64,000 bases of DNA, taken from contig JBEKBH010000001.1 in the NCBI GenBank assembly GCA_050015495.1, positions 28,284-92,283 on the forward strand, written 5' to 3'. The notes beneath the pieces are model-generated. The model ran no database searches. It worked only from the letters and a program-made list of their open reading frames with translations, and was not told the origin of the DNA. This DNA is from Verrucomicrobiia bacterium (lineage in GTDB: Bacteria; Verrucomicrobiota; Verrucomicrobiia; Palsa-1439). This document shows, piece by piece, positions 1-64,000 of this stretch. Each line of letters opens with the position of its first letter. Positions within the stretch are counted from its first letter, which is position 1. The translations under genes and the position numbers were made by a program.

Positions 1-137
1 TCCGTCGCCCGCGCCAACAGGTACGCCAGCGAGATTTGCGGTCGAATCTCGGGTGGCAAAACGCGTAGCGTGAGGTAAAACGAGCGCGACACGTCGCGCA
101 GCAACGGGCCGATCAATTCTGTTTGCGTGGTCGCCAT
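1..137 (-). CDS. Partial CDS (5' end only, runs off the window): squalene/phytoene synthase family protein (HpnC/HpnD-like)
   Basis: Reverse-strand translation from ATG (rc at 135-137) reads MATTQTELIGPLLRDVSRSFYLTLRVLPPEIRPQISLAYLLARATD. This matches the conserved N-terminus of the squalene/phytoene synthase family. The ORF is open to the window edge. Confidence 0.5.
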   Translation of the reverse strand, partial: MATTQTELIGPLLRDVSRSFYLTLRVLPPEIRPQISLAYLLARAT

Positions 138-282
138 CGGCGACGGACACGATAAGGCCGCGAGACTCGCGCGGCAAGCCAACAAGAGGCAACTAGGAAT
201 CTCATGTCGCCGGCACTGACCACGAACACACCGTCCGCCCTCCTCTCTTGCAGTTTCCCCCGACCCGTCACATACTCGACCC

Positions 283-1005
283 ATGCGGAGGCGAAACTTT
301 GCGCAAATCCTGTGCGGACTGACCCTGGCACTCGCCGTCAATTCCGCGCGCGCCGATTCAACCAACGCGCCACCCATCGCCCGTGATCCCCGCTACCCGG
401 CCCGCTGGTGGACACCCGTGCCGACCAACAACGTGCCCGCATGGGAAATTCTGCCGCAGGAAGCCGGCCCCGGCGAAGTGATCCTCTCGAAACGCAACGA
501 GCTCGGCTTGCTCTCCAATTTCGCGCCCACACCTTTCACCTTCCACGGCAAACGTTACGCCAGCCTCGAAGGCTTCTGGCAGATGATGAAGTACCCCGAG
601 GGCGCTGACGATTCGCGAGCGACATTTCCGGGTTTGGAATGGAAATTCACGCGCGACCAGGTCGGACAACTCACCGCGTTCGACGCGAAGCACGCCGGCG
701 ATCTCGCCAACGAGAACATGAAAAAGATGGGCATCACGTGGGTCACGTTCGAGGGCAAACGCATCGAGTACAGGCCCGCCACACCCGGCGAGCACTATCA
801 ATTGATCGTGGAAGCGACGCGCGAGAAAATCCGCCAGAATCCCGAAGTCCAAAAAGTCTTGCTCGCCACCGGTAATCTCGTGTTAAAGCCCGACCATCAT
901 CAAGAACCCGACGCGCCCGCCGCGTGGCATTACTTCGACATTCTGATGATGATCCGCGGCGAATTGCAGAAGCCTAGCTACAGCCCTGCCTCTCAGTCTC
1001 GCTGA
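283..1005 (+). CDS. Secreted NADAR-domain (YbiA/DUF1768-like) protein with N-terminal signal peptide
   Basis: 240-aa ORF. The signal-like N-terminus is MRRRNFAQILCGLTLALAVNSARA. The motif GLLSNFAPTPFTFHGKRYASLEGFWQMMKY is typical of NADAR/YbiA-family proteins. Confidence 0.65.
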   Translation: MRRRNFAQILCGLTLALAVNSARADSTNAPPIARDPRYPARWWTPVPTNNVPAWEILPQEAGPGEVILSKRNELGLLSNFAPTPFTFHGKRYASLEGFWQMMKYPEGADDSRATFPGLEWKFTRDQVGQLTAFDAKHAGDLANENMKKMGITWVTFEGKRIEYRPATPGEHYQLIVEATREKIRQNPEVQKVLLATGNLVLKPDHHQEPDAPAAWHYFDILMMIRGELQKPSYSPASQSR

Positions 1006-1547
1006 TACGTTCCGACCAATTCCGTCTGCGCGAGGATATGTCCCTTCATCGCGGCGTCCAATTGGTGGCGCGTTACGCGCGGCGCGAGTTTCAATTCCGC
1101 ATCCAACGCATACAGCCGAAAATGATAGTGATGCACCCCATGCCCGCGCGGCGGACACGGCCCGCCGTAACCGACTCGTCCAAAATCGTTCATGCCCTGC
1201 TTCACACCGCTCAGCGCGGCAACCGTATCGGTTTTCGCAACGCTTTCTGGCAGTTCCGTCATGGTCGACGGAATCGCGTACGCCACCCAATGGATCCACG
1301 TCCCGCCAGGCGCATCGGGATCGTCCGCTATCAGCGCAAAACTTTTCGTCCCCGCCGGTGCGCCTTCCCATTTCAACGTCGGCGATGCATCCTCGCCTTC
1401 GCACGAAAACTTGGCCGGCATCGGCTGGTTATTCCGAAAGCTCGGGCTGGTCAGAGTCAATTGCGACATGGTGGTCTCCTTTCCGTCTCCGCGCGCCCAA
1501 AGGCACGCGCTCAGCACTATCGCGATAACACACGCACTCGTTCTCAT
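993..1547 (-). CDS. YbhB/YbcL-family phosphatidylethanolamine-binding (PEBP/Raf-kinase-inhibitor-like) protein, secreted
   Basis: The C-terminal 184 aa of the longer ORF hold the conserved block. It begins FSCEGEDASPTLKWEGAPAGTKSFALIADDPDAPGG and ends with the HHYHFRLYALD motif of bacterial PEBP proteins. The ATG at rc 1545-1547 is preceded by GGAGGAGG and followed by a signal-like stretch MRTSACVIAIVLSACLWA. The longer 421-aa track ORF is an upstream extension in GC-rich DNA. Confidence 0.8.
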   Translation of the reverse strand: MRTSACVIAIVLSACLWARGDGKETTMSQLTLTSPSFRNNQPMPAKFSCEGEDASPTLKWEGAPAGTKSFALIADDPDAPGGTWIHWVAYAIPSTMTELPESVAKTDTVAALSGVKQGMNDFGRVGYGGPCPPRGHGVHHYHFRLYALDAELKLAPRVTRHQLDAAMKGHILAQTELVGTYQRD

Positions 1548-1848
1548 CGCGCTCTCCTCCTCCCGCATTCTCCCCCAAACGTTTTCGTCGCGCAAGTTCT
1601 GCTTGCAAATCGCTCGCCGCCGCGTATATTCACGCCCAGCATCAGGAGTGTCCCGAAGAATTTCGGGACTGCCAACCGAGGCCGGAGCGCCTACGGTGGC
1701 TTCTCCGAGGCAGGCTGCCCCGGAGGATGTGCGGCCCCGAATGGTTTCCGGCCGAACAATCCGCTCCGCGCAATTGACCGCGCTCGCTGATGCGAACGCG
1801 GTTTTTGTTTTCCCTGATGCCGACAGGTTGTTAACGTAGGCGGATTCC

Positions 1849-4800
1849 ATGGGCAATCGCGACGAACGTACCAAGCTGCTGACCGCATTGCTGGACGAAC
1901 GCATCCTCGTGCTCGATGGCGCGATGGGCACGATGATCCAGCAGCGCAACCTTTCTGCCGACGACTTTGGCGGCCCCGCGCTCGAGGGCTGCAACGAAAA
2001 CCTCGTGCTCACGCGGCCCGACGTGATTCTCGACATCCATCGCCAGTACTTCGAGGCGGGCGCGGACATCGTCGAGACCGACACGTTCGGCGGCACGCCG
2101 CTCGTGCTCAACGAATACGGCCTCGCCGACAAATGTTTCGCACTCAATGCCACCGCAGCGAAACTCGCGCGCCAAGCCGCCGCCGAGTTCTCGACCCCGG
2201 CGAAGCCGCGCTTCGTCGCCGCGTCCATCGGCCCGACCACGAAAGCCATCACGGTCACGGGCGGTGTGACGTTCGCGCAATTGATCGACCATTTCTATCA
2301 ACAGGTCCGCGGACTCGCTGAAGGCGGCGCCGACATCCTCCTCGTCGAAACCTGCCAGGACACGCGCAACATCAAGGCCGCGCTCATCGGCATCCAGCAG
2401 GCCTTCGACGAACTCGGTTATAAACTTCCGATCATGGTCTCGGGCACGATCGAACCCATGGGCACGATGCTCGCCGGCCAGGCCGCCGACGCCCTCGTCG
2501 CGTCGCTCCAGCACGTCGACCTGCTCAGCATCGGCCTCAACTGTGCGACCGGTCCCGAATTCATGACCGATCACATCCGCACCATCCATCAGATGGCCAA
2601 CACGCGCGTCTCCTGCTATCCCAACGCAGGTTTGCCGAACGAGGAAGGTCTGTACCTCGAAACGCCGACCTCGCTGGCGTCGGCGTTGGAGCGGTTCGTG
2701 AAAAACGGCTGGCTCAACATCGTCGGCGGCTGTTGCGGCACCACGCCGCCCCACATTAAAGCCATCGCGCAGATGGTCGACGGCAAACCCCCGCGCACAT
2801 TCCGGGCCGCGCGCAAATCCTGGTACACCGGCATCGAACTCGTCGAGGCGACCGACGACAATCGCCCGCTCATCGTCGGCGAGCGCACCAACGAGGTCGG
2901 CTCGCGCGCGTTCAAGCGCCTTATCACCGACGAGAAATTCGAAGAAGCCACCGAGATCGCCCGCGCCCAGGTCAAGAGCGGCGCACACATCATTGACATC
3001 AACCTCGAAAACACCGACCGCGACGAGTTGGCCGACATCGACCGCTTTTACGAGAAGGTCATTCACAAGGTCAAAGTGCCGTTCATGATCGATACGACGA
3101 ACGCTCGCGCCATCGAGCGCGCGCTCACGTATTGCCTCGGCAAAAGCATCATCAACTCGATCAATTTCGAGGACGGCGAGGAAAAATTCCACAAAGTCCT
3201 GCCGCTCGTAAAGAAGTTCGGCGCGGCCATCGTCATCGGTTCCATCGACGAGGACAAACTCCAGGCCCAGGCCATCACGCGCGAACGCAAACTCGCCGTC
3301 GCCCGGCGCGCCCGGGATTATTGCGTCGAGCGCGGGATCGCGGAAGAGGATTTGATCTTTGACGCGCTCGTGTTCCCGTGCGCCACCGGCGACGAGAACT
3401 ACATCGGCAGCGCCGTCGAGACCATCGAGGGCGTGCGCCTGATCAAACAAGCCCTGCCCAAATGCAAGACCGTCCTCGGCGTGAGCAACGTCAGTTTCGG
3501 TCTGCCGCCCGCCGCGCGCGAGGTCATCAATTCCGTCTTCCTCTATCACGCGACGAAAGCAGGTCTCGACCTCGCCATCGTCAACGCCGAGAAACTGGAG
3601 CGTTACGCCACGATTCCCGACAAGGAAAAGAAGCTCGTCGAACATCTTCTCTGGAACCTGCCGTTCGCCGGCTTCGATGCGCCCGACGATTACCGCCAGC
3701 AGACCCGCGAACAGCGCATCGCGATCAACCAGCATCACATCGCCGCCATCAATGAGCATTTTCGCACCGCCGAGAGCCGCGTCAAAAAGAAAACGTCGGA
3801 CCTCCCGCTGAATGGTCGCCTCGCCAATTACATCCTCGAAGGCTCGAAGGAAGGTCTCATCGACGATCTCAACCTCAAGCTGAAGGAAGCCGCGCCGCTC
3901 GACATCATCAACGGCCCGCTCATGGACGGGATGAAAGAGGTCGGCCGCCTGTTCAACGCCAACGAGTTGATCGTCGCCGAGGTGCTGCAAAGCGCCGAGG
4001 CCATGAAAGCCGCCGTCGCGCACCTCGAACAATTCATGGAGAAGAAAGCCGATTCGACGAAGGGCAAGGTCCTCCTCGCCACCGTCAAGGGCGACGTGCA
4101 CGACATCGGCAAGAACCTCGTCGAGATCATCCTCTCGAACAACGGGTTCAATGTCATCAATCTCGGCATTAAAGTCCCGCCCGAGGACCTGATCAAGGCC
4201 TACCGCGAGCACAAGCCCGACGCGATCGGCTTGTCCGGCCTGCTCGTCAAAAGCGCCCAGCAAATGGTCATCACCGCGGGCGACCTGAAACAGGCGGGCA
4301 TCACCGTCCCGTTGCTCGTCGGCGGCGCCGCGCTCAGCGACAAGTTTACCCGCACCCGTATCTCGCCCAGCTACGAGCGCGTCGTCGTCTATTGCAAGGA
4401 CGCCATGACCGGCCTGTCGATCATGAACCGGCTCATGGACCCCGCCGAACGCGACAAACTCGCCGTGGAACATGCCCCATCTGGAGGGCCACGCTCCGTC
4501 GTGGCCGCTGTAGACGAATTCCCGGAAACCACGCAGCGCAGTTCGCGCGTGCGGATCCTGCCGCCGCGCCCCGCGCCGTACGCCGACCGCAAAGTGCGCG
4601 ACGTGCCGCAGCTCCGCGAGATTTGGGAATACATCAACCCCCAGATGCTCTACGTCCGCCATCTCGGGTTCAAATCCAATTTCGAGAAGGCGCTCGCCGC
4701 CCGCGACCCGAAAGCGCTGGAATTGGCGAGCCTCGTCGACGACGTGAAAGCCGAGGCCGCCAAATTCATGAAGGTCAAAGCCGTCTGGCAATTCTTCGAT

Positions 4801-5493
4801 GCCGAAGCGGCGGGTAATTCGATTAAACTCTTTACCGCCGGAAGTTGTCATTCTGAGCGAAGCGAAGAATCTCAGTCGTCCGGGAAAACGACAGAGACCC
4901 TTCGACAAGCTCAGGGTGACAGATCGGAGAAAGCGGTGTCACTCCATACCTTCCATTTCCACCGTCAGCGGAAGCCGGATGGGCTTTGCCTGTCCGATTA
5001 CGTCATGCCTCCGGCTCGTTCCCCTCGCCCCTCGGGGGGAGAGGGTCAGGGTGAGGGGGTGCTCGTCCGTGATTCGACTGCCCTCTTCGTCGTTGGCGCG
5101 GGCGCCGGCATCCGCCACCGCGCCGAGGAATACAAAGCCAAAGGCGAATACCTCAAATCGCACGCCCTGCAAGCGCTCGCCATCGAGACCGCCGAAGGCT
5201 GCGCCGAATGGCTCCATCGCCGAATCCGTGAGGACTGGGGGTTCCCCGATCCCGCCGACACGACCATGATCGACCGTTTCCAGGCCCGCTACCAGGGCAA
5301 ACGCTACAGCTTCGGCTACCCCGCCTGCCCCGCCCTCGAGGATCAGGCCGGGATTTGGAAATTATTGAGGCCGGAGGACATTGGTGTTCAACTCACGGAA
5401 GGGTTTATGATGGACCCAGAGGCGTCGGTGAGTGCGCTGGTGTTTCACCATCCCGATTGCACGTATTTTGGTGTGGGAGATGTGACGGAATGA
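1849..5493 (+). CDS. metH: Cobalamin-dependent methionine synthase MetH (Hcy-binding, pterin-binding, B12-binding and AdoMet activation domains)
   Basis: A 1214-aa ORF carries the expected MetH domain order. The N-terminus reads LDGAMGTMIQ, with GLNCATGP and GGCCGTTP in the Hcy-binding domain. The B12-binding region includes VKGDVHDIGKNLV, and the C-terminus has GYPACPALEDQ in the activation domain. Two short in-frame repeat-derived insertions sit in the activation domain (see the repeat features). Confidence 0.95.
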   Translation: MGNRDERTKLLTALLDERILVLDGAMGTMIQQRNLSADDFGGPALEGCNENLVLTRPDVILDIHRQYFEAGADIVETDTFGGTPLVLNEYGLADKCFALNATAAKLARQAAAEFSTPAKPRFVAASIGPTTKAITVTGGVTFAQLIDHFYQQVRGLAEGGADILLVETCQDTRNIKAALIGIQQAFDELGYKLPIMVSGTIEPMGTMLAGQAADALVASLQHVDLLSIGLNCATGPEFMTDHIRTIHQMANTRVSCYPNAGLPNEEGLYLETPTSLASALERFVKNGWLNIVGGCCGTTPPHIKAIAQMVDGKPPRTFRAARKSWYTGIELVEATDDNRPLIVGERTNEVGSRAFKRLITDEKFEEATEIARAQVKSGAHIIDINLENTDRDELADIDRFYEKVIHKVKVPFMIDTTNARAIERALTYCLGKSIINSINFEDGEEKFHKVLPLVKKFGAAIVIGSIDEDKLQAQAITRERKLAVARRARDYCVERGIAEEDLIFDALVFPCATGDENYIGSAVETIEGVRLIKQALPKCKTVLGVSNVSFGLPPAAREVINSVFLYHATKAGLDLAIVNAEKLERYATIPDKEKKLVEHLLWNLPFAGFDAPDDYRQQTREQRIAINQHHIAAINEHFRTAESRVKKKTSDLPLNGRLANYILEGSKEGLIDDLNLKLKEAAPLDIINGPLMDGMKEVGRLFNANELIVAEVLQSAEAMKAAVAHLEQFMEKKADSTKGKVLLATVKGDVHDIGKNLVEIILSNNGFNVINLGIKVPPEDLIKAYREHKPDAIGLSGLLVKSAQQMVITAGDLKQAGITVPLLVGGAALSDKFTRTRISPSYERVVVYCKDAMTGLSIMNRLMDPAERDKLAVEHAPSGGPRSVVAAVDEFPETTQRSSRVRILPPRPAPYADRKVRDVPQLREIWEYINPQMLYVRHLGFKSNFEKALAARDPKALELASLVDDVKAEAAKFMKVKAVWQFFDAEAAGNSIKLFTAGSCHSERSEESQSSGKTTETLRQAQGDRSEKAVSLHTFHFHRQRKPDGLCLSDYVMPPARSPRPSGGEGQGEGVLVRDSTALFVVGAGAGIRHRAEEYKAKGEYLKSHALQALAIETAEGCAEWLHRRIREDWGFPDPADTTMIDRFQARYQGKRYSFGYPACPALEDQAGIWKLLRPEDIGVQLTEGFMMDPEASVSALVFHHPDCTYFGVGDVTE
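4845..4940. repeat. Miniature inverted-repeat element (core GTCATTCTGAGCGAAGCGAAGAATC) inserted in-frame in metH
   Basis: Imperfect terminal inverted repeats are gtcattctgagcgaagc (left) and gacaagctcagggtgac (right). The three-frame translations give the recognisable CHSERSEESQ / VILSEAKNL peptides. In the MetH frame the element encodes SCHSERSEESQSSGKTTETLRQAQGDRSEKAV, an extra ~30 aa relative to the canonical MetH activation-domain loop. Confidence 0.55.
5022..5059. repeat. GC-rich miniature repeat (CTCGCCCCTCGGGGGGAGAGGGTCAGGGTGAGGGG family) inserted in-frame in metH
   Basis: It is the same family as the intergenic copy at 16743-16779 (ctcgccccttcagggagaggattaaggtgagggg). In metH it encodes RSPRPSGGEGQGEG, inserted between conserved blocks LCLSDYVMPPA and VLVRDSTALF. 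Confidence 0.6.
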
Positions 5494-6875
5494 ATGATTT
5501 GCCGACTGAACTTGTTCCGAGATTTCGGACTGATAGGCCGAATGAAACCGTCAAGGTCATAGCCGACCGGATGTCGTTGATCCGCGATGACGAGGTGCTC
5601 CTCTCGGGGGATGGGGAGATCGAAATGTGCTGGCTGCCTAGCCCGGGCGTACGTTTTTCCATAAAGAGGAAGTCGGAATATCCGCATGAATTCTTCAAAT
5701 ATTTGGGCGATCCCATTCCGCAGGGGTGCAAGATCGTTCTTGAGTCTTCTGGCAAGAGGTTACCCGTTTTTGTCACCAGCCATAGCTTTCCCGAGGGATT
5801 CAGGATGTATCACGGACGTGTCCAAGACGATGCGATTCCAAGCACCTTTGAGATTAAGGAAGCGACGTTCCATTTGGCGAACTTTAAAGCCGTTTTGTGT
5901 GAGGCAGTTGCATATCAGCAAGGGGGTGGCTCGCGGCTGGGTCGCTTCCGATTGGAGGCAGACGGATGGACGATTATTGTGGATGACATCCAAAACGGCG
6001 GACGGCACGGCGATTTGGAGAAGCAGCTGGATGCACAGGGCGGTTACGCGATTACGCACGTAGGGCGAATTGCACGAGCAGACGGCGGGGCTTTTACGGG
6101 TGACCAATGTACTGTTCTGCACGACAGGCTGTTTTGGTTCTTCTCGTTCTGTCGTTGCTGCAAAACAGGTCCCATCCTTGTGGGGCTAACCGGGAAGAAC
6201 GAGAACGAGAACCGGCTATCGCTGGTGGAGCGTTCGGTCAGCAGCTGGCAGTATCGCTCGAGCTGGGTGCCGGAAACCGAATTTCAAGTTCTCCCGTTGC
6301 TGTTTCCGGGTTTCCTCAAACGGATAAATGAACCCTCTTGGTCGGACACGATAGCATACGCGATTCATTGGTATTTGGAAGTGCACGATCAGTCGGGAGC
6401 TATCCAAGGGGCAATTGTGTTCGGTCAGACGGCCCTCGAAATGTTAGGCTGGAGTCTACTGGTTGATGACCTTCGAAATATAAGTCGTGAAGGCTACGAT
6501 AAGTTACCGGCAAGTGATAAGATTCGCCTGCTCTTGACCACAGTCGGTGTACCTCGGGAAATCCCGCTGTCTTTCACGAGGCTCTTGCAGGCGGCAAAAG
6601 CGGAGAACTGGCAAGACGGTCCGGACGCTGTTTCAGGGATTCGCAATCGAATAGTCCATTCAAGCGCGGATAAGCGTAAGGCTCTAAGCAGGGTAGAGTT
6701 CTCGGCCATCTGTGAGGCTTGGGAGCTCTGTCTTTGGTACAACGAGCTTACGCTTTTGCGTCTGTTCGATTATTCCGGCCAGTATTTCGACAGGACACGG
6801 AGCGCGAAATACCGATCGGAGGGACACGCGCCCGTGCCTTGGGCCGCAAACGGTCAGGTGGGCAAGCCCTTATGA
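5490..6875 (+). CDS. Hypothetical 461-aa protein with a C-terminal RN-x3-H (HEPN-like) motif, ApeA-like architecture; candidate abortive-infection/toxin gene
   Basis: The ATG at 5490 overlaps the metH TGA (ATGA overlap). The gene has visibly lower GC than its flanks. The C-terminal region has GIRNRIVHSSADKRKAL, which fits the HEPN R-x4-6-H signature. The N-terminal ~300 aa have no motif I recognise. The ApeA N-terminal-domain plus HEPN architecture is named from memory. Confidence 0.6.
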   Translation: MNDLPTELVPRFRTDRPNETVKVIADRMSLIRDDEVLLSGDGEIEMCWLPSPGVRFSIKRKSEYPHEFFKYLGDPIPQGCKIVLESSGKRLPVFVTSHSFPEGFRMYHGRVQDDAIPSTFEIKEATFHLANFKAVLCEAVAYQQGGGSRLGRFRLEADGWTIIVDDIQNGGRHGDLEKQLDAQGGYAITHVGRIARADGGAFTGDQCTVLHDRLFWFFSFCRCCKTGPILVGLTGKNENENRLSLVERSVSSWQYRSSWVPETEFQVLPLLFPGFLKRINEPSWSDTIAYAIHWYLEVHDQSGAIQGAIVFGQTALEMLGWSLLVDDLRNISREGYDKLPASDKIRLLLTTVGVPREIPLSFTRLLQAAKAENWQDGPDAVSGIRNRIVHSSADKRKALSRVEFSAICEAWELCLWYNELTLLRLFDYSGQYFDRTRSAKYRSEGHAPVPWAANGQVGKPL

Positions 6876-6978
6876 GGCATCGGGGTCACGTCTAATCATT
6901 GGTACATTTGCAACTCTGCCCCTTTGAACACCGCCACGCGCGGATCAACCACTTCCCGGTTGCTCGGAGCACATCGGC

Positions 6979-7242
6979 TCAACGGAAGTACAGCTTCTCG
7001 ACAATCACGACGCATAGCGCAATTCCCAATCCCCACAGGGCGCCACAGAACAACAACCATGCCGCCGTGCGTTCCCGCTGCGCCATCTCCTGCGCGTGAA
7101 CTTCCTTGAGATGCGCGATTTCCTGCGCATGACGCTCGTCGGTGGCGCGGGCTTCCTCACGCAGAAGTTCGACGTGTTCCCTGGAGATCGAGCCGCTGCC
7201 GTGCTCTCGAATCAGTTTATCCGCCAATTCCACGAGTGCCAT
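6979..7242 (-). CDS. Small hypothetical protein (87 aa) with C-terminal transmembrane anchor
   Basis: The ATG lies at rc 7240-7242. The protein begins [18 protein letters not shown], has a His/Glu-rich coiled stretch, and ends in the hydrophobic helix [22 protein letters not shown]. The longer 156-aa track ORF is an upstream extension. Confidence 0.35.
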
Positions 7243-7509
7243 AATGCGGTCCCTCCGATGAGTCGGGGTTGTCGGTTGCCCGGCATCGACCCGAATTCTG
7301 CCACGGGCGGGCCGCTTCCCGAAAGCCAAAACCGGCGGGTCCGCCACCGCGAGCAAGCGCTGTCCCAATCTCCGGGTGGAGGGACGCGCTCCGTCGCGTC
7401 CGCTGATATGAGAGATTACAGACGGCCACGACGGAGCGTGGCCCTCCAAGTCCGGTCATTGCACGGCTTGCAATCGGTTCTGCCTGTCACTACACTTTGC
7501 GTCAAACCC

Positions 7510-8025
7510 ATGAAGAAGACATCCATGACGTTACATCGATTTGCCGCCACACACGGACTCGTTCTCGCGCTTGTCGCTTTTGCGACGGGTTGTTCGCAGA
7601 GCGAGGCGCCCAAACAAGACCAACCGGCGGCGCCACCCGTCGTCGCCACAACATCTCAATCAGTGGCCGCCGTTGCGGCACCTCAACAGGGAGCTACTGT
7701 GACCGAATTGAAAATGGAAGACACCAAGGTCGGCACGGGCGCCGAAGCCGTGACGGGCAAGAGCGTGACGGTCCACTACACGGGCTGGCTCACCGACGGC
7801 ACCAAGTTCGACTCGTCCAAGGACCACGGTCAGCCGTTCACTTTCCAACTGGGTGCTGGTCAGGTCATCAAGGGCTGGGACCAGGGCGTTGTGGGCATGA
7901 AGGTGGGCGGCGTCCGCAAGCTCACCATCCCCGCCAGCCTGGCCTATGGCGACAGGGGCGCGGGCGGCGTGATTCCTCCCGGCGCCACGCTGGTGTTCGA
8001 AGTGGAACTCTTGGGCGTAAACTAA
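7510..8025 (+). CDS. FKBP-type peptidyl-prolyl cis-trans isomerase, lipoprotein
   Basis: The N-terminus [30 protein letters not shown] contains a lipobox. The FKBP domain is shown by [34 protein letters not shown] and [13 protein letters not shown]. Confidence 0.85.
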
Positions 8026-8115
8026 TTCCCAGCTACAATGGCGGTTGCCGTGTCGGCAAATCCCGACATCCTCAAGCACGTTATCTTGTAGACTCGTCAA
8101 TCAGGAACACACGAA

Positions 8116-8484
8116 ATGAAGCGAATGGTGATGGTCATGCTGATGGTCTTGGCGTTGGGATGTCACACCCCATCGAAGAAGGAACGCGAACAAGCGACTG
8201 CCGAGCAGCAACTGAAGAAAGAGGAGACAGCCCGTCGCCTGGAATATCTCGAAGCTCATCCCGACCTTTCGCCGGCGGTCAAGAAGGCCATTGCGCATGG
8301 AGATGTTCTGCCCGGAATGACCGAATCCGACGTGCGTGCCTCGATCGGAGAGCCCGACCAAATCGGCAGCACCGAGATGGAACATGGCACCCACGAGCAG
8401 TGGTATTATAAGACCGGCTCGCCCGGCAAGGAATACCTGTATTTCGATGGCGGCACGCTCACCAGTTGGCAATCGGACCATTAG
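8116..8484 (+). CDS. Small lipoprotein with SmpA/OmlA (BamE-like) fold features
   Basis: The N-terminus MKRMVMVMLMVLALGCHTPS contains a lipobox. The motif GMTESDVRASIGEPD resembles the BamE/SmpA_OmlA beta-alpha motif. Confidence 0.5.
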   Translation: MKRMVMVMLMVLALGCHTPSKKEREQATAEQQLKKEETARRLEYLEAHPDLSPAVKKAIAHGDVLPGMTESDVRASIGEPDQIGSTEMEHGTHEQWYYKTGSPGKEYLYFDGGTLTSWQSDH

Positions 8485-8518
8485 CCGCGCCCGCCCAATT
8501 CACCGCAAATTCAGGACC

Positions 8519-8740
8519 TTACGATTCAAATACCGACCGGAGCAACTGCGACTGCCGCACGATGGAAGACATCGTGCCAGACGCCAGTTCACGGTGATTG
8601 GGAACGGGGACGGTGATCGTCGAGCCAGCGACGCGCTTCTGCATGATGACGTGACTACCCCGCTGGCGTACCTGCACAAATCCGTGCTCGGCAAGAATCG
8701 CGCACACCTGTTTGCCAGACAGGACGCGCAGTTTACCCAA
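8519..8740 (-). CDS. hicA: HicA-family toxin (mRNA interferase, YcfA-like)
   Basis: The 73-aa protein reads MGKLRVLSGKQVCAILAEHGFVQVRQRGSHVIMQKR, typical of HicA. It overlaps the upstream hicB by 8 nt. Confidence 0.8.
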   Translation of the reverse strand: MGKLRVLSGKQVCAILAEHGFVQVRQRGSHVIMQKRVAGSTITVPVPNHRELASGTMSSIVRQSQLLRSVFES

Positions 8741-8960
8741 TGGCGACCTCCACCTGCGTCACGTAGGTTTGTTTGTGAAGCCGCTGCTTGATCTCCGCAG
8801 GTGACGCCTCCTCCAAAAACAACTCAACGGCCTCGGCAATGTTCCGCCGCGCTTCCTCGACGTTTCGTCCCTGGCTGGCCACGTCCAATTCGGGACAAAG
8901 CGCCACGAAATACTTGCCCTCTTGCTGAATGATCGCCGTGAAGTGTTTGGTTGCCTTCAT
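8733..8960 (-). CDS. hicB: HicB-family antitoxin (UPF0150)
   Basis: The 75-aa protein reads MKATKHFTAIIQQEGKYFVALCPELDVASQGRNVEEARRNIAEAVELFLE. The ATG at rc 8958-8960 is preceded by a GGAGG ribosome-binding site. The longer 219-aa track ORF is an upstream extension. Confidence 0.8.
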   Translation of the reverse strand: MKATKHFTAIIQQEGKYFVALCPELDVASQGRNVEEARRNIAEAVELFLEEASPAEIKQRLHKQTYVTQVEVAIG

Positions 8961-9075
8961 GTACCTCCAGTATGCAGGAGAATCGCCCAAAACGCAACCC
9001 GCCTTGAGTTCACATCGAGGTTGACCGGATTTATTGTTTTCCCAACGCGAGGCCGCGTGGTCTAATTGCCACACG

Positions 9076-9423
9076 ATGGCTGACTGGGAGATTTTGCCAA
9101 AGGAAGAGTCCGTGTCGCCTGCGGACGAACCGCGGGTGCCGGTCCGGCGCAAGGCGCGGCTCATCGCGGCATTCGCCGTCGCCGCGGTCTCGGACATTCT
9201 CTCGGCGGCGTTCGAATTCGTGCCGCCGATCCAGTGGATACTCGACATCGTCACCGCCGCAGCGCTGTTCTTCATCCTCGGCCGGCAATGGATCATTCTT
9301 CCCGCGTTGATCGCTGAAGCCATTCCCGGGTTGGCCGTCTTCCCCTTCTGGCTGCTGGTCGTTGGCTCGATCGCCCTCTGGGGGACGGTCAAACCCTTGC
9401 GCCGTCAACCGCCCCGCACGTAA
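9076..9423 (+). CDS. Hypothetical small membrane protein (~115 aa, 2-3 predicted TM helices)
   Basis: It starts at the MADWEIL ATG. Hydrophobic segments include LIAAFAVAAVSDILSAAF, ILDIVTAAALFFILG and LAVFPFWLLVVGSIALW. Confidence 0.4.
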   Translation: MADWEILPKEESVSPADEPRVPVRRKARLIAAFAVAAVSDILSAAFEFVPPIQWILDIVTAAALFFILGRQWIILPALIAEAIPGLAVFPFWLLVVGSIALWGTVKPLRRQPPRT

Positions 9424-9526
9424 CTTTAAGTGCGCGCACCGCACTCATTCGCGGCAAGGCCGCGAAGGGGAGTTGCCTTTCGGCCGGGCTTTCGGTAGAA
9501 AATGGAGACGGAGAGGCAACGGATCT

Positions 9527-11857
9527 ATGGCGATGACCAACTCATACAAATGGCGTTTCTTTCGCGCGGGCGGATTCGACCAGGTGAAGCTGGACCGGGG
9601 CGCCGACCTCGCCCATCTCGACGAACTCGACCAGAAACTGTGGGTCGCGCTGGCCTGTCCCACACGCGGGATCGAGTTCGACACGAAAACGCTCGACCTC
9701 GTCGACACGGACAAGGACGGTCGGATTCGCGCCCCGGAAATCATCACGGCGGCGAAATGGGCCGCCGGTTGCCTCAAGAACCCCGACGATCTGTTGAAGT
9801 CGTCCCCGGCCCTGCCCTTGGCCGCCATCAACGACGCGACGCCCGAAGGCAAAACCTTGTTGTCGTCCGCGCGCCAAATCCTCTCCGATCTCGGCAAGAA
9901 AAACGCGACGGAAATCACGGTCGAGGACACGGCAGACACGACCAAGATCTTTTCGCAGACCAATTTCAATGGCGACGGCATCATTCCCGTCGATGCCGCG
10001 GCCGACGACGCCACCAAGGCGGTCATCACCGACATCATCAACTGTCTCGGCGCGGAAACCGACCGCAGCGGCAAGCCGGGCATCAACCAAGCCAAGCTCG
10101 ACCAGTTTTTCGCGGACGCCGCGGCCTATTCGGATTGGTGGAAGAAAGCCGAGGGCGACCTGAACGTGCTGCCGCTTCGCGACGCGACTCCCGCCGCCGC
10201 CGCCGCGCTCGCTGCCGTGAAAGCGAAAATTGACGATTACTTCGCCCGCTGTCGCCTGGCCGCGTTCGATCCGCGCGCGCTCGGCGCGCTCAACCGTGAA
10301 GAAAAAGAATACCTCGTACTGGGCGCCAAGGACCTTACCACCGGGTCGGCGGAAGTGGCCGGGTTTCCGCTGGCGCAGGTCGGTGCCGACCGTCCACTGC
10401 CGTTGCGCGCCGGAGTAAACCCGTCGTGGGCAGCAGCGCTGACACGATTTCAAGCGGAGGTTGTCAAACCGTTGGTCGGCGACAAAACGGCGCTGACCGA
10501 AGCGGATTGGGCGACTGTCCTTGGCAAATTTGCGGCCTACGACGCGTGGGCCGCCAGCAAAGCCGGCGCGTCGGTCGAGAAACTTGCCATCAAGCGCGTG
10601 CGCGAGATTCTGTCGAGCAAAGCCAGGGACGCAATCGCTGCTCTAATCGCCAAGGACCAGGCATTGGAACCCGAGTTCAACTCGATTTCGGCGGTGGATC
10701 GTCTGACGCGGTACTATCGCGACTTGTACAAGCTGCTGGTCAACTTCGTTTCCTTCCGCGACTTTTACGGTCGCAAAGCCAAGGCCGTTTTCCAGGCCGG
10801 GACGCTGTACCTCGACCAGAGAAGCTGCGAGTTGTGCGTCCGCGTGGAGGACATCGCCAAGCACAGCCTGATGGCGGCGTTGAGCGGTTCGTATCTGGCT
10901 TATTGCGAGTGCACGCGCAAGAGCACGGGTGAGACGATGACCATCGCCGCGGCGTTCACCGACGGTGACTCGGACAACCTGATGGTCGGACGCAACGGCA
11001 TCTTCTACGACCGCGCAGGACGTGACTGGGACGCCACCATCGTCAAATTGGTCGACAATCCAATCAGTCTGCGCCAGGCCTTTTGGTCGCCGTACAAGAA
11101 GCTGGTGCGGATGATCGAGGAACAGGTCGCCAAGCGGGCTGCCGTAGCCGACGCGGCCACGAACACGCAGTTGGCGCAAACCGCCGAGCAGGCCGCGAAC
11201 GCCGAGAAAGCCACGACCGCCGCCGCCGCGCAGCCGACAAAGAAATTCGACGTTGGCACCGTGGCTGCCCTGGGTGTGGCGTTCGGTTCGCTCGCCACGG
11301 CATTCGGCCTGATCTTTACGAAGCTGGCCGACATCGCGCCATGGAAGCTGTTATTTGTCGTGCTCGCGGTCATTCTGGCAATCTCGCTGCCGGCCGTGAT
11401 TATCGCGGCGCTAAAGCTGCGCAAGCGCAACCTCGGCCCGATCCTCGACGCCAACGGCTGGGCGGTCAACGCCAAGGCGAGGATCAATATCCCGTTCGGC
11501 GCGTCGTTGACGGAAGTGGCGGCGTTGCCGCCGGGTTCACAGCGGGATTTGACCGACCCGTTTGCCGAGAGCCACGCGGGACGCAATAAATTGGCCGTGG
11601 TACTCGTGCTGTTGGGAGTGTTGTGGAGCATGTGGTATTTCGGCTGCGTGTTGAACTATCTCCCGCAAGGCCTGCAAGACGCGTTGCCGAAATCGGGTTA
11701 CGTCCTGCGCAAGGAAAAACGCATGGCGGAAGCACAAGCCCGGGCCGCCGCTGCTGCAGCGACTCAAGCCCCCACACCGGTGCCGGCACCCGCTCTGCCG
11801 CCTCCACCCACGCCTCCGCCCGCACCGGCTCCCGCACCGGCACCAGCAACGCCATAA
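9527..11857 (+). CDS. Large hypothetical protein (776 aa) with canonical EF-hand Ca-binding loop, C-terminal TM helices and Pro/Ala-rich tail
   Basis: The start is MAMTNSYKWRFF. The 12-residue loop DTDKDGRIRAPE fits the EF-hand consensus D-x-D-x-DG-x-I-x-x-x-E. A second degenerate loop is NFNGDGIIPVD. Two TM segments lie near residues 610-640 and 700-720. The C-terminus is PTPVPAPALPPPPTPPPAPAPAPAPATP. It matches no family I can name. Confidence 0.55.
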   Translation: MAMTNSYKWRFFRAGGFDQVKLDRGADLAHLDELDQKLWVALACPTRGIEFDTKTLDLVDTDKDGRIRAPEIITAAKWAAGCLKNPDDLLKSSPALPLAAINDATPEGKTLLSSARQILSDLGKKNATEITVEDTADTTKIFSQTNFNGDGIIPVDAAADDATKAVITDIINCLGAETDRSGKPGINQAKLDQFFADAAAYSDWWKKAEGDLNVLPLRDATPAAAAALAAVKAKIDDYFARCRLAAFDPRALGALNREEKEYLVLGAKDLTTGSAEVAGFPLAQVGADRPLPLRAGVNPSWAAALTRFQAEVVKPLVGDKTALTEADWATVLGKFAAYDAWAASKAGASVEKLAIKRVREILSSKARDAIAALIAKDQALEPEFNSISAVDRLTRYYRDLYKLLVNFVSFRDFYGRKAKAVFQAGTLYLDQRSCELCVRVEDIAKHSLMAALSGSYLAYCECTRKSTGETMTIAAAFTDGDSDNLMVGRNGIFYDRAGRDWDATIVKLVDNPISLRQAFWSPYKKLVRMIEEQVAKRAAVADAATNTQLAQTAEQAANAEKATTAAAAQPTKKFDVGTVAALGVAFGSLATAFGLIFTKLADIAPWKLLFVVLAVILAISLPAVIIAALKLRKRNLGPILDANGWAVNAKARINIPFGASLTEVAALPPGSQRDLTDPFAESHAGRNKLAVVLVLLGVLWSMWYFGCVLNYLPQGLQDALPKSGYVLRKEKRMAEAQARAAAAAATQAPTPVPAPALPPPPTPPPAPAPAPAPATP

Positions 11858-11888
11858 GTGATCGCCACGCGCTGCGCGGGCGGTTAGA

Positions 11889-13100
11889 ATGGGGAGCATG
11901 GGCAACGCAGCAACTGCCACCGATGAATTTGTCCGTCACGCGACCGAGAGTCTCGGCGACGGTTCGTTCGTGCGTCTTGTGTTGTCGCGCAGCGTCGATC
12001 CCGCCGATGCCCCCGAGAAAGTGATCGGACGGCTCGTCGAACTGAAGACGGGCCCGCATCTATCACTCACGTTTCGCTATCCAACCCGCGACACCACGAA
12101 GAATGTGCCCCTGGATCAGGCGGCGATCTGGGCGAAGGACCAGGTTGGCGTTCGGTTCCGCAGCGCGCTCCTCAACACAACCAAGCGGGATTGGCAGCTG
12201 TTTGTGGATGACTCGGGATCCGCCACGCTTGTGGCGCACAAACCCGCGAAAGCCGAAGCGCCATCTCGCGCTCACGATAGGCCGCGACAGGCAATCCTCG
12301 ATGATTCCGCGCGCGATTGGCTCCGCGGTCTGGGCGTCCTGAATGACCGGGGCAACGTTCGCCCCACCATGGCGGACAAACATGCCCAGATCAACCGGTA
12401 CCTGGAGATTTTCACGCATCTGGCGAAGGACTGCGGATGGCTGGAGCACGGGAACGGTTGTCCGACAATCGTCGATATGGGTTGCGGCAAAGGATATTTG
12501 ACATTCGGCCTGTGGCACTTGTTTGCGCGCGTGTGGAAGCGGCCCGTGAAAGTGATCGGCGTCGAAGTGCGCGAGGAATTGGTTATTTCGGCCAATGCGC
12601 TGGCGCACCAGATCGGAGCAGATGGATTGGAGTTTGCCGCAGGCACCATCGAAACTGCGCAGTTACCGGCCATCGATGCGTTGATCGCCCTGCACGCCTG
12701 CAACACGGCCACGGACGACGCCATCCGCCGCGGGGTCGAAGCGGGCGCACAATTGATTATCGTCGCGCCGTGCTGTCACAAGGAGGTGCGATCCCAACTC
12801 GGGCAGCCGGCGGCCCTCGCGGCCGTGCTCGAACACGGCCTCATGGCGGAACGGATGGCCGAATGGGCGACGGATGGCCTGCGCGCGCTGTTTCTCGAAT
12901 GGGCGGGCTATCGCACCAAGATGATCGAATTCGTTTCCACGGAACACACGCCAAAGAACCTGATGATTGCGGCGGTGCGCGACGACAAACCGTTCGTCTC
13001 GACGGACGCCCGGGCGCGCGTCGAGCAATTCAAAGAGTTCTTCGGCATCCACCACCACGCGCTGGATGAATGGCTGCGCCATGGACTGGCAGACCATTGA
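11889..13100 (+). CDS. Class I SAM-dependent methyltransferase (Methyltransf_32/METTL25-like)
   Basis: The motif I sequence is IVDMGCGKGYLTF. The blocks IGVEVREELV, ALHACNTATDDAI and IVAPCCHKE are characteristic of this methyltransferase family. Confidence 0.7.
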   Translation: MGSMGNAATATDEFVRHATESLGDGSFVRLVLSRSVDPADAPEKVIGRLVELKTGPHLSLTFRYPTRDTTKNVPLDQAAIWAKDQVGVRFRSALLNTTKRDWQLFVDDSGSATLVAHKPAKAEAPSRAHDRPRQAILDDSARDWLRGLGVLNDRGNVRPTMADKHAQINRYLEIFTHLAKDCGWLEHGNGCPTIVDMGCGKGYLTFGLWHLFARVWKRPVKVIGVEVREELVISANALAHQIGADGLEFAAGTIETAQLPAIDALIALHACNTATDDAIRRGVEAGAQLIIVAPCCHKEVRSQLGQPAALAAVLEHGLMAERMAEWATDGLRALFLEWAGYRTKMIEFVSTEHTPKNLMIAAVRDDKPFVSTDARARVEQFKEFFGIHHHALDEWLRHGLADH

Positions 13101-14049
13101 CTGGAAGGCGCTGGAACGACTGCGTGCCGCATTCCTGGACGGTACCGCGGGTGCTCGTGACTATTGGCGCAACGACCGCGATCTGGAGAGCTACGATCAG
13201 ACATTCGGCCAACGCATTCGCTGGAAATGGGACTATGTCCTGAAGGAGCTTGCGCGGCGCGGCTGGCGGCCGGCTCCGGGAGACGTGGTTGACTGGGGAT
13301 GCGGAAGCGGGATTGCCACGCGAGCATTCCTCGAACATTTCGGAGCGAAACTCCCATCGAAGCTGATTCTCTGGGACCGTTCCCCTGTGGCGATGCAGTT
13401 CGCCGCCCGCAAGGCGCGAGAAGCATTTCCCGATGTCCGCGTTTGGCTGGATCGCCCCGCCGACAGTGATTTCGGCACGCTCTTGATCAGCCACGTCCTC
13501 ACGGAGTTGTCGGAGGAGCAGACTGCGGAACTGCTCGCTCTGGGCGCGCGCGCGACGAGTGTGATCTGGGTCGAACCTGGCGCCTACGACGTCAGCCGAC
13601 GGTTGATTGCCGCGCGCGAGCGTTTACGCGCCACGTTTCAAATCGTCGCTCCCTGCACCCATCAAGCCCCTTGCGGAATGCTCACGCCCGAAAACGACCG
13701 GCATTGGTGCCATCAATTCGCACCGTCGCCGCCAGAGGTTTTCACCAACGGCAACTGGGCACGTTTTGCAAAACTGGCAGGTGTCGACCTGCGCAGTTTG
13801 CCCGTCAGCTTTCTTGTTCTCGACAAGCGACCGCCGCCGGCCCAATCCGATCCCATCCGCGTCGTTGGCCGTCCGCGCGTGTACAAGGCCCACGCCTTGG
13901 TACTCGGTTGCGACGAAGACGGGATCAAGGAATATCGGTACACCAAGCGCGACCAACCGGAAGAATTTCGCCGCCTGAAGAAAGGTGGTGTTCCATCATA
14001 CCTGCCGCGGCGCGACGACAGTCAGCCGGCCGCAAACCTTCCCCGCTAA
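13081..14049 (+). CDS. Rsm22-like SAM-dependent methyltransferase (rRNA/ribosomal methyltransferase family)
   Basis: The motif VVDWGCGSGIAT is the SAM-binding motif I. The C-terminal QIVAPCTHQAPCGML Cys-His cluster is typical of bacterial Rsm22-like proteins. The start at the MDWQTIDWKAL ATG overlaps the upstream methyltransferase by about 20 nt, and an alternative ATG lies at 13066. Confidence 0.6.
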   Translation: MDWQTIDWKALERLRAAFLDGTAGARDYWRNDRDLESYDQTFGQRIRWKWDYVLKELARRGWRPAPGDVVDWGCGSGIATRAFLEHFGAKLPSKLILWDRSPVAMQFAARKAREAFPDVRVWLDRPADSDFGTLLISHVLTELSEEQTAELLALGARATSVIWVEPGAYDVSRRLIAARERLRATFQIVAPCTHQAPCGMLTPENDRHWCHQFAPSPPEVFTNGNWARFAKLAGVDLRSLPVSFLVLDKRPPPAQSDPIRVVGRPRVYKAHALVLGCDEDGIKEYRYTKRDQPEEFRRLKKGGVPSYLPRRDDSQPAANLPR

Positions 14050-14056
14050 AAAAGAA

Positions 14057-14082
14057 CCCCCGGCAACTCGCGTTGCCAGGGG
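14057..14082. terminator. Bidirectional rho-independent terminator hairpin between convergent genes
   Basis: The stem cccccggcaac / gttgccagggg has 10 bp with one mismatch and a 4-nt loop. It is flanked by an A-tract on the left (aaaaaag) and a T-rich stretch on the right (tctgtattgtctgg). It lies between the methyltransferase gene (+) and the csp gene (-). Confidence 0.55.
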
Positions 14083-14105
14083 TCTGTATTGTCTGGAATC
14101 CTGCT

Positions 14106-14306
14106 TTATTTCGCCACGACGTTGGACGCCTTCGGTCCCTTGGGGGAATCAACCAGCTCAAACTCCACTGTTTGACCTTCCTCCAAGTTCTTGAAGCCGT
14201 TGCCAGAAATGCTCGTGTAATGCACGAACACATCGGGGCCACCCTCCTGTTGAATAAATCCAAAACCCTTTTTCGTATCGAACCACTTCACTTTTCCAGA
14301 TGCCAT
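14106..14306 (-). CDS. Cold-shock protein (CspA family, 66 aa)
   Basis: The protein reads [63 protein letters not shown]. The ATG at rc 14304-14306 is preceded by a GGAG ribosome-binding site. The longer 80-aa track ORF is an upstream extension. Confidence 0.9.
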
Positions 14307-14802
14307 AGCTTCTCCATCCACCTTTCTTCGTTTAGTCCTGTATGGCAAAACGCCGTTCCAAAACCTTCGGAACGGCGGTGCACTTCCAAAGACTTCGCGC
14401 GCAGTATAAAAGATGCCTTGCCCATGTCAACGCTGTAGTTGAAGCGCGCCCAACCATCTCCCAAATCAGCCCACAATCCGCGTATTCCCCTCACTCCACA
14501 GCAGTTACACCATCGGACGATTCAGGAGGTCGCGCCATTTCAGCACATCCATTTCGCCCCCTGCCAGTTGTGGGTTTTTTCACAAAAAAGCGTCGTTTTC
14601 CACTGACAATGGCTCGCCAATGCCGTCGAGCTTCAGGTGCCAACTCACTGTAAAAAAACGCATTTGCGCCTTCCAAAATTGGCCGTTCGCGTCCTCCCAA
14701 ACACAAAATCGTTCCCCCAAGCTCCCCGATCAGCGGGTTTTGCACTCCGGCACCCCCGACTCGATCCCTTGGCATCTCAGTTGCTCTTCCATCCTCATAC
14801 AT

Positions 14803-15219
14803 ATGGATTTCAAGCCTCAACCCGACACGGCGGTGCGCCCTTCCGATGCCATTGAATTCAAGGCCCTCCTGCTCGTCGATGACGACAAGCAACTCGCTTC
14901 CGCCCTCCAATGGATCCTCGCCGACGAAAATTTCCTCGTCGATGTCGCCAACGATGGCGACGAGGCCCTCATGAAGGTGCGAGCCAACGAGTACGATGCG
15001 GTCGTTTGCGACGTGATGATGCCGAAACTCCGCGGCGACGAATTCTACCTCCGAGCCCGCGAACTGCGGCCCGTCCTCGCTGATCGCTTCATTTTCATTA
15101 CGGGCTTCGCCGCCGACCCCAAGATCAATCTGTTCCTGACCCAGACCGATTCGAAGTACCTCATGAAGCCGTTCCCCATCCAGCACCTCATCAATTGTCT
15201 CAAAGAACTTCTCGAATAG
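14803..15219 (+). CDS. Stand-alone response-regulator receiver domain protein (CheY-like)
   Basis: The protein begins MDFKPQ. The receiver acidic pocket LLVDDD, the DVMMP phospho-acceptor Asp and the conserved Lys in KPF are all present. Confidence 0.8.
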   Translation: MDFKPQPDTAVRPSDAIEFKALLLVDDDKQLASALQWILADENFLVDVANDGDEALMKVRANEYDAVVCDVMMPKLRGDEFYLRARELRPVLADRFIFITGFAADPKINLFLTQTDSKYLMKPFPIQHLINCLKELLE

Positions 15220-15225
15220 TACAGG

Positions 15226-16494
15226 TCACACCAGCCACGACGGTATCGTCTCGCCCGAAACCAGGTCCTTGACCGACTCCCGACGCCGCACCAGTTCGCA
15301 CCGGCTCCCGTTCACCATCACTTCCGCCGGACGCGGCCGCGCATTGTAGTTCGACGCCATCGCCATCCCGTACGCGCCCGCGCTCATCACGGCCAGCAGC
15401 GCATCCTCCTCCACCGCCGCCACACGCCGCCCTTGGGCCAGAAAATCGCCCGACTCGCAAACCGGCCCGACGACGTCCGCCGTGATTTTCCGGCGCGCCG
15501 ACCTCTCGGCCACAGGAATGATCTCGTGATGGCTCCCGTACAGCGACGGACGAATCAGGTCGTTCATCGCCGCGTCGACAATCACAAACCGTTTCACGGG
15601 CGTCTGTTTGATGTGTACGACCCGCGTGACCAGCACGCCGCCGTTGCCGACAATGAAACGTCCCGGCTCCAATAAAATCCTCAGCCCCAGCTTCTTCACG
15701 TGCGGCGTGACCGCGCGGGCAAATTCCACCGCCGTCGGCGGACGTTCCTTTCGATACCGAATGCCGAGCCCGCCTCCCATGTCGAAGGATTGCAGCGTCC
15801 GGGGCGCAATCTCGCGCACCTGCTCGATCAATGGCGTGATTTTGCGAATCGCCAGCACGAACGGCGCGGTCTTGGTGATTTGCGAGCCGATGTGCATCTG
15901 GACGCCGCGGATTTCGATGCCGTCCAACCGCGCCGCCTGACGGTACACATCCAGGGCGTTCCGGAGCGAAATCCCGAACTTGCTTTCGTGTTTGCCCGTC
16001 GAGATGTAGTGGTGCGTGTCCGGGTCAACTCCCGGGTTCACGCGAATTGCAATCGGCGCCCGCCGGCCCATGCGTCGGGCCACCCCGGCAATCCGCCGCA
16101 ACTCCGGCTCGCTTTCCACGTTGAACATGTAGATCCCCAGTTTCAACGCGTACTCGATCTCGTCCCGCGTTTTGCCCACGCCCGAGAACACGCATTTCCT
16201 CGGATCGCCACCCGCCTGCACCACCCGATACAATTCGCCGCCGCTGACGATGTCAAAACCCGTTCCCGACCGCGCCAGCGCGCGGAGCACTGCCAGGTTG
16301 CTGTTGGCCTTGACCGCAAAACAAATCAGGTGATCGAGCGACCCCAGGGCCTTGTGCAGATCGTCGCACTGGCCCGTGATATGTCCCTGGCTGTACACGT
16401 ACAACGGCGTGCCGAATTCCCGGGCGAGACGCCGCAGCGGCACACCCTCGCAATACAACTCGCCCTTCCGGTATCGGAACGCGTTCATTGGCAT
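15226..16494 (-). CDS. lysA: Diaminopimelate decarboxylase LysA
   Basis: The 422-aa protein has the PLP site FAVKANSN. The blocks GFDIVSGGEL, HIGSQI, GGGLGIRY, EPGRFIVGN and CESGDFL match the Orn/DAP decarboxylase family. Confidence 0.95.
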   Translation of the reverse strand: MPMNAFRYRKGELYCEGVPLRRLAREFGTPLYVYSQGHITGQCDDLHKALGSLDHLICFAVKANSNLAVLRALARSGTGFDIVSGGELYRVVQAGGDPRKCVFSGVGKTRDEIEYALKLGIYMFNVESEPELRRIAGVARRMGRRAPIAIRVNPGVDPDTHHYISTGKHESKFGISLRNALDVYRQAARLDGIEIRGVQMHIGSQITKTAPFVLAIRKITPLIEQVREIAPRTLQSFDMGGGLGIRYRKERPPTAVEFARAVTPHVKKLGLRILLEPGRFIVGNGGVLVTRVVHIKQTPVKRFVIVDAAMNDLIRPSLYGSHHEIIPVAERSARRKITADVVGPVCESGDFLAQGRRVAAVEEDALLAVMSAGAYGMAMASNYNARPRPAEVMVNGSRCELVRRRESVKDLVSGETIPSWLV

Positions 16495-16620
16495 AGTGAG
16501 TTTACCAACAAGCCTTTACACCCGCAACCCTCCGCTCCGCCCCGAAGACTCTCGGGGTTGTAGCGTCCGCTGTCCCCAGCGGAATTCCCTCTTTCTCTTG
16601 CTCCTGCCCTTCCTCCCCCC

Positions 16621-16701
16621 AACTTGGCTTCGTTTTTGGCTTTGTTTCAGTAACTTTTCCACGCCGGCTTGCATAAACTTGGGTTCGTTTTGCGAAAAAC
16701 C
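16621..16701. repeat. Two tandem copies of a TTGG(C/G)TTCGTTTT-core intergenic motif; the same core recurs at 47447-47570
   Basis: The first copy is aacttggcttcgtttttggc at 16621-16640. The second is aacttgggttcgttttgcgaaaaacc at 16676-16701. The second copy is nearly identical to agcttgggttcgtttcgcaaaaacccc at 47544-47570. Confidence 0.5.
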
Positions 16702-16742
16702 ATTTTTTTGGAGGGCGAGCCTCATCCCCAGCCCCCCGCGTC

Positions 16743-16779
16743 TCCTCGCCCCTTCAGGGAGAGGATTAAGGTGAGGGGT
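16743..16779. repeat. GC-rich miniature repeat (same family as the in-frame metH copy at 5022-5059)
   Basis: The sequence ctcgccccttcagggagaggattaaggtgagggg can be compared with ctcgcccctcggggggagagggtcagggtgagggg in metH. It is intergenic, upstream of lysA. Confidence 0.6.
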
Positions 16780-17047
16780 ACTCCCGTGTCCTACGCCGCC
16801 TACCCCCATCAGCCACTTGTCCGCCTCCGGCGGATTCTCCATTAACCATTTTCTCATCGCCTATATCAAAAACCAATCCGACCCCGTAATAATATCGTAC
16901 ATCAATACCAGAGTCAAATCTAATAATCGACAGCCCACGCCGCGCTACAGCGACGCAAACCCACGTCCTTGTAACGCTGCTGATTGCGCTATCGCTGGTC
17001 TTCCTGGCGCTTGCACGGATGGCCTTGATGATGCCGGCGCGTTAGTC

Positions 17048-17908
17048 TCACGACAGAACGTCATCGGGCGAAACTTCAAGAATATCTCTGCAAAACTCTG
17101 ACATTATATTTCTACAGCGAACCATCGCTGGCTTCTCAACCGTTCCTTCGTTTGCCCACTTCGGAAATCCAAATCCAGCCTTCCACGAGGCGTTAAGAGG
17201 TAGAATCTGTCCAAATTCATCTCCCTCTTGCATGAAAACCCCTCGATAATGAATGAACTTGTAGAACATTCGCTTGTCAAATTGCCGCGTCAACGTCAGG
17301 ACGATAGTAAACGCGGGAATAATTTTTCCAGTGCCTAGGGTCTTTAGGTAAGGCGCTTCCATCGAGCCGCTTCCCGCATGAATCAAAAGTCCATTACAAT
17401 CTTCAAATGGCTTTATGAGCACACTCTCTTTTGGTAGGAATTGTGCTTTTAGCCTACGGTCCAATGTGGCACCCCCCGCTTCGTTTAGTGTGCTTTTTTC
17501 TCGGTCAAATACCGAGCATACAACCGCGAGAAGGCGCAACTCCTCAAACTTTTGTCGAGACGTGTTCGTGACCATGATTGTGCTTTTAAACGAACCTTCG
17601 CCGTGGTCGATAACTACCGAAATGGTGGGCTTGCTGGCATTCTGTATTTGTTCTTGGGTTTGTCTTATCTGCTCACGTTGCAACCACAGGGCGCAAACGA
17701 CACCAGCAAACGCTAGACCGGCAAATAGAGAATTCACTGCACCGAACATGTCTCCGAATTGTCCACGGTCAGAATAGGGTGAATTCGGATTTGGGGGAAC
17801 GAAATGCAAAATCAACAACCACGCTGACCCCCATAGTGCAATCACTACTGCGAAAACTAAAAACACCCACCAGTACCGCTTTGCAAATTCCAGTGCCTTC
17901 TTCATCAC
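17048..17908 (-). CDS. Island gene D: hypothetical 2-TM membrane protein with ~200-aa C-terminal soluble domain (candidate membrane-disrupting effector)
   Basis: The 286-aa protein has TM helices near residues 12-33 (WWVFLVFAVVIALWGSAWLLILHF) and 55-76 (FGAVNSLFAGLAFAGVVCALWL). The gene sits in a low-GC segment, 19 nt downstream of gene C. It has no motif I recognise. Confidence 0.6.
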   Translation of the reverse strand: MMKKALEFAKRYWWVFLVFAVVIALWGSAWLLILHFVPPNPNSPYSDRGQFGDMFGAVNSLFAGLAFAGVVCALWLQREQIRQTQEQIQNASKPTISVVIDHGEGSFKSTIMVTNTSRQKFEELRLLAVVCSVFDREKSTLNEAGGATLDRRLKAQFLPKESVLIKPFEDCNGLLIHAGSGSMEAPYLKTLGTGKIIPAFTIVLTLTRQFDKRMFYKFIHYRGVFMQEGDEFGQILPLNASWKAGFGFPKWANEGTVEKPAMVRCRNIMSEFCRDILEVSPDDVLS

Positions 17909-17927
17909 TTGCTCCTAACGGCTCACT

Positions 17928-18389
17928 TCAATGTGCAACAGCCTGAGCCAACTTCGTTACAAACTGTTTGAGGCAATCCTGTGGTACGAGAACGCTGAAC
18001 CCATCGTCGCCATAGAATTCGATTTTGGTAATCTCCGAGCCGTCACCATGTGGTCGGATGTCCAAGTGGGAAATGCTGTTCCTCATGCGATAGATGAGTT
18101 CGCATAGTGTTCCGTAATGTTCAGGTTTGACCTTCTCCGGGCGCTTTCCCCAATTCTTCACGAATTCAAGGTGAAATCCCCAATCTCCGAGTTGTTCGAT
18201 TGGGATAGGTGGTAGACGGTTAAATCGCCGCTCATTCGGCAGCACCAACAAACCGAGCAGGCAGTTAATCAGGAGCGTCACTTCAACTTGCTCTCGCTTT
18301 TCCACCGCGCTTTGTACGTGCGTCTCGTACTGCTGAATAATAGCGAGCGTTCTGGTGATGAAGTCTCTCTCAAACACTTCGTATTCCAT
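17928..18389 (-). CDS. Island gene C: small (153 aa) HEPN-motif protein
   Basis: The sequence LIYRMRNSISHLDIRP contains R-N-x3-H, which fits the HEPN Rx4-6H catalytic motif. The gene lies in the low-GC segment, and its size is typical of a minimal HEPN domain. Confidence 0.5.
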   Translation of the reverse strand: MEYEVFERDFITRTLAIIQQYETHVQSAVEKREQVEVTLLINCLLGLLVLPNERRFNRLPPIPIEQLGDWGFHLEFVKNWGKRPEKVKPEHYGTLCELIYRMRNSISHLDIRPHGDGSEITKIEFYGDDGFSVLVPQDCLKQFVTKLAQAVAH

Positions 18390-18410
18390 AAATGCAGTCT
18401 CGCAGCTTCA

Positions 18411-19151
18411 TCAGGCAACAGGTGTAGACTCCCTCCATCTCTCTTCAAACAATTTCAACTGAGCGGCAGGATTCGCAATCCGGTTCAACTGCGTGTCCTT
18501 TGTGCCAAGGTCTTTCATCGAGTGACCAACGTGGAACCCATGAGACTTGTCCCACAACACAAAACGGTCATGAATTTGTTGAAAGCCATGCAGGCGCATC
18601 TCGACTTTGCCGTATTCGGCTTTGAATGCACCGTATGCGATGATTGCTGCACTTTTTGTTTGGTCGGAAGTGATAATCCGTACAGATGCCCCGGTTTCCG
18701 CGTCCTGAATCAAATCGAACACCTTTGCGCCGATGTAAGGGTCAAGGATGCAGAGTTCGGCCTTTGCGAGACTGAAAATTTCTCGTAGAATGCGATTGGC
18801 CTTGAAGTGTTCTCCTGCCCTTACGAGAATTTCATCTTTTTGAATATTGGACACACGGATGATGGGCTGACTTTCCCATTCCTGTTGAGCGTGGCTCATT
18901 GATGCGTAAAGCTCCGCTCCATAATCCGTCAATCTGACCATATGCCCGTCTGGTGAAAGACTCAGAACATTTTTATCAATAAGAGATTGGAGTATCTGGT
19001 CTCCGGTTTCGCAATGCAATCTGGCGAGTGCTATTTGAACTTGTACAAGCTCGTGCGGCATCGTCCACGACATGAACTTCATAAAGTAGACACCGACGAC
19101 CCAAAATTCTTTTTTGGAGAGTTCTGCCATAGGCTTTAGACAGTCTCCCAT
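18411..19151 (-). CDS. Island gene B: hypothetical 246-aa protein, N-terminal winged-helix-like region plus C-terminal acidic/His-rich domain of unassigned fold
   Basis: The N-terminal stretch ILQSLIDKNVLSLSPDGHMVRLTDYGAELY resembles a wHTH recognition helix and wing. The C-terminal half has the conserved-looking blocks CILDPYIGAKVFDLIQD, VRIITSD, IHDRFVLWD and GFHVGHSMKDLG. These give only weak PLD- or PIN-like resemblance. Its start overlaps gene A by 16 nt. Confidence 0.5.
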   Translation of the reverse strand: MGDCLKPMAELSKKEFWVVGVYFMKFMSWTMPHELVQVQIALARLHCETGDQILQSLIDKNVLSLSPDGHMVRLTDYGAELYASMSHAQQEWESQPIIRVSNIQKDEILVRAGEHFKANRILREIFSLAKAELCILDPYIGAKVFDLIQDAETGASVRIITSDQTKSAAIIAYGAFKAEYGKVEMRLHGFQQIHDRFVLWDKSHGFHVGHSMKDLGTKDTQLNRIANPAAQLKLFEERWRESTPVA

Positions 19152-19798
19152 CCTGCATCAACGGAGCGCAACTGTCCCCAATGGAACTTGCGCGGAACTG
19201 TGTCGAGAATTGTTGCGATGTAAACAAAAAGATTCTGTTTCGCGATGTCGTCACACCCAACCACATCACAGGCGAAACGTAACGCGGCCCTAAGATTTGT
19301 TTCAGGAGCCTGCAAGTGTCGTTGATTTCCCTTCTTCGCACCCGCCAATATCGCGCAAATGAGCTTAGGTTCTTCGGGTGCTGTCTTGTCGAGAAGTTTA
19401 AGACAAACCTGAGCAAATTCCATTTTGTTTGGCATCCATGGCCCCTTCCATTCGACCCGTATGCGTGGGCAGGTGTGGATAACAAAATCGTGGTTCCCTC
19501 TCTGGCCCCGTAGCACTTCTTGCCTCTCCTTCTGAACATTCTCAAGCCTCAGAGCTTTCCAACTGAATTTGCCAGCAGTTTTTCCTTCCGGTGTCAACAG
19601 GTGCTCCGTCCACATGTCAACCCCATCTTCTTTGAAATGCTTCCAAAGCAGGCACGAAAATTTGTGGTGAAAAAATCGTTCGTTCGCTAAATCCTTAAAC
19701 GAGTCATACCCAACAGTATTCCGATGCGCAGCCGTCACTGCCAGAATCTGCTCAAGGATTGCTTCCCAATCCGATCGATTCAGTTCGTATTGCACCAA
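19136..19798 (-). CDS. Island gene A: hypothetical ~220-aa protein with possible PD-(D/E)xK nuclease motif
   Basis: The likely start is TTG/GTG at rc 19795-19798, 8-9 nt after AGGAG, and the protein begins VQYELNRSDWEAIL. The longer track ORF extends upstream into the tandem-repeat region. The stretch WTEHLL...GNHDFVIHTCPRIRVEWKG gives E...D...ExK spacing compatible with a restriction-endonuclease-like fold. This is speculative. Confidence 0.45.
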   Translation of the reverse strand: MVQYELNRSDWEAILEQILAVTAAHRNTVGYDSFKDLANERFFHHKFSCLLWKHFKEDGVDMWTEHLLTPEGKTAGKFSWKALRLENVQKERQEVLRGQRGNHDFVIHTCPRIRVEWKGPWMPNKMEFAQVCLKLLDKTAPEEPKLICAILAGAKKGNQRHLQAPETNLRAALRFACDVVGCDDIAKQNLFVYIATILDTVPRKFHWGQLRSVDAGWETV

Positions 19799-19891
19799 GC
19801 AGCTTCTCCTTCTGCGCGTACGGATAGGGGTCAGACCTATGATCTTGACACCATCCCCTCCCGCCTCCGCCCGAAGTGCCGTCACCCCCCA

Positions 19892-19970
19892 CTTCGAATT
19901 TCGACATTCGGACTTCGAGTTCTGCCCGCACCCGTGCGCTTCGAATTTCGACATTCCGATTTCGAGTTTC
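19892..19970. repeat. Tandem direct repeat (2 x ~31-nt unit, period ~47 nt) at the right boundary of the low-GC island
   Basis: The first unit is cttcgaatttcgacattcggacttcgagttc at 19892-19922. The second is cttcgaatttcgacattccgatttcgagtttc at 19939-19970. Confidence 0.6.
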
Positions 19971-20056
19971 GCGCCCTTATTCGCCTGCCCTGAGCCTGTC
20001 GAAGGGTGTTGAACATCCGCGCCGATCTGTGCGTGAATCTGTGGCTCCGCCCTCTT

Positions 20057-20093
20057 GAACGTTGAGCGTTTAGCGTTGGACGTTGAGCGTTAA
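20057..20093. repeat. Tandem hexa/heptamer repeat (A/G)CGTTG(A/G) x5-6
   Basis: The sequence is gaACGTTGAGCGTTTAGCGTTGGACGTTGAGCGTTaa. A related three-unit copy, cttagcgttgagcgttgagggcgtttg, lies at 41744-41770 and overlaps the 5' end of the YfhO-like gene. Confidence 0.55.
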
Positions 20094-20113
20094 TCTGTCT
20101 CCCGTTCCCGCCC

Positions 20114-20920
20114 CTACAGCCACCCTGCAATCCGGTCGGCAATGCCCTTCTCGCAGACCGGGCCCAACACCTTGCGGACACGCTCCTTGGCCTGGTCGCG
20201 CGGATACTCGACGTTGTACTTCTCGACCTGCCACTCCTTGCCCTCGAGCTCGTCGAGGATCAGGTATTCCGGATGCCGCTTCGGATTCGTCGGGAAACCG
20301 ACCGACCCCGTGCCGATCCACCCAAGATCGTCCTTTCGCAATCGGACCGGGTGCGGGTCGCGCCCTTCCCCCTCGTGCGCCGTCATCGGCACGAGCATGA
20401 CCGGTTTCTCTTCCTGGGATATCTCCGCCCGCAGCGTGTGTGTGTGGCCGTAGAAACACACCCGCCCGTTGTTGTGCCGCAAACAGGCCAGTTCGCCCTT
20501 GGCGTTCCGCGCGGAGCGGTGATACCCGCCGCTGCTCGGCGCCACCAACGAGTCGTGCGTCAACCAGATCGTCTCATTCACGCACGTCGTCAGGCACGGC
20601 GCGTCGATGAACTCTTTTGCCCACGGGTTGACCTCCATTTGCTCCCACGTCCACGCCAGCGTTTGAACCGCTTCGGGACTGTACCCGGTCTCTTCCACGT
20701 CCCCGCGTAGCGCCAGTTCGTGGTTTCCCGCCACCCAGGCCAGATTGCCGTTGTCCGCCCAGGGTTTCAACCGCGCCATGCACTCCAACGGGTCCGGGCC
20801 GTACCCGACAATATCCCCAACGAACAAATACGCCTCCACGCCGCGGGCCTGCCCGGCCGCCAGCACGGCCTCGAGCGCCAACAGGTTCGCGTGTACGTCT
20901 CCAAATACCAGGAATCTCAT
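20114..20920 (-). CDS. Calcineurin-like metallophosphoesterase
   Basis: The protein begins MRFLVFGDVHANLLALEAVL. The motifs GDIVGYGPDP, GNHE and GHTH match the metallophosphatase motifs GDxHG / GDxxDRG / GNHE / GH. Confidence 0.8.
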   Translation of the reverse strand: MRFLVFGDVHANLLALEAVLAAGQARGVEAYLFVGDIVGYGPDPLECMARLKPWADNGNLAWVAGNHELALRGDVEETGYSPEAVQTLAWTWEQMEVNPWAKEFIDAPCLTTCVNETIWLTHDSLVAPSSGGYHRSARNAKGELACLRHNNGRVCFYGHTHTLRAEISQEEKPVMLVPMTAHEGEGRDPHPVRLRKDDLGWIGTGSVGFPTNPKRHPEYLILDELEGKEWQVEKYNVEYPRDQAKERVRKVLGPVCEKGIADRIAGWL

Positions 20921-20923
20921 CGG

Positions 20924-21745
20924 TCAACCTTCATCCGCTGCGGTTCGACCGTGCTCACCACAGGCCAACAACGCCGCGCCGGCCACGACCACCGTGTCCC
21001 CCAGCGCGGCGCGCACAATCCGATAATTACGCCGATACGGGCCGAATACAAATCGCTCCACCGTCTCGCGCACGGGCCGCAAAAACTTCTCGCCCGCCCG
21101 CGCCACGCCGCCGCCGACGACGACAATGTCGGGATTCAGCAACGTGATCGCGTTGGCGAGGGCCACGCCATAATATTTCGCCGATTCCGCCAGCGTGGTC
21201 TTTCCCTTCTCGATGGACAATCCCGACGACAATTCTTCCAGAATCCGCCACCGGCCGCGCGCGAAGAATCGGGTGTGCCCGATCTCCGTCGCGCCGAATC
21301 GTCCGTTGTGGATCTTCCCGTCAACCACAAACCCGCCCCCGATGCCGGTCCCGACGTTCGAGTACAGCACGGCGCGCCGTCCCCGACCCGCGCCGATCAA
21401 CGCTTCCGCCAGCGTGGCGACGTTGGTATCGTTTTCGATAACGGTCGGCAGCCCGAAGCGCCGCCGAAACCAGCGCCGCAAGGCAAAACCGTCCCAACCG
21501 TTGATGTGATAGGAGCGCACGACTCGGCCATGCGGAGCATCTACCGGGCCACCAAACCCGACCCCGATAGCTGTCACGCGATGCCCGTCGAGCAGCGGGG
21601 CAATCATCCGATCGAGTTGCTTGAGAATCCCGCGTGCGCCGCCACGTCGCACAACCGTAACCCGCGCCAGTTGCGCGATTCGACCTCGCCGGTCGCACAC
21701 ACCGGCTTGCAGCTTCGTCCCGCCGATCTCTACGCCGAGGTACAT
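20924..21745 (-). CDS. ROK-family sugar kinase/regulator (glucokinase-like)
   Basis: The protein begins MYLGVEIGGTKLQAGV. The blocks AIGVGFGGPVD, IENDTNVA and GTGIGGGFVVDGKIHNG are ROK glucokinase signatures. Confidence 0.85.
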   Translation of the reverse strand: MYLGVEIGGTKLQAGVCDRRGRIAQLARVTVVRRGGARGILKQLDRMIAPLLDGHRVTAIGVGFGGPVDAPHGRVVRSYHINGWDGFALRRWFRRRFGLPTVIENDTNVATLAEALIGAGRGRRAVLYSNVGTGIGGGFVVDGKIHNGRFGATEIGHTRFFARGRWRILEELSSGLSIEKGKTTLAESAKYYGVALANAITLLNPDIVVVGGGVARAGEKFLRPVRETVERFVFGPYRRNYRIVRAALGDTVVVAGAALLACGEHGRTAADEG

Positions 21746-21903
21746 GACATGAACTGATCGAGCCTATTTTACGGACGCCCTAGAGGCCAATCCAGAGCTA
21801 ATTCGCGCGAATACGCCCGTAATCAGTCATGTCAGGTATTGCTACCCTGCGGACCCTGCGTGCTCGCAGGCCGGATGCGAATGAGCCGTGCCCGGTCAGC
21901 CAA

Positions 21904-22041
21904 TCACCACGCGGGCGGACCGTCGGTCCCCCACGGAGTGAGGGCGTGGAGAATGACGATCAGCAGCCAACAAACAACCAGCATCCCGATTACGCCGAGG
22001 AACAACCTCGTCGCGATGATTCGTATGCGTCGCATGGTCAT
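21904..22041 (-). CDS. Possible small (45 aa) single-TM protein
   Basis: It is not in the provided track because it is under 60 aa. The translation reads MTMRRIRIIATRLFLGVIGMLVVCWLLIVILHALTPWGTDGPPAW. A GGGAG sequence lies 9 nt upstream. The gene sits just downstream of the ECF-sigma operon. Confidence 0.25.
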   Translation of the reverse strand: MTMRRIRIIATRLFLGVIGMLVVCWLLIVILHALTPWGTDGPPAW

Positions 22042-22083
22042 ACCCGATAACTCCCACAAGACTTCGACACAATTGTGTCCATA

Positions 22084-23424
22084 TCATTCCGCCTTCTTCG
22101 TGATTCGAATGTTGTCACCAACGACCCACCGATAGTTCGCATCCTGATCCAACGGTTTCAGCGCGTAGGAAATCCCCGGTTCCATTTTGCCGTATTCTCC
22201 GGCGGGAATGCGGATGTAACATTCCGAGTTCCAGAAACCCCGCTCGGCCTGAGCCTGAATGTCGCCATGACCATCGGCGGACAAGACAAACTTCTTGCCG
22301 AGGTGTGGATAGATCTCTTTCAAGTCATCGAACGAGACGTTTACATGAACGAGCAGATGGCCGTCGCCTTGAGACTGAGCAGCGTCCCAATGTTCAGGAA
22401 TCGACTGAGGGCGGTCACTGGAAAAGAACCAATAGGCTTTGGTGATCGTGACGTTCTTTTTATCAGTAGCGGTTGGGTTAGAAATCTGGCCGCTGAGCTT
22501 GTCAAAGAGCATCTGTTGCCTCAGCCAGACCCGATGTGTAATGCGTTGACTGGTTCCGGAAGGATACGCGCTCCACGGAACAAGGTTGAATGCATTGCAG
22601 GTGTCGCTGCCGATCGAGCCGTTGTATTCGTATCCGTCCAGCTTCTTGATCTGGTCCTTTAGCTTGGCGAAATCAGACCCGCTGCTGACGACGCCAACGA
22701 GGAATGGATATTCCGAGTCGTCAATCACGTCTTTCTTGAGGGTGATTCCGGCGTTCCGGGCCGCGAGTTGGATGGCATTGATCAGACCTTCCTTGGTGTA
22801 TTTGGCATCCATGTTCGCCGGCGGTTCAACGGGGTTTCCCAAATATTCGAGGAGGGCTTGATTGGGGCCGGACGCCGATGCTGGCTCCTCCGAGGAACCG
22901 CCGGTGCCGTTCTGATCAAGGTAGCTCCATCCTTTATTGCGGAGAACCCTGTTCCCTTGGCCGAAATACACTCCACCGAAATCGCTGCGATTGAAATCAC
23001 TACCTCCGTGGCCCGGGTAGAAGCTGACGTGAAGGTAGCCGTCCTCGGTCATGGTCTGAACCAGGCGGAACGAACCGGTGCCTTTCTTGATCCAGATGCG
23101 TTGTTCCGGGCCAATGGGGGTAGGATTCGGCGAGATGGTGGTCGTATAAAAGGACAGACGAGCTTCATCCTTGGAACTCAGGGTGTAGGTGCCCTCCACG
23201 CAATATGTCCCCCCGGTCGTGATCGTATCACTCGTCCCGCGCACTTGTTGGATCGTGATATTGTCACCGGGGGCAAATTCCGCATCGCCCAGTTCAAACG
23301 GCACCGCATAGGGAAAGCTCTCCAAGGTCCCATCAGTTGCCGCTGTGCCTGCCACCGCGCAGGACATGCTGATGGTAAACAGAGCCGCAAAGGCCCGGGG
23401 CAGGCGTGCACGGTGTGTTTTCAT
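22084..23424 (-). CDS. Hypothetical secreted protein (446 aa), last gene of ECF sigma / anti-sigma operon
   Basis: The start MKTHRARLPRAFAALFTISMSCAVAG is a signal peptide. The start codon overlaps the anti-sigma stop by 4 nt. It has no motif I recognise. Confidence 0.6.
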   Translation of the reverse strand: MKTHRARLPRAFAALFTISMSCAVAGTAATDGTLESFPYAVPFELGDAEFAPGDNITIQQVRGTSDTITTGGTYCVEGTYTLSSKDEARLSFYTTTISPNPTPIGPEQRIWIKKGTGSFRLVQTMTEDGYLHVSFYPGHGGSDFNRSDFGGVYFGQGNRVLRNKGWSYLDQNGTGGSSEEPASASGPNQALLEYLGNPVEPPANMDAKYTKEGLINAIQLAARNAGITLKKDVIDDSEYPFLVGVVSSGSDFAKLKDQIKKLDGYEYNGSIGSDTCNAFNLVPWSAYPSGTSQRITHRVWLRQQMLFDKLSGQISNPTATDKKNVTITKAYWFFSSDRPQSIPEHWDAAQSQGDGHLLVHVNVSFDDLKEIYPHLGKKFVLSADGHGDIQAQAERGFWNSECYIRIPAGEYGKMEPGISYALKPLDQDANYRWVVGDNIRITKKAE

Positions 23425-23999
23425 AGTGGTATCCTCTTTTCTTGTGTCGGCTGGACAGGTGTTTGGCCCCCGGTCCAAAGCGTCTCATTGGCGACCACGG
23501 TCTCGCATGACAGCGTGTCCACCACCAGATTGCCTTCCCGGCGGAACTTGTAGATTGGCGCACAATACGAAATCTGGATGGAAATTGCGGAAGATATATC
23601 ACGGCCATCGGATCGGGCAATTTCCGTTCGATGGGTTCGTACGCCGGGAAAATGGTTGACCAGTAGGAAGCCAACGACTAGCAACAGGCAAACCGCACCA
23701 GCCAGAGGCCACGCAAAACGGTTCCATAAACCAACCAAAGGCTCCCGATCCATGAGCGGGACGGACTTGTGCTCGAGAACCGTCAGGATGCGCCGTCGGA
23801 CATCCGGCCGTAGCGCAAGGGTTTTAGTCCCTTGACGAAGACGCTCGGACAGGGATTGCGCCAGTTGTTGCTCCTGCCGCACGGCTTGCCGACAGATGCC
23901 GCACCGGGCAAGATGCTGGTCCGCCGCAGCCCGCGTCCCGGGGGAAAGCGTTCCCTCCGCATATTCGTACAATCGATTCTGAAAACGTCGGCAGTTCAT
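23421..23999 (-). CDS. Zinc-finger anti-sigma factor (zf-HC2/ChrR-like) with one TM helix
   Basis: The motif HLARCGICRQ is an HxxxCxxC zinc motif. A TM helix is WPLAGAVCLLLVVGFLLV. The gene overlaps the upstream ECF sigma gene by 4 nt. Confidence 0.65.
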   Translation of the reverse strand: MNCRRFQNRLYEYAEGTLSPGTRAAADQHLARCGICRQAVRQEQQLAQSLSERLRQGTKTLALRPDVRRRILTVLEHKSVPLMDREPLVGLWNRFAWPLAGAVCLLLVVGFLLVNHFPGVRTHRTEIARSDGRDISSAISIQISYCAPIYKFRREGNLVVDTLSCETVVANETLWTGGQTPVQPTQEKRIPL

Positions 24000-24589
24000 C
24001 GTGGTTTCATTTCCTCTGTGCCACTCGCCCCGAAAAGGTTCAATTCGCCGGGCAGGAGTTTCTGCATTTCGCCGATGGCGTAGTGGAGCCTCGATTTGAC
24101 GGTTCCCGTGGAGATTCCCAGATGCCTGGCGATTTCGTGGATCTTCATGTCTTCGTAGTAGCGCAGGATAAGCACCTCCCGGTGCGCATCAGAAAGTCGG
24201 CACATGGCCTTCAACAGTGCCGACGTAGCGGCCCCGGCATCCAGTGGGCTCGGGCTTTCGTCCGCCGGAGAAACCTCCCGTCCCACCAACTCGTTGTCGC
24301 AGACGATCCGTTTGCGGTCTCGATGGTAGTGGCGGGTCAGGTTGAGAAGGATGGCGTGGAGCCACGTGTAAATGGTCGAGTCGCCCCGAAAGCGATGAAC
24401 CGATCGCATCGCCTGAAGAAATGTCTCCTGGACGATGTCCTCGGCGTCGGCCTCATTTCCGCAGAGCAAGAAAGCGGACCGAAACAGCCGATCCCCGTAA
24501 GAACTGACCAGTTCCTGCGCGGCTCCGGGGACATGAGCTTTGAGGGCCGTGATGAGACGCTCCTCGTCCATGCTGGTTTGTGCCACCAA
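23996..24589 (-). CDS. RNA polymerase sigma-70 factor, ECF subfamily
   Basis: Region 2 is shown by ETFLQAMRSVHRFRG. Region 4 is shown by SDAHREVLILRYYEDMKIHEIARHLGISTGTVKSRL. Confidence 0.85.
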   Translation of the reverse strand: MVAQTSMDEERLITALKAHVPGAAQELVSSYGDRLFRSAFLLCGNEADAEDIVQETFLQAMRSVHRFRGDSTIYTWLHAILLNLTRHYHRDRKRIVCDNELVGREVSPADESPSPLDAGAATSALLKAMCRLSDAHREVLILRYYEDMKIHEIARHLGISTGTVKSRLHYAIGEMQKLLPGELNLFGASGTEEMKPR

Positions 24590-24651
24590 CAGGAAAAAGG
24601 TTCAAGGAATGAGCGCAACACCACACAGCGCAGTCCGCGTCGAGAAGACAG

Positions 24652-26022
24652 CTAGGACCGGGCTAGCAGCTTCTTCCACCGGCCGATTTGCGCGCGCACA
24701 TTCTTCGGCGAGGGCGCGCCGATGGCCGTGCGGGCCGCGAGGGCGCGCCGCACGTCGAACACGTTTCCGGCTGCCGTGCCGTACTTTTTGGTTGCCAGCT
24801 TCGGCAACGGCGTATGCGTGCGCTCCGATTCCACGACGAGCGCGCCCACCGCGTGGTGCGCCTCACGGAACGGCATCCCGCGTTTCACCAGAAAATCAAC
24901 GAGATCGGTCGCCAGCAACATCGGGTCGCTGGCTGCCGCTTCGCATCGGGCCCGATTCACCTTCGTATGACCGAGCATGTCCGCCATGACCCGCAAGGAC
25001 GCGACCAACGTGTCCACCGAGTCAAACAGCGGTTCCTTGTCCTCTTGCATGTCGCGGTTGTAGGTCAGCGGCAGGCCTTTCATCATCGTCAGCACCGCGA
25101 CGAGATTTCCATAGAGTCGGCCCGTCTTGCCGCGAACCAGTTCCGCGACATCGGGATTCTTCTTCTGCGGCATCAACGACGAACCCGTCGTGTACGCGTC
25201 CCCAATCGTGACGAAACCAAATTCCGCCGTCGACCACAAAATCAGGTCTTCCGCGAGCCGCGAGAGATGCGTCCCGCAAATCGCCGCGTTACTCAAAAAC
25301 GCCACGACGAAATCGCGGTCGCTCACCGCATCCATCGAATTCTCGGTCACCAATGCATGACCAAGTTGCCGCGCGACGTACGCCCGGTCGAGCTTCAACG
25401 TGGTTCCCGCCAGCGCCCCCGAGCCGAGCGGGCAACGGAACAAACTCAGCAACGACCACGCGAAGCGGCTGTGATCGCGCTGGAACATTTCCCCGTACGC
25501 GAGCATGGCATGGCTGAAGACCACGGGTTGTGCCCGCTGCAAGTGTGTGTAACCAGGCATGACAACATCGACGTTGTCTTCCGCCAACGCGACCAGGGAT
25601 TTCTGAAGCCCACGAATGGCCTCCAGCGCGCGCACGACTTCGTCGCGCACCCACAGCCGCAGGTCGGTGGCGACCTGATCATTCCGACTTCGCGCAGTGT
25701 GGAGTTTCTTGCCGGCGGTGCCAATCTTGCGCACCAGCGCGGCTTCGATGTTCATGTGCACGTCTTCGCACGCGGCATCCCACTTGAATTTGCCCGATTC
25801 GATCTCCCGTTCAATCGAACGCAGCCCGCGCTCGATCTTCGTCGCCTCGGCCTTGGTGAGAATGCCGACTTTCGCCAGGCCCTTCGCGTGCGCAATCGAG
25901 CCGGCGATGTCCTGTCGGTAGAGCCGCCAGTCGAAGCTCACGCTCTCGGTGAACGCCTTGACCGATTCCGCAGGGCCGGCCGAGAACCGGCCGCCCCACG
26001 TTCGTTGGGCTGATTTCTTCAT
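24652..26022 (-). CDS. argH: Argininosuccinate lyase ArgH
   Basis: The protein begins MKKSAQRTWGGRFSAGPAESV. The blocks TARSRNDQVATD, GYTHLQRAQP and the fumarate-lyase signature GSSLMPQKKNPD are all present. Confidence 0.95.
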   Translation of the reverse strand: MKKSAQRTWGGRFSAGPAESVKAFTESVSFDWRLYRQDIAGSIAHAKGLAKVGILTKAEATKIERGLRSIEREIESGKFKWDAACEDVHMNIEAALVRKIGTAGKKLHTARSRNDQVATDLRLWVRDEVVRALEAIRGLQKSLVALAEDNVDVVMPGYTHLQRAQPVVFSHAMLAYGEMFQRDHSRFAWSLLSLFRCPLGSGALAGTTLKLDRAYVARQLGHALVTENSMDAVSDRDFVVAFLSNAAICGTHLSRLAEDLILWSTAEFGFVTIGDAYTTGSSLMPQKKNPDVAELVRGKTGRLYGNLVAVLTMMKGLPLTYNRDMQEDKEPLFDSVDTLVASLRVMADMLGHTKVNRARCEAAASDPMLLATDLVDFLVKRGMPFREAHHAVGALVVESERTHTPLPKLATKKYGTAAGNVFDVRRALAARTAIGAPSPKNVRAQIGRWKKLLARS

Positions 26023-26032
26023 CGCTCGATCA

Positions 26033-26797
26033 TCAGTTGTTACCGCGCGGCGGCATCATGCGCTGCATGCTGCCCATCATCATCTCTTGGATGCTGCCGT
26101 ACTTGGTGAAATCGCCCGGCGGATCGAATAGCGCCGCGTCCGGGGCCGACAGCTTGACGTTGCTGAAGTGCGTCGTTATCGTCGCGCCATTGGCCTGCAT
26201 TTCGGTCTTGATCGGGAAATTGTTGAGATCGGTCGCCTGCCACGTGAGCATCTCGTGTTGCGTGCCGTCATCCGCCGTGAACGTGATCTTGTTCTCGATG
26301 CTCGGATGACCGTCCACGATGTCCTTGCCAATCTGGGTGACATCGATCTTGGGTTCCTTTGGTGCCGGTTTGTCGGTCGGCGGAGCCTGCGACGAGCTGA
26401 TTTCCGTGTACGATTTCAACCCCGGATACACGAGGTACATGACCTTCTTGTCGCCACGATAAATGTTCACGGCCCGGTCCATGCCCATCTGTTTCATCTG
26501 GGCGACGGCTTGCGGAGGCATTTGCCTGCCTTTCATGCTCGTCATATCGATCTCAGTGCGCAGGTTGCCCTTGAGGAACGCGTAGGAAGTGTCCATCTCC
26601 ATGGGCGGGCCGTGCTGCGCATCCACAATCGAGATGTTCGCGGTCGCTGTGAACGCCTGGTTGTGGCCGAATATCTTCGCCATGTCCGCGCTGCCGATAT
26701 TCCCCGGCCCGGCGCCGACCATCCGTTGCGCAAACCCCGTCGGGATTGTTAGACACGCTATCACCGCCATCATTGAGTAGACACGCCATGCCTTCAT
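26033..26797 (-). CDS. Hypothetical secreted protein (254 aa, Met/Gln-rich)
   Basis: The start is MKAWRVYSMMAVIACLTIPTGFAQ, with the ATG at rc 26795-26797 after a GGAAG sequence. The longer 493-aa track ORF is an upstream extension. Confidence 0.5.
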   Translation of the reverse strand: MKAWRVYSMMAVIACLTIPTGFAQRMVGAGPGNIGSADMAKIFGHNQAFTATANISIVDAQHGPPMEMDTSYAFLKGNLRTEIDMTSMKGRQMPPQAVAQMKQMGMDRAVNIYRGDKKVMYLVYPGLKSYTEISSSQAPPTDKPAPKEPKIDVTQIGKDIVDGHPSIENKITFTADDGTQHEMLTWQATDLNNFPIKTEMQANGATITTHFSNVKLSAPDAALFDPPGDFTKYGSIQEMMMGSMQRMMPPRGNN

Positions 26798-26902
26798 TGG
26801 TTGTTCTTCCTTTCGCTTGGTGCCGCCGACCGTAGCAAGCCCGGCGCGGCCACAACAACAAAAAAATCGCCGACCACGCCGCGCTTCGCTACAGTATCCC
26901 TC

Positions 26903-27553
26903 GTGAAACACGATATCCGCGCGGTGCTCTTCGACCTGGATGGGACGTTGGCCGATACGCTGGCTGATCTGGCCAACGCGACCAATTGGGCGCTTCAGCA
27001 GGTCGGTTGCCCCACCCATCCGACCGACAGTTACCGCTACAGGGTCGGCGACGGCGCGCGCGAACTCTGCGCCCGCGCGTTGCCCGCGGACAAGCAGGGT
27101 TTGGCCGATGAAGTCCTGCGGCTGATGCGGCAGCGGTACGACGAGCATTGTTTCGACCTCACGCGGTTGTATCCGGGGATTACCGAATTGGTCTCGGCCC
27201 TCACGCAACGACGCCTCCGGCTGGCGGTGCTGTCCAACAAACCCGACGAGTTCACCAAACGGGTGATCGCGCATTATTTCCAGCCGGTGCCGTTTGCCAT
27301 CGTGCGCGGACAGTTGCCCAACGTCCCGCTGAAGCCTGACCCGACCGCCGCACTCCAGATCGCGCGGGAACTCAGGATCCCGCCCACGCACTGGTTGTAT
27401 CTCGGCGACACCAACACCGACATGCGCACCGCGCGCGCCGCGGGAATGCATCCCGTTGGCGTGCTCTGGGGTTTTCGCGACCGCGACGAGTTGGTGGCCA
27501 GCGGCGCGGAGCACATCGTGGCGAAACCAGGCGACGTGCTCGATTTGTTGTAG
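26903..27553 (+). CDS. HAD-superfamily hydrolase (phosphoglycolate phosphatase-like)
   Basis: The protein begins VKHDIRAVLFDLDGTLADT, which is HAD motif I (DxDGT). The block LAVLSNK is motif II and YLGDTNTDMRTARAAG is motif III/IV. The start is probably GTG at 26903, and an upstream ATG at 26801 is an alternative. Confidence 0.7.
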   Translation: MKHDIRAVLFDLDGTLADTLADLANATNWALQQVGCPTHPTDSYRYRVGDGARELCARALPADKQGLADEVLRLMRQRYDEHCFDLTRLYPGITELVSALTQRRLRLAVLSNKPDEFTKRVIAHYFQPVPFAIVRGQLPNVPLKPDPTAALQIARELRIPPTHWLYLGDTNTDMRTARAAGMHPVGVLWGFRDRDELVASGAEHIVAKPGDVLDLL

Positions 27554-27631
27554 GGACAGCGGAAAAGCGAAAGGGACGCCCCGCTTCCGCGAGACGCCCC
27601 TTCGCGTGAATGCTACAAGCTGATTGTCGAA

Positions 27632-27976
27632 TTAACGACGACCGCGACCGCCGCCACCACCGAAGTCGCGCTTGCCGCCACGACCGCCGCCGCCACCGCC
27701 GCCGCCGAAGTCGCCGCGGGGACGTTCCTCGCGCGGACGCGCCTCATTGACGGTCAGGGCGCGGCCATCGATTTCCTTGCCGTTGAAATCGGTGACGGCC
27801 TTGTTCGCTTCTTCCTGCGTCCCCATCTGGACGAACGCAAAGCCGCGGGACTTGCCCGTGAACTTGTCCATGATGAGTTCGCAACTGACCACGTTGCCCG
27901 CCTGCTTGAACAGGTCGAGAATCTGCCCCTCGGTCGTGTTGAACGAGAGGTTGCCTACGAATAACTTGGTTGCCAT
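27632..27976 (-). CDS. RRM-type RNA-binding protein with Gly/Arg-rich C-terminal tail
   Basis: The block KLFVGNLSF is the RNP2 motif and KSRGFAFVQM is the RNP1 motif. The C-terminus is GGGGGGGRGGKRDFGGGGGRGRR. Confidence 0.9.
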   Translation of the reverse strand: MATKLFVGNLSFNTTEGQILDLFKQAGNVVSCELIMDKFTGKSRGFAFVQMGTQEEANKAVTDFNGKEIDGRALTVNEARPREERPRGDFGGGGGGGGRGGKRDFGGGGGRGRR

Positions 27977-28122
27977 ACTGGGTTTCTTGGTATCCTTCTG
28001 CTGCGGTAGGAGGTCTCAGTGACTGTTCCCGCTCGTCGGGTTTCGGACTGCCACCTTAGCAAACGAGGCTGACTGACATTCCACCAATCTCACTGCGGCG
28101 TCTTCCATTGCTAGCGACAAAA

Positions 28123-28150
28123 AGCATAGGCTAGATTCCCGAAATTGCAA
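28123..28150 (-). promoter_or_regulatory. Candidate sigma70-type promoter for the RRM-protein gene (-35 TTGCAA, 16-nt spacer, -10 TATGCT on the minus strand)
   Basis: The minus-strand reading is ttgcaatttcgggaatctagcctatgct. This implies a 5' leader of roughly 140 nt for the RRM gene. It is a pattern match only. Confidence 0.3.
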
Positions 28151-28311
28151 CAAGATTTTGGCTGTCGCAACTGGCTGCCCCACAACTTGTTTCGCCAGTC
28201 CTACCCCCGGATTCGGCGAGCACAAACCCACAACGGAAACCCAGACGGACGCCCGCCGACACCGACGGCCTCGCCAGATTTCGGTGGATTTGCCGACAAA
28301 AACTTCCTATC

Positions 28312-29490
28312 GTGGCGGTCGTGTTCCGAAGCTTTCGCGGCCTTATACGCCTTCTGCTGGCCATTCAGTTGACCTGCGGAATCGCCGCAGGCGTGGAAGC
28401 CGCTACGCCACATCCTGACACGAATACCTGCTTCGTCTACTTCGGCACTTACACCCGCGCGCAGAGCAAAGGGATTTATGTGTGCCGCTTGGACACGACC
28501 ACGGGCGCGCTGACACCGCCCGCGCTGGCGGTTGCCACCGCCAACCCCTCGTTCCTCGCGCTCGACCCGAACCATCAGTTTCTGTATTCGTGCGGCGCAA
28601 TCAGCAGCATGTCGAACGGCCTCGTGAATGCGTTTCGCGTCGACAACCAGACGGGAACGTTGACGTTCCTCAACCAGCAACCCTCCGCCGGTCTCGGTCC
28701 GTGCCACCTCGCGGTGGACGCGTCGAGCCGGTGCGTTCTGGTGGCGAACTACGGCAACGGCAGCATCGCCGCGTTGCCGATTCATGCCGATGGATCGCTC
28801 GGCCCGCCGGCGACGACGATTCAGCATCACGGCTCGAGCGTTAATCCGCAGCGGCAACAAGGCCCGCACGCCCACTGCGTTGGGTTCGATCCCGCCAACC
28901 GTCGCGCGTTCTGCGCCGACCTCGGCCTGGACAAAGTTCTCGTCTACCGGTTCGATCCCGCGACCGCCACGCTCACGCCCAACGATCCGCCATGTGGTGT
29001 GGTCAAGCCCGGCGCGGGTGCGCGCCATTTCGTTTTCGGTCCTAATGGCCGCCGCGTCTACGTCATCAATGAAATCCAATCGACGATCACCGCGTTCGAC
29101 TACGATCCGCAACGGGGTTCGCTCACCGAATTCCAGACCGTCCCCACGCTCCCCGAGACATTCACCGGAACCAACACCGCCGCCGAGATCGCCATTCATC
29201 CCAACGGTAAATTCCTCTACGGTTCCAATCGCGGTGACAACAGCGTCGTGGTCTACGCCATCGACGACGCGACCGGCAAGCTTGCGTTCGTCGAGCGTCA
29301 ATCCACCTTGGGGAAAACCCCGCGTATGTTCGCCATCGATCCCACTGGAAAATTCCTCCTCGCCGCCAATCAGGATTCCAACACGATCGTCGAATTTCGC
29401 ATCGACCCGGTCACCGGCCGTCTCACTCCCACCGGCCAATCCATCGAGGTCTCCCTGCCCTGCTGCGTTGTGTTTGTGACGATGGAGTAG
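28312..29490 (+). CDS. Secreted 6-phosphogluconolactonase-like / lactonase 7-bladed beta-propeller protein (3-carboxymuconate-cyclase family)
   Basis: The N-terminus is signal-like. Repeated blocks FLYSCG, LVANYGNGSIAALP, FCADLGLDKVLVY, VYVINEIQSTITAF, FLYGSNRGDNSVVVYAID and FLLAANQDSNTIVEF are typical of the Pgl/lactonase propeller family. Confidence 0.7.
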   Translation: MAVVFRSFRGLIRLLLAIQLTCGIAAGVEAATPHPDTNTCFVYFGTYTRAQSKGIYVCRLDTTTGALTPPALAVATANPSFLALDPNHQFLYSCGAISSMSNGLVNAFRVDNQTGTLTFLNQQPSAGLGPCHLAVDASSRCVLVANYGNGSIAALPIHADGSLGPPATTIQHHGSSVNPQRQQGPHAHCVGFDPANRRAFCADLGLDKVLVYRFDPATATLTPNDPPCGVVKPGAGARHFVFGPNGRRVYVINEIQSTITAFDYDPQRGSLTEFQTVPTLPETFTGTNTAAEIAIHPNGKFLYGSNRGDNSVVVYAIDDATGKLAFVERQSTLGKTPRMFAIDPTGKFLLAANQDSNTIVEFRIDPVTGRLTPTGQSIEVSLPCCVVFVTME

Positions 29491-29493
29491 CGA

Positions 29494-30255
29494 TCAGTGG
29501 CCTTGGAGTTTGGCGGCTTGGGCGAAATCCTCATCCGCTCCCATCTGATCCCCCTTGGTTTTCTTGGCATTGCCACGTCCGAGGTAGGCTTCGGCATGTT
29601 TTGGATCGAGTTCGATGGCCTTCGAGTAGTCGGCTAGAGCTCCGTCCAAATCGCCCTTTTTTACTTTAGCGACGCCACGCTTGAAGTAAGCGTTGGCGTC
29701 TTTGGGGTGAAGCTCAATAGCTCTTGTGTAGTCAACGATGGCACCATTTGGATTGCCACTGATACCACCCATATCGCCCTTGGCCATCTCGCCACTGAAG
29801 AAGTCCTCAATGGCTCCCGCTTGATCGCCCTTTGCTTTCTTGACCTCGCCACGGCTGAGGTAGGCAACAGGGACTCTTGGGTTGAGTTCAATGGTTTTGG
29901 AGTAGTCGGCTATGGCACCATCCAGATCGCCCTTGGACACTTTCGCATGGCCCCGTTGAGCATAAGCGGTGGAATTTCTTGGGTTGACTTCGATGGCTTT
30001 CGTGAAGTCAGTGACGGCGCCATCCAAATCGCCCTTGTGTCTCTTGATAACGCCACGGCTAACGTAGGCGAAGTCGTATTTCGGATTAAGTTCAATGGCC
30101 TTTGTGAAATCAGCGATGGCACCATCCCAATCGCCGGTTTCTACCTTCACCTGACCACTACCGACAAGCTGCTCTGCGGTCTGTTGGCCGAACGCGATGC
30201 CCGTCAGTGTCAAAGCAAACAGAATCAGGAAGGTTGTGCGGAATCTGGCTGACAT
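29494..30255 (-). CDS. Secreted TPR-repeat protein
   Basis: A signal peptide is followed by about six repeats of the type DxDGAIADFTKAIELNPKYAxAYxxRG. Confidence 0.8.
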   Translation of the reverse strand: MSARFRTTFLILFALTLTGIAFGQQTAEQLVGSGQVKVETGDWDGAIADFTKAIELNPKYDFAYVSRGVIKRHKGDLDGAVTDFTKAIEVNPRNSTAYAQRGHAKVSKGDLDGAIADYSKTIELNPRVPVAYLSRGEVKKAKGDQAGAIEDFFSGEMAKGDMGGISGNPNGAIVDYTRAIELHPKDANAYFKRGVAKVKKGDLDGALADYSKAIELDPKHAEAYLGRGNAKKTKGDQMGADEDFAQAAKLQGH

Positions 30256-30314
30256 AACATTCCTTTCGCCGGTTGTCCTGCTGATCCGCTCAAACCCGCG
30301 GCTTCGCGGTCAGA

Positions 30315-31529
30315 CTATTTCTTCTTTTTGCTCAACACCGCCGCTCGCGTCCGCAGACGCAGCGCATTTAACCGGATGAAGCCGGTGGCGTCGGTCTGGT
30401 TGTACGCGCCTTTGTCGGCTTCCATGGTGGCGATGGACGGGTTGTAGAGCGACACGGGACTTTTGCGGCCGGCCGTGATGATGTTGCCCTTGTAGAGCTT
30501 CAACCGGACCGTGCCCGTGACGTTCTTCTGGCTCTCGGTGACGAATGCCTGGAGCGCCTCGCGTTCGGGACTGAACCAGAATCCGTAGTAGACCAGTTCG
30601 GCGTACCGCGGGATCAGCGAATCCCGCAGGTGCATGACTTCGCGGTCGAGCGTCAACGTCTCGACCTGTCGATGGGCGAAATGCAGGATCGTCCCGCCCG
30701 GCGTTTCGTACACGCCCCGCGATTTCATGCCCACGAACCGGTTCTCGACGAGATCGACCCGGCCGATGCCGTGTTTGCCGCCGAGCTTGTTGAGCGTCCG
30801 CAAGACATTGGCGGGCGACAACGCTTTGCCATTGACCGCCACGCAGTCGCCCGATTCGAACTCGAGTTCGATGTACTCGGGCTTCTTCGGGGCGTCCTCG
30901 GGCGACACGGTGAGCTTGAACATGTCTTTCGGCGGCTCGACCCACGGGTCTTCGAGGATGCCGCTCTCGAACGAAATGTGCAGGAGATTGCGGTCCATCG
31001 AATACGGCTTTTTCGCGCTCGCCTCGACCTTGATCCCCTTCTTGGCGCAATAGGCGAGCATCTCTGCCCGGCCCTTGAACCGATTGTGGTACTCGGGCAA
31101 CCGCCACGGCGCAATGATTTTCAAATCAGGCGCGAGCGCGGCATAGGTGAACTCGAACCGGCACTGGTCGTTGCCCTTCCCTGTCGCGCCGTGGGCCACG
31201 GTGTCGGCGTGTTCCTGTCGCGCGATCTCGACCTGCGCCTTGGCGATCAGCGGCCGGGCGATGCTGGTGCCGAGATAATACTGGCTCTCGTAGATCGCTC
31301 CCGCCTGGACCATCGGAAAAATAAAATCGCGCGCGAATTCCTCGACGAGATCGAGCGCGTAGAACTTGCTCGCGCCGGTGGCCCAGGCTTTCTTGTCGAG
31401 GCCCTTGAGTTCCTCTTCCTGGCCGATGTCGGCGCAGTACGCGACAACCTCGCACCGGTAGGTTTCTTTCAACCAATGCAAAATGACCGACGTATCCAGT
31501 CCGCCTGAGTAAGCAACAACGATTTTCAT
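30315..31529 (-). CDS. argG: Argininosuccinate synthase ArgG
   Basis: The protein begins [15 protein letters not shown], an ATP PPi-loop. The block [13 protein letters not shown] is also present. The track ORF has an 82-aa upstream extension that I reject, with the ATG at rc 31527-31529. Confidence 0.95.
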
Positions 31530-31717
31530 AAGGCCGAACCTTGTACGGCTGTTTGCGGCAAAAATCACGACAAATCTCGACTCCCCCGGCGTCAGGCGTC
31601 CAGTCGTCGAGCCGCAAAAAGCTTGATGGCGCGGGCAGAATCGCCAACCACCGTTGGTCATCGCAAGCAATGCGTTTGCTTGCATAACTCCGCCAAATCT
31701 GGCATGGGAATCCCTCC

Positions 31718-33448
31718 ATGAAGTCACGCCTGCCGTTGATTGCCTTCGCGTTGCTCCTGCTTGTGATGGCGGCATTGATGTTTGGGGCGACGCGACGAGA
31801 CAGCGCCACTGTGGACGAGACCACCCATCTGAGCGCCGGTTATATACTTTGGCAGGGCTATCATTACCGTCTCATGCCCGATCACTCGCCTGCAGACCAA
31901 CTGCTCCCCAGCCTCCCGCTGTTGGCGATGGACATACGCCTGTCCGACAACGCGAAAGCCCTCCTCAGCAAACAGGCCGGATATCCCTGGACGCTCACTT
32001 GGGACTGTCAAATGCAGGCTCTGAACACGCTGTTTCCCCAAGGCCGGGACAATTGGTACTTCTGGCCCATGCCAGAGAGCCAATTGTTCGGCCAGATGTT
32101 TGTGTACGACGGCTCGAACGACGCGGATGCCATGATGGTATCCGCGCGCTCGGTACAGGTGGTCCTGACGCTGCTCGCCGGCGTCTTTATTTTTTGGTGG
32201 GCGCGACGGCTGACCGGGCCCATCGCCGCCGTCCTGGCGTTGGCGACATGGGCATTCAACCCGATCATCCTGGCTTACGGGCATTTGATCATCACCGACG
32301 TCGGCGCGATGGTAATGATGCCCGTCGCTGTGTTTGCCCTGGGAAGGTTTGTGGAGGCGCCCACTCGAAGGACAGCCCTATGGGCTGGCGCAACCCTCGC
32401 CGGGGCGCTGGCCATGAAGTACACGTCGCTGACGTTGGGTCCGACTCTGCTCGCGCTGGCTGCCCTCTATCAAGTGAAGCGCCGACCGCCATTGAACCAT
32501 TGGAAATCGCTGTTGCAACACTGCGGCTGGGCGGCGCTCGCTGGTTGGCTCGTCCTGATGATCGCCTACCTGCCGGAATGGAAGGTACCGCCGCCGATTG
32601 GTGCCGAGCAGGCGCGTCAACTCGGCGTGCCGGACTGGTTCCAGTCACTGCGCCTGATCCTGATGCCCCGCGATTTCTTCAAGGGACTGGCGCTCAGCAT
32701 CGCCCAGGCCCATCACCCGCGCGAGGCGTATCTCGATGGCCAGTGGCAGGCCGGCGGCTGGTGGTACTACTTCCCCATGGCGTTGTGGCTCAAGACTCCC
32801 ATTCCGCTGTTGATACTCGCCGGCGCGGCCCTCTGGTTGTTGTGTGCCCGAATCCAGAAGCAGGCTTTTGCCGTTCTGGTGCCGTGGTGCGCCATTGCGG
32901 TGTATTTGCTTTTCGCCATTACCAGCAAAGTTGACATCGGAATTCGCCATACCCTGTCCATCTTCCCTCTGCTGGCGGTTGGCATCGCCAGCCAATGGCC
33001 CGCGGTGTCCCGCCGATGGCAACCCGTGGCGTGGGGGTTGGCGGTCTGGCTCGGAATCGAGGCCCTCCTCGCCTATCCGCTTTACATCCAGTACTTCAAC
33101 GAGTTCGCGGGCGGCTCCGAGAACGGATATCGGCACCTGATCGATTCCAACTTTGACTGGGGGCAGGACGCCAACCGGCTGAAGAAATTCCTCGACGACC
33201 GCGGCATCTCGCACATTTATCTCGATTACTTCGGGACGCAGTACAATATCGAGTACCTCAAGATCCCGAATACCCGCGTGAACGCGGATCAGGCGCGTCA
33301 AATCAAGGATGGCTGGCTCGTGGTTTCCGCGTCGGAGTTGATGCGCCCGGAGTGGGCCTGGCTTCGTGAATCGCGGCAGCCGACAGCGCGCGTGGCCGAG
33401 ACGCTGTTCGTCTATCAGGTCAATGGTCAGGCAATCCCCGCCCAATAA
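31718..33448 (+). CDS. Polytopic membrane protein, probable GT-C-type (ArnT/PMT/family-39-like) glycosyltransferase
   Basis: The 576-aa protein has 10 or more hydrophobic helices. The first periplasmic loop carries an acidic motif ([11 protein letters not shown]), as in GT-C enzymes. It has a large C-terminal soluble domain. Confidence 0.55.
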
Positions 33449-33532
33449 GCCTGCCCGGTTCGTCTCGGTTCGGGAGCAGACGCAGGGGCAGCGCTCCAGC
33501 AATCATCATCACCCAAATGGAAGAAGGCCGCG

Positions 33533-35017
33533 CTACGGAGCGAGGGGGACGGATTCGCGCCGCCGAAACACGAACATGTTGTTCTCGTTCAGGATCAATT
33601 GATAATTCGTATTCGTGTAATAGGACATCACCAGATCGCGGGTGACCGCCTCCTCGGGAAACCGGCGTTCGTTCCCGTCGAGAATGACATAATCAAGGTC
33701 GTACATTTTCTCCTGCGGCCACAGTTCCACCATCGGATGCCGCGGGTTAAACAGTAATTGGAGCAAGGCGAAGCGCCGGTCCGCAAGATGCGCCCGCATG
33801 GTCACCGGCGACAGGACCGATGCGTCCCGCGGAATGAGCGCCAACACTTTTTGCATCGTCTCCGCGTAGGGAGTCGAGAAGTAGTCCCCGATGTTGAGCC
33901 AGAGAAACCAACTGGAGATCGACAGCACGCAGATGCTGAAAGCGATGCCCGCCTGCGAGGGCAGCCAGCGCCATTTGTTGTCCGCCAGCGCCGACAGCCG
34001 GCGCACTCCGTAAACGGCCGCCACGCACAGCAACGCGCCCGACGTCGGGTTGTAATGCCACGGGATCACCCGAAAGGCCTGTTCGTTGACCACCAAGCTG
34101 ATTCCCAGGCTCGGCAACGCAAAGAGGATTTCCCAGCAAAGCAACGGCGCCACCCACAGCAACGGTTGCAGCATCTCGATCAGATACACCCCGCGATCCA
34201 GGTCCCAGACCTGCGCCACCACCCGCCACGGCTGCGTCAGACACGTCTTGATCAACTCGCCGGGCGTATTGCCCAGGTCCCCAAAATAGTGCGCCACGAT
34301 ATACCCATGGGCCCCCGCAAAATGCGGAATCACCACGGTGAAGATGAACATCCCGTACGCGATCGCCATGGCGATGGGCGTAACGATCCATTTGATCCCG
34401 CGACGGCGGACGGCCGCATACACGCCAAACATCCCCGTCGTCAGCGGCATGCTCTCTTGTCCCGTCATCGCGAGCAGCGCAAACACCACAAACGGCCAGA
34501 ATCGTTCTTGTTCGAGGAAGTAGACGGCGGCAATCACATAGGGCAACGCCCAGTACTCCCAATGAATCTGGTTGACGTGGTTGGTGACAACCGTCGGGTA
34601 AAAGAGAAAGGCAATCGTCATCAGCCACGCCCCGCGATCCGTCTCCAATACTTTTCGTGCCAGGAAGAAAAAGGGGACGCCCGCCGCCGCAATCACGATG
34701 GATTGGAGCAGCAGCAACGTGTAGGCGCTGGGAACCAGCCAGTAGGCGGGCAGCGCCGCCAGTATGGCCGGTGTTACATGCACGCCAAAGTGGCTCATGC
34801 CCACGTCGGTGGCGTAGAAGAACCGCCCATGCAGCGTGTTCCAGAACGCGTTGATGATGACCGAGATGTCACCGGAAGCGGAGTTCATCGCGCCGTACTT
34901 GCGCGCGGCCAGCGCGAAAAACCCGAGGGCATACAACCCGAGAAACACCAACAGCCGCCGCAAGGGTGGAGGCGGCAGTTTGTCGAACGCGGGTCGCGCC
35001 GTCGGCTCGGTCTTCAT
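33533..35017 (-). CDS. DUF2079-family polytopic membrane protein (putative glycan-processing membrane enzyme)
   Basis: The motif NAFWNTLHGRFF and multiple TM helices are present. The ATG at rc 35015-35017 overlaps the stop of the upstream GT2 gene (ATGA). Confidence 0.6.
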   Translation of the reverse strand: MKTEPTARPAFDKLPPPPLRRLLVFLGLYALGFFALAARKYGAMNSASGDISVIINAFWNTLHGRFFYATDVGMSHFGVHVTPAILAALPAYWLVPSAYTLLLLQSIVIAAAGVPFFFLARKVLETDRGAWLMTIAFLFYPTVVTNHVNQIHWEYWALPYVIAAVYFLEQERFWPFVVFALLAMTGQESMPLTTGMFGVYAAVRRRGIKWIVTPIAMAIAYGMFIFTVVIPHFAGAHGYIVAHYFGDLGNTPGELIKTCLTQPWRVVAQVWDLDRGVYLIEMLQPLLWVAPLLCWEILFALPSLGISLVVNEQAFRVIPWHYNPTSGALLCVAAVYGVRRLSALADNKWRWLPSQAGIAFSICVLSISSWFLWLNIGDYFSTPYAETMQKVLALIPRDASVLSPVTMRAHLADRRFALLQLLFNPRHPMVELWPQEKMYDLDYVILDGNERRFPEEAVTRDLVMSYYTNTNYQLILNENNMFVFRRRESVPLAP

Positions 35018-35787
35018 GAGGGTTTGGCGGCCATCTTTGTATAACGCGCCCGCAAACTGATGAACTGTCGACCGGGAATGATCTTCCACTTGTACAGCAG
35101 GAACCGCGCAGTCAACGTGAGTATCTTCAGACCGTACACGACGCTGGCTGTAAAACTCGCCGACGACGCCTCGGGAAAATACCGCGTCGGCACGCCAATC
35201 TCGGCGATGCGGAACCGCGCCGCCACAACCTGGGCGATGATTTCCTGGTCGAAAATGAATCCATCGGAATCAATCGAGTAGTTGACCGATTCGAGGACCT
35301 CCTTGCGAAACGCCCGATAGCCGGTGTGAAATTCGGAGAGATCCAACCCGAAAGTCGTGTTCTCCACCCAGGTCAGAAACCGGTTCGAGAAGTATTTCCA
35401 CCACGGCATCCCCTGCTGCAGCGCCGTGCCCCCCTTGAGCCGCGAGCCCAGAACGACGTCCGCCTCTCCCCTGCTGATCGGTTCCACGATCTGCGGCACC
35501 AGCCGGGGGTCATATTGATAATCCGGATGCACCATCACCACGATGTCCGCACCCGCCTTCAACGCTTCCGTATAGCAGGTCTTTTGGTTGGCGCCGTACC
35601 CGTAATTCCGATCGTGCATGAACACTTCCAGGTTCAGCTCACGCGCAATCTTCAATGTCTCGTCCGTCGAACCGTCGTCCACCAAAATCACCGTGCTCAC
35701 CGTGTCCTTGGGCAGTTCTTCGTACGTCATCCGCAACGTGCGGCCGGCGTTATAGGCGGGCATGACGACAATGACCTTGGGTTTCAT
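35014..35787 (-). CDS. Family 2 glycosyltransferase (dolichyl/polyprenyl-phosphate sugar transferase-like)
   Basis: The protein begins MKPKVIVVMPAYNAGRT. The DxD region LVDDGSTDET and the blocks YGYGANQK and VVLGSR are present. Confidence 0.85.
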   Translation of the reverse strand: MKPKVIVVMPAYNAGRTLRMTYEELPKDTVSTVILVDDGSTDETLKIARELNLEVFMHDRNYGYGANQKTCYTEALKAGADIVVMVHPDYQYDPRLVPQIVEPISRGEADVVLGSRLKGGTALQQGMPWWKYFSNRFLTWVENTTFGLDLSEFHTGYRAFRKEVLESVNYSIDSDGFIFDQEIIAQVVAARFRIAEIGVPTRYFPEASSASFTASVVYGLKILTLTARFLLYKWKIIPGRQFISLRARYTKMAAKPS

Positions 35788-36536
35788 GACATCTTCCTCG
35801 GATGTGCTAGCGCGACAAATTGAAAGCCGAACATGGTTTTCCAGCCCCTCGTGACCATCGCGTTAAACGCCTGCAACGTCCACAACCACCGGCCATGGTA
35901 CCGCCTGGGCACCACCAGAAACAGCGGCACGGGCGTCCCGACGATCCACTCGTACTCCAGTCCCGCCTCGCTCAGGAACCGGCGGAAGGAGGAGAGGGTG
36001 AAGAACCGCAGGTGGGTCCGGTCCAATATCCCGCGGTCGGCGTATTCGTATCGGCCCAACAACAAGTTCAGCCGCACCCACAAATGCGCCATATTGGGCA
36101 CCGAAACGATCACCTGGCCTCCCGGTCGCAAGCAGCGATTGAACCCGGTGAATACTTCCATGGGGTTTCTCAGATGTTCCAAGATGTCACCGTACACGAT
36201 CACGTCAAACTGTCCGTTCAGTTGCGGCAACGGCTTGTCCAAATCCGCCACAATCATTTCATGACACTTGTCTTTGCCCAGCGCCGCCAATTCCGGGCTG
36301 CCCTCGACACACGTCACCTCGAATCCGCGCTCGGTAAACCTCTGGGCCAGTACGCCTTGTGCCGAGCCTACATCCAGCAGCCGTTTCCCCTTCCCATCCC
36401 CGACACTCCGTAAAATGACCGAATGGCTCGAATACGGGTCGTCCACCTTGGATTGGTAGGTGAGCCGCGCCGTCGGATAATAAGCGTCGGCACGTGGCTG
36501 GGTCTCGTTTCGCTCACCGCTTTTCCCCACGGACAT
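35784..36536 (-). CDS. Class I SAM-dependent methyltransferase
   Basis: The block LLDVGSAQGVLA is motif I and VIVYGDILEHL is motif II/III. The gene overlaps the GT2 start by 4 nt. Confidence 0.8.
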   Translation of the reverse strand: MSVGKSGERNETQPRADAYYPTARLTYQSKVDDPYSSHSVILRSVGDGKGKRLLDVGSAQGVLAQRFTERGFEVTCVEGSPELAALGKDKCHEMIVADLDKPLPQLNGQFDVIVYGDILEHLRNPMEVFTGFNRCLRPGGQVIVSVPNMAHLWVRLNLLLGRYEYADRGILDRTHLRFFTLSSFRRFLSEAGLEYEWIVGTPVPLFLVVPRRYHGRWLWTLQAFNAMVTRGWKTMFGFQFVALAHPRKMS

Positions 36537-36686
36537 ACAAGTGTAAAGAGCCGCAACGGGAATCCAAAGTCAAGCACCATGATTCGGTCAACCGGCCAGC
36601 GTTGACTTGAGCCAGCCGCTTGGCTACTCTCCCGCGCCATGACACCGAACCAGTTCGCGGCATCGCGGCCGCTCTAGGAATCCGCC

Positions 36687-37438
36687 ATGAAAGGCATTAT
36701 TCTCGCCGGTGGTTTGGGCACGCGGCTCGCGCCCTTGACCAAGATCACCAACAAGCATCTTCTGCCGATTTACGACAAGCCGATGATTTTCTATCCCATC
36801 AAGACCCTCGTCGATGCGGGCGTGCGCGACCTGCTTATCGTCACCGGCGGCAATAACGCGGGCGACTTCCTGCGGTTGCTCGGGAACGGCAGCGCCTTCA
36901 GTCTTCCCCACATCAACTACACCTATCAGGAAGGCGAAGGCGGGATCGCCGACGCGCTGCGGTTGGCGGAACACTTCGCCGAGCGGCAGAAGATCGTCGT
37001 CATGCTCGGCGATAACGTCATTGAGAAGGACATTCGCCAGGGCGTCGCGGCGTTTCGCAAGCAGAAGCGCGGGGCCCGCGTCTACCTCAAGGAAGTGGCC
37101 AATCCCCGCGCGTACGGTGTCGCCGAGTTGCGCGGCCAGCATATCGTCAGCATCGTCGAGAAGCCGACCCGTCCGAAATCCAATCTCGCGGTGATCGGCA
37201 TCTACATGTACGACCCCGCCGTCTTCGATATCATCCGTACCTTGAAACCGTCCGGCCGCGGCGAACTCGAAATCACCGACGTCAACAATGCCTACATCAA
37301 ACGGCGCCAACTGTCCTACGATGTCCTCGACGGCTGGTGGGCGGACGCCGGTGCTTCTCACGAGAAACTTTTGGAAACCAGCCTGCTCGTGGCCCAACGC
37401 GACGGCATGAAACTCAGCGTGTCGCGAGGAAAGACCTG

Positions 37439-37439
<1 letters not shown>
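36687..37439 (+). CDS. rmlA: Glucose-1-phosphate thymidylyltransferase (short-form RmlA/RfbA-like sugar nucleotidyltransferase)
   Basis: The protein begins MKGIILAGGLGTRLAPLT. The blocks KHLLPIYDKPMIFYPI, VMLGDN, EKP and GIYMYD are present. Confidence 0.8.
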
Positions 37440-38439
<1,000 letters not shown>

Positions 38440-38443
<4 letters not shown>

Positions 38444-39327
38444 AAGTTCTCCTCACGGGAGCCGTCGGGTTCATCGGTTCGCATATCACGCGCGAGTTGG
38501 TGCATCAGGGTCACGAGGTGCACGCCCTTGTGCTGCCGGGAATCGACCGCTCGCGCATCGCCGACGTGGCCGCGTCGGTCCGCTTTATCGAAGCCGATTT
38601 GCTGGCTCCTTCCATCGCCCTTCCGGACTGGCGGTTTGACGTGTGTATCCACCTGGCGTGGTACGTCGAGCCGGGCAAATATCTTCACGCCCCGCAAAAT
38701 CAGGAGTGGGTCGGCGCCAGCTTGCAACTGGCGCGGCGGCTCAAAGAGGAAGGCTGTCAACGTTTCATCGGGGCTGGCACGTGCTTCGAGTATGCGACGA
38801 GCGACCCACCTCAGAGCGAATCCACGCCGACGGCTCCCGCCACCGTGTACGCGCAGTCGAAGCTCGACCTGTTTCAGGCGCTTCCCTCGACCGGGATCGA
38901 TTTTGCGTGGGTGCGCATCTTCTACCAGTACGGTCCCTACGAAGACCAGCGGCGGCTGGTGCCGGTCGTGATCAACAAGCTCCGGCAGGGCCAGGAGGCC
39001 AGGCTCGTGACCGGCGACCGACTTCGCGACTACCTGCACATCGAAGACGTCGCCAGCGCCATCTGCGCCGTGGCGCAAAGCGAGCTGACCGGAGCCGTCA
39101 ACATCGGCAGTGGCGTGCGCGCCACCGTACGCGATATCGCGCTGAAAATCGGCGAGTTGCTGGACCGTGTCGATTTGATCAAGCTGGGCGCCTTCCCCGA
39201 TTCCCCGACCGAACCCATGCACATCCTCGCCGACAACTCGAAACTCCGCGAAGGCACCGGCTGGAAGCCCCGGTACAACCTTGAAGATGGCCTCCGCCAG
39301 ACGATTGACTGGTGGAAAAGCCGGTAG
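38440..39327 (+). CDS. NAD-dependent epimerase/dehydratase family protein
   Basis: The GTG start overlaps the rmlB stop. The Rossmann motif is VKVLLTGAVGFIGSHI and the catalytic YAQSK is present. The specific reaction is uncertain. Confidence 0.75.
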
Positions 39328-39343
39328 ACGCGGGGCCGCTGGG

Positions 39344-41773
39344 CTACCGATTGCGGACTGCCAATCCCAACCCCGCAAGGAACGCCACGATGCTGACCAC
39401 GGCCGCCACCGCGTACGCTCGCGGCGGTTGATACCGCAGGAGAATCGCGTGGGCGCCCGCTGGCACTTGCACGCCCATGAGACCGCAACTCACCCGCACA
39501 ACCTCGGCGGGTTGGCCGTCGATTTCCGCGCGCCAGAACGGATAGTAGCTCTCGGCGATGACCGCCACGCACGCCGACGGCGCCGTCAACTGGATGCGCA
39601 CCAATTGCGCGTTCTCTCGCGTGAGTCGCACATCTCCCAACGATACGGGCGTGCCGGCATCGACCGGTGGAACCGGTGAGCTGTCCTCGCCATATACGCG
39701 CTCATACTTCTGCGCTTCGTCGGCGGGGACTTCACCCGGGCTTGCCTGTTTGGCTTGCACCAGCGGCCAGTTTCTTGCCGAGAGAACCAGCGCGAGGACC
39801 GGCGACTTGTGAACGTCACCGGCGTAGAGACAGGCGCGCGCGTACGCCGTCACGTACGGCCGGGCGGTATCGTTGCGGAACACCGCGAAATCTTCATTCG
39901 TCAAGACAGCGGCATAGTTATGCGACAGATCATCGAGGATCGTCTGCGGCTCGGGAGCGCCGGGGCTGGCCATGTCGAAGACGACATAGCGTGCCCCCAT
40001 CAAGTCGAGGAAGGCCCGATTCATGATGATGCGGCGGTCCGGCAACTGGATGAGGGCCTCCTGGTTCAGCAGGCCCGTGCCCAGCGGACACATCCAGTTG
40101 TAAAAGGCTTCATAGACCTGTGGTTTGCCGCCCCACATCGGCCCGAGCAGGTGAAAGTAGCGCCCGGAAAGCGCGTAGGTCTTGACCCAATCCGGGTCCT
40201 TCTCGAGCGATTGATACGCCGACTGCAGGTTCGCCAACGTGTGAGCGGGGACGCCGTTGTCCCATGTCGGTTTTTGATACGGCCAGTAGTCGAACAACAT
40301 CAACAGGCCGAGACCCGCCACAATCTTCGGCGCGTGCGCCCGCCATTTCTCCGCCTGGAGCACATCCGTGACGAAGAATCCCGCCAGCACCGCCCCCAGA
40401 AATACTGCGGGTGTATCGTAAAAGGCGTATGGCGCCCGGATATCCTTGAAATACGGGAGCGTGGCCAACAATTGGAAACCCGGCACAAACAGGAAAATCG
40501 CCAGCGCCACGCCGGCAATCACCCGCTTACGTCCCGTGGTCAATTTTCGCCGATAGAACACCACCAAAAATGCGAGGCTCACCAACACCCACGCGAGGGC
40601 AACCCCGGACACTTGGTGCGACGAAAGCGCCGTCCAGGTCGTCCAGTTGGCCGACCACACGCTGCTCGGTCCCGTCGCCAGCATTACGCTCACCAATAAC
40701 GCCCCCACGAAAAACCAAAATGCCCGTCGCTCCGCCCGGCGCGTATTCCACAGCGCGGTGGCCCCAAGAATCACCAGCAATACGATCCCCATGTATTTCT
40801 CGGGAGAGTCCGAGCCCAGTGACATCAACCGTTGCACCTGGTCCAATTCCGCCTGGCTGTTCACGCGCCCGCCGTTGGCCTGGATCCGCGAGATCACAAC
40901 GCCGACAAGGTTGCTCGTGGCCGAGCCGTTGCGATCGACCAAACCCAGCAGACTCTTGAACGAGAAGCCTTTCTGCCAGGCCGCCAATGGATCGCCGTAA
41001 AACAGCTTCACGTACCGCGATTCCACAAAGCCGGGCGCCAGCACCCACGTGCCCATCGCCAGCCCCATGGCCGCCAGGAATCCGCACGTGCGGGCGGTCA
41101 GTCGCCATTGCTGGCGTCGGGGCCACAGCCAGTAGAGCGCGTAGCCAAACAGAAACAGAAACACGGTGAACGCCTGCTTGTTGTCCGTCCACCAGGCCAG
41201 CACGGCGACGAGGGCGCATAGAAACGTATCCCGAACGGTGTTGGTTTCGAGGGCTCGGGCCATCGTCAGCCAGAGGAGCGGCATGAAGGGAAAGAACAGG
41301 ATGATGGTCATGTGTTCCGCGCCCGCCGCCCGGATGATCTGTTCCGGATGCAGCAAGAACGCCACCGCGGCCAACGCCGCTCCCCAGTCATGCTTCAAGA
41401 AATGCCAAGCGCAAAAGTACATGGCCACCGCCCCCGTAAAGATCGCCAACAACGCCATGAGCTTGCCGGCGGTGATGAGGTCGGTGAACATCGAAAAGAA
41501 CATCCACGGCAGCAGATAAAAACCTCTGACATGGTTGAGGCCGTAGCTCGATCCGCTCATGAAATACGGCGTCCACCACGGAAGCGCATGATGTTGCGAG
41601 ATTTCGCGCTGGATGTCCCAAACGCGTGAAGCCGAGCCGCTCAACTCGTTTGCACTCAACCCCAACGGCAGCCAGTGCGCACCGAGCCAGACGCAGTACC
41701 CCGCCGCCACCGCGATTGTCAACCACAGCCCGGGGCCGGGCCGCTTAGCGTTGAGCGTTGAGGGCGTTTGCAT
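39344..41773 (-). CDS. Large (809 aa) polytopic membrane protein, YfhO/GT-C-like
   Basis: The ATG at rc 41771-41773 gives MQTPSTLNAKRPG. More than 12 hydrophobic helices are followed by a ~250-aa C-terminal soluble domain. The architecture resembles YfhO/ArnT-type glycosyltransferases. The longer 834-aa track ORF is an upstream extension. Confidence 0.5.
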   Translation of the reverse strand: MQTPSTLNAKRPGPGLWLTIAVAAGYCVWLGAHWLPLGLSANELSGSASRVWDIQREISQHHALPWWTPYFMSGSSYGLNHVRGFYLLPWMFFSMFTDLITAGKLMALLAIFTGAVAMYFCAWHFLKHDWGAALAAVAFLLHPEQIIRAAGAEHMTIILFFPFMPLLWLTMARALETNTVRDTFLCALVAVLAWWTDNKQAFTVFLFLFGYALYWLWPRRQQWRLTARTCGFLAAMGLAMGTWVLAPGFVESRYVKLFYGDPLAAWQKGFSFKSLLGLVDRNGSATSNLVGVVISRIQANGGRVNSQAELDQVQRLMSLGSDSPEKYMGIVLLVILGATALWNTRRAERRAFWFFVGALLVSVMLATGPSSVWSANWTTWTALSSHQVSGVALAWVLVSLAFLVVFYRRKLTTGRKRVIAGVALAIFLFVPGFQLLATLPYFKDIRAPYAFYDTPAVFLGAVLAGFFVTDVLQAEKWRAHAPKIVAGLGLLMLFDYWPYQKPTWDNGVPAHTLANLQSAYQSLEKDPDWVKTYALSGRYFHLLGPMWGGKPQVYEAFYNWMCPLGTGLLNQEALIQLPDRRIIMNRAFLDLMGARYVVFDMASPGAPEPQTILDDLSHNYAAVLTNEDFAVFRNDTARPYVTAYARACLYAGDVHKSPVLALVLSARNWPLVQAKQASPGEVPADEAQKYERVYGEDSSPVPPVDAGTPVSLGDVRLTRENAQLVRIQLTAPSACVAVIAESYYPFWRAEIDGQPAEVVRVSCGLMGVQVPAGAHAILLRYQPPRAYAVAAVVSIVAFLAGLGLAVRNR

Positions 41774-42152
41774 GAGGTTGGTATAACAGTTGCCAGGCGG
41801 CGTTTTCCACGGATTCCAACGGCAGGTCGCGCAGGCGGGCGGCGGCATTGTATTCGATTCGATTGTGCGAGTACGTCGGAACGCTCACGTCAAATCGTTC
41901 CTGGCGTAACCGCCAGGGATCCCGCAGGATCCGGGCCTTGGAGTTGCCCGGGAAATCCGCAAACCGCACATCTTCGGTGAAGCGCTGCTCGCGCAGGTAT
42001 TCGGCAACGCTGCCGAACATCGTCAAGAGCGTCAGGCGGAATCGTTCCGGCTCGGCCGCCAATGCGGCGATCGAGGGCGACGCCATAATCACGTCGCCAA
42101 GACCCGAAAGACAAAAAATCAATACTCGTCGTTGCCGTTGATCGGACTGCAT
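41745..42152 (-). pseudogene. Family 9 glycosyltransferase (heptosyltransferase-like) N-terminal fragment, probably a truncated remnant
   Basis: The block RVLIFCLSGLGDVIMASPSIAAL matches the GT9 N-terminus. Only 135 aa are present, against the ~330 aa expected. Its 3' end overlaps the start of the downstream membrane-protein gene by about 29 nt. Confidence 0.35.
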
Positions 42153-42264
42153 GGATTTATAATAGACGCGATTCCCTGCGCTCCGAACATACTACCATGC
42201 TTCGGGTCGCCCCGGCAAGTGGGGGCATTCGCAACCGTCCGACGAGGAACAGGCGCGCGGCGCC

Positions 42265-44511
42265 CTAGCTGGCGGCGATGACCGTTCCCTCACGCAACGC
42301 GCTGATGACGATGCGTTCGATCTCACTAATGTCGAACGGTTTGTTGAGCCAACGGGCGCCAGACTGCTCCAAAAACTTCCGCGAGGACGGGCTGACCGTG
42401 TCACCGGTGACGAAGACAATCCGCTCTCGCAAATGCGGGTACCGTTCCCCGATCGCGGCATGAAGTTTTTCGCCACTCATTTCCGGCATGCAAATGTCGG
42501 AAATGATCAGGTCGTACTCGTTTGTCGCCAGGCGCGACAGCGCCTCCGCGCCGTTGCAAGCTGACTCCGTCTGAAAACCCTTTTCGTCCAGCGCCCGTTT
42601 CAATACGTCAACGATTCCCGGTTCGTCGTCGACGATCAACAAGCGCCGCGCCGGCGCCTCGGGCACGCGCTCGGCGACGGGCGCCTCGACCGGTGGCGGA
42701 TGCACCGCCTCGGCGCATTTCACCACCGGCAACTCGACGATAAACCGTGTGCCCTTGCCGGCCTTGGTCTCCACCCAGATCTTCCCCCTGTGCTCTTCCA
42801 CAATGCTGTAGCAGATTGACAAGCCGAGTCCCGTGCCTTTCCCCGGACCCTTCGTGGTAAAGAACGGGTCGAAGATCCTTTCCATAATCGGGTCGGGGAT
42901 GCCGGGCCCGTTGTCCGCGACCGCAATGCGGATCCGATCGTTGCTGTATTCGGTGGCGACCTCGACGATCCGCTTGTCCGGACGGTTCTCCAGCGCCTGA
43001 ACGGCGTTGGTGATCAGGTTGACCAGCACCTGCTCGATCTGACCGGCGTCGGCCATCGTTGGCGGCAGGTTCTTGCCCAATCGGCGCACGATCTCGACCT
43101 TGGCCCGCTGCACCTGCATTTCTCGCGTCTCCAAAGAATCCACGACAATGCGGTTGATGTCCACCATGGTCATATGCGGCTCGCGTGGACGCGCAAACGT
43201 CAGCAGGTTCCGCACAATCTTCGCGGCCCGCTCGCTTTCATGAAGGACCTTCTGCAAATCCTTGCGGACCTTTTCATCGAGGCCCTTGTTCTTCACAGAT
43301 AGTTGCGCGTATCCCATCACCACCGCGAGTGGATTGTTCAATTCGTGGGCGACGCCGGCCACGAGTTGGCCGAGCGCCGATAATTTCTCCGCCTGCCGCA
43401 GTCGTTGCTCCATTTTCTTGCGGGTGGTAATTTCCCGGGCATTGATCTGGAGCACCGGCCGCTTCTGACAATCCACCAGCGTCACCGCTCCTTCACAAAG
43501 CACGTGTTCCCCCTCCCCCTGGGCGATCTGAATTTCGCCGGCCTCGTCGAAGAGCGCTTCGACCCGCTTCTTGTTCTCCAACAGGCTGTCCGTGCAACCG
43601 CGCAGCTGCGGGCAAAGCGTACACAAGGGCTGGCCGACCAACTGGTCCGCCTTGCGCGCCGTCAACTCTTCGGCGGCGGGGTTCGCCTGAACGATCTGAA
43701 ATGTCGCGATGTCAACCTGAAGGATCGCATCACATGCGGACGCGAACAGGTGCTGGTATTTCTGCTCGGCGATGTGCAACTCGTGCTCCAGCGCATGCCG
43801 TTGCACGGTGCCGTCGCGACATTCCTGCTGCAACGCGATCTGGCTCGCGCGCGCCTGTTCCAACGCCAACGCAATGAACCCCACCGTCACCCCGAAGGCG
43901 AGGACAGCGGACGCGATGTATTCCAGGGCGCCCAGCGTCGGCTCCCGGGCGATCAGCCAGTGGAAGATACATTGATGCAGTGACCACAGCAGCAAACTCA
44001 CGGAGAGCACGCGCGCTCCCGGGTGTTCCTTCCATTGCTTCGTGTGAAGGAGTGCGACAGCCAGACCCGATAATCCCAGCAACACAAATGTCGGACAGTT
44101 GATCCAGACATGGTTCCCCGCCACGGAACGAATCGCGAAACTCCACGCCAGCATGACCAGCGATGCGATCCCCAGTTCCCGATCCGACCGCACATGATTG
44201 GCCAGATGCAACGCCCCCCACGCCATACACAACGCGCTCACGCCCACGCAGGCGCGGCCCAACGTCGCGAGGATCGCGAGGTCTGGCCGTTCGTCCAGCC
44301 CCAGCGCCGTCGCCAGGTACATCGAGTAGTACAGCCAGGCGACCGCCCAAAACCGATAGCAGGCCTGCCGTGTGTGGAAGTTCAGGTAGGCCAACACGAC
44401 CACCACCAACCACGTGCTGCACACGGCCAGCGCCAGCGCGACCCTCAATCCGTCCGGCGGAAAGGTCGCGCTAACGAACGCGATGACGTTCGTCAATAAA
44501 CTTTGGATCAT
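42265..44511 (-). CDS. Hybrid sensor histidine kinase / response regulator (TM sensor region, PAS-like, HisKA, HATPase_c, REC)
   Basis: The likely start MIQSLL lies at rc 44509-44511. At least six N-terminal TM helices are present. The H-box is [21 protein letters not shown]. The N and G boxes are NLITNAVQA and DNGPGIP...GTGLGLSI. The C-terminal receiver is LLIVDDEP...[11 protein letters not shown]...KPF. The additional 384 N-terminal residues in the track ORF are antisense to pepA and I reject them. Confidence 0.85.
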
Positions 44512-44763
44512 GGATGCTCTCGCACGGTCCGACACTCGATTGCCACGGGCAATGCCAGCGTCGTAACGTACAGAAAGCACGAAACTTGCCACGGAAACTG
44601 CCACCCTCCAGACCGTTGGACGATCTGCCAGAAAGTCGTCGCACAAGCGCGAGTTTTTCCAGAGGCACGATGCAACGCGTTGATTATAAAGAGTTAACGA
44701 TGGTAATCTGCCGCGCGTTGACGGATGTGCACACGTTGCTATAATCCCCCACGGAACAAACCT

Positions 44764-46257
44764 ATGAATCTTTCTGTCACCACCGCCGCCGCCCTCTCTC
44801 AAAAGCAACCGGCCGCCGTTTTGTTCGCGTTCGAGAAGGAACGCCTCGACGGGCCCGCCGCCTTCAAGAATCTGCTTCGTCATGTCGGCCCGAAAGAGTT
44901 TCGCGGGGCCGAGCGCCAGCTCTTTCTCCTCCACTCGTCGGGCAAACTCGCGCCCCAACGCGTCCTGCTGGTCGGCTTGGGTCTTCGCAGCAAGTTCACA
45001 ACCGAAACTCTGCGCCGCGCCATGGGCATTGCCGCCAAGAAACTGCGCGACTTGGGCATCGAGCGGGCCGCCGTGCAGGCTTGCCCGCCTCAGGCGGGTG
45101 AACCGGCCGATGTTGACGAGTCGGTGGGGGCCATCGTCGAGGCCGCGATCCTCGCGACATACCAATTCCGCCAGTTCAAACCCGACGACGACGGCGAGGC
45201 GACGGAATTGAAGACGCTCACGCTTTGTCTTCCCGCACGCGCCGACGTGAAGACGGCCAAAAGAGCCGCCGCCGACGCACAGATCGTTGCCGAAGCGACC
45301 AATTACGCCCGCGAAATTGGCAATCTCCCCGGCAACGTCGTCACGCCGCGCGTCATGGCGGATTACGCCCGCAAACTGGCCGACGATTCGGGTCTGGTGT
45401 GCACTGTCCTCGCCAAAAAGGAACTCGAAGCCGGCAACTTCGGTGGATTGCTGGCCGTGGGCGGCGGCAGCGCGAATGAGCCGCACCTGATCGTCCTCGA
45501 ATATTACGGCTCGAAGGACGCCACGCCGATTGCGCTTGTCGGGAAAGCCATCACGTTCGATTCCGGCGGCATTTCGATCAAGCCGTCCGACAAGATGGAC
45601 GAAATGAAATTCGACAAGTGCGGCGGCGTCGCCGTTCTCGCGATTCTCAAGGCCGTTGCCCAATTGAAACTGCCGCTCAATATCATCGGCGTCATTTCAT
45701 CCGCCGAAAACATGCCCAGTTCCACCAGCTACCGTCCGGGCGACATCGTGACCAGTTACCGCGGGGCGGACAAGCGGGCCGTGACCATCGAGGTGCTCAA
45801 TACGGACGCCGAAGGCCGGGTCGTGCTCGGCGACGCTCTCGTTTACGCCCGCGAACGCGGCGCGAAGACCATCATCGACTTCGCCACGCTGACCGGCGCG
45901 TGCGTCGTCGCGCTCGGCAGTATCGCCGCCGGCCTTCTGGGCAATGACGATGTGCTCCAGAAGAAGATCCGCGAGTCAGCGGACCGCACCGGCGACCGGG
46001 TCTGGCCGTTGCCGCTCTGGCCGGAGTACAAGGACAAGATCAAAAGCGACGTGGCCGACATCAAGAACACCGGGGGCCGTTACGGCGGCGCAATCACGGC
46101 GGCGGCGTTCCTCGCGAAGTACGTCAGTGACACGCCCTGGGCGCACCTGGACATCGCGGGCACGGCCTGGACCACGGAGGAACTTCCCTATCTGACCAAG
46201 GGGGCCACAGGCTTCGGCGTGCGCCTAGTGATTGACCTGCTCCGCCGCTGGAACTGA
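44764..46257 (+). CDS. pepA: Leucyl aminopeptidase (M17 family, PepA)
   Basis: The M17 signature NTDAEGRVVLGDAL is present, with the blocks VGKAITFDSGGISIKP and DIAG. Confidence 0.9.
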   Translation: MNLSVTTAAALSQKQPAAVLFAFEKERLDGPAAFKNLLRHVGPKEFRGAERQLFLLHSSGKLAPQRVLLVGLGLRSKFTTETLRRAMGIAAKKLRDLGIERAAVQACPPQAGEPADVDESVGAIVEAAILATYQFRQFKPDDDGEATELKTLTLCLPARADVKTAKRAAADAQIVAEATNYAREIGNLPGNVVTPRVMADYARKLADDSGLVCTVLAKKELEAGNFGGLLAVGGGSANEPHLIVLEYYGSKDATPIALVGKAITFDSGGISIKPSDKMDEMKFDKCGGVAVLAILKAVAQLKLPLNIIGVISSAENMPSSTSYRPGDIVTSYRGADKRAVTIEVLNTDAEGRVVLGDALVYARERGAKTIIDFATLTGACVVALGSIAAGLLGNDDVLQKKIRESADRTGDRVWPLPLWPEYKDKIKSDVADIKNTGGRYGGAITAAAFLAKYVSDTPWAHLDIAGTAWTTEELPYLTKGATGFGVRLVIDLLRRWN

Positions 46258-46405
46258 CGGGCGGGGGGACGTACGCCCTTTCCAAGCGCCGATGACAAGG
46301 ATCACCACCACGGCGACGCTCAGCAAAAAAAAACCGACCACCAGCACATTTTCCTTAAACTTTCGGCTGGGTTTCATACAATGGGGGCCAGTTTAGGCGA
46401 GCACG

Positions 46406-47359
46406 ATGACGAACACAATCACGCAAATCGATCTGGCGGGCGTCCCGAAACTCAAGAGCGGCAAAGTCCGCGAGGTCTTCGACCTCGGGGATTCGCTGCT
46501 GTTCGTGGCCACCGACCGCATCAGCGCGTTCGATGTCATCCTGCCCAACCCGATCCCCGAAAAGGGCCGCGTCCTCACCGCCCTGAGCGAATTCTGGTTT
46601 GGCAAGACCCGGCACATCGTCGAGAACCATTTCATCACGTCCGATTTGGCCGGGCAGGCGCGCCGTTTGCCGAAATCGGTGGCCGCCGCGCGGGCCGCGC
46701 TGCAGGGCCGCTCGATGCTCGTGCGCAAGTGCCAGCCGCTCCCGGTCGAATGCGTCGTGCGCGGGTACCTCGCCGGTTCCGGGCTTAAAGAATACAAGCA
46801 GTCGCAAACCGTCTGCGGCATCAAGCTGCCCGACGGGCTTGTCGAATCCAGCCCGCTCCCCCAACCCATTTTCACGCCCGCGACCAAGGCCGAGACCGGC
46901 CACGACGAGAACATCGATTTCGACCGGTGCGCGCAAATCCTCGGCAGACCGCTCGCCGAGAAAGTGCGCGACACCTCGCTCGCCCTGTACAGTTACGCCC
47001 GTGATTATGCGGCCACGCGCGGCATCATCATCGCCGATACCAAATTCGAGTTCGGGCTCCGTTCTGAAACTGTAGCGGCGGTCTATGACCGCCGAGCGGA
47101 TTCGGCGCTCGCAGAGCGCCGCTACAGCGGCCAGTTGATTCTCATCGACGAAGCGCTCACGCCTGACAGTTCCCGTTTCTGGCCCGCCGACGGCTACGCG
47201 CCGGGCAAACCCCAACCGAGTTTCGACAAGCAATTCGTCCGCGATTACCTCGAAACCCTCGATTGGGACAAGACACCGCCGGGACCGGTCCTGCCCGACA
47301 CCGTCATCCGCAAGACCACCGAGAAATACCTCGAAGCGCTCACAAAGCTCACCTCCTAG
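46406..47359 (+). CDS. purC: Phosphoribosylaminoimidazole-succinocarboxamide synthase (SAICAR synthetase, long form)
   Basis: The blocks GKVREVF, FVATDRISAFD, DTKFEFG and LILIDEALTPDSSRFW match SAICAR synthetase. A ~22-aa palindromic-repeat-encoded insertion sits after DTKFEFG. Confidence 0.9.
   Translation: MTNTITQIDLAGVPKLKSGKVREVFDLGDSLLFVATDRISAFDVILPNPIPEKGRVLTALSEFWFGKTRHIVENHFITSDLAGQARRLPKSVAAARAALQGRSMLVRKCQPLPVECVVRGYLAGSGLKEYKQSQTVCGIKLPDGLVESSPLPQPIFTPATKAETGHDENIDFDRCAQILGRPLAEKVRDTSLALYSYARDYAATRGIIIADTKFEFGLRSETVAAVYDRRADSALAERRYSGQLILIDEALTPDSSRFWPADGYAPGKPQPSFDKQFVRDYLETLDWDKTPPGPVLPDTVIRKTTEKYLEALTKLTS
47070..47128. repeat. Palindromic miniature element inserted in-frame in purC
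   Basis: The outer arms are ctgtagcggcg and cgccgctacag. The internal sub-palindrome is ggcgctc gca gagcgcc. In the purC frame it encodes RSETVAAVYDRRADSALAERRYSGQ, sitting between conserved blocks TKFEFG and LILIDE. Confidence 0.55.
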
Positions 47360-47446
47360 AAGCGATCTGCTCACCGTTGGCGCGAGCGTCCCTGCTTGCG
47401 GTCGTGTATAAAGAGCTCGAATCGTCGTTTGGACATGCGAATACCC

Positions 47447-47570
47447 CCAAACCGAACCCAAACGAACCCAACGCAAAAATCATTTTTCAAAAGTTCTAAC
47501 TACCCGTCCCACAACCTCATTCACACGCACTTTTGATCCAAAAAGCTTGGGTTCGTTTCGCAAAAACCCC
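47447..47570. repeat. Inverted plus direct copies of the TTGGGTTCGTTT-core motif also found at 16621-16701
   Basis: The inverted copy at 47447-47479 is ccaaaccgaacccaaacgaacccaacgcaaaaa. The direct copy at 47544-47570 is agcttgggttcgtttcgcaaaaacccc. It lies in the 600-nt leader upstream of the giant surface-protein gene. Confidence 0.45.
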
Positions 47571-47595
47571 CTTTTTGTGGCTGCGCCCCTTCTAG

Positions 47596-47689
47596 CCGCG
47601 TTTCGTAAACGCGGACCGGCCGCCTGCCCCGACAACCGACGTCGGGGCCGAAGGGTGCCGTGCTTCGTGACCTTCGTGACTTCGTGGTG
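47596..47689 (+). promoter_or_regulatory. Structured segment in the giant-protein leader: two perfect hairpins followed by 3 tandem CTTCGTGAC units
   Basis: The first hairpin is ccgcgttt-cgt-aaacgcgg at 47596-47614. The second is ccccgac-aaccgac-gtcgggg at 47627-47647. The tandem run gcttcgtgaccttcgtgacttcgtggtg lies at 47662-47689. The function is unknown. Confidence 0.3.
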
Positions 47690-47976
47690 AACATCTATGC
47701 CCCTATGTCAAACAACCCAAAACGTCGCCGACTATACGCTATCGTATACACCTTGTCCAGAAGATTCTGATGGTGGATCAAAACAAATGCCCCCCTTCCC
47801 CCTTCTCTCCCGGCGAAGCCCGCGTTTGGCCGAACTCTTTCGGCCATCACGTGGCCCCCCCCGCGAGCCTTGATTTGGCTTGCTTCAACGACCGCTGAAA
47901 GTTACTATCACGTCTGAGCGCGAGGTTTGATTCACCCCGAAGTGATTGACGGCCTTCCGAGGCTGAGAGGCATACC

Positions 47977-50900
47977 ATGCACCGAATGCGGCGCGGTTGT
48001 CTGATCGCGGGATTTCTCGTCTGGATTGCGCTGCCGGCTATCTCGCACGCGCAAACCATTCCCAGCGCTCCAACCAATCTTCAGGCCACCGCGGCATCGC
48101 CATTCCAGATCAACCTGACTTGGATCGACACGTCCACCAACGAAAGCGGATACATGGTCGAGCGGTCGCTCGACGGGATCAATTTCACCCAGATCGCACA
48201 ACTGCTGCCCCAAACAGCGACTTACCGCGACACCGGAGCGTGGCCTGGCACGACTTATTACTACCGCGTACGCGCGTACAATACATCGGGCGACTCGGGT
48301 GTTTCCGCGATTGCGAGTGGGGCTACACCGGCGGTGTGCAACGCATCGGCTGTGGCTTGGGGGTGGAACGGGTACGGCCAAACGGCGGTCCCGACGAATC
48401 TGAGTGGCGTGGTAGCCGTCTCTGCCGGCATGGAGGACAGTTTCGTCTTGCGCAGTGATGGCACAGTCCTCGGTTGGGGCGACAACAGTTATGGGATATT
48501 GACACCGCCCGCCGGTCTTACCGGCGTGGTGGCCGTATCTGCCAATGTTGCCAGTACGCTCGCGCTGAAGAGCGACGGCACCATGGTGATGTGGGGCTTT
48601 GAGTGGGATCAGTTGCCGAATGTGACCGGGGTGGTGGCCATCGCGAATGGATGGCAGCATAGTCTGGCTTTGTTAAGCGACGGCACTGTTATTGGTTGGG
48701 GATTGAACGAGTCGGGTCAGATCAGCATCCCCACAAATCTAGCGGGGGTTGTGGCCATCGCAGCGGGTGGTTATCACAGCCTGGCGTTGAAAAGCGACGG
48801 TACCGTCGTCGGCTGGGGAAATGGCGGGTCGGGACTGGCGACTCCACCGACCAACCTCACCGGAGTGGTCGCGATCGCAGCTGGCGGCCACCATAGTCTG
48901 GCGCTGAAGAGCGACGGCACGGTTGTCGGCTGGGGCGATAACACCTACGGCCAGGCAACACCGCCTGCCGGATTAACTGGAGTGACGGCGATCTCGGCGG
49001 GTTGGCAACATAGTTTGGCCTTGATGAGCGACGGCACCATCATCGGATGGGGCGACGATAGCAATGGCCAAATCAGTCCCCCTGCCGGGCTGGCCGGGGT
49101 CACGGCCATTTCCGCCGGCTACCTTCACAGCTTGGCGGTGGCGCCAGTGATCAACGCGCCGTCAAATCTTACCGCGACGGCAGTTTCGACCAATCAGATC
49201 AATCTGGCGTGGACAAGCAGTGGCCCTGTGGACGGCTTCAACATTCGGCGGGCACCGGACAATGGCGGCAGCCCGGGGGCTTGGACTCAAATCGCGACGG
49301 TGGGTCCCAACACCACGAATTACAATGACGCCGGACTTGCCTCGAACGCAACGTATTGGTACCAACTGCAGGCTTTCACGGTCTGTGGAGTATCCTTTTT
49401 CACGGATCCGGCAAGCGCCGCTGTGCCATCGGTAGCCGCGCCGTCGGGACTCTCGGCAACGGGTGTTTCGGCTGGCCAAATCAATCTCACTTGGACAAAT
49501 AACAGCACGACGGAGAACGGCTTCCTCATCGAACGCGCTCCGGACAACGGTGGCGTTCCGGGCACGTGGACGCAAATCGCCTCGGTCAACTCAAGTACCA
49601 CGGCTTACAGCGATACAGGGCTTCTGCCGTTCACACTATATTGGTACCGCGTACGAGCGTATGACAATAGTGGGGATTCTGTTTATAGCAACTTGGCCAG
49701 CGCGTTCGTCCCGGCTCCGTGTCCGAGATACGTCGCCGGCTGGGGATACAATGCGAGTGGTCAGGCAACGGCCCTGACAGGACTGGTTTCGGCCATTGCC
49801 ATTGCCGCGTTTGGCGATGGGAGCCTCGCACTCACGAGTGATGGCACCGTCCCGTTGTGGGATACGCAAGTGACACCACCAGCAACGTTAACGGGGGTTG
49901 TGGCCATCGCTATGGGCTCTGGATTCAATCTGGCATTGAAGGGCGACGGGACCGTGATCGGCTCGGGTAATGACATGTGGGGTCAACTCACTCCGCCGGC
50001 GGGAACGACGGGCGTTGTTGCCATCGCCGCCGGCGGGTTCGAAAGCCTGGCACTCCAGAGTAATGGCATTCTTGTTGTCTGGGGTGACACCCGCGGCGTC
50101 ACCTCGCTAACCGGAATCGTCGCCATGGCCTCGGGCGATTACCACAGCCTGGCGGTGTACACCAATGGCACGGTGGTTGGCTGGGGTAACAATAACTACG
50201 GCCAAGCGACTTCCCCGCCGGGGTTGACTGGCGTGGTCGCTGTCGCTGTCGGTGACTATCATAGTCTGGCATTGAAGAGCGATGGCACCGTTGTGCAATG
50301 GGGCACCACCATTTATGGGGAGTCCGTGCCGCCGGCAGGTTTGTCGGGCGTCGTGGCCATCGCCGCCGGTGGAACTTTCAGTCTGGCACTCAAGAGCGAC
50401 GGCACCGTCGTCGCTTGGGGTGACAATCAGTATGGGGAGTCGACTCCGCCGGAGGGCCTTGCGAACGTGATCGCCATCGCCGCCGGCTGGGACCACAGTT
50501 TGGCATTGAGCCTGCCATGTCCGTTGAGCGCTCCTTCGGCGTTGACCGCGACCCTTCTCTGGCCAAGCCAGATCAATCTCTCTTGGCTTAACAATTCGTT
50601 TGACGAGGACGGGTTCAAGATTGAGCGCGCTCCGGACAACGGCGGAGTTCCGGGCACTTGGGCGCAAATTGCCACGGTCAGTTCCAACGTCGCCACTTAC
50701 AGCGATACCGGACTTTCCCAAGGTGTGACATATTGGTACCGCGTACGAACCTACAACGTGGCAGGAAATTCCGATTACAGCAACCTGACGAACGCCACGA
50801 TTCTACTACCGCCCGTGGCTCCGTCGGGTCTGACCGCGACGCCGTTGTCCAGTGTCCAAATCAGTTTGTCGTGGACGGACACCGCCAATGATGAGACCGG

Positions 50901-53151
50901 GTTTGCCATTGAGCGCGCTCCCGACACCGGGGGTAGTCCGGGGACGTTCGCTCAGATCGCCACCGTCAATTCGAATGTGACCGCCTATACCGACACGAGC
51001 TTGACGACAAACACGACGTATTGGTATCGCGTGCGGGCGTCCAACGCCGGCGGTTATTCCCCCTACAGTAACCAAGCGGACGCAACGACCTTCCGTCCCC
51101 CTCCTGATTCCTGGATTAGTCTGGCGAGCGGAAAATGGGAAGCAGCAGGAAGTTGGTCGTTGGGCGTGCCGCCTTCGATCCTCCTCACCGGGGAGCTGAT
51201 CACCAACGACAATTCCAAGACAGTCACAATCGATGCTACGACCGTCAGCAATTCCCCCAGCACCCTCACCATCAGCAACCTGACGGTGTCCGCCCCGTCA
51301 GGAGGGACGAATACGCTCCTGTTGACCACCGGGGGCAGTCCAACGCCGCTCCACGTGTTGCGCGGAATCTCGCTTGGGTCGGGCGGCCTGCTGGACATCG
51401 AGAATTCTTCGTTGCAGGTCGACGCGAACACTTTCTGGATTGACGGTACGCTGCTCGTCCAGAACGGTGGTCAAGTTACACCTCCGACACGGCCTGAAGG
51501 GGTCAACCAACTCGTGATCGGCAATGTGGCTACCGGCATGATGGTCGTATCGGCGGGGACGGTTGTGAGCGAAGGGGGTACCGTCGCCTATGAGGCTGGT
51601 TCGCAGGGGACGCTCGTCATTTCGAACGGAGCGACTATCCGGCTCTCATACCTCGCCATCGCTGAGTCTGGCTACTACTCGACGGGCGCTGTGTGGCTCT
51701 CGGGTAGTGAGTTGACCACGACAAACTACGGACAGCCGAATTTTGTGTTCGTTGGCCAGTGGGGCGCAGGCCAGATGACGGTGTCGAATGGCATGGTGCT
51801 GTCAGGTCAAGCCTACGTGGGATACTACCCTGGCTCGTGCGGAACTTTGACCGTGGTCGGTGGCAGCGTAACCCTTTCCTCGGCACTCACTGTCGGCTAC
51901 GACTCCGGTGCGACGGGCGCGGTCTGGCTGGCCGGTGGCCAGCTTGTCGCAAGTGGTAAGGGCACCGCGAGTATCGGCGCGAACGGGGCTGGTCAATTGA
52001 CAGTCACGGGCGGCACCATGCAAGCTTCGTCGATGGTTATCGGGCAGTACGGCGGCTCGCAGGGTTCATTGACGGTGTCGGGCGGCGCGGTTTCGGTCTT
52101 GTCGAGCCTCGTGATCGGCGATTGTACTACGACCGCGAGCGGCCAGGTCGCTGTGGCTGGCAGCGGAAGCCTGTTTGTAACCAACGCGAGCCACACGGCG
52201 TTTCTCGACGTGCGTCATGGCACGCTGATGGTCGGCGCCGGCGGCGTGCTCGTGGCGGACAGGATCGTGGCCACCAACGCCTGCGGGCGGGTCATTCGCT
52301 CAAGCGGAGGCACGATCACCGCCACGACAATGACTCTGGATCCCTCCCTCAGCGCGGTCGGCGACGGTATCCCGAACGGATGGAAACAACAATACGGCTT
52401 CGACCCGTTCGATCCCAACCTCGCCAATGAGGACCTGGACGGCTCCGGGTTCACTGTTTTGCAAGACTACTTGGCCGGCCTCGACCCCACCAATCCTGCG
52501 TCGTCGTTCCGGATTACGGCGATCACTCCGGTCGGTACCGATATCCGGGTGTACTTCACGTCTGTCGGCGGGAAGTATTATTCGTTGCAAAGGTCTGACT
52601 TCATGGGCGGCGCGTGGACGGCCATCGCGACCAATATCCCCGGCAATGACAGCATCCAATGGGTCAAAGATATCGGCGCGGCCTCGCGCCCGAGTGCGTT
52701 CTACCGAATCCTGCTCGAACAGTTGACCAACGCTCCGCCGGTGGACAGCGATGGCGATGGCGTACCGGACTGGTGGACGCAAGAATACTTCGGACATCCC
52801 ACAGGCCAGGCGTCCGATAATTCACTGGCGACGGACGATCCCGACGGTACCGGATTCACCGTCCTGCAGGATTATCTGGCCGGCCTCGACCCGACCAACA
52901 GTGCGTCGTCGTTCCGGATCACTTCGGTCGTGCCGAGCGGCATCGACTTGTTGGTGACGTGGACGATGGGTCCCGGCCGGACCAACGCCCTGCAGGCGAC
53001 GGCGGGGGACGCGACCGGCAGCTACAACACCAACGACTTCGCCGACATCTTTACCGTCACCAACACGGTCGGCACGACGACCAACTACCTCGACACCGGC
53101 GCCGCGACCAACTTCCCTGCGAGATACTATCGTGTGCGTCTGATACCATAA
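47977..53151 (+). CDS. Giant (1724 aa) secreted surface protein: RCC1-like repeats, multiple fibronectin type III domains, PATR/beta-helix repeat region, C-terminal DxDGDG (thrombospondin-3-like) Ca-binding-like repeats
   Basis: A signal peptide is followed by more than 15 repeats of the type GWGxNxYGQxTPPAGLTGVVAIAAGxxHSLAL, which are RCC1-like. FN3-like units have the pattern INLTWTxxSxxExGFxIERAPDNGG..YWYRVRAYN. The region 1100-1450 has repeated GxxxVxxGGxLxV beta-helix-like strands. DSDGDGVPDWW-type motifs sit near the C-terminus. Confidence 0.85.
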   Translation: MHRMRRGCLIAGFLVWIALPAISHAQTIPSAPTNLQATAASPFQINLTWIDTSTNESGYMVERSLDGINFTQIAQLLPQTATYRDTGAWPGTTYYYRVRAYNTSGDSGVSAIASGATPAVCNASAVAWGWNGYGQTAVPTNLSGVVAVSAGMEDSFVLRSDGTVLGWGDNSYGILTPPAGLTGVVAVSANVASTLALKSDGTMVMWGFEWDQLPNVTGVVAIANGWQHSLALLSDGTVIGWGLNESGQISIPTNLAGVVAIAAGGYHSLALKSDGTVVGWGNGGSGLATPPTNLTGVVAIAAGGHHSLALKSDGTVVGWGDNTYGQATPPAGLTGVTAISAGWQHSLALMSDGTIIGWGDDSNGQISPPAGLAGVTAISAGYLHSLAVAPVINAPSNLTATAVSTNQINLAWTSSGPVDGFNIRRAPDNGGSPGAWTQIATVGPNTTNYNDAGLASNATYWYQLQAFTVCGVSFFTDPASAAVPSVAAPSGLSATGVSAGQINLTWTNNSTTENGFLIERAPDNGGVPGTWTQIASVNSSTTAYSDTGLLPFTLYWYRVRAYDNSGDSVYSNLASAFVPAPCPRYVAGWGYNASGQATALTGLVSAIAIAAFGDGSLALTSDGTVPLWDTQVTPPATLTGVVAIAMGSGFNLALKGDGTVIGSGNDMWGQLTPPAGTTGVVAIAAGGFESLALQSNGILVVWGDTRGVTSLTGIVAMASGDYHSLAVYTNGTVVGWGNNNYGQATSPPGLTGVVAVAVGDYHSLALKSDGTVVQWGTTIYGESVPPAGLSGVVAIAAGGTFSLALKSDGTVVAWGDNQYGESTPPEGLANVIAIAAGWDHSLALSLPCPLSAPSALTATLLWPSQINLSWLNNSFDEDGFKIERAPDNGGVPGTWAQIATVSSNVATYSDTGLSQGVTYWYRVRTYNVAGNSDYSNLTNATILLPPVAPSGLTATPLSSVQISLSWTDTANDETGFAIERAPDTGGSPGTFAQIATVNSNVTAYTDTSLTTNTTYWYRVRASNAGGYSPYSNQADATTFRPPPDSWISLASGKWEAAGSWSLGVPPSILLTGELITNDNSKTVTIDATTVSNSPSTLTISNLTVSAPSGGTNTLLLTTGGSPTPLHVLRGISLGSGGLLDIENSSLQVDANTFWIDGTLLVQNGGQVTPPTRPEGVNQLVIGNVATGMMVVSAGTVVSEGGTVAYEAGSQGTLVISNGATIRLSYLAIAESGYYSTGAVWLSGSELTTTNYGQPNFVFVGQWGAGQMTVSNGMVLSGQAYVGYYPGSCGTLTVVGGSVTLSSALTVGYDSGATGAVWLAGGQLVASGKGTASIGANGAGQLTVTGGTMQASSMVIGQYGGSQGSLTVSGGAVSVLSSLVIGDCTTTASGQVAVAGSGSLFVTNASHTAFLDVRHGTLMVGAGGVLVADRIVATNACGRVIRSSGGTITATTMTLDPSLSAVGDGIPNGWKQQYGFDPFDPNLANEDLDGSGFTVLQDYLAGLDPTNPASSFRITAITPVGTDIRVYFTSVGGKYYSLQRSDFMGGAWTAIATNIPGNDSIQWVKDIGAASRPSAFYRILLEQLTNAPPVDSDGDGVPDWWTQEYFGHPTGQASDNSLATDDPDGTGFTVLQDYLAGLDPTNSASSFRITSVVPSGIDLLVTWTMGPGRTNALQATAGDATGSYNTNDFADIFTVTNTVGTTTNYLDTGAATNFPARYYRVRLIP

Positions 53152-53337
53152 GTGGTTGCCGCGAAAACGACATCGCGGCGTCTCGTGCTGCCAGTGCAGC
53201 ACTCGGCTCTACCGCGTCCGGCTTGTCCCGTAAGGCAGCCCTTGTGCCGCCCCTCTTTCGCCCTACTCCGTCCCGCAGCCGGAAACGAACGGTATGCACT
53301 TGACAACATATCCGTTCGCCTATGTAGTCCCGCCACG

Positions 53338-54573
53338 ATGAAACGTCTTTTGACGAGGGCAAGAACGTTCATTTGGGCCAACGCCAGGTCGCTGTTGGTG
53401 TTTTCCGTCCTGTTCCTGACAAGCGTAGTCCCCGCCGCCCTGGGGCAGGAGATCGGCTGCACCTTCGTGTCGCCGTCCCAGCCCCTGATTGCGGGCACTC
53501 GTTCCAGTCTCTGGCTCTACTGCTTCAACGGTTCGTCCAACTATATCGGTCGAGTCTTCGAGCCGAGTCTCAACTGTACCCTCATCTCCCAAGCCGTAAT
53601 CGTCGAAACAGTTCTTGTGTTGAATACCAACAGCAGTCCGATCGCGGCGACGATTCCGCCCGGCGGCTTCGTCAAAGTGGAATACGTGCTCGACCTTCCG
53701 TTGACCAGCAGCGGCCAGGTCACGCTGGACATCAGAAACTATAATCAGGTGGCAGCCCTCGTGGAACAAGCCACCACGGAGGTTCCATTCGCAACGCAGC
53801 GACCGTCAGCGTCGCCGGTAACCAACGCGACTCCCGCGTACCAGTTGGGGGAATATTTCGGCACGCATTTGTCCTTTTACGAGCCGATTTATTTCATCGG
53901 CGGCTCGCATCCCTCCGTTGAATTCCAAGTAAGCTTGAAATACAAGGTCCTCGATTTCAAGGACAATTGGAATCCGTTGACTCACTTCTATTTTGCCTAT
54001 ACGCAAACCGCGTTTTGGTCCGCGTTCGTCAGGGATCCGTCCTTCTACGATACCAGCTACAAACCGTCGGGGTTCTTTTATTATCCCGACATTCTTCGCA
54101 ACCAATTCTGCCAACTCGACCTGCAGTCCGGCGGAGAGCATGAATCGAACGGTCGTGGCGGCACCGAGGAGCGCAGCATCAATACGGTCTATCTGCAACC
54201 CACCGTCACGGTTGACCTGCCGGACAATTTCCAATTCACCCTCCAACCGCGCGCCTGGGTCTATTTTGTCGTGGGTGACAACAACCTGAACATGGCCGAC
54301 TACCGCGGTTACGCCGATCTGCGCACCGCCGTCACCTGGAACGATCCAAATTCAGGGGAAAAAATCCAGTTCGCGACGAGACTGCGACTCGGCGACGAAG
54401 CAAACCATGCCGGCCTGCAATGCGATTTGCGGTTCAACCTGGCCAATGCGCCCCTGTTGCGGAAATTCAACCCGGCCATCCAGTTGCAGTACTTTACCGG
54501 CTACGGTCAAACCTTGCTTCAATACAACCAACCCAGTAACGGCTATCGTGCCGGCATTTGCCTCTGGTATTGA
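53338..54573 (+). CDS. Outer-membrane phospholipase A1 (PldA/OMPLA family)
   Basis: A signal peptide is present. The C-terminal beta-barrel region has YEPIYF and the active-site block GGEHESNGRGG, which corresponds to the His-Ser-containing HxSNG motif of OMPLA. It terminates in an aromatic residue (ICLWY). Confidence 0.7.
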   Translation: MKRLLTRARTFIWANARSLLVFSVLFLTSVVPAALGQEIGCTFVSPSQPLIAGTRSSLWLYCFNGSSNYIGRVFEPSLNCTLISQAVIVETVLVLNTNSSPIAATIPPGGFVKVEYVLDLPLTSSGQVTLDIRNYNQVAALVEQATTEVPFATQRPSASPVTNATPAYQLGEYFGTHLSFYEPIYFIGGSHPSVEFQVSLKYKVLDFKDNWNPLTHFYFAYTQTAFWSAFVRDPSFYDTSYKPSGFFYYPDILRNQFCQLDLQSGGEHESNGRGGTEERSINTVYLQPTVTVDLPDNFQFTLQPRAWVYFVVGDNNLNMADYRGYADLRTAVTWNDPNSGEKIQFATRLRLGDEANHAGLQCDLRFNLANAPLLRKFNPAIQLQYFTGYGQTLLQYNQPSNGYRAGICLWY

Positions 54574-54624
54574 CCGGTGCCAATCCGCACATGATAACTG
54601 GAGGCGATCGCGGTAGAGTTTCCC

Positions 54625-55497
54625 TTACAAGCGCCAGACAAAGCCGGCGCGCGGGTTGTAGTCATAGGGACGGATTTGTCCCGAAACCCAGTCGGGTGCC
54701 GCCAGGCCGAATCCGAATCCAGCGAAGACTTGCAGGTTGCGGGTGAAATTGTATTCCAATCCAACCCCGGTGTAGCCGTACCACGTCTCGGTCGAGTCGG
54801 AGGTAACGGTGGAATCCAAATACCAGTACGCGTTGGCTTTGGAACAAAGAGTTTTGTTGATGCTCATCGCATTGTAAAAACCGGCATATGGCGTGCGATT
54901 ATCCTTCTGGGATGCATGGAATTCCGAATCGAACTTCACGGAGAATCCTTGTGGTAATCGCATCAGCAGCGCCACGTCACCTCCCCCCAACACGCCGCCG
55001 CCTCCCAGCGCATCGCTGTCACTGGTCGGAATGGAGAGATACGGTTTGATGGCCAGGGCAATCATCCCGCCATCATTACCCAGGAGATTGACTTTTACTC
55101 CTGTGGCGATCCGTCCAAACTCACTCGAGGTGACCTTATAGTCATCAAGCCTTATCTCGTATGTGGGGTGAACAAAAAAATCGAGATTGTTCAATAGTCC
55201 CACCGTAATTCGCGGCTCCCAAGCGAATTCGTTGCTGTAGTAGCGGTACGGCGTCACGGAATTATAGAAGTAATTGATGAATTCGCCTTCCACCTGGTAA
55301 TGGCCGGCATCCAGGGTGCAGGCATCCATCACGCCATCGTATGCGTCCGAAGACAATGGCCGCAACTGGTCTGCGGGCACGGGATTGAAAAGTGAATAAT
55401 TGCTTTTGTCCGTGGACGGGGAATCCGTGGCAAACACCGCCAGCGGGAGCATAAAACAAACGATCGTTGCCGGAAGGGATGGTCTCACAGTTTGCAT
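54625..55497 (-). CDS. Hypothetical outer-membrane beta-barrel protein (MetA-pathway/transporter-like)
   Basis: A signal peptide is followed by alternating hydrophobic beta-strand patterns. It ends in GFVWRL with a C-terminal aromatic residue. A Gly-rich loop reads GGGGVLGGGD. Confidence 0.5.
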   Translation of the reverse strand: MQTVRPSLPATIVCFMLPLAVFATDSPSTDKSNYSLFNPVPADQLRPLSSDAYDGVMDACTLDAGHYQVEGEFINYFYNSVTPYRYYSNEFAWEPRITVGLLNNLDFFVHPTYEIRLDDYKVTSSEFGRIATGVKVNLLGNDGGMIALAIKPYLSIPTSDSDALGGGGVLGGGDVALLMRLPQGFSVKFDSEFHASQKDNRTPYAGFYNAMSINKTLCSKANAYWYLDSTVTSDSTETWYGYTGVGLEYNFTRNLQVFAGFGFGLAAPDWVSGQIRPYDYNPRAGFVWRL

Positions 55498-55916
55498 GTT
55501 TGGATTCTATTTCCGGTGCGTTGCCCTTTTCAATCTGCAAGTTCGATTGCCCGGTGACGGACGGATCGTCACAATAAATGGCTTGCAATCCCGATACCCG
55601 ACGCGTATAGGCTTGATGGTACCCCGTTTGGGGGCCGCTTCTCGGTCCCGACGCGTCCCGTCTGCGCAGATTGGCCTCGGAATGACTGCGATGTTCTGCA
55701 GGTGGCCTGCGAGCCCACGCAGAATGATAAGTGAGAACGAATGGGGTGAGACGCTTCTTTTTCGGCGCCAGCCTTCTGGCTGCGTCGAATCTGCGCTTGG
55801 ATGTGAGCCGTCCCTTTGCCGTTCCCGCATTCCGACCAGCAACCACCGCCCCAAAGCGAACGACCTGACCGGATGCGGCGACGGGATCGCGACCAACCCT
55901 GGACCGGAGGCAGATT

Positions 55917-57641
55917 ATGAAGACAACGGATAGCGGTAAGTTCCGCATCATTTCCACGGTCACCTTCGTGGTCCTGCTGACGCTCGGCACGCCCATGGTG
56001 CCGGTGGTTGTTGCTGCAAACACTCCGACCGCTGCGCCGCTTAACCCGGCCTTTCAAGAATACCTTGCCAAATGCCAGGAAGAGGCCGTCGCCCGTCAGC
56101 CAAATGAAATGTCCCGCGGGGCCATCCCGCCACCCATCCATTTGCCCGCGCCCACTGGCGCGTTGGCCGCCCTGGCGGCTGGCCCGTTAACACTGCCGTC
56201 TTCTTACGACCTGCGAACCCTGGGCAAATTGACGCCAATTCGGGACCAGGATGGCTGCGGTGATTGCTGGGCGTTTGCGACCTACTCCTCGATGGAATCC
56301 TGTCTGTTGACCAACGAGACCTGGGATTTTTCAGAGAACAACCTCAATGTCACCAGTGGGTTCGATTACGGCTGTTGCAACGGCGGCAGCAGTTACATGT
56401 CGGCCGCCTACCTGGCCCGCTGGAGCGGCCCGATCAGCCAGTCGGATGACCCCGAAACCTGGACCGGCTGCACGACCGTGTCCGGCGTCGTTCCCCGAAA
56501 ACACGTTCAGGAGGTCTTGTTTCTCCCCTTGCGCACCAGCGCGACGGACAACAACACGATCAAACAAGCCGTGATGACGTACGGCGCGGTGTATACCGCC
56601 ATCCTGGTCACGGGCGGAGCTTCGTATCTGCCGCCGTATTCGGACGCCTACTACAATGCCAGCACCTACGCCTACTATTACTACGGCTCCGAGGGCACCG
56701 ACCATGCCATAGCCATTGTTGGCTGGGACGACAACTTTCCCGCCACCAATTTCAGCACGGTTCCGCCGGGCAACGGCGCCTTCATCATCCGCAACAGTTG
56801 GAGCACCGCGTGGGGCCAGAGTGGCTACTTCTACATGTCGTATTACGACACCTGGGTCGGCAACGCAGAGAACACGGTGTTCGTGAGTCCCGATTCCACA
56901 AACAACTACTCGCGCATCTACCAGTACGATCCGTTGGGGTGGGTCACTTCCCTCGGGTATGGCGCCACGACCGCTTGGGGCGCAAACATCTTCACTGCCA
57001 TCGGCTACGAACAACTCAGGGCGGTGAGTTTCTATACGTCCGCGGTGAATTCCACCTACCAAATTTATGTGTATACAAACGCAACCTCCGGTCCAACCAG
57101 CGGCACTCTGGCCGGCAGCACCAGTGGAGCCAACGCCCTGCCCGGTTACTTCACAATTGCATTGCCCACGCCGGTGAATCTGACGCCGAACCTGATGTTC
57201 TCCGTCGTGGTCGAGTTCACGACACCGGGTTATACGTATCCAATCCCAATCGAATACGCGATTTCCGGATACAGTAGCGCGGCAACGGCGGCGCCCGGGC
57301 AAAGCTATATCAGCCCCGATGGGAGTTCATGGGAGGATGCTACGAGTTGGGATCCCACTTGCAACGTGAACATCAAGGCGTTCACGTCGCTGTTGCCGCC
57401 TCGTATCATCGCGATCACGCGTTCTGGCAACAACATATCGCTCACGTGGACGACCTACGGCGGCACGACCAACGTGGTGCAGGCGACCAATGGCGGCGCC
57501 AGCGGCTGCTATTCCACCAGCTTCACCGACCTCAATCCGCACGTCATCACGACCGGCACCGGTCTGGTGACGACGAACTATACCGACACCAATGGCGCGA
57601 CCAACAGCAGCCGGTACTACCGGGTGCGGCTGGCGCAGTGA
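55917..57641 (+). CDS. Secreted papain-family (C1A) cysteine peptidase with C-terminal beta-sandwich/FN3-like domain
   Basis: A GGAGG ribosome-binding site and signal peptide are present. The catalytic Cys lies in QDGCGDCWAF. The catalytic His lies in HAIAIVGWD. The block NSWSTAWGQSGYFYM supplies the Asn/Trp. The C-terminal ~120 aa (ITRSGNNISLTWT...YYRVRL) look FN3-like. Confidence 0.85.
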   Translation: MKTTDSGKFRIISTVTFVVLLTLGTPMVPVVVAANTPTAAPLNPAFQEYLAKCQEEAVARQPNEMSRGAIPPPIHLPAPTGALAALAAGPLTLPSSYDLRTLGKLTPIRDQDGCGDCWAFATYSSMESCLLTNETWDFSENNLNVTSGFDYGCCNGGSSYMSAAYLARWSGPISQSDDPETWTGCTTVSGVVPRKHVQEVLFLPLRTSATDNNTIKQAVMTYGAVYTAILVTGGASYLPPYSDAYYNASTYAYYYYGSEGTDHAIAIVGWDDNFPATNFSTVPPGNGAFIIRNSWSTAWGQSGYFYMSYYDTWVGNAENTVFVSPDSTNNYSRIYQYDPLGWVTSLGYGATTAWGANIFTAIGYEQLRAVSFYTSAVNSTYQIYVYTNATSGPTSGTLAGSTSGANALPGYFTIALPTPVNLTPNLMFSVVVEFTTPGYTYPIPIEYAISGYSSAATAAPGQSYISPDGSSWEDATSWDPTCNVNIKAFTSLLPPRIIAITRSGNNISLTWTTYGGTTNVVQATNGGASGCYSTSFTDLNPHVITTGTGLVTTNYTDTNGATNSSRYYRVRLAQ

Positions 57642-57676
57642 GACCAGTTGATCGACAAACGCAGTCGAAGAGCGAC

Positions 57677-59629
57677 CTACGGCGCGGTGACGACCGCGCA
57701 CTTCGGGGCGCAATTCGTGGCGGCAACGTTGAACGCGGCGACTCGATACAGGTAGGTCACGCCGGACTGGGCGGTATCGTCCGTGTACCTGGTGATGCCG
57801 TGCCCGACCTCGTCGATCAGGTCGAAGGTGCCGACCGCGCCGCTGGATTTCTCGGCGCGTTCGATCATGAACCCCTGCTCGTTGTCCGACCGGTCCGTCC
57901 AATTCAATTCCACGGTTCCCGCGCCCGCAGGCTGGGCCGTTAACCGGCTCGGCGCGGCGGGCGCGGTCACCAGTTGCGGGCCGATCTGCTGGATAGCCGC
58001 CAGGTAATCCACGCGTCCGTGCCCGGCCCAATCAGGCCCGGCATTGGCCGGGGAATTCGTGTCAGCGCCGAGATACGTCGTGGCGTTCAGGATGACCGTC
58101 TCAATCGCATCGGGGCTGATCGAACCATCCAGGCCGAGCTGCTCCGCGCGGGACAACAACAACGCCGCTTCGCCGGCCACCAGCGGCGAGGCGAACGACG
58201 TGCCGTCGCCGACAAAATACGTCGGGCTGCCGGCCGTGCCCAGGCCGTTGGTCTGGTCGGTCATGCTCAACACCGCCGTGCTGACGATGTCCACCGCCGG
58301 GGCAACGACATCGACGGCTTTCCGTCCGTACTCGGAGAAACTGGCGCGCGACCGCATATTGGCGGCGCTGCCACCGCTCACGGCGCTGCCGCTGCCGCTC
58401 CCGCCCACGGAGATCACGTAGCGATACGATGCGGGATAACTCCGCTGGCTGGAATTGTTGTTGCCGGCCGCGGCGACCATGATGATTCCCTGGGCGTGGG
58501 CGTACTGGATCGCCCTGTCGATGCTGCGGGTCGGGTAGAGGCTACCGAAGCTCATATTGATGATGTTCGCGCCGTGGTCGGCGGCGAACTGGATCGCCTC
58601 GGCAATCGCCGTCGAGGGCGCGCCACCCTCGCTGGTAAACACTTTCAAAGGCATGATCTGGCTGTACCAGCTCGCACCGGCGACCCCGATGCCGTTGTCG
58701 GACACCGCCGCCGCCACGCCGGCTACGAACGTCCCGTGAAACACGTTTTCATCGCCGCTGCCATCGCCCAAATCCGGATCGGGATCGGGACCGTTGTTAT
58801 AGAAATCCCAGCCGTGAATATCGCCCGGGTAGCCGTTGGTGGCGTCTTCGGCGACATTCGGATTCGTCCAGAGATTGGCCGCGAGATCCGGGTGATTGGT
58901 CAGCACGCCGGTGTCAATGATCGCAATGACAATGTTTGAGCTGCCGGTCGTGACGTTCCACGCCGCTTCGGCTTCGAGGTTGGAGTCGGAGCCGATTCCA
59001 TTGAAATACCAGCGCTGGAGTTCCGTCGAGTCGCCGTCGTACGACGTGTAGTATTCGACATTGGGCATGTCATTGATATAATGGAGCACGTTCGGCTCGG
59101 CAAAATCGACTTCCTGCAGTTTGGCGAGTTGCTCCGCCGCGGCGGGCACCGATATCCCGCCCCCCAGAACCACCAGATACTCGCCGTGCCGCACGTCCAA
59201 CGTCCGCAGAATTCGACCGCCCAGTTCGTCGACGATTTCATCCTGCCGGTGATGGGGGACACCGCCACGGAACCGCACGATCAACTGCCCGGGCACGTAG
59301 TTGGGTCGGCCCGAATCGTCTTGCGGAGGAATGTCCCGAGCGGAGGCGAACACCACCTGTTTGTCGCCCACCGAATTGCCGTTGTCCTGACTGGCGTTTC
59401 CGTCAGCCAACTCATGGCGCAGTTGCATGTTGGAGTCACGCTCGGCTGATTTTTGGCCGCCCAGAAGCGCGTGTTCAAATCCCTCGAACGTCCACAGCGA
59501 CGGCGAGCCGTTGCCGGTGACGCTCTGACCGAACCCGCGCCCCAGGAACAGCGCCAGCAGGAGCACGGCCACGGACCCGCCGTAGACGATGATGCGGCGA
59601 ATTACAAATGGGTGATAAAGGAATCCCAT
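57677..59629 (-). CDS. Secreted subtilisin-like serine protease (S8) with C-terminal FN3-like domain
   Basis: The catalytic Asp lies in AIIDTGV. The catalytic His lies in HGTFVAGVAAA. The catalytic Ser lies in GTSFASPLVAG. A C-terminal FN3-like region reads VELNWTDRSDNEQGFMIERA. Confidence 0.9.
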   Translation of the reverse strand: MGFLYHPFVIRRIIVYGGSVAVLLLALFLGRGFGQSVTGNGSPSLWTFEGFEHALLGGQKSAERDSNMQLRHELADGNASQDNGNSVGDKQVVFASARDIPPQDDSGRPNYVPGQLIVRFRGGVPHHRQDEIVDELGGRILRTLDVRHGEYLVVLGGGISVPAAAEQLAKLQEVDFAEPNVLHYINDMPNVEYYTSYDGDSTELQRWYFNGIGSDSNLEAEAAWNVTTGSSNIVIAIIDTGVLTNHPDLAANLWTNPNVAEDATNGYPGDIHGWDFYNNGPDPDPDLGDGSGDENVFHGTFVAGVAAAVSDNGIGVAGASWYSQIMPLKVFTSEGGAPSTAIAEAIQFAADHGANIINMSFGSLYPTRSIDRAIQYAHAQGIIMVAAAGNNNSSQRSYPASYRYVISVGGSGSGSAVSGGSAANMRSRASFSEYGRKAVDVVAPAVDIVSTAVLSMTDQTNGLGTAGSPTYFVGDGTSFASPLVAGEAALLLSRAEQLGLDGSISPDAIETVILNATTYLGADTNSPANAGPDWAGHGRVDYLAAIQQIGPQLVTAPAAPSRLTAQPAGAGTVELNWTDRSDNEQGFMIERAEKSSGAVGTFDLIDEVGHGITRYTDDTAQSGVTYLYRVAAFNVAATNCAPKCAVVTAP

Positions 59630-60975
59630 TGTCGCTCCAGTGTGTTGCGGTCCGTTTTCAACTGAGCTTCCAGCAGCGTTTCCGGCTCAGTCCGTTCCAC
59701 GGCGGTAATCTGGCGGTAGGTGGAAATGTCCCGGTACGACTTGACATAGTTGAAAAATTGCGGGCGGACGCCGTCCTGCATCAACATATAGACCAGCGCC
59801 CAACTCTCGGCGTAGGCGAGTTCGACGTGGCCCTCCCCGAGGGCGAAGAAGCCGGAGGCGTCCCGGTGATTGAGCAGCGTCGTCAGCGGGAGAAGTTGGC
59901 CCGCCTGTCGCGCTCGCGTGACCCGCTCCGCCAGCGTGGCATGGTACTGCCCAATCTCCGGGGTCTCGCAGTACTGCGCCAGGCCCTCCGTGAGCCAGGT
60001 CGGCTCCAATCCGTAGCGGGAGTGAATGTGATACGCGTGAAACAATTGGTGCGCGCCCTCGTGGCGAATCAGGCGCTCGTTGATCGACTTCGCCTCCGAA
60101 GTGATATCGGAGCGGAGGGCGGCCAGTTGCGGTCCCGCGTCCGGGGAATCGTGGTACTGGCGGCTGCGTTCCTCGAGACGGTCGCGAGCCTGAAAATACC
60201 GGGAAGTGCTAAGCTGGTTGAGCAACGCCAGACGGTTTTCACCCGAGGAAAAGAAGCCCGCGCTGTTCACGAACTGGGGCGCCACCCGCCGCGCGTAGGC
60301 GCGGAAGGCGTCCTCGGCGCCGAAGAAGACCACGTCAACATCCCGCAACTCGTCGTCCCGCCGGATCAGCGGCGCGAAATGATGGCGGAACTGCTCGCGC
60401 AGGTCGGTCAGTACGCCCAGGGTTTTCTGCACCTCGCCATACGATTCGTCCGTGACGATCGTATACGGCGGGCTCTTGACGAAGTGGAAATCGGGAAACT
60501 CGGCGCTGAACCGCACGTCGCGTGATGTCACATCAAACGAAGCCGCCGGCAACGCCTCCACCGTGGCCACGTCGCCCCACCGATAGGACTCGACCACGTA
60601 ACCGGAGTAGCCAAACCCGTCGCGAAACCGGATGGTGGTCGGCGATTCGGAAATCATCCAGCCATCCAGGACGCGGCCATCACGGAACTTGAGACGGTGC
60701 GTCGGGCGTTCGGCGGCGAGCTCTGACTCCAATTGATGTTTGCGAGCCAGTTCGTCGGGCGCCAGTGGACGATTGGCATCCGTCTCCATGGGGACGACCG
60801 CGACCCGTTGGCCGCGCTCCGGCACCGCGTCGAGAGCCGTCGGTTTGTCGGTGGACACGGCGGACGGTCCGCAACCGCTAAGCACCACAATGGCGGTCGC
60901 CAAGAGGATGACGCGGCGCACCCGCGCCACGCCCGGAGGCAAGGCAAAGCCCAGTCGTTTATGCTGGGGGTGCAT
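59602..60975 (-). CDS. DUF1570-family lipoprotein
   Basis: The lipobox is VLSGCGP. The conserved blocks RHEGAHQLFHAYHIHS and WLTEGLAQYCE are characteristic of DUF1570. The 3' end overlaps the S8 gene start by 28 nt, which suggests an operon. Confidence 0.65.
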   Translation of the reverse strand: MHPQHKRLGFALPPGVARVRRVILLATAIVVLSGCGPSAVSTDKPTALDAVPERGQRVAVVPMETDANRPLAPDELARKHQLESELAAERPTHRLKFRDGRVLDGWMISESPTTIRFRDGFGYSGYVVESYRWGDVATVEALPAASFDVTSRDVRFSAEFPDFHFVKSPPYTIVTDESYGEVQKTLGVLTDLREQFRHHFAPLIRRDDELRDVDVVFFGAEDAFRAYARRVAPQFVNSAGFFSSGENRLALLNQLSTSRYFQARDRLEERSRQYHDSPDAGPQLAALRSDITSEAKSINERLIRHEGAHQLFHAYHIHSRYGLEPTWLTEGLAQYCETPEIGQYHATLAERVTRARQAGQLLPLTTLLNHRDASGFFALGEGHVELAYAESWALVYMLMQDGVRPQFFNYVKSYRDISTYRQITAVERTEPETLLEAQLKTDRNTLERQWDSFITHL

Positions 60976-61126
60976 TGCCTGGTTGAAATAGCAGCAAATA
61001 TGCCCATGCCTGCCGGAGGGAAGCTACCCCCGTCCGCTTTTGCTGTTGACCGATGTGGCTGGCTTCTTTACATTTCGGGTCGACAGTTTTTTTGGCCCGT
61101 CGGGATTTTTTGGAGCGCTCCCGCAG

Positions 61127-61726
61127 ATGGCATATATGAGCAATCGAATGGCAATAGTAACTTTGTCGGTGTCAGTCGCGTTTCTGATACCCGCCGTTCT
61201 CAATTTTGCCCAGGGGCCGGCTGCTCCCCCGTTCCAGATCCGGGCTGTCCGGCAGCGACTCGTCAATCCGCCCGATTACCGGTCGATTATCCAGGACACC
61301 GGCAGTCGTGCCGTGAGCGCCAGCCAGTTCTGGCTGGAAATTGACACAGAATTTGCAAGCTCGCCTGATTGGGCCGACGACGTTCAATTGAAGTATTATG
61401 TGCTGCTGGGACGGGGCGAAAACGCGCATTGTCTTGTCGGCGATATCACCTACATCAACGTTGCCAGGGGCGACCTCCACCGCTCAGCCATGTTCGTGCA
61501 TCCGAACACCGTCGAACGCTACGGCAATGGACGGGTCGAGGCTGTCGCGGTGCAGTTGCTTTACAAAGGGCAGCTGATTGACCAAAGCAGTTATCCTCCC
61601 TCCGGCGACCGCTGGTGGGAGCGGCTGACGCCGGTCAGCGGCCTTGTGCTGCCTCCCCGGGAAACTCCATGGTCTGTTCTTGCCTTTGACCGCTATGAGT
61701 CACCCAAACCTACACCGTCACCATAA
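61127..61726 (+). CDS. Hypothetical secreted protein (199 aa) immediately upstream of the pilus-assembly genes
   Basis: The signal-like N-terminus is MAYMSNRMAIVTLSVSVAFLIPAVLNFAQG. It has no motif I recognise. Confidence 0.45.
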   Translation: MAYMSNRMAIVTLSVSVAFLIPAVLNFAQGPAAPPFQIRAVRQRLVNPPDYRSIIQDTGSRAVSASQFWLEIDTEFASSPDWADDVQLKYYVLLGRGENAHCLVGDITYINVARGDLHRSAMFVHPNTVERYGNGRVEAVAVQLLYKGQLIDQSSYPPSGDRWWERLTPVSGLVLPPRETPWSVLAFDRYESPKPTPSP

Positions 61727-61744
61727 CCGCACCATGAACCATTT

Positions 61745-63523
61745 ATGTTAGGCTCCGACCGAATGCTGGCGCTGGACATCGGCGCGTCCACCATCAAGGT
61801 GGGAGAATTTCAAGCCGTCAAGGGCCAGGGATTGCGGCTGACGAATTTCAACTATGCCGAACTCGGGATCGATCCCGAACACGAGGAAAATCGCAAGGCG
61901 CTGATCGTTTCCACCGTTCGCAATGTGATCCGCGAGAGAAACATCAAGGCCCGGAGTGTCGTGTTCAGCGTCTCCGGCCAATCCGTCTTCACCCGCTTCG
62001 TCAAGTTGCCGCCGGTCGATGAATCGAAGGTCGCCCAGATCATCCAGTATGAGGCCCAGCAGAACGTTCCCTTCCCGATCGATGAAGTCATTTGGGACTA
62101 TCAATTGCTCGGCAGCAACCCGCAAGGGGAGTTGGAGGTCGTGCTGCTGGCCATCAAGAGTGACATCATTGAAGACCTGACCGAAGGCGTGGAATCCTCC
62201 GGATTGCGGACGGACATCGTGGATGTGGCCCCGATGGCACTCTACAACTCGGTCCGGTACAACTACGGCGAGCTCGAGGGATGCACCATGGTTGTCGACC
62301 TCGGGGCGCGCACCACCAACCTCCTGTTCCTGGAACAAAATCGCGTCTTCTCACGGTCCATCCCCATCGCCGGCAACGCCATCACGCAAAGCATCGCCTC
62401 GGAGTTCAACGTGCCGTTCCTCGAAGCGGAGCACATGAAAAAGACCCACGGCTTCGTGGCGTTGGGCGGGGCCTACGAGGAACCCGAAAACGAAACTCAG
62501 GCCCGCGTCAGCAAGATCATCCGCAACGTGATGACCCGTCTCCACGCCGAGATTGCCCGTTCCATCAATTTCTACAAGGGACAACAGGGGGGCAACCTTC
62601 CCGCCCGCGTCCTGCTTTCGGGCGGCACCTCGATCATCCCGTACACGGATCGCTTCTTTAAGGAAAAGATCCAGACGGACATCGAATACTTCAATCCCTT
62701 CCGCAACGTGGAGATTGACCCGCAAGTTTCCCGTGAAGAACTGGCCCGATGCGCGCATTTCTTTGGAGAGGTCGTCGGCTTGGGCTTGCGCAAGACCACC
62801 GAATGCCCCATCGAGGTCAATCTCCTTCCCAAATCGGCCCGCCGTCGCGAGCAGATGCAACACCAACGGCCGTATCTCGCCACCGCGGCTGCCTGTGTGC
62901 TGCTCATTCCGCTCTGCTGGATCGGGTACACACACAAAACGGTGGCCTTGAAGACCGCCCAACTGCGGGAATTGACCGACGAGGTCAAGAACCTGGACAA
63001 CCTCAGCCAGCGCCTCGGCCGCGAACAGAACCAGTTGTCCGCGGTTCAGGGCAAAGCCGATCAAATCGTCTCGCTGGTTGACCAGCGGTCGCTCTGGCCG
63101 GAGCTGCTGCAAGACCTGACTTCGAGGCTCAGCTCGAACATATGGATCGTCTCCTTTACCCCGGATTCGGATGTCCCCGCCGGCGCCGCGCCCACAGCCG
63201 CGGCGCGTCCCCGGATGTCCGGTCGTGATGGACGCCGGGAAGGCGAGGAAAACGTTCCACCTCCGACAGCCACCTCCGGCTCCGCGGGTGGCGGCCCTGG
63301 CAGGGGCATCGCCGAAATTCGCATCGAGGGCGCGGGGATTCACTCCGCAGACAATCCGGAGCAGGACATCCAGTTGGTCGATGATTTTGCCAAGAACCTG
63401 CGTGAGTCATCCTTCTACGACAAGACGGACGTCGTGATTGATGTACCGCCAAACCCGACCTTGCAAGGGAAGACCTTTACCTTCACCATCCGCGCGAAAC
63501 TGCTAAAACCCATCTCCATGTAA
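61745..63523 (+). CDS. pilM: Type IV pilus assembly PilM-PilN fusion protein (actin-like ATPase fold fused to PilN TM/periplasmic segment)
   Basis: The N-terminal LALDIGASTIKVGEF and the later VVDLGARTTNLLFLEQN are the PilM/FtsA-like phosphate motifs. The sequence EVNLLPKSARRREQ, followed by a TM helix at about residue 375, matches the PilN N-terminus. Confidence 0.75.
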   Translation: MLGSDRMLALDIGASTIKVGEFQAVKGQGLRLTNFNYAELGIDPEHEENRKALIVSTVRNVIRERNIKARSVVFSVSGQSVFTRFVKLPPVDESKVAQIIQYEAQQNVPFPIDEVIWDYQLLGSNPQGELEVVLLAIKSDIIEDLTEGVESSGLRTDIVDVAPMALYNSVRYNYGELEGCTMVVDLGARTTNLLFLEQNRVFSRSIPIAGNAITQSIASEFNVPFLEAEHMKKTHGFVALGGAYEEPENETQARVSKIIRNVMTRLHAEIARSINFYKGQQGGNLPARVLLSGGTSIIPYTDRFFKEKIQTDIEYFNPFRNVEIDPQVSREELARCAHFFGEVVGLGLRKTTECPIEVNLLPKSARRREQMQHQRPYLATAAACVLLIPLCWIGYTHKTVALKTAQLRELTDEVKNLDNLSQRLGREQNQLSAVQGKADQIVSLVDQRSLWPELLQDLTSRLSSNIWIVSFTPDSDVPAGAAPTAAARPRMSGRDGRREGEENVPPPTATSGSAGGGPGRGIAEIRIEGAGIHSADNPEQDIQLVDDFAKNLRESSFYDKTDVVIDVPPNPTLQGKTFTFTIRAKLLKPISM

Positions 63524-63524
63524 T

Positions 63525-64000
63525 ATGAATCTCAAGTGGCTGAAACAGAACGCGTTGACGGTGGGGTTCGCGGCGGCTTTCGTCGTCGTGCTCGGGGTGT
63601 TAATCTGGCTGCAACAGGTTGCCGCGTCGAAGCGCGCTGAGGTCGATGCCGCCCTGGAGGAGCAACAGTCGCAATTCGACCATTTACGACAGCAGAAATC
63701 CGCGCCCTCGCGCGAGAGCATTGACGTCATCAAGCAAGACCGGGAGCAGGTTGACCAACTGTACGGTCGACTGGTGGGAGCCGTCGGCCACAGCATCGAA
63801 GTCCCGCCCGATCTCCGGCCTGTCGGTTTTCTTCAACTCATGGCCACGACGTTCTCGCGTCTTCATCAGGCGGCCGTGGCGGCGGGGACCAAACTTCAAG
63901 ACGGATTCGCCTTCGGGTTTGACCGTTACGCCGGGGCATCCTCGACTCTCCCCGCGAAGAACCTTTCCCCCGAAGACACGAAGCGTGTCCTGACCCTGCT
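63525..64000 (+). CDS. Partial CDS (3' end beyond window): PilO-like pilus-assembly membrane protein
   Basis: The ATG at 63525 gives MNLKWLKQNALTVGFAAAFVVVLGVLIWLQQ, an N-terminal TM helix, followed by a coiled-coil-like region. The ORF is open to the end of the window. It is not in the track because no stop lies within the window. Confidence 0.5.
   Translation, partial: MNLKWLKQNALTVGFAAAFVVVLGVLIWLQQVAASKRAEVDAALEEQQSQFDHLRQQKSAPSRESIDVIKQDREQVDQLYGRLVGAVGHSIEVPPDLRPVGFLQLMATTFSRLHQAAVAAGTKLQDGFAFGFDRYAGASSTLPAKNLSPEDTKRVLTL

Follow-up and report, generated by a model that had tools for sequence, protein, structure and literature searches.

The closest described systems to the element reported here are the GTAG-type REPs and their RAYT transposases (Nunvar 2010, PMC2817692; Bertels and Rainey 2011, PMC3116915; Di Nocera 2013, PMC3733652). 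Such REPs combine a 5′ GTAG tag with a GC-rich hairpin, are dispersed as singlets and as inverted doublets with variable spacers (REPINs), show compensatory variants of their stems and flank a single gene for a REP-associated tyrosine transposase (RAYT), an arrangement referred to as a REPtron. All of these features recur in the family to which our element, located in purC, belongs. Unlike typical GTAG REPs and REPINs, however, the purC copy is intragenic and its family spans two phyla. REPIN-RAYT systems are described in abstracts on the subject as mostly inherited vertically within lineages. GTAG REPs that reside inside genes and form dimers with variable spacers have been documented (Di Nocera et al., BMC Genomics 14:522, PMC3733652). 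In that study, intragenic GTAG REPs were most abundant in Opitutus terrae, where they belong to families GTAG-17 to GTAG-20, and dimers or grouped repeats that encode 20-30 amino acids accounted for more than half of the intragenic inserts; they were compared to the palindromic elements of Rickettsia (RPEs), of which RPE-4 and RPE-6 were equated with CGTC-type REPs. The element in purC shares with the O. terrae repeats the phylum and the in-frame occurrence of singles and dimers in known genes, but its REP sequence is another one and so is the encoded peptide, VAAVYDRR in PurC as against, for example, VGPALAAG in O. terrae. The supplementary tables of PMC3733652 list neither purC nor the VAAVYDRR peptide, and our literature search found no paper on the REP core sequence or the insert peptide. 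The comparison of orthologues presented below goes beyond the O. terrae study by adding allelic turnover and conservation at the nucleotide level. Clearly, the phenomenon as such is already known from Opitutus terrae and Rickettsia, and the purC case is a new example of it.

Two further systems invite comparison. RPEs, reportedly described by Ogata and colleagues around 2000, are AT-rich elements of about 100-150 nt that are known only from Rickettsia and are not known to be of the GTAG/RAYT type. Like them, the purC element is a selfish palindrome lying in-frame in coding sequence, that of housekeeping genes included, and tolerated in a permissive part of the protein. Unlike them, it is 58 nt long, GC-rich, GTAG-tagged and found in Verrucomicrobiota and Acidobacteriota; the sequences are unrelated and the resemblance is functional only. 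The inserts in gene 60 of phage T4 and the mitochondrial byp elements of Magnusiomyces are skipped by the ribosome and may hold stop codons or break the frame. They are likewise short structured inserts in the coding sequence of an essential gene, but in purC the frame and the stop-free state are conserved, which points to read-through.

We analysed a 64-kb stretch of Verrucomicrobiia DNA (hereafter the window), in which purC, the gene for SAICAR synthetase, is present on the plus strand at positions 46406-47359 as an intact open reading frame of 317 amino acids. The assignment is based on the ORF list, PDB and Pfam matches and synteny: full-length matches were obtained in the PDB (E 1e-74), including the enzymes from yeast (1A48, E 8e-74) and Mycobacterium (3R9R, E 8e-71), Pfam family PF01259 was present in every PurC homologue examined, and the gene order pepA-purC is conserved across the orthologous loci. 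The host is a soil or peat Verrucomicrobium, and a REP doublet lies in-frame in a variable loop of its PurC protein. This enlarged loop (L218-Q243, LRSETVAAVYDRRADSALAERRYSGQ, codons 47057-47134, plus strand) is situated between the FEFG and LILIDE strands and comprises 26 residues, compared with the five residues (LDGDK) of the baseline form, and thus contains 21 extra residues or 63 nt, close enough to the approximately 22 originally predicted. According to sequence alignment, the yeast and Mycobacterium structures have 19-20 residues fewer between the same two strands. In the E. coli enzyme, the strands equivalent to FEFG and LILIDE presumably carry the Mg-binding Glu and Asp. The insert loop itself is most likely surface-exposed. 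Its placement was taken from the sequence alignment; an AlphaFold2 model calculated from a 44-sequence alignment had a mean pLDDT of 37.8 and was not usable. As the identical PurC protein is encoded on at least four contigs from at least two independent samples (JGI 3300041415, Logan SRR33405628), the insert is not an assembly artefact. Directly 3′ of purC resides an ORF for 1724 amino acids (47977-53151, plus strand) in which motifs resembling RCC1-type and fibronectin-III-type repeats can be recognized by eye.

The original prediction of a palindrome in-frame in purC, with its outer arms and one inner hairpin, held at positions 47070-47127. Here, a near-perfect palindrome of 58 nt is formed by two arms of 26 nt (47070-47095 and 47102-47127) that are 85% complementary and separated by 6 nt, with CTGTAGCGGCG and CGCCGCTACAG as its outer parts. 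Each arm contains a REP. The left REP (47072-47094, plus strand) consists of a GTAG tag (47072-47075) followed by a perfect hairpin at 47076-47094 that had escaped the original prediction, CGGCGGTC-TAT-GACCGCCG, with a stem of 8 bp and the loop TAT. It matches the family motif (GTAGCGGCGSTCNNNGASCGCCG) exactly and is identical to the REPs that bracket RAYT genes in two other genomes (L027 and L134, see below). A spacer of 8 nt (AGCGGATT, 47095-47102), read from the sequence, leads to the right REP (47103-47125, minus strand), which is inverted, also matches the motif exactly, and carries CTAC on the plus strand at 47122-47125 next to another perfect hairpin with an 8-bp stem at 47103-47121, CGGCGCTC-GCA-GAGCGCCG (loop GCA on the plus strand). 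The right REP is the C-type stem variant and differs from the left one by a compensatory exchange of G-C for C-G that is seen family-wide. The minimum-free-energy fold of the whole element is a single long hairpin. Compared with shuffled sequences, its RNA fold reached z scores of -3.9 (plus strand) and -5.5 (minus strand) and its DNA fold -4.5, with none of 200 shuffles as good in either case. When the window was searched with a degenerate form of the REP motif, three matches were obtained against 0.09 expected, and all of them fell inside the purC element; the motif scan revealed one doublet of this family in the 64 kb and no second copy. The two REPs, at 23 nt each, are short imperfect palindromes within the 20-40 nt typical of REPs and end in GTAG; inverted with respect to each other and separated by a short spacer, they form the one long hairpin that characterizes a REPIN. 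The location departs from the extragenic one of GTAG REPs, the purC copy lying in-frame inside a gene. The purC element is a GTAG-type REP doublet (REPIN), with an architecture shared by 61 doublets elsewhere.

These doublets came to light when prokaryotic genomes, one for each species, were scanned with the 19-nt core of the left hairpin as the query. This core was matched by at least 120 stretches, which come from roughly 90 verrucomicrobial and acidobacterial MAGs. Most of the matches listed belong to Verrucomicrobiota (Chthoniobacterales, Opitutia, Verrucomicrobiae and unclassified members) and about one quarter to Acidobacteriota. Some of the listed acidobacterial copies reside on contigs of 0.7-2.2 Mb, including Terriglobia contigs of 1-2 Mb, and mis-binning is therefore ruled out for them. 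The few listed matches in MAGs labelled Betaproteobacteria or Bifidobacteriaceae, on the other hand, are probably mis-binned contigs. After removal of redundancy, the matches listed amount to 128 copies, of which 61 are inverted doublets and 67 are singlets. Spacers of the 61 listed doublets measure 1-67 nt, most often 20-24 nt. Note that the right arms were left unconstrained in the search. Two stem types occur among them, CGGCGGTC/GACCGCCG and CGGCGCTC/GAGCGCCG, which are one compensatory exchange apart; at stem pair 6, among the matches listed, about 35 of these right arms have G-C, about 25 have C-G and only 1 of 61 is mismatched. Several MAGs among the matches listed contain three to five separate loci (e.g., QHWY01, CAJCIA01, JACRKC01), and JBEKLM01, a close relative without the copy in purC (L001), has a REP copy elsewhere (L087). 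The same 25-nt GTAG REP is found in two phyla, Verrucomicrobiota and Acidobacteriota (loci L007-L126, matches listed). Such a distribution is atypical of REPIN-RAYT systems, which are described as vertically inherited, and suggests horizontal transfer among soil and peat bacteria.

The transposase side of the system was studied by tblastn with the RAYT sequences of Additional file 5 of Di Nocera et al. as queries against the window and all other loci. RAYT-like ORFs were present in four loci, while the 64-kb window gave no tblastn match. In an Opitutia MAG (L027), the ORF at 3269-3730 is a REP-associated tyrosine transposase according to NCBIfam model NF047646 (88 bits, cut-off 80) and also matches Pfam Y1_Tnp. 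It is bracketed on both sides by this family's REP, CTGTAGCGGCGGTCTGTGACCGCCG upstream and CGGCGGTCATAGACCGCCGCTACAG downstream. A second RAYT (P0140 in L134), 71% identical to the first, has precisely the REP of the window purC on either side. In L049, the same REP lies 3′ of a RAYT remnant on a contig that shows the 3′ side only. More distant transposases are accompanied by correspondingly diverged repeats: the RAYT of L113 (47% identical) has diverged GTAG REPs, and next to the Terriglobia RAYT P0157 of L132 (64% identical) the GTAG REP has diverged by compensatory stem changes. Cognate RAYT genes flanked by REPs, i.e., REPtrons, were thus encountered in other genomes (L027, L134) and not inside the window, and we infer that the source genome encodes a RAYT as well. 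The original description of the palindrome as REP/MITE-like can now be given more precisely as a dispersed, GTAG-tagged REP family that flanks RAYT genes. Copies at non-homologous sites, together with presence and absence among near-identical purC alleles, would indicate that the family is mobile. The Terriglobia RAYT (MAG GCA_035531475.1, L132/L133, 1372-2090) is inserted with its flanking REP doublets between cas1 and cas2, which belong to a Cas9 (type II) CRISPR locus.

Thirteen of the 128 listed copies lie within long ORFs with coding-type GC3 in the flanks. In five genes, Pfam domains straddle the element, namely those for MetH, PheS, a Cu P-type ATPase, a class I/II aminotransferase and a PKS; the insertion sites include the linker between the homocysteine and pterin domains of MetH, the PheS core and the DH-KR linker of the PKS. 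Copies associated with rho, rimO and a peptidase gene were rejected as intragenic, because they are located upstream of the likely true start and are thus extragenic. Truly intragenic copies accordingly make up about 4-6% and extragenic ones about 94-96% of the 128 sampled copies (matches listed). Typical bacterial coding density is roughly 85-90%. The intragenic share is far below this value, and most intragenic insertions must therefore be purged. A genome-wide tendency of small palindromes to colonise coding loops had been proposed. The in-frame copies in the five genes and the several inserts in PurC bear this out, but with the great majority of sampled copies being extragenic, coding loops are an exception that is tolerated for this REP family rather than sites it prefers. 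In the left arm, the frame used gives VAAVYDRR, and both other frames hold TAG or TGA (CTG TAG, CTA TGA). For the right arm, GGHRPPLQ, AVIDRRYS/SALAERRYS and RRSQTAAT were found by reading the sequences. Intragenic copies use stop-free frames only, which would fit translation through the element and argue against excision or ribosomal bypass. When a concatenated insert-peptide query of 45 amino acids was run against a protein database, 60 candidates were reached and only five weak matches resulted.

We compared the purC DNA of six orthologues and surveyed the loops of 120 close PurC homologues. In the latter, the baseline protein has 291 amino acids and the loops TSDYAKLxARVGxVESLRG and LDGDK. 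Both loops are hypervariable and contain at least five different repeat-derived peptides across MAGs. Besides the purC REPIN, recurrent repeat-like peptides are VTPSLSRGL...EMLRQAQHD, ECADSSALS...RQSGDKSPHSK, VVGQAxRLP...AALQ and VAPVPGA...TAATTP; shorter loop forms were also found and look decayed. The first of these peptides, checked at the DNA level in L004, derives from the same dispersed palindromic family as an insert in metH of the window (see below), and the ECADSSALS, VVGQAxRLP and VAPVPGA peptides may represent separate repeat families, judging from the peptides. The same element as in the window occupies the same loop in purC of L002, L003 and L005, and a related element is present in the second loop, after NHFITSD, in L004 and L005. 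Their shared layout is (C/T)TGTAG, hairpin, spacer, inverted hairpin and CTACAG. In L005 (P0099), the right arm of the purC REPIN encloses an additional small hairpin (CCCCGAAAGCTTTCGGGG, within 10700-10800) that leaves the frame open, and the other loop contains a variant REPIN (CSGASAKRR..SALHRSAAT). Site 1 of the window purC (46640-46715) was considered as an old palindromic insert and rejected, as its fold z score was +0.25.

An 8-nt spacer is common to the purC copies of the window, L002 and L003, whose flanking codons are homologous. Because this spacer is atypical for a family with a mode of 20-24 nt, and because the flanking codons are homologous among the copies, the pattern points to one ancestral insertion in purC and not to repeated hits. 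To this extent, the insert is a conserved lineage-specific loop, one of two observations that the original prediction had set against itself: several orthologues share the insert, the site and the spacer. The other, a lack of similar palindromes elsewhere, is contradicted outright by the number of stretches matched in the scan. Turnover of the loop is nevertheless fast. A protein with the REPIN (P0002) is 100% identical outside the loops to one with a 12-aa loop (P0012, MLGHPGSSSQSK). At the DNA level, the flanks are about 98% identical between L127 (3560-3800) and both L128 (2290-2490) and L129 (1229-1429), and the loop is encoded by a 78-nt REPIN in the former and by 36 unrelated nucleotides in the latter two. 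This replacement suggests allele exchange by recombination within the population and not a fresh insertion. Among the purC alleles compared, there was no clean empty site. L001 and L006 had been considered and were rejected, as their loop of 12 aa is a different one that may be the decayed remnant of a hairpin from another family, and the pair L128/L129 versus L127 was rejected because the loop is replaced wholesale.

We consider it highly probable that the purC element is a mobile REP/REPIN repeat of the RAYT type which was inserted into a loop of PurC, is tolerated there and is translated. The element would be a non-autonomous mobile repeat made up of two inverted, GTAG-tagged hairpins with 8-bp stems and a short spacer. 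RAYTs, HUH/Y1 enzymes acting on single-stranded hairpin DNA, would recognize and presumably move such a doublet, and one copy would have landed in, or recombined into, the turn between the PurC strands FEFG and LILIDE. It would have been retained because the frame used is free of stops, because the element together with a few flanking bases lengthens the gene by 63 nt (21 aa), a number divisible by three, and because the loop is tolerant. The element would be translated as an extra, probably disordered loop (VAAVYDRRADSALAERRYSG) without a selected function of its own that is neutral for PurC, and the enzyme would stay functional. The sequence would be maintained as nucleotides, whether through selection for the hairpin and for recognition by RAYT or through conversion from other genomic copies. 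Three rival explanations together attract a small part of our credence.

Evidence bearing on these rivals comes from the codon positions. In the comparison of the window with L003, identity within the element is 0.95/0.95/0.95 at codon positions 1/2/3 (60 of 63 nt) as opposed to 0.91/0.90/0.57 in the rest of purC, and for the 20 of 21 identical third positions a binomial estimate gives p ~1e-4. With third positions 95% identical in the element versus 57% elsewhere in the gene, constraint or homogenisation acts on DNA or RNA and not on the peptide. Such a pattern could also arise if the hairpin were kept for a role in host RNA or DNA at purC, for example in stabilisation or decay control of the mRNA, translational pausing or gyrase/IHF-like binding as for the REPs/BIMEs of E. 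coli. Roles of this kind are documented for REPs (PMC3733652, and in abstracts of other papers), both hairpins are kept at the nucleotide level across orthologues with heavily diverged synonymous sites, and the stems of the family show compensatory changes. However, RAYT recognition or gene conversion among copies predicts the same conservation, close relatives lack the element, and in L002/L127 the right arm has decayed while purC is intact. Furthermore, nothing ties the element to regulation of purC: Rfam covariance models applied to the whole window at the gathering threshold gave no match, and a terminator/promoter scan around purC gave no terminator-like site. We regard a host role as quite improbable.

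Even less probable is a functional, lineage-specific PurC loop under selection at the protein level, with the palindrome being incidental. It would account for the insert, its position, the frame and the 8-nt spacer being shared at 76-85% protein identity (P0001-3, P0015, P0061, P0079, P0099), but not for the equal conservation at all codon positions just described. In addition, this DNA lies mostly between genes in the approximately 90 other genomes (matches listed) and flanks RAYT genes, other genes read the REP family in other frames, and in close relatives whose flanks are identical or 96% identical, the loop is unrelated or is the 5-aa baseline. Excision of the palindrome from the mRNA, or its bypass as in T4 gene 60 and Magnusiomyces byp, with mature PurC lacking the insert, is just as improbable: the mRNA hairpin is very stable (-44 kcal/mol) and bypassed GC-rich palindromic inserts are known in yeast mitochondria, but all of the intragenic copies examined lack stops and preserve the downstream frame, including those with differing spacers or a nested insertion, although excision and bypass need neither, the stop-containing frames are never used, and neither a gene-60-type pair of take-off and landing codons nor a stop codon was found on reading the sequence.

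The preferred reading of a tolerated, translated mobile repeat can be taken one step further. Since the hairpins are near-perfect, at least five repeat families occur in the loops and loops are swapped wholesale, intragenic REPINs might not be passive passengers; the loops might be re-templated by gene conversion or RAYT-mediated exchange, or the hairpin might have a role in the purC mRNA, within a REP-RAYT family spanning two phyla. We judge this extension unlikely. If it were true, the two-phylum REP-RAYT family would imply horizontal spread of a system that is generally regarded as vertically inherited. Irrespective of this, the purC locus is a well-documented natural case in which a housekeeping enzyme accommodates 21 additional residues derived from selfish DNA, and it points to two loops of PurC as permissive. 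Intragenic GTAG REPs, published for Opitutus terrae, are thereby recorded in uncultivated Verrucomicrobia of soil and peat as well, with added detail on hot-spot loops, allele turnover, conservation at the nucleotide level and a REP-RAYT family in two phyla. For the annotation of MAGs it is relevant that such inserts inflate variation in protein length and create spurious "lineage-specific loops" and hypothetical ORFs; naming them as REPs guards against over-interpretation.

Further repeats are present in the window. The palindrome in purC had been counted as the third case of its kind together with two in metH (1849-5493, plus strand). One of these, insert 1 (4846-4921, GTCATTCTGAGCGAAGCGAAGAATC ... 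CTTCGACAAGCTCAGGGTGAC), is indeed a palindromic repeat and lies in-frame, encoding the peptide CHSERSEES...LRQAQGDR, but it represents another family. The z score of its DNA fold is -4.8, and the insert amounts to about 28 extra residues compared with Thermus MetH. In unrelated loci totalling 0.9 Mb, the left arm of insert 1 was detected 14 times when up to three mismatches were allowed, frequently in inverted doublets, and in L004 and other MAGs the PurC loop is occupied by this family. The second metH insert (around 5018-5060, SPRPSGGEGQGEG) proved unsupported: its fold z score was -0.8, it had no other copies in the loci searched, and the corresponding loop of Thermus MetH is of similar length. 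A third REPIN-like family is represented at 7377-7448, where the tag TGGAGG and the hairpin GGACGCG-CTCCGT-CGCGTCC are followed by an inverted partner. This doublet has a DNA fold z score of -6.8 and seven related copies in other loci, and is probably intergenic, being located between an ORF that ends at 6875 and one that starts at 7497.
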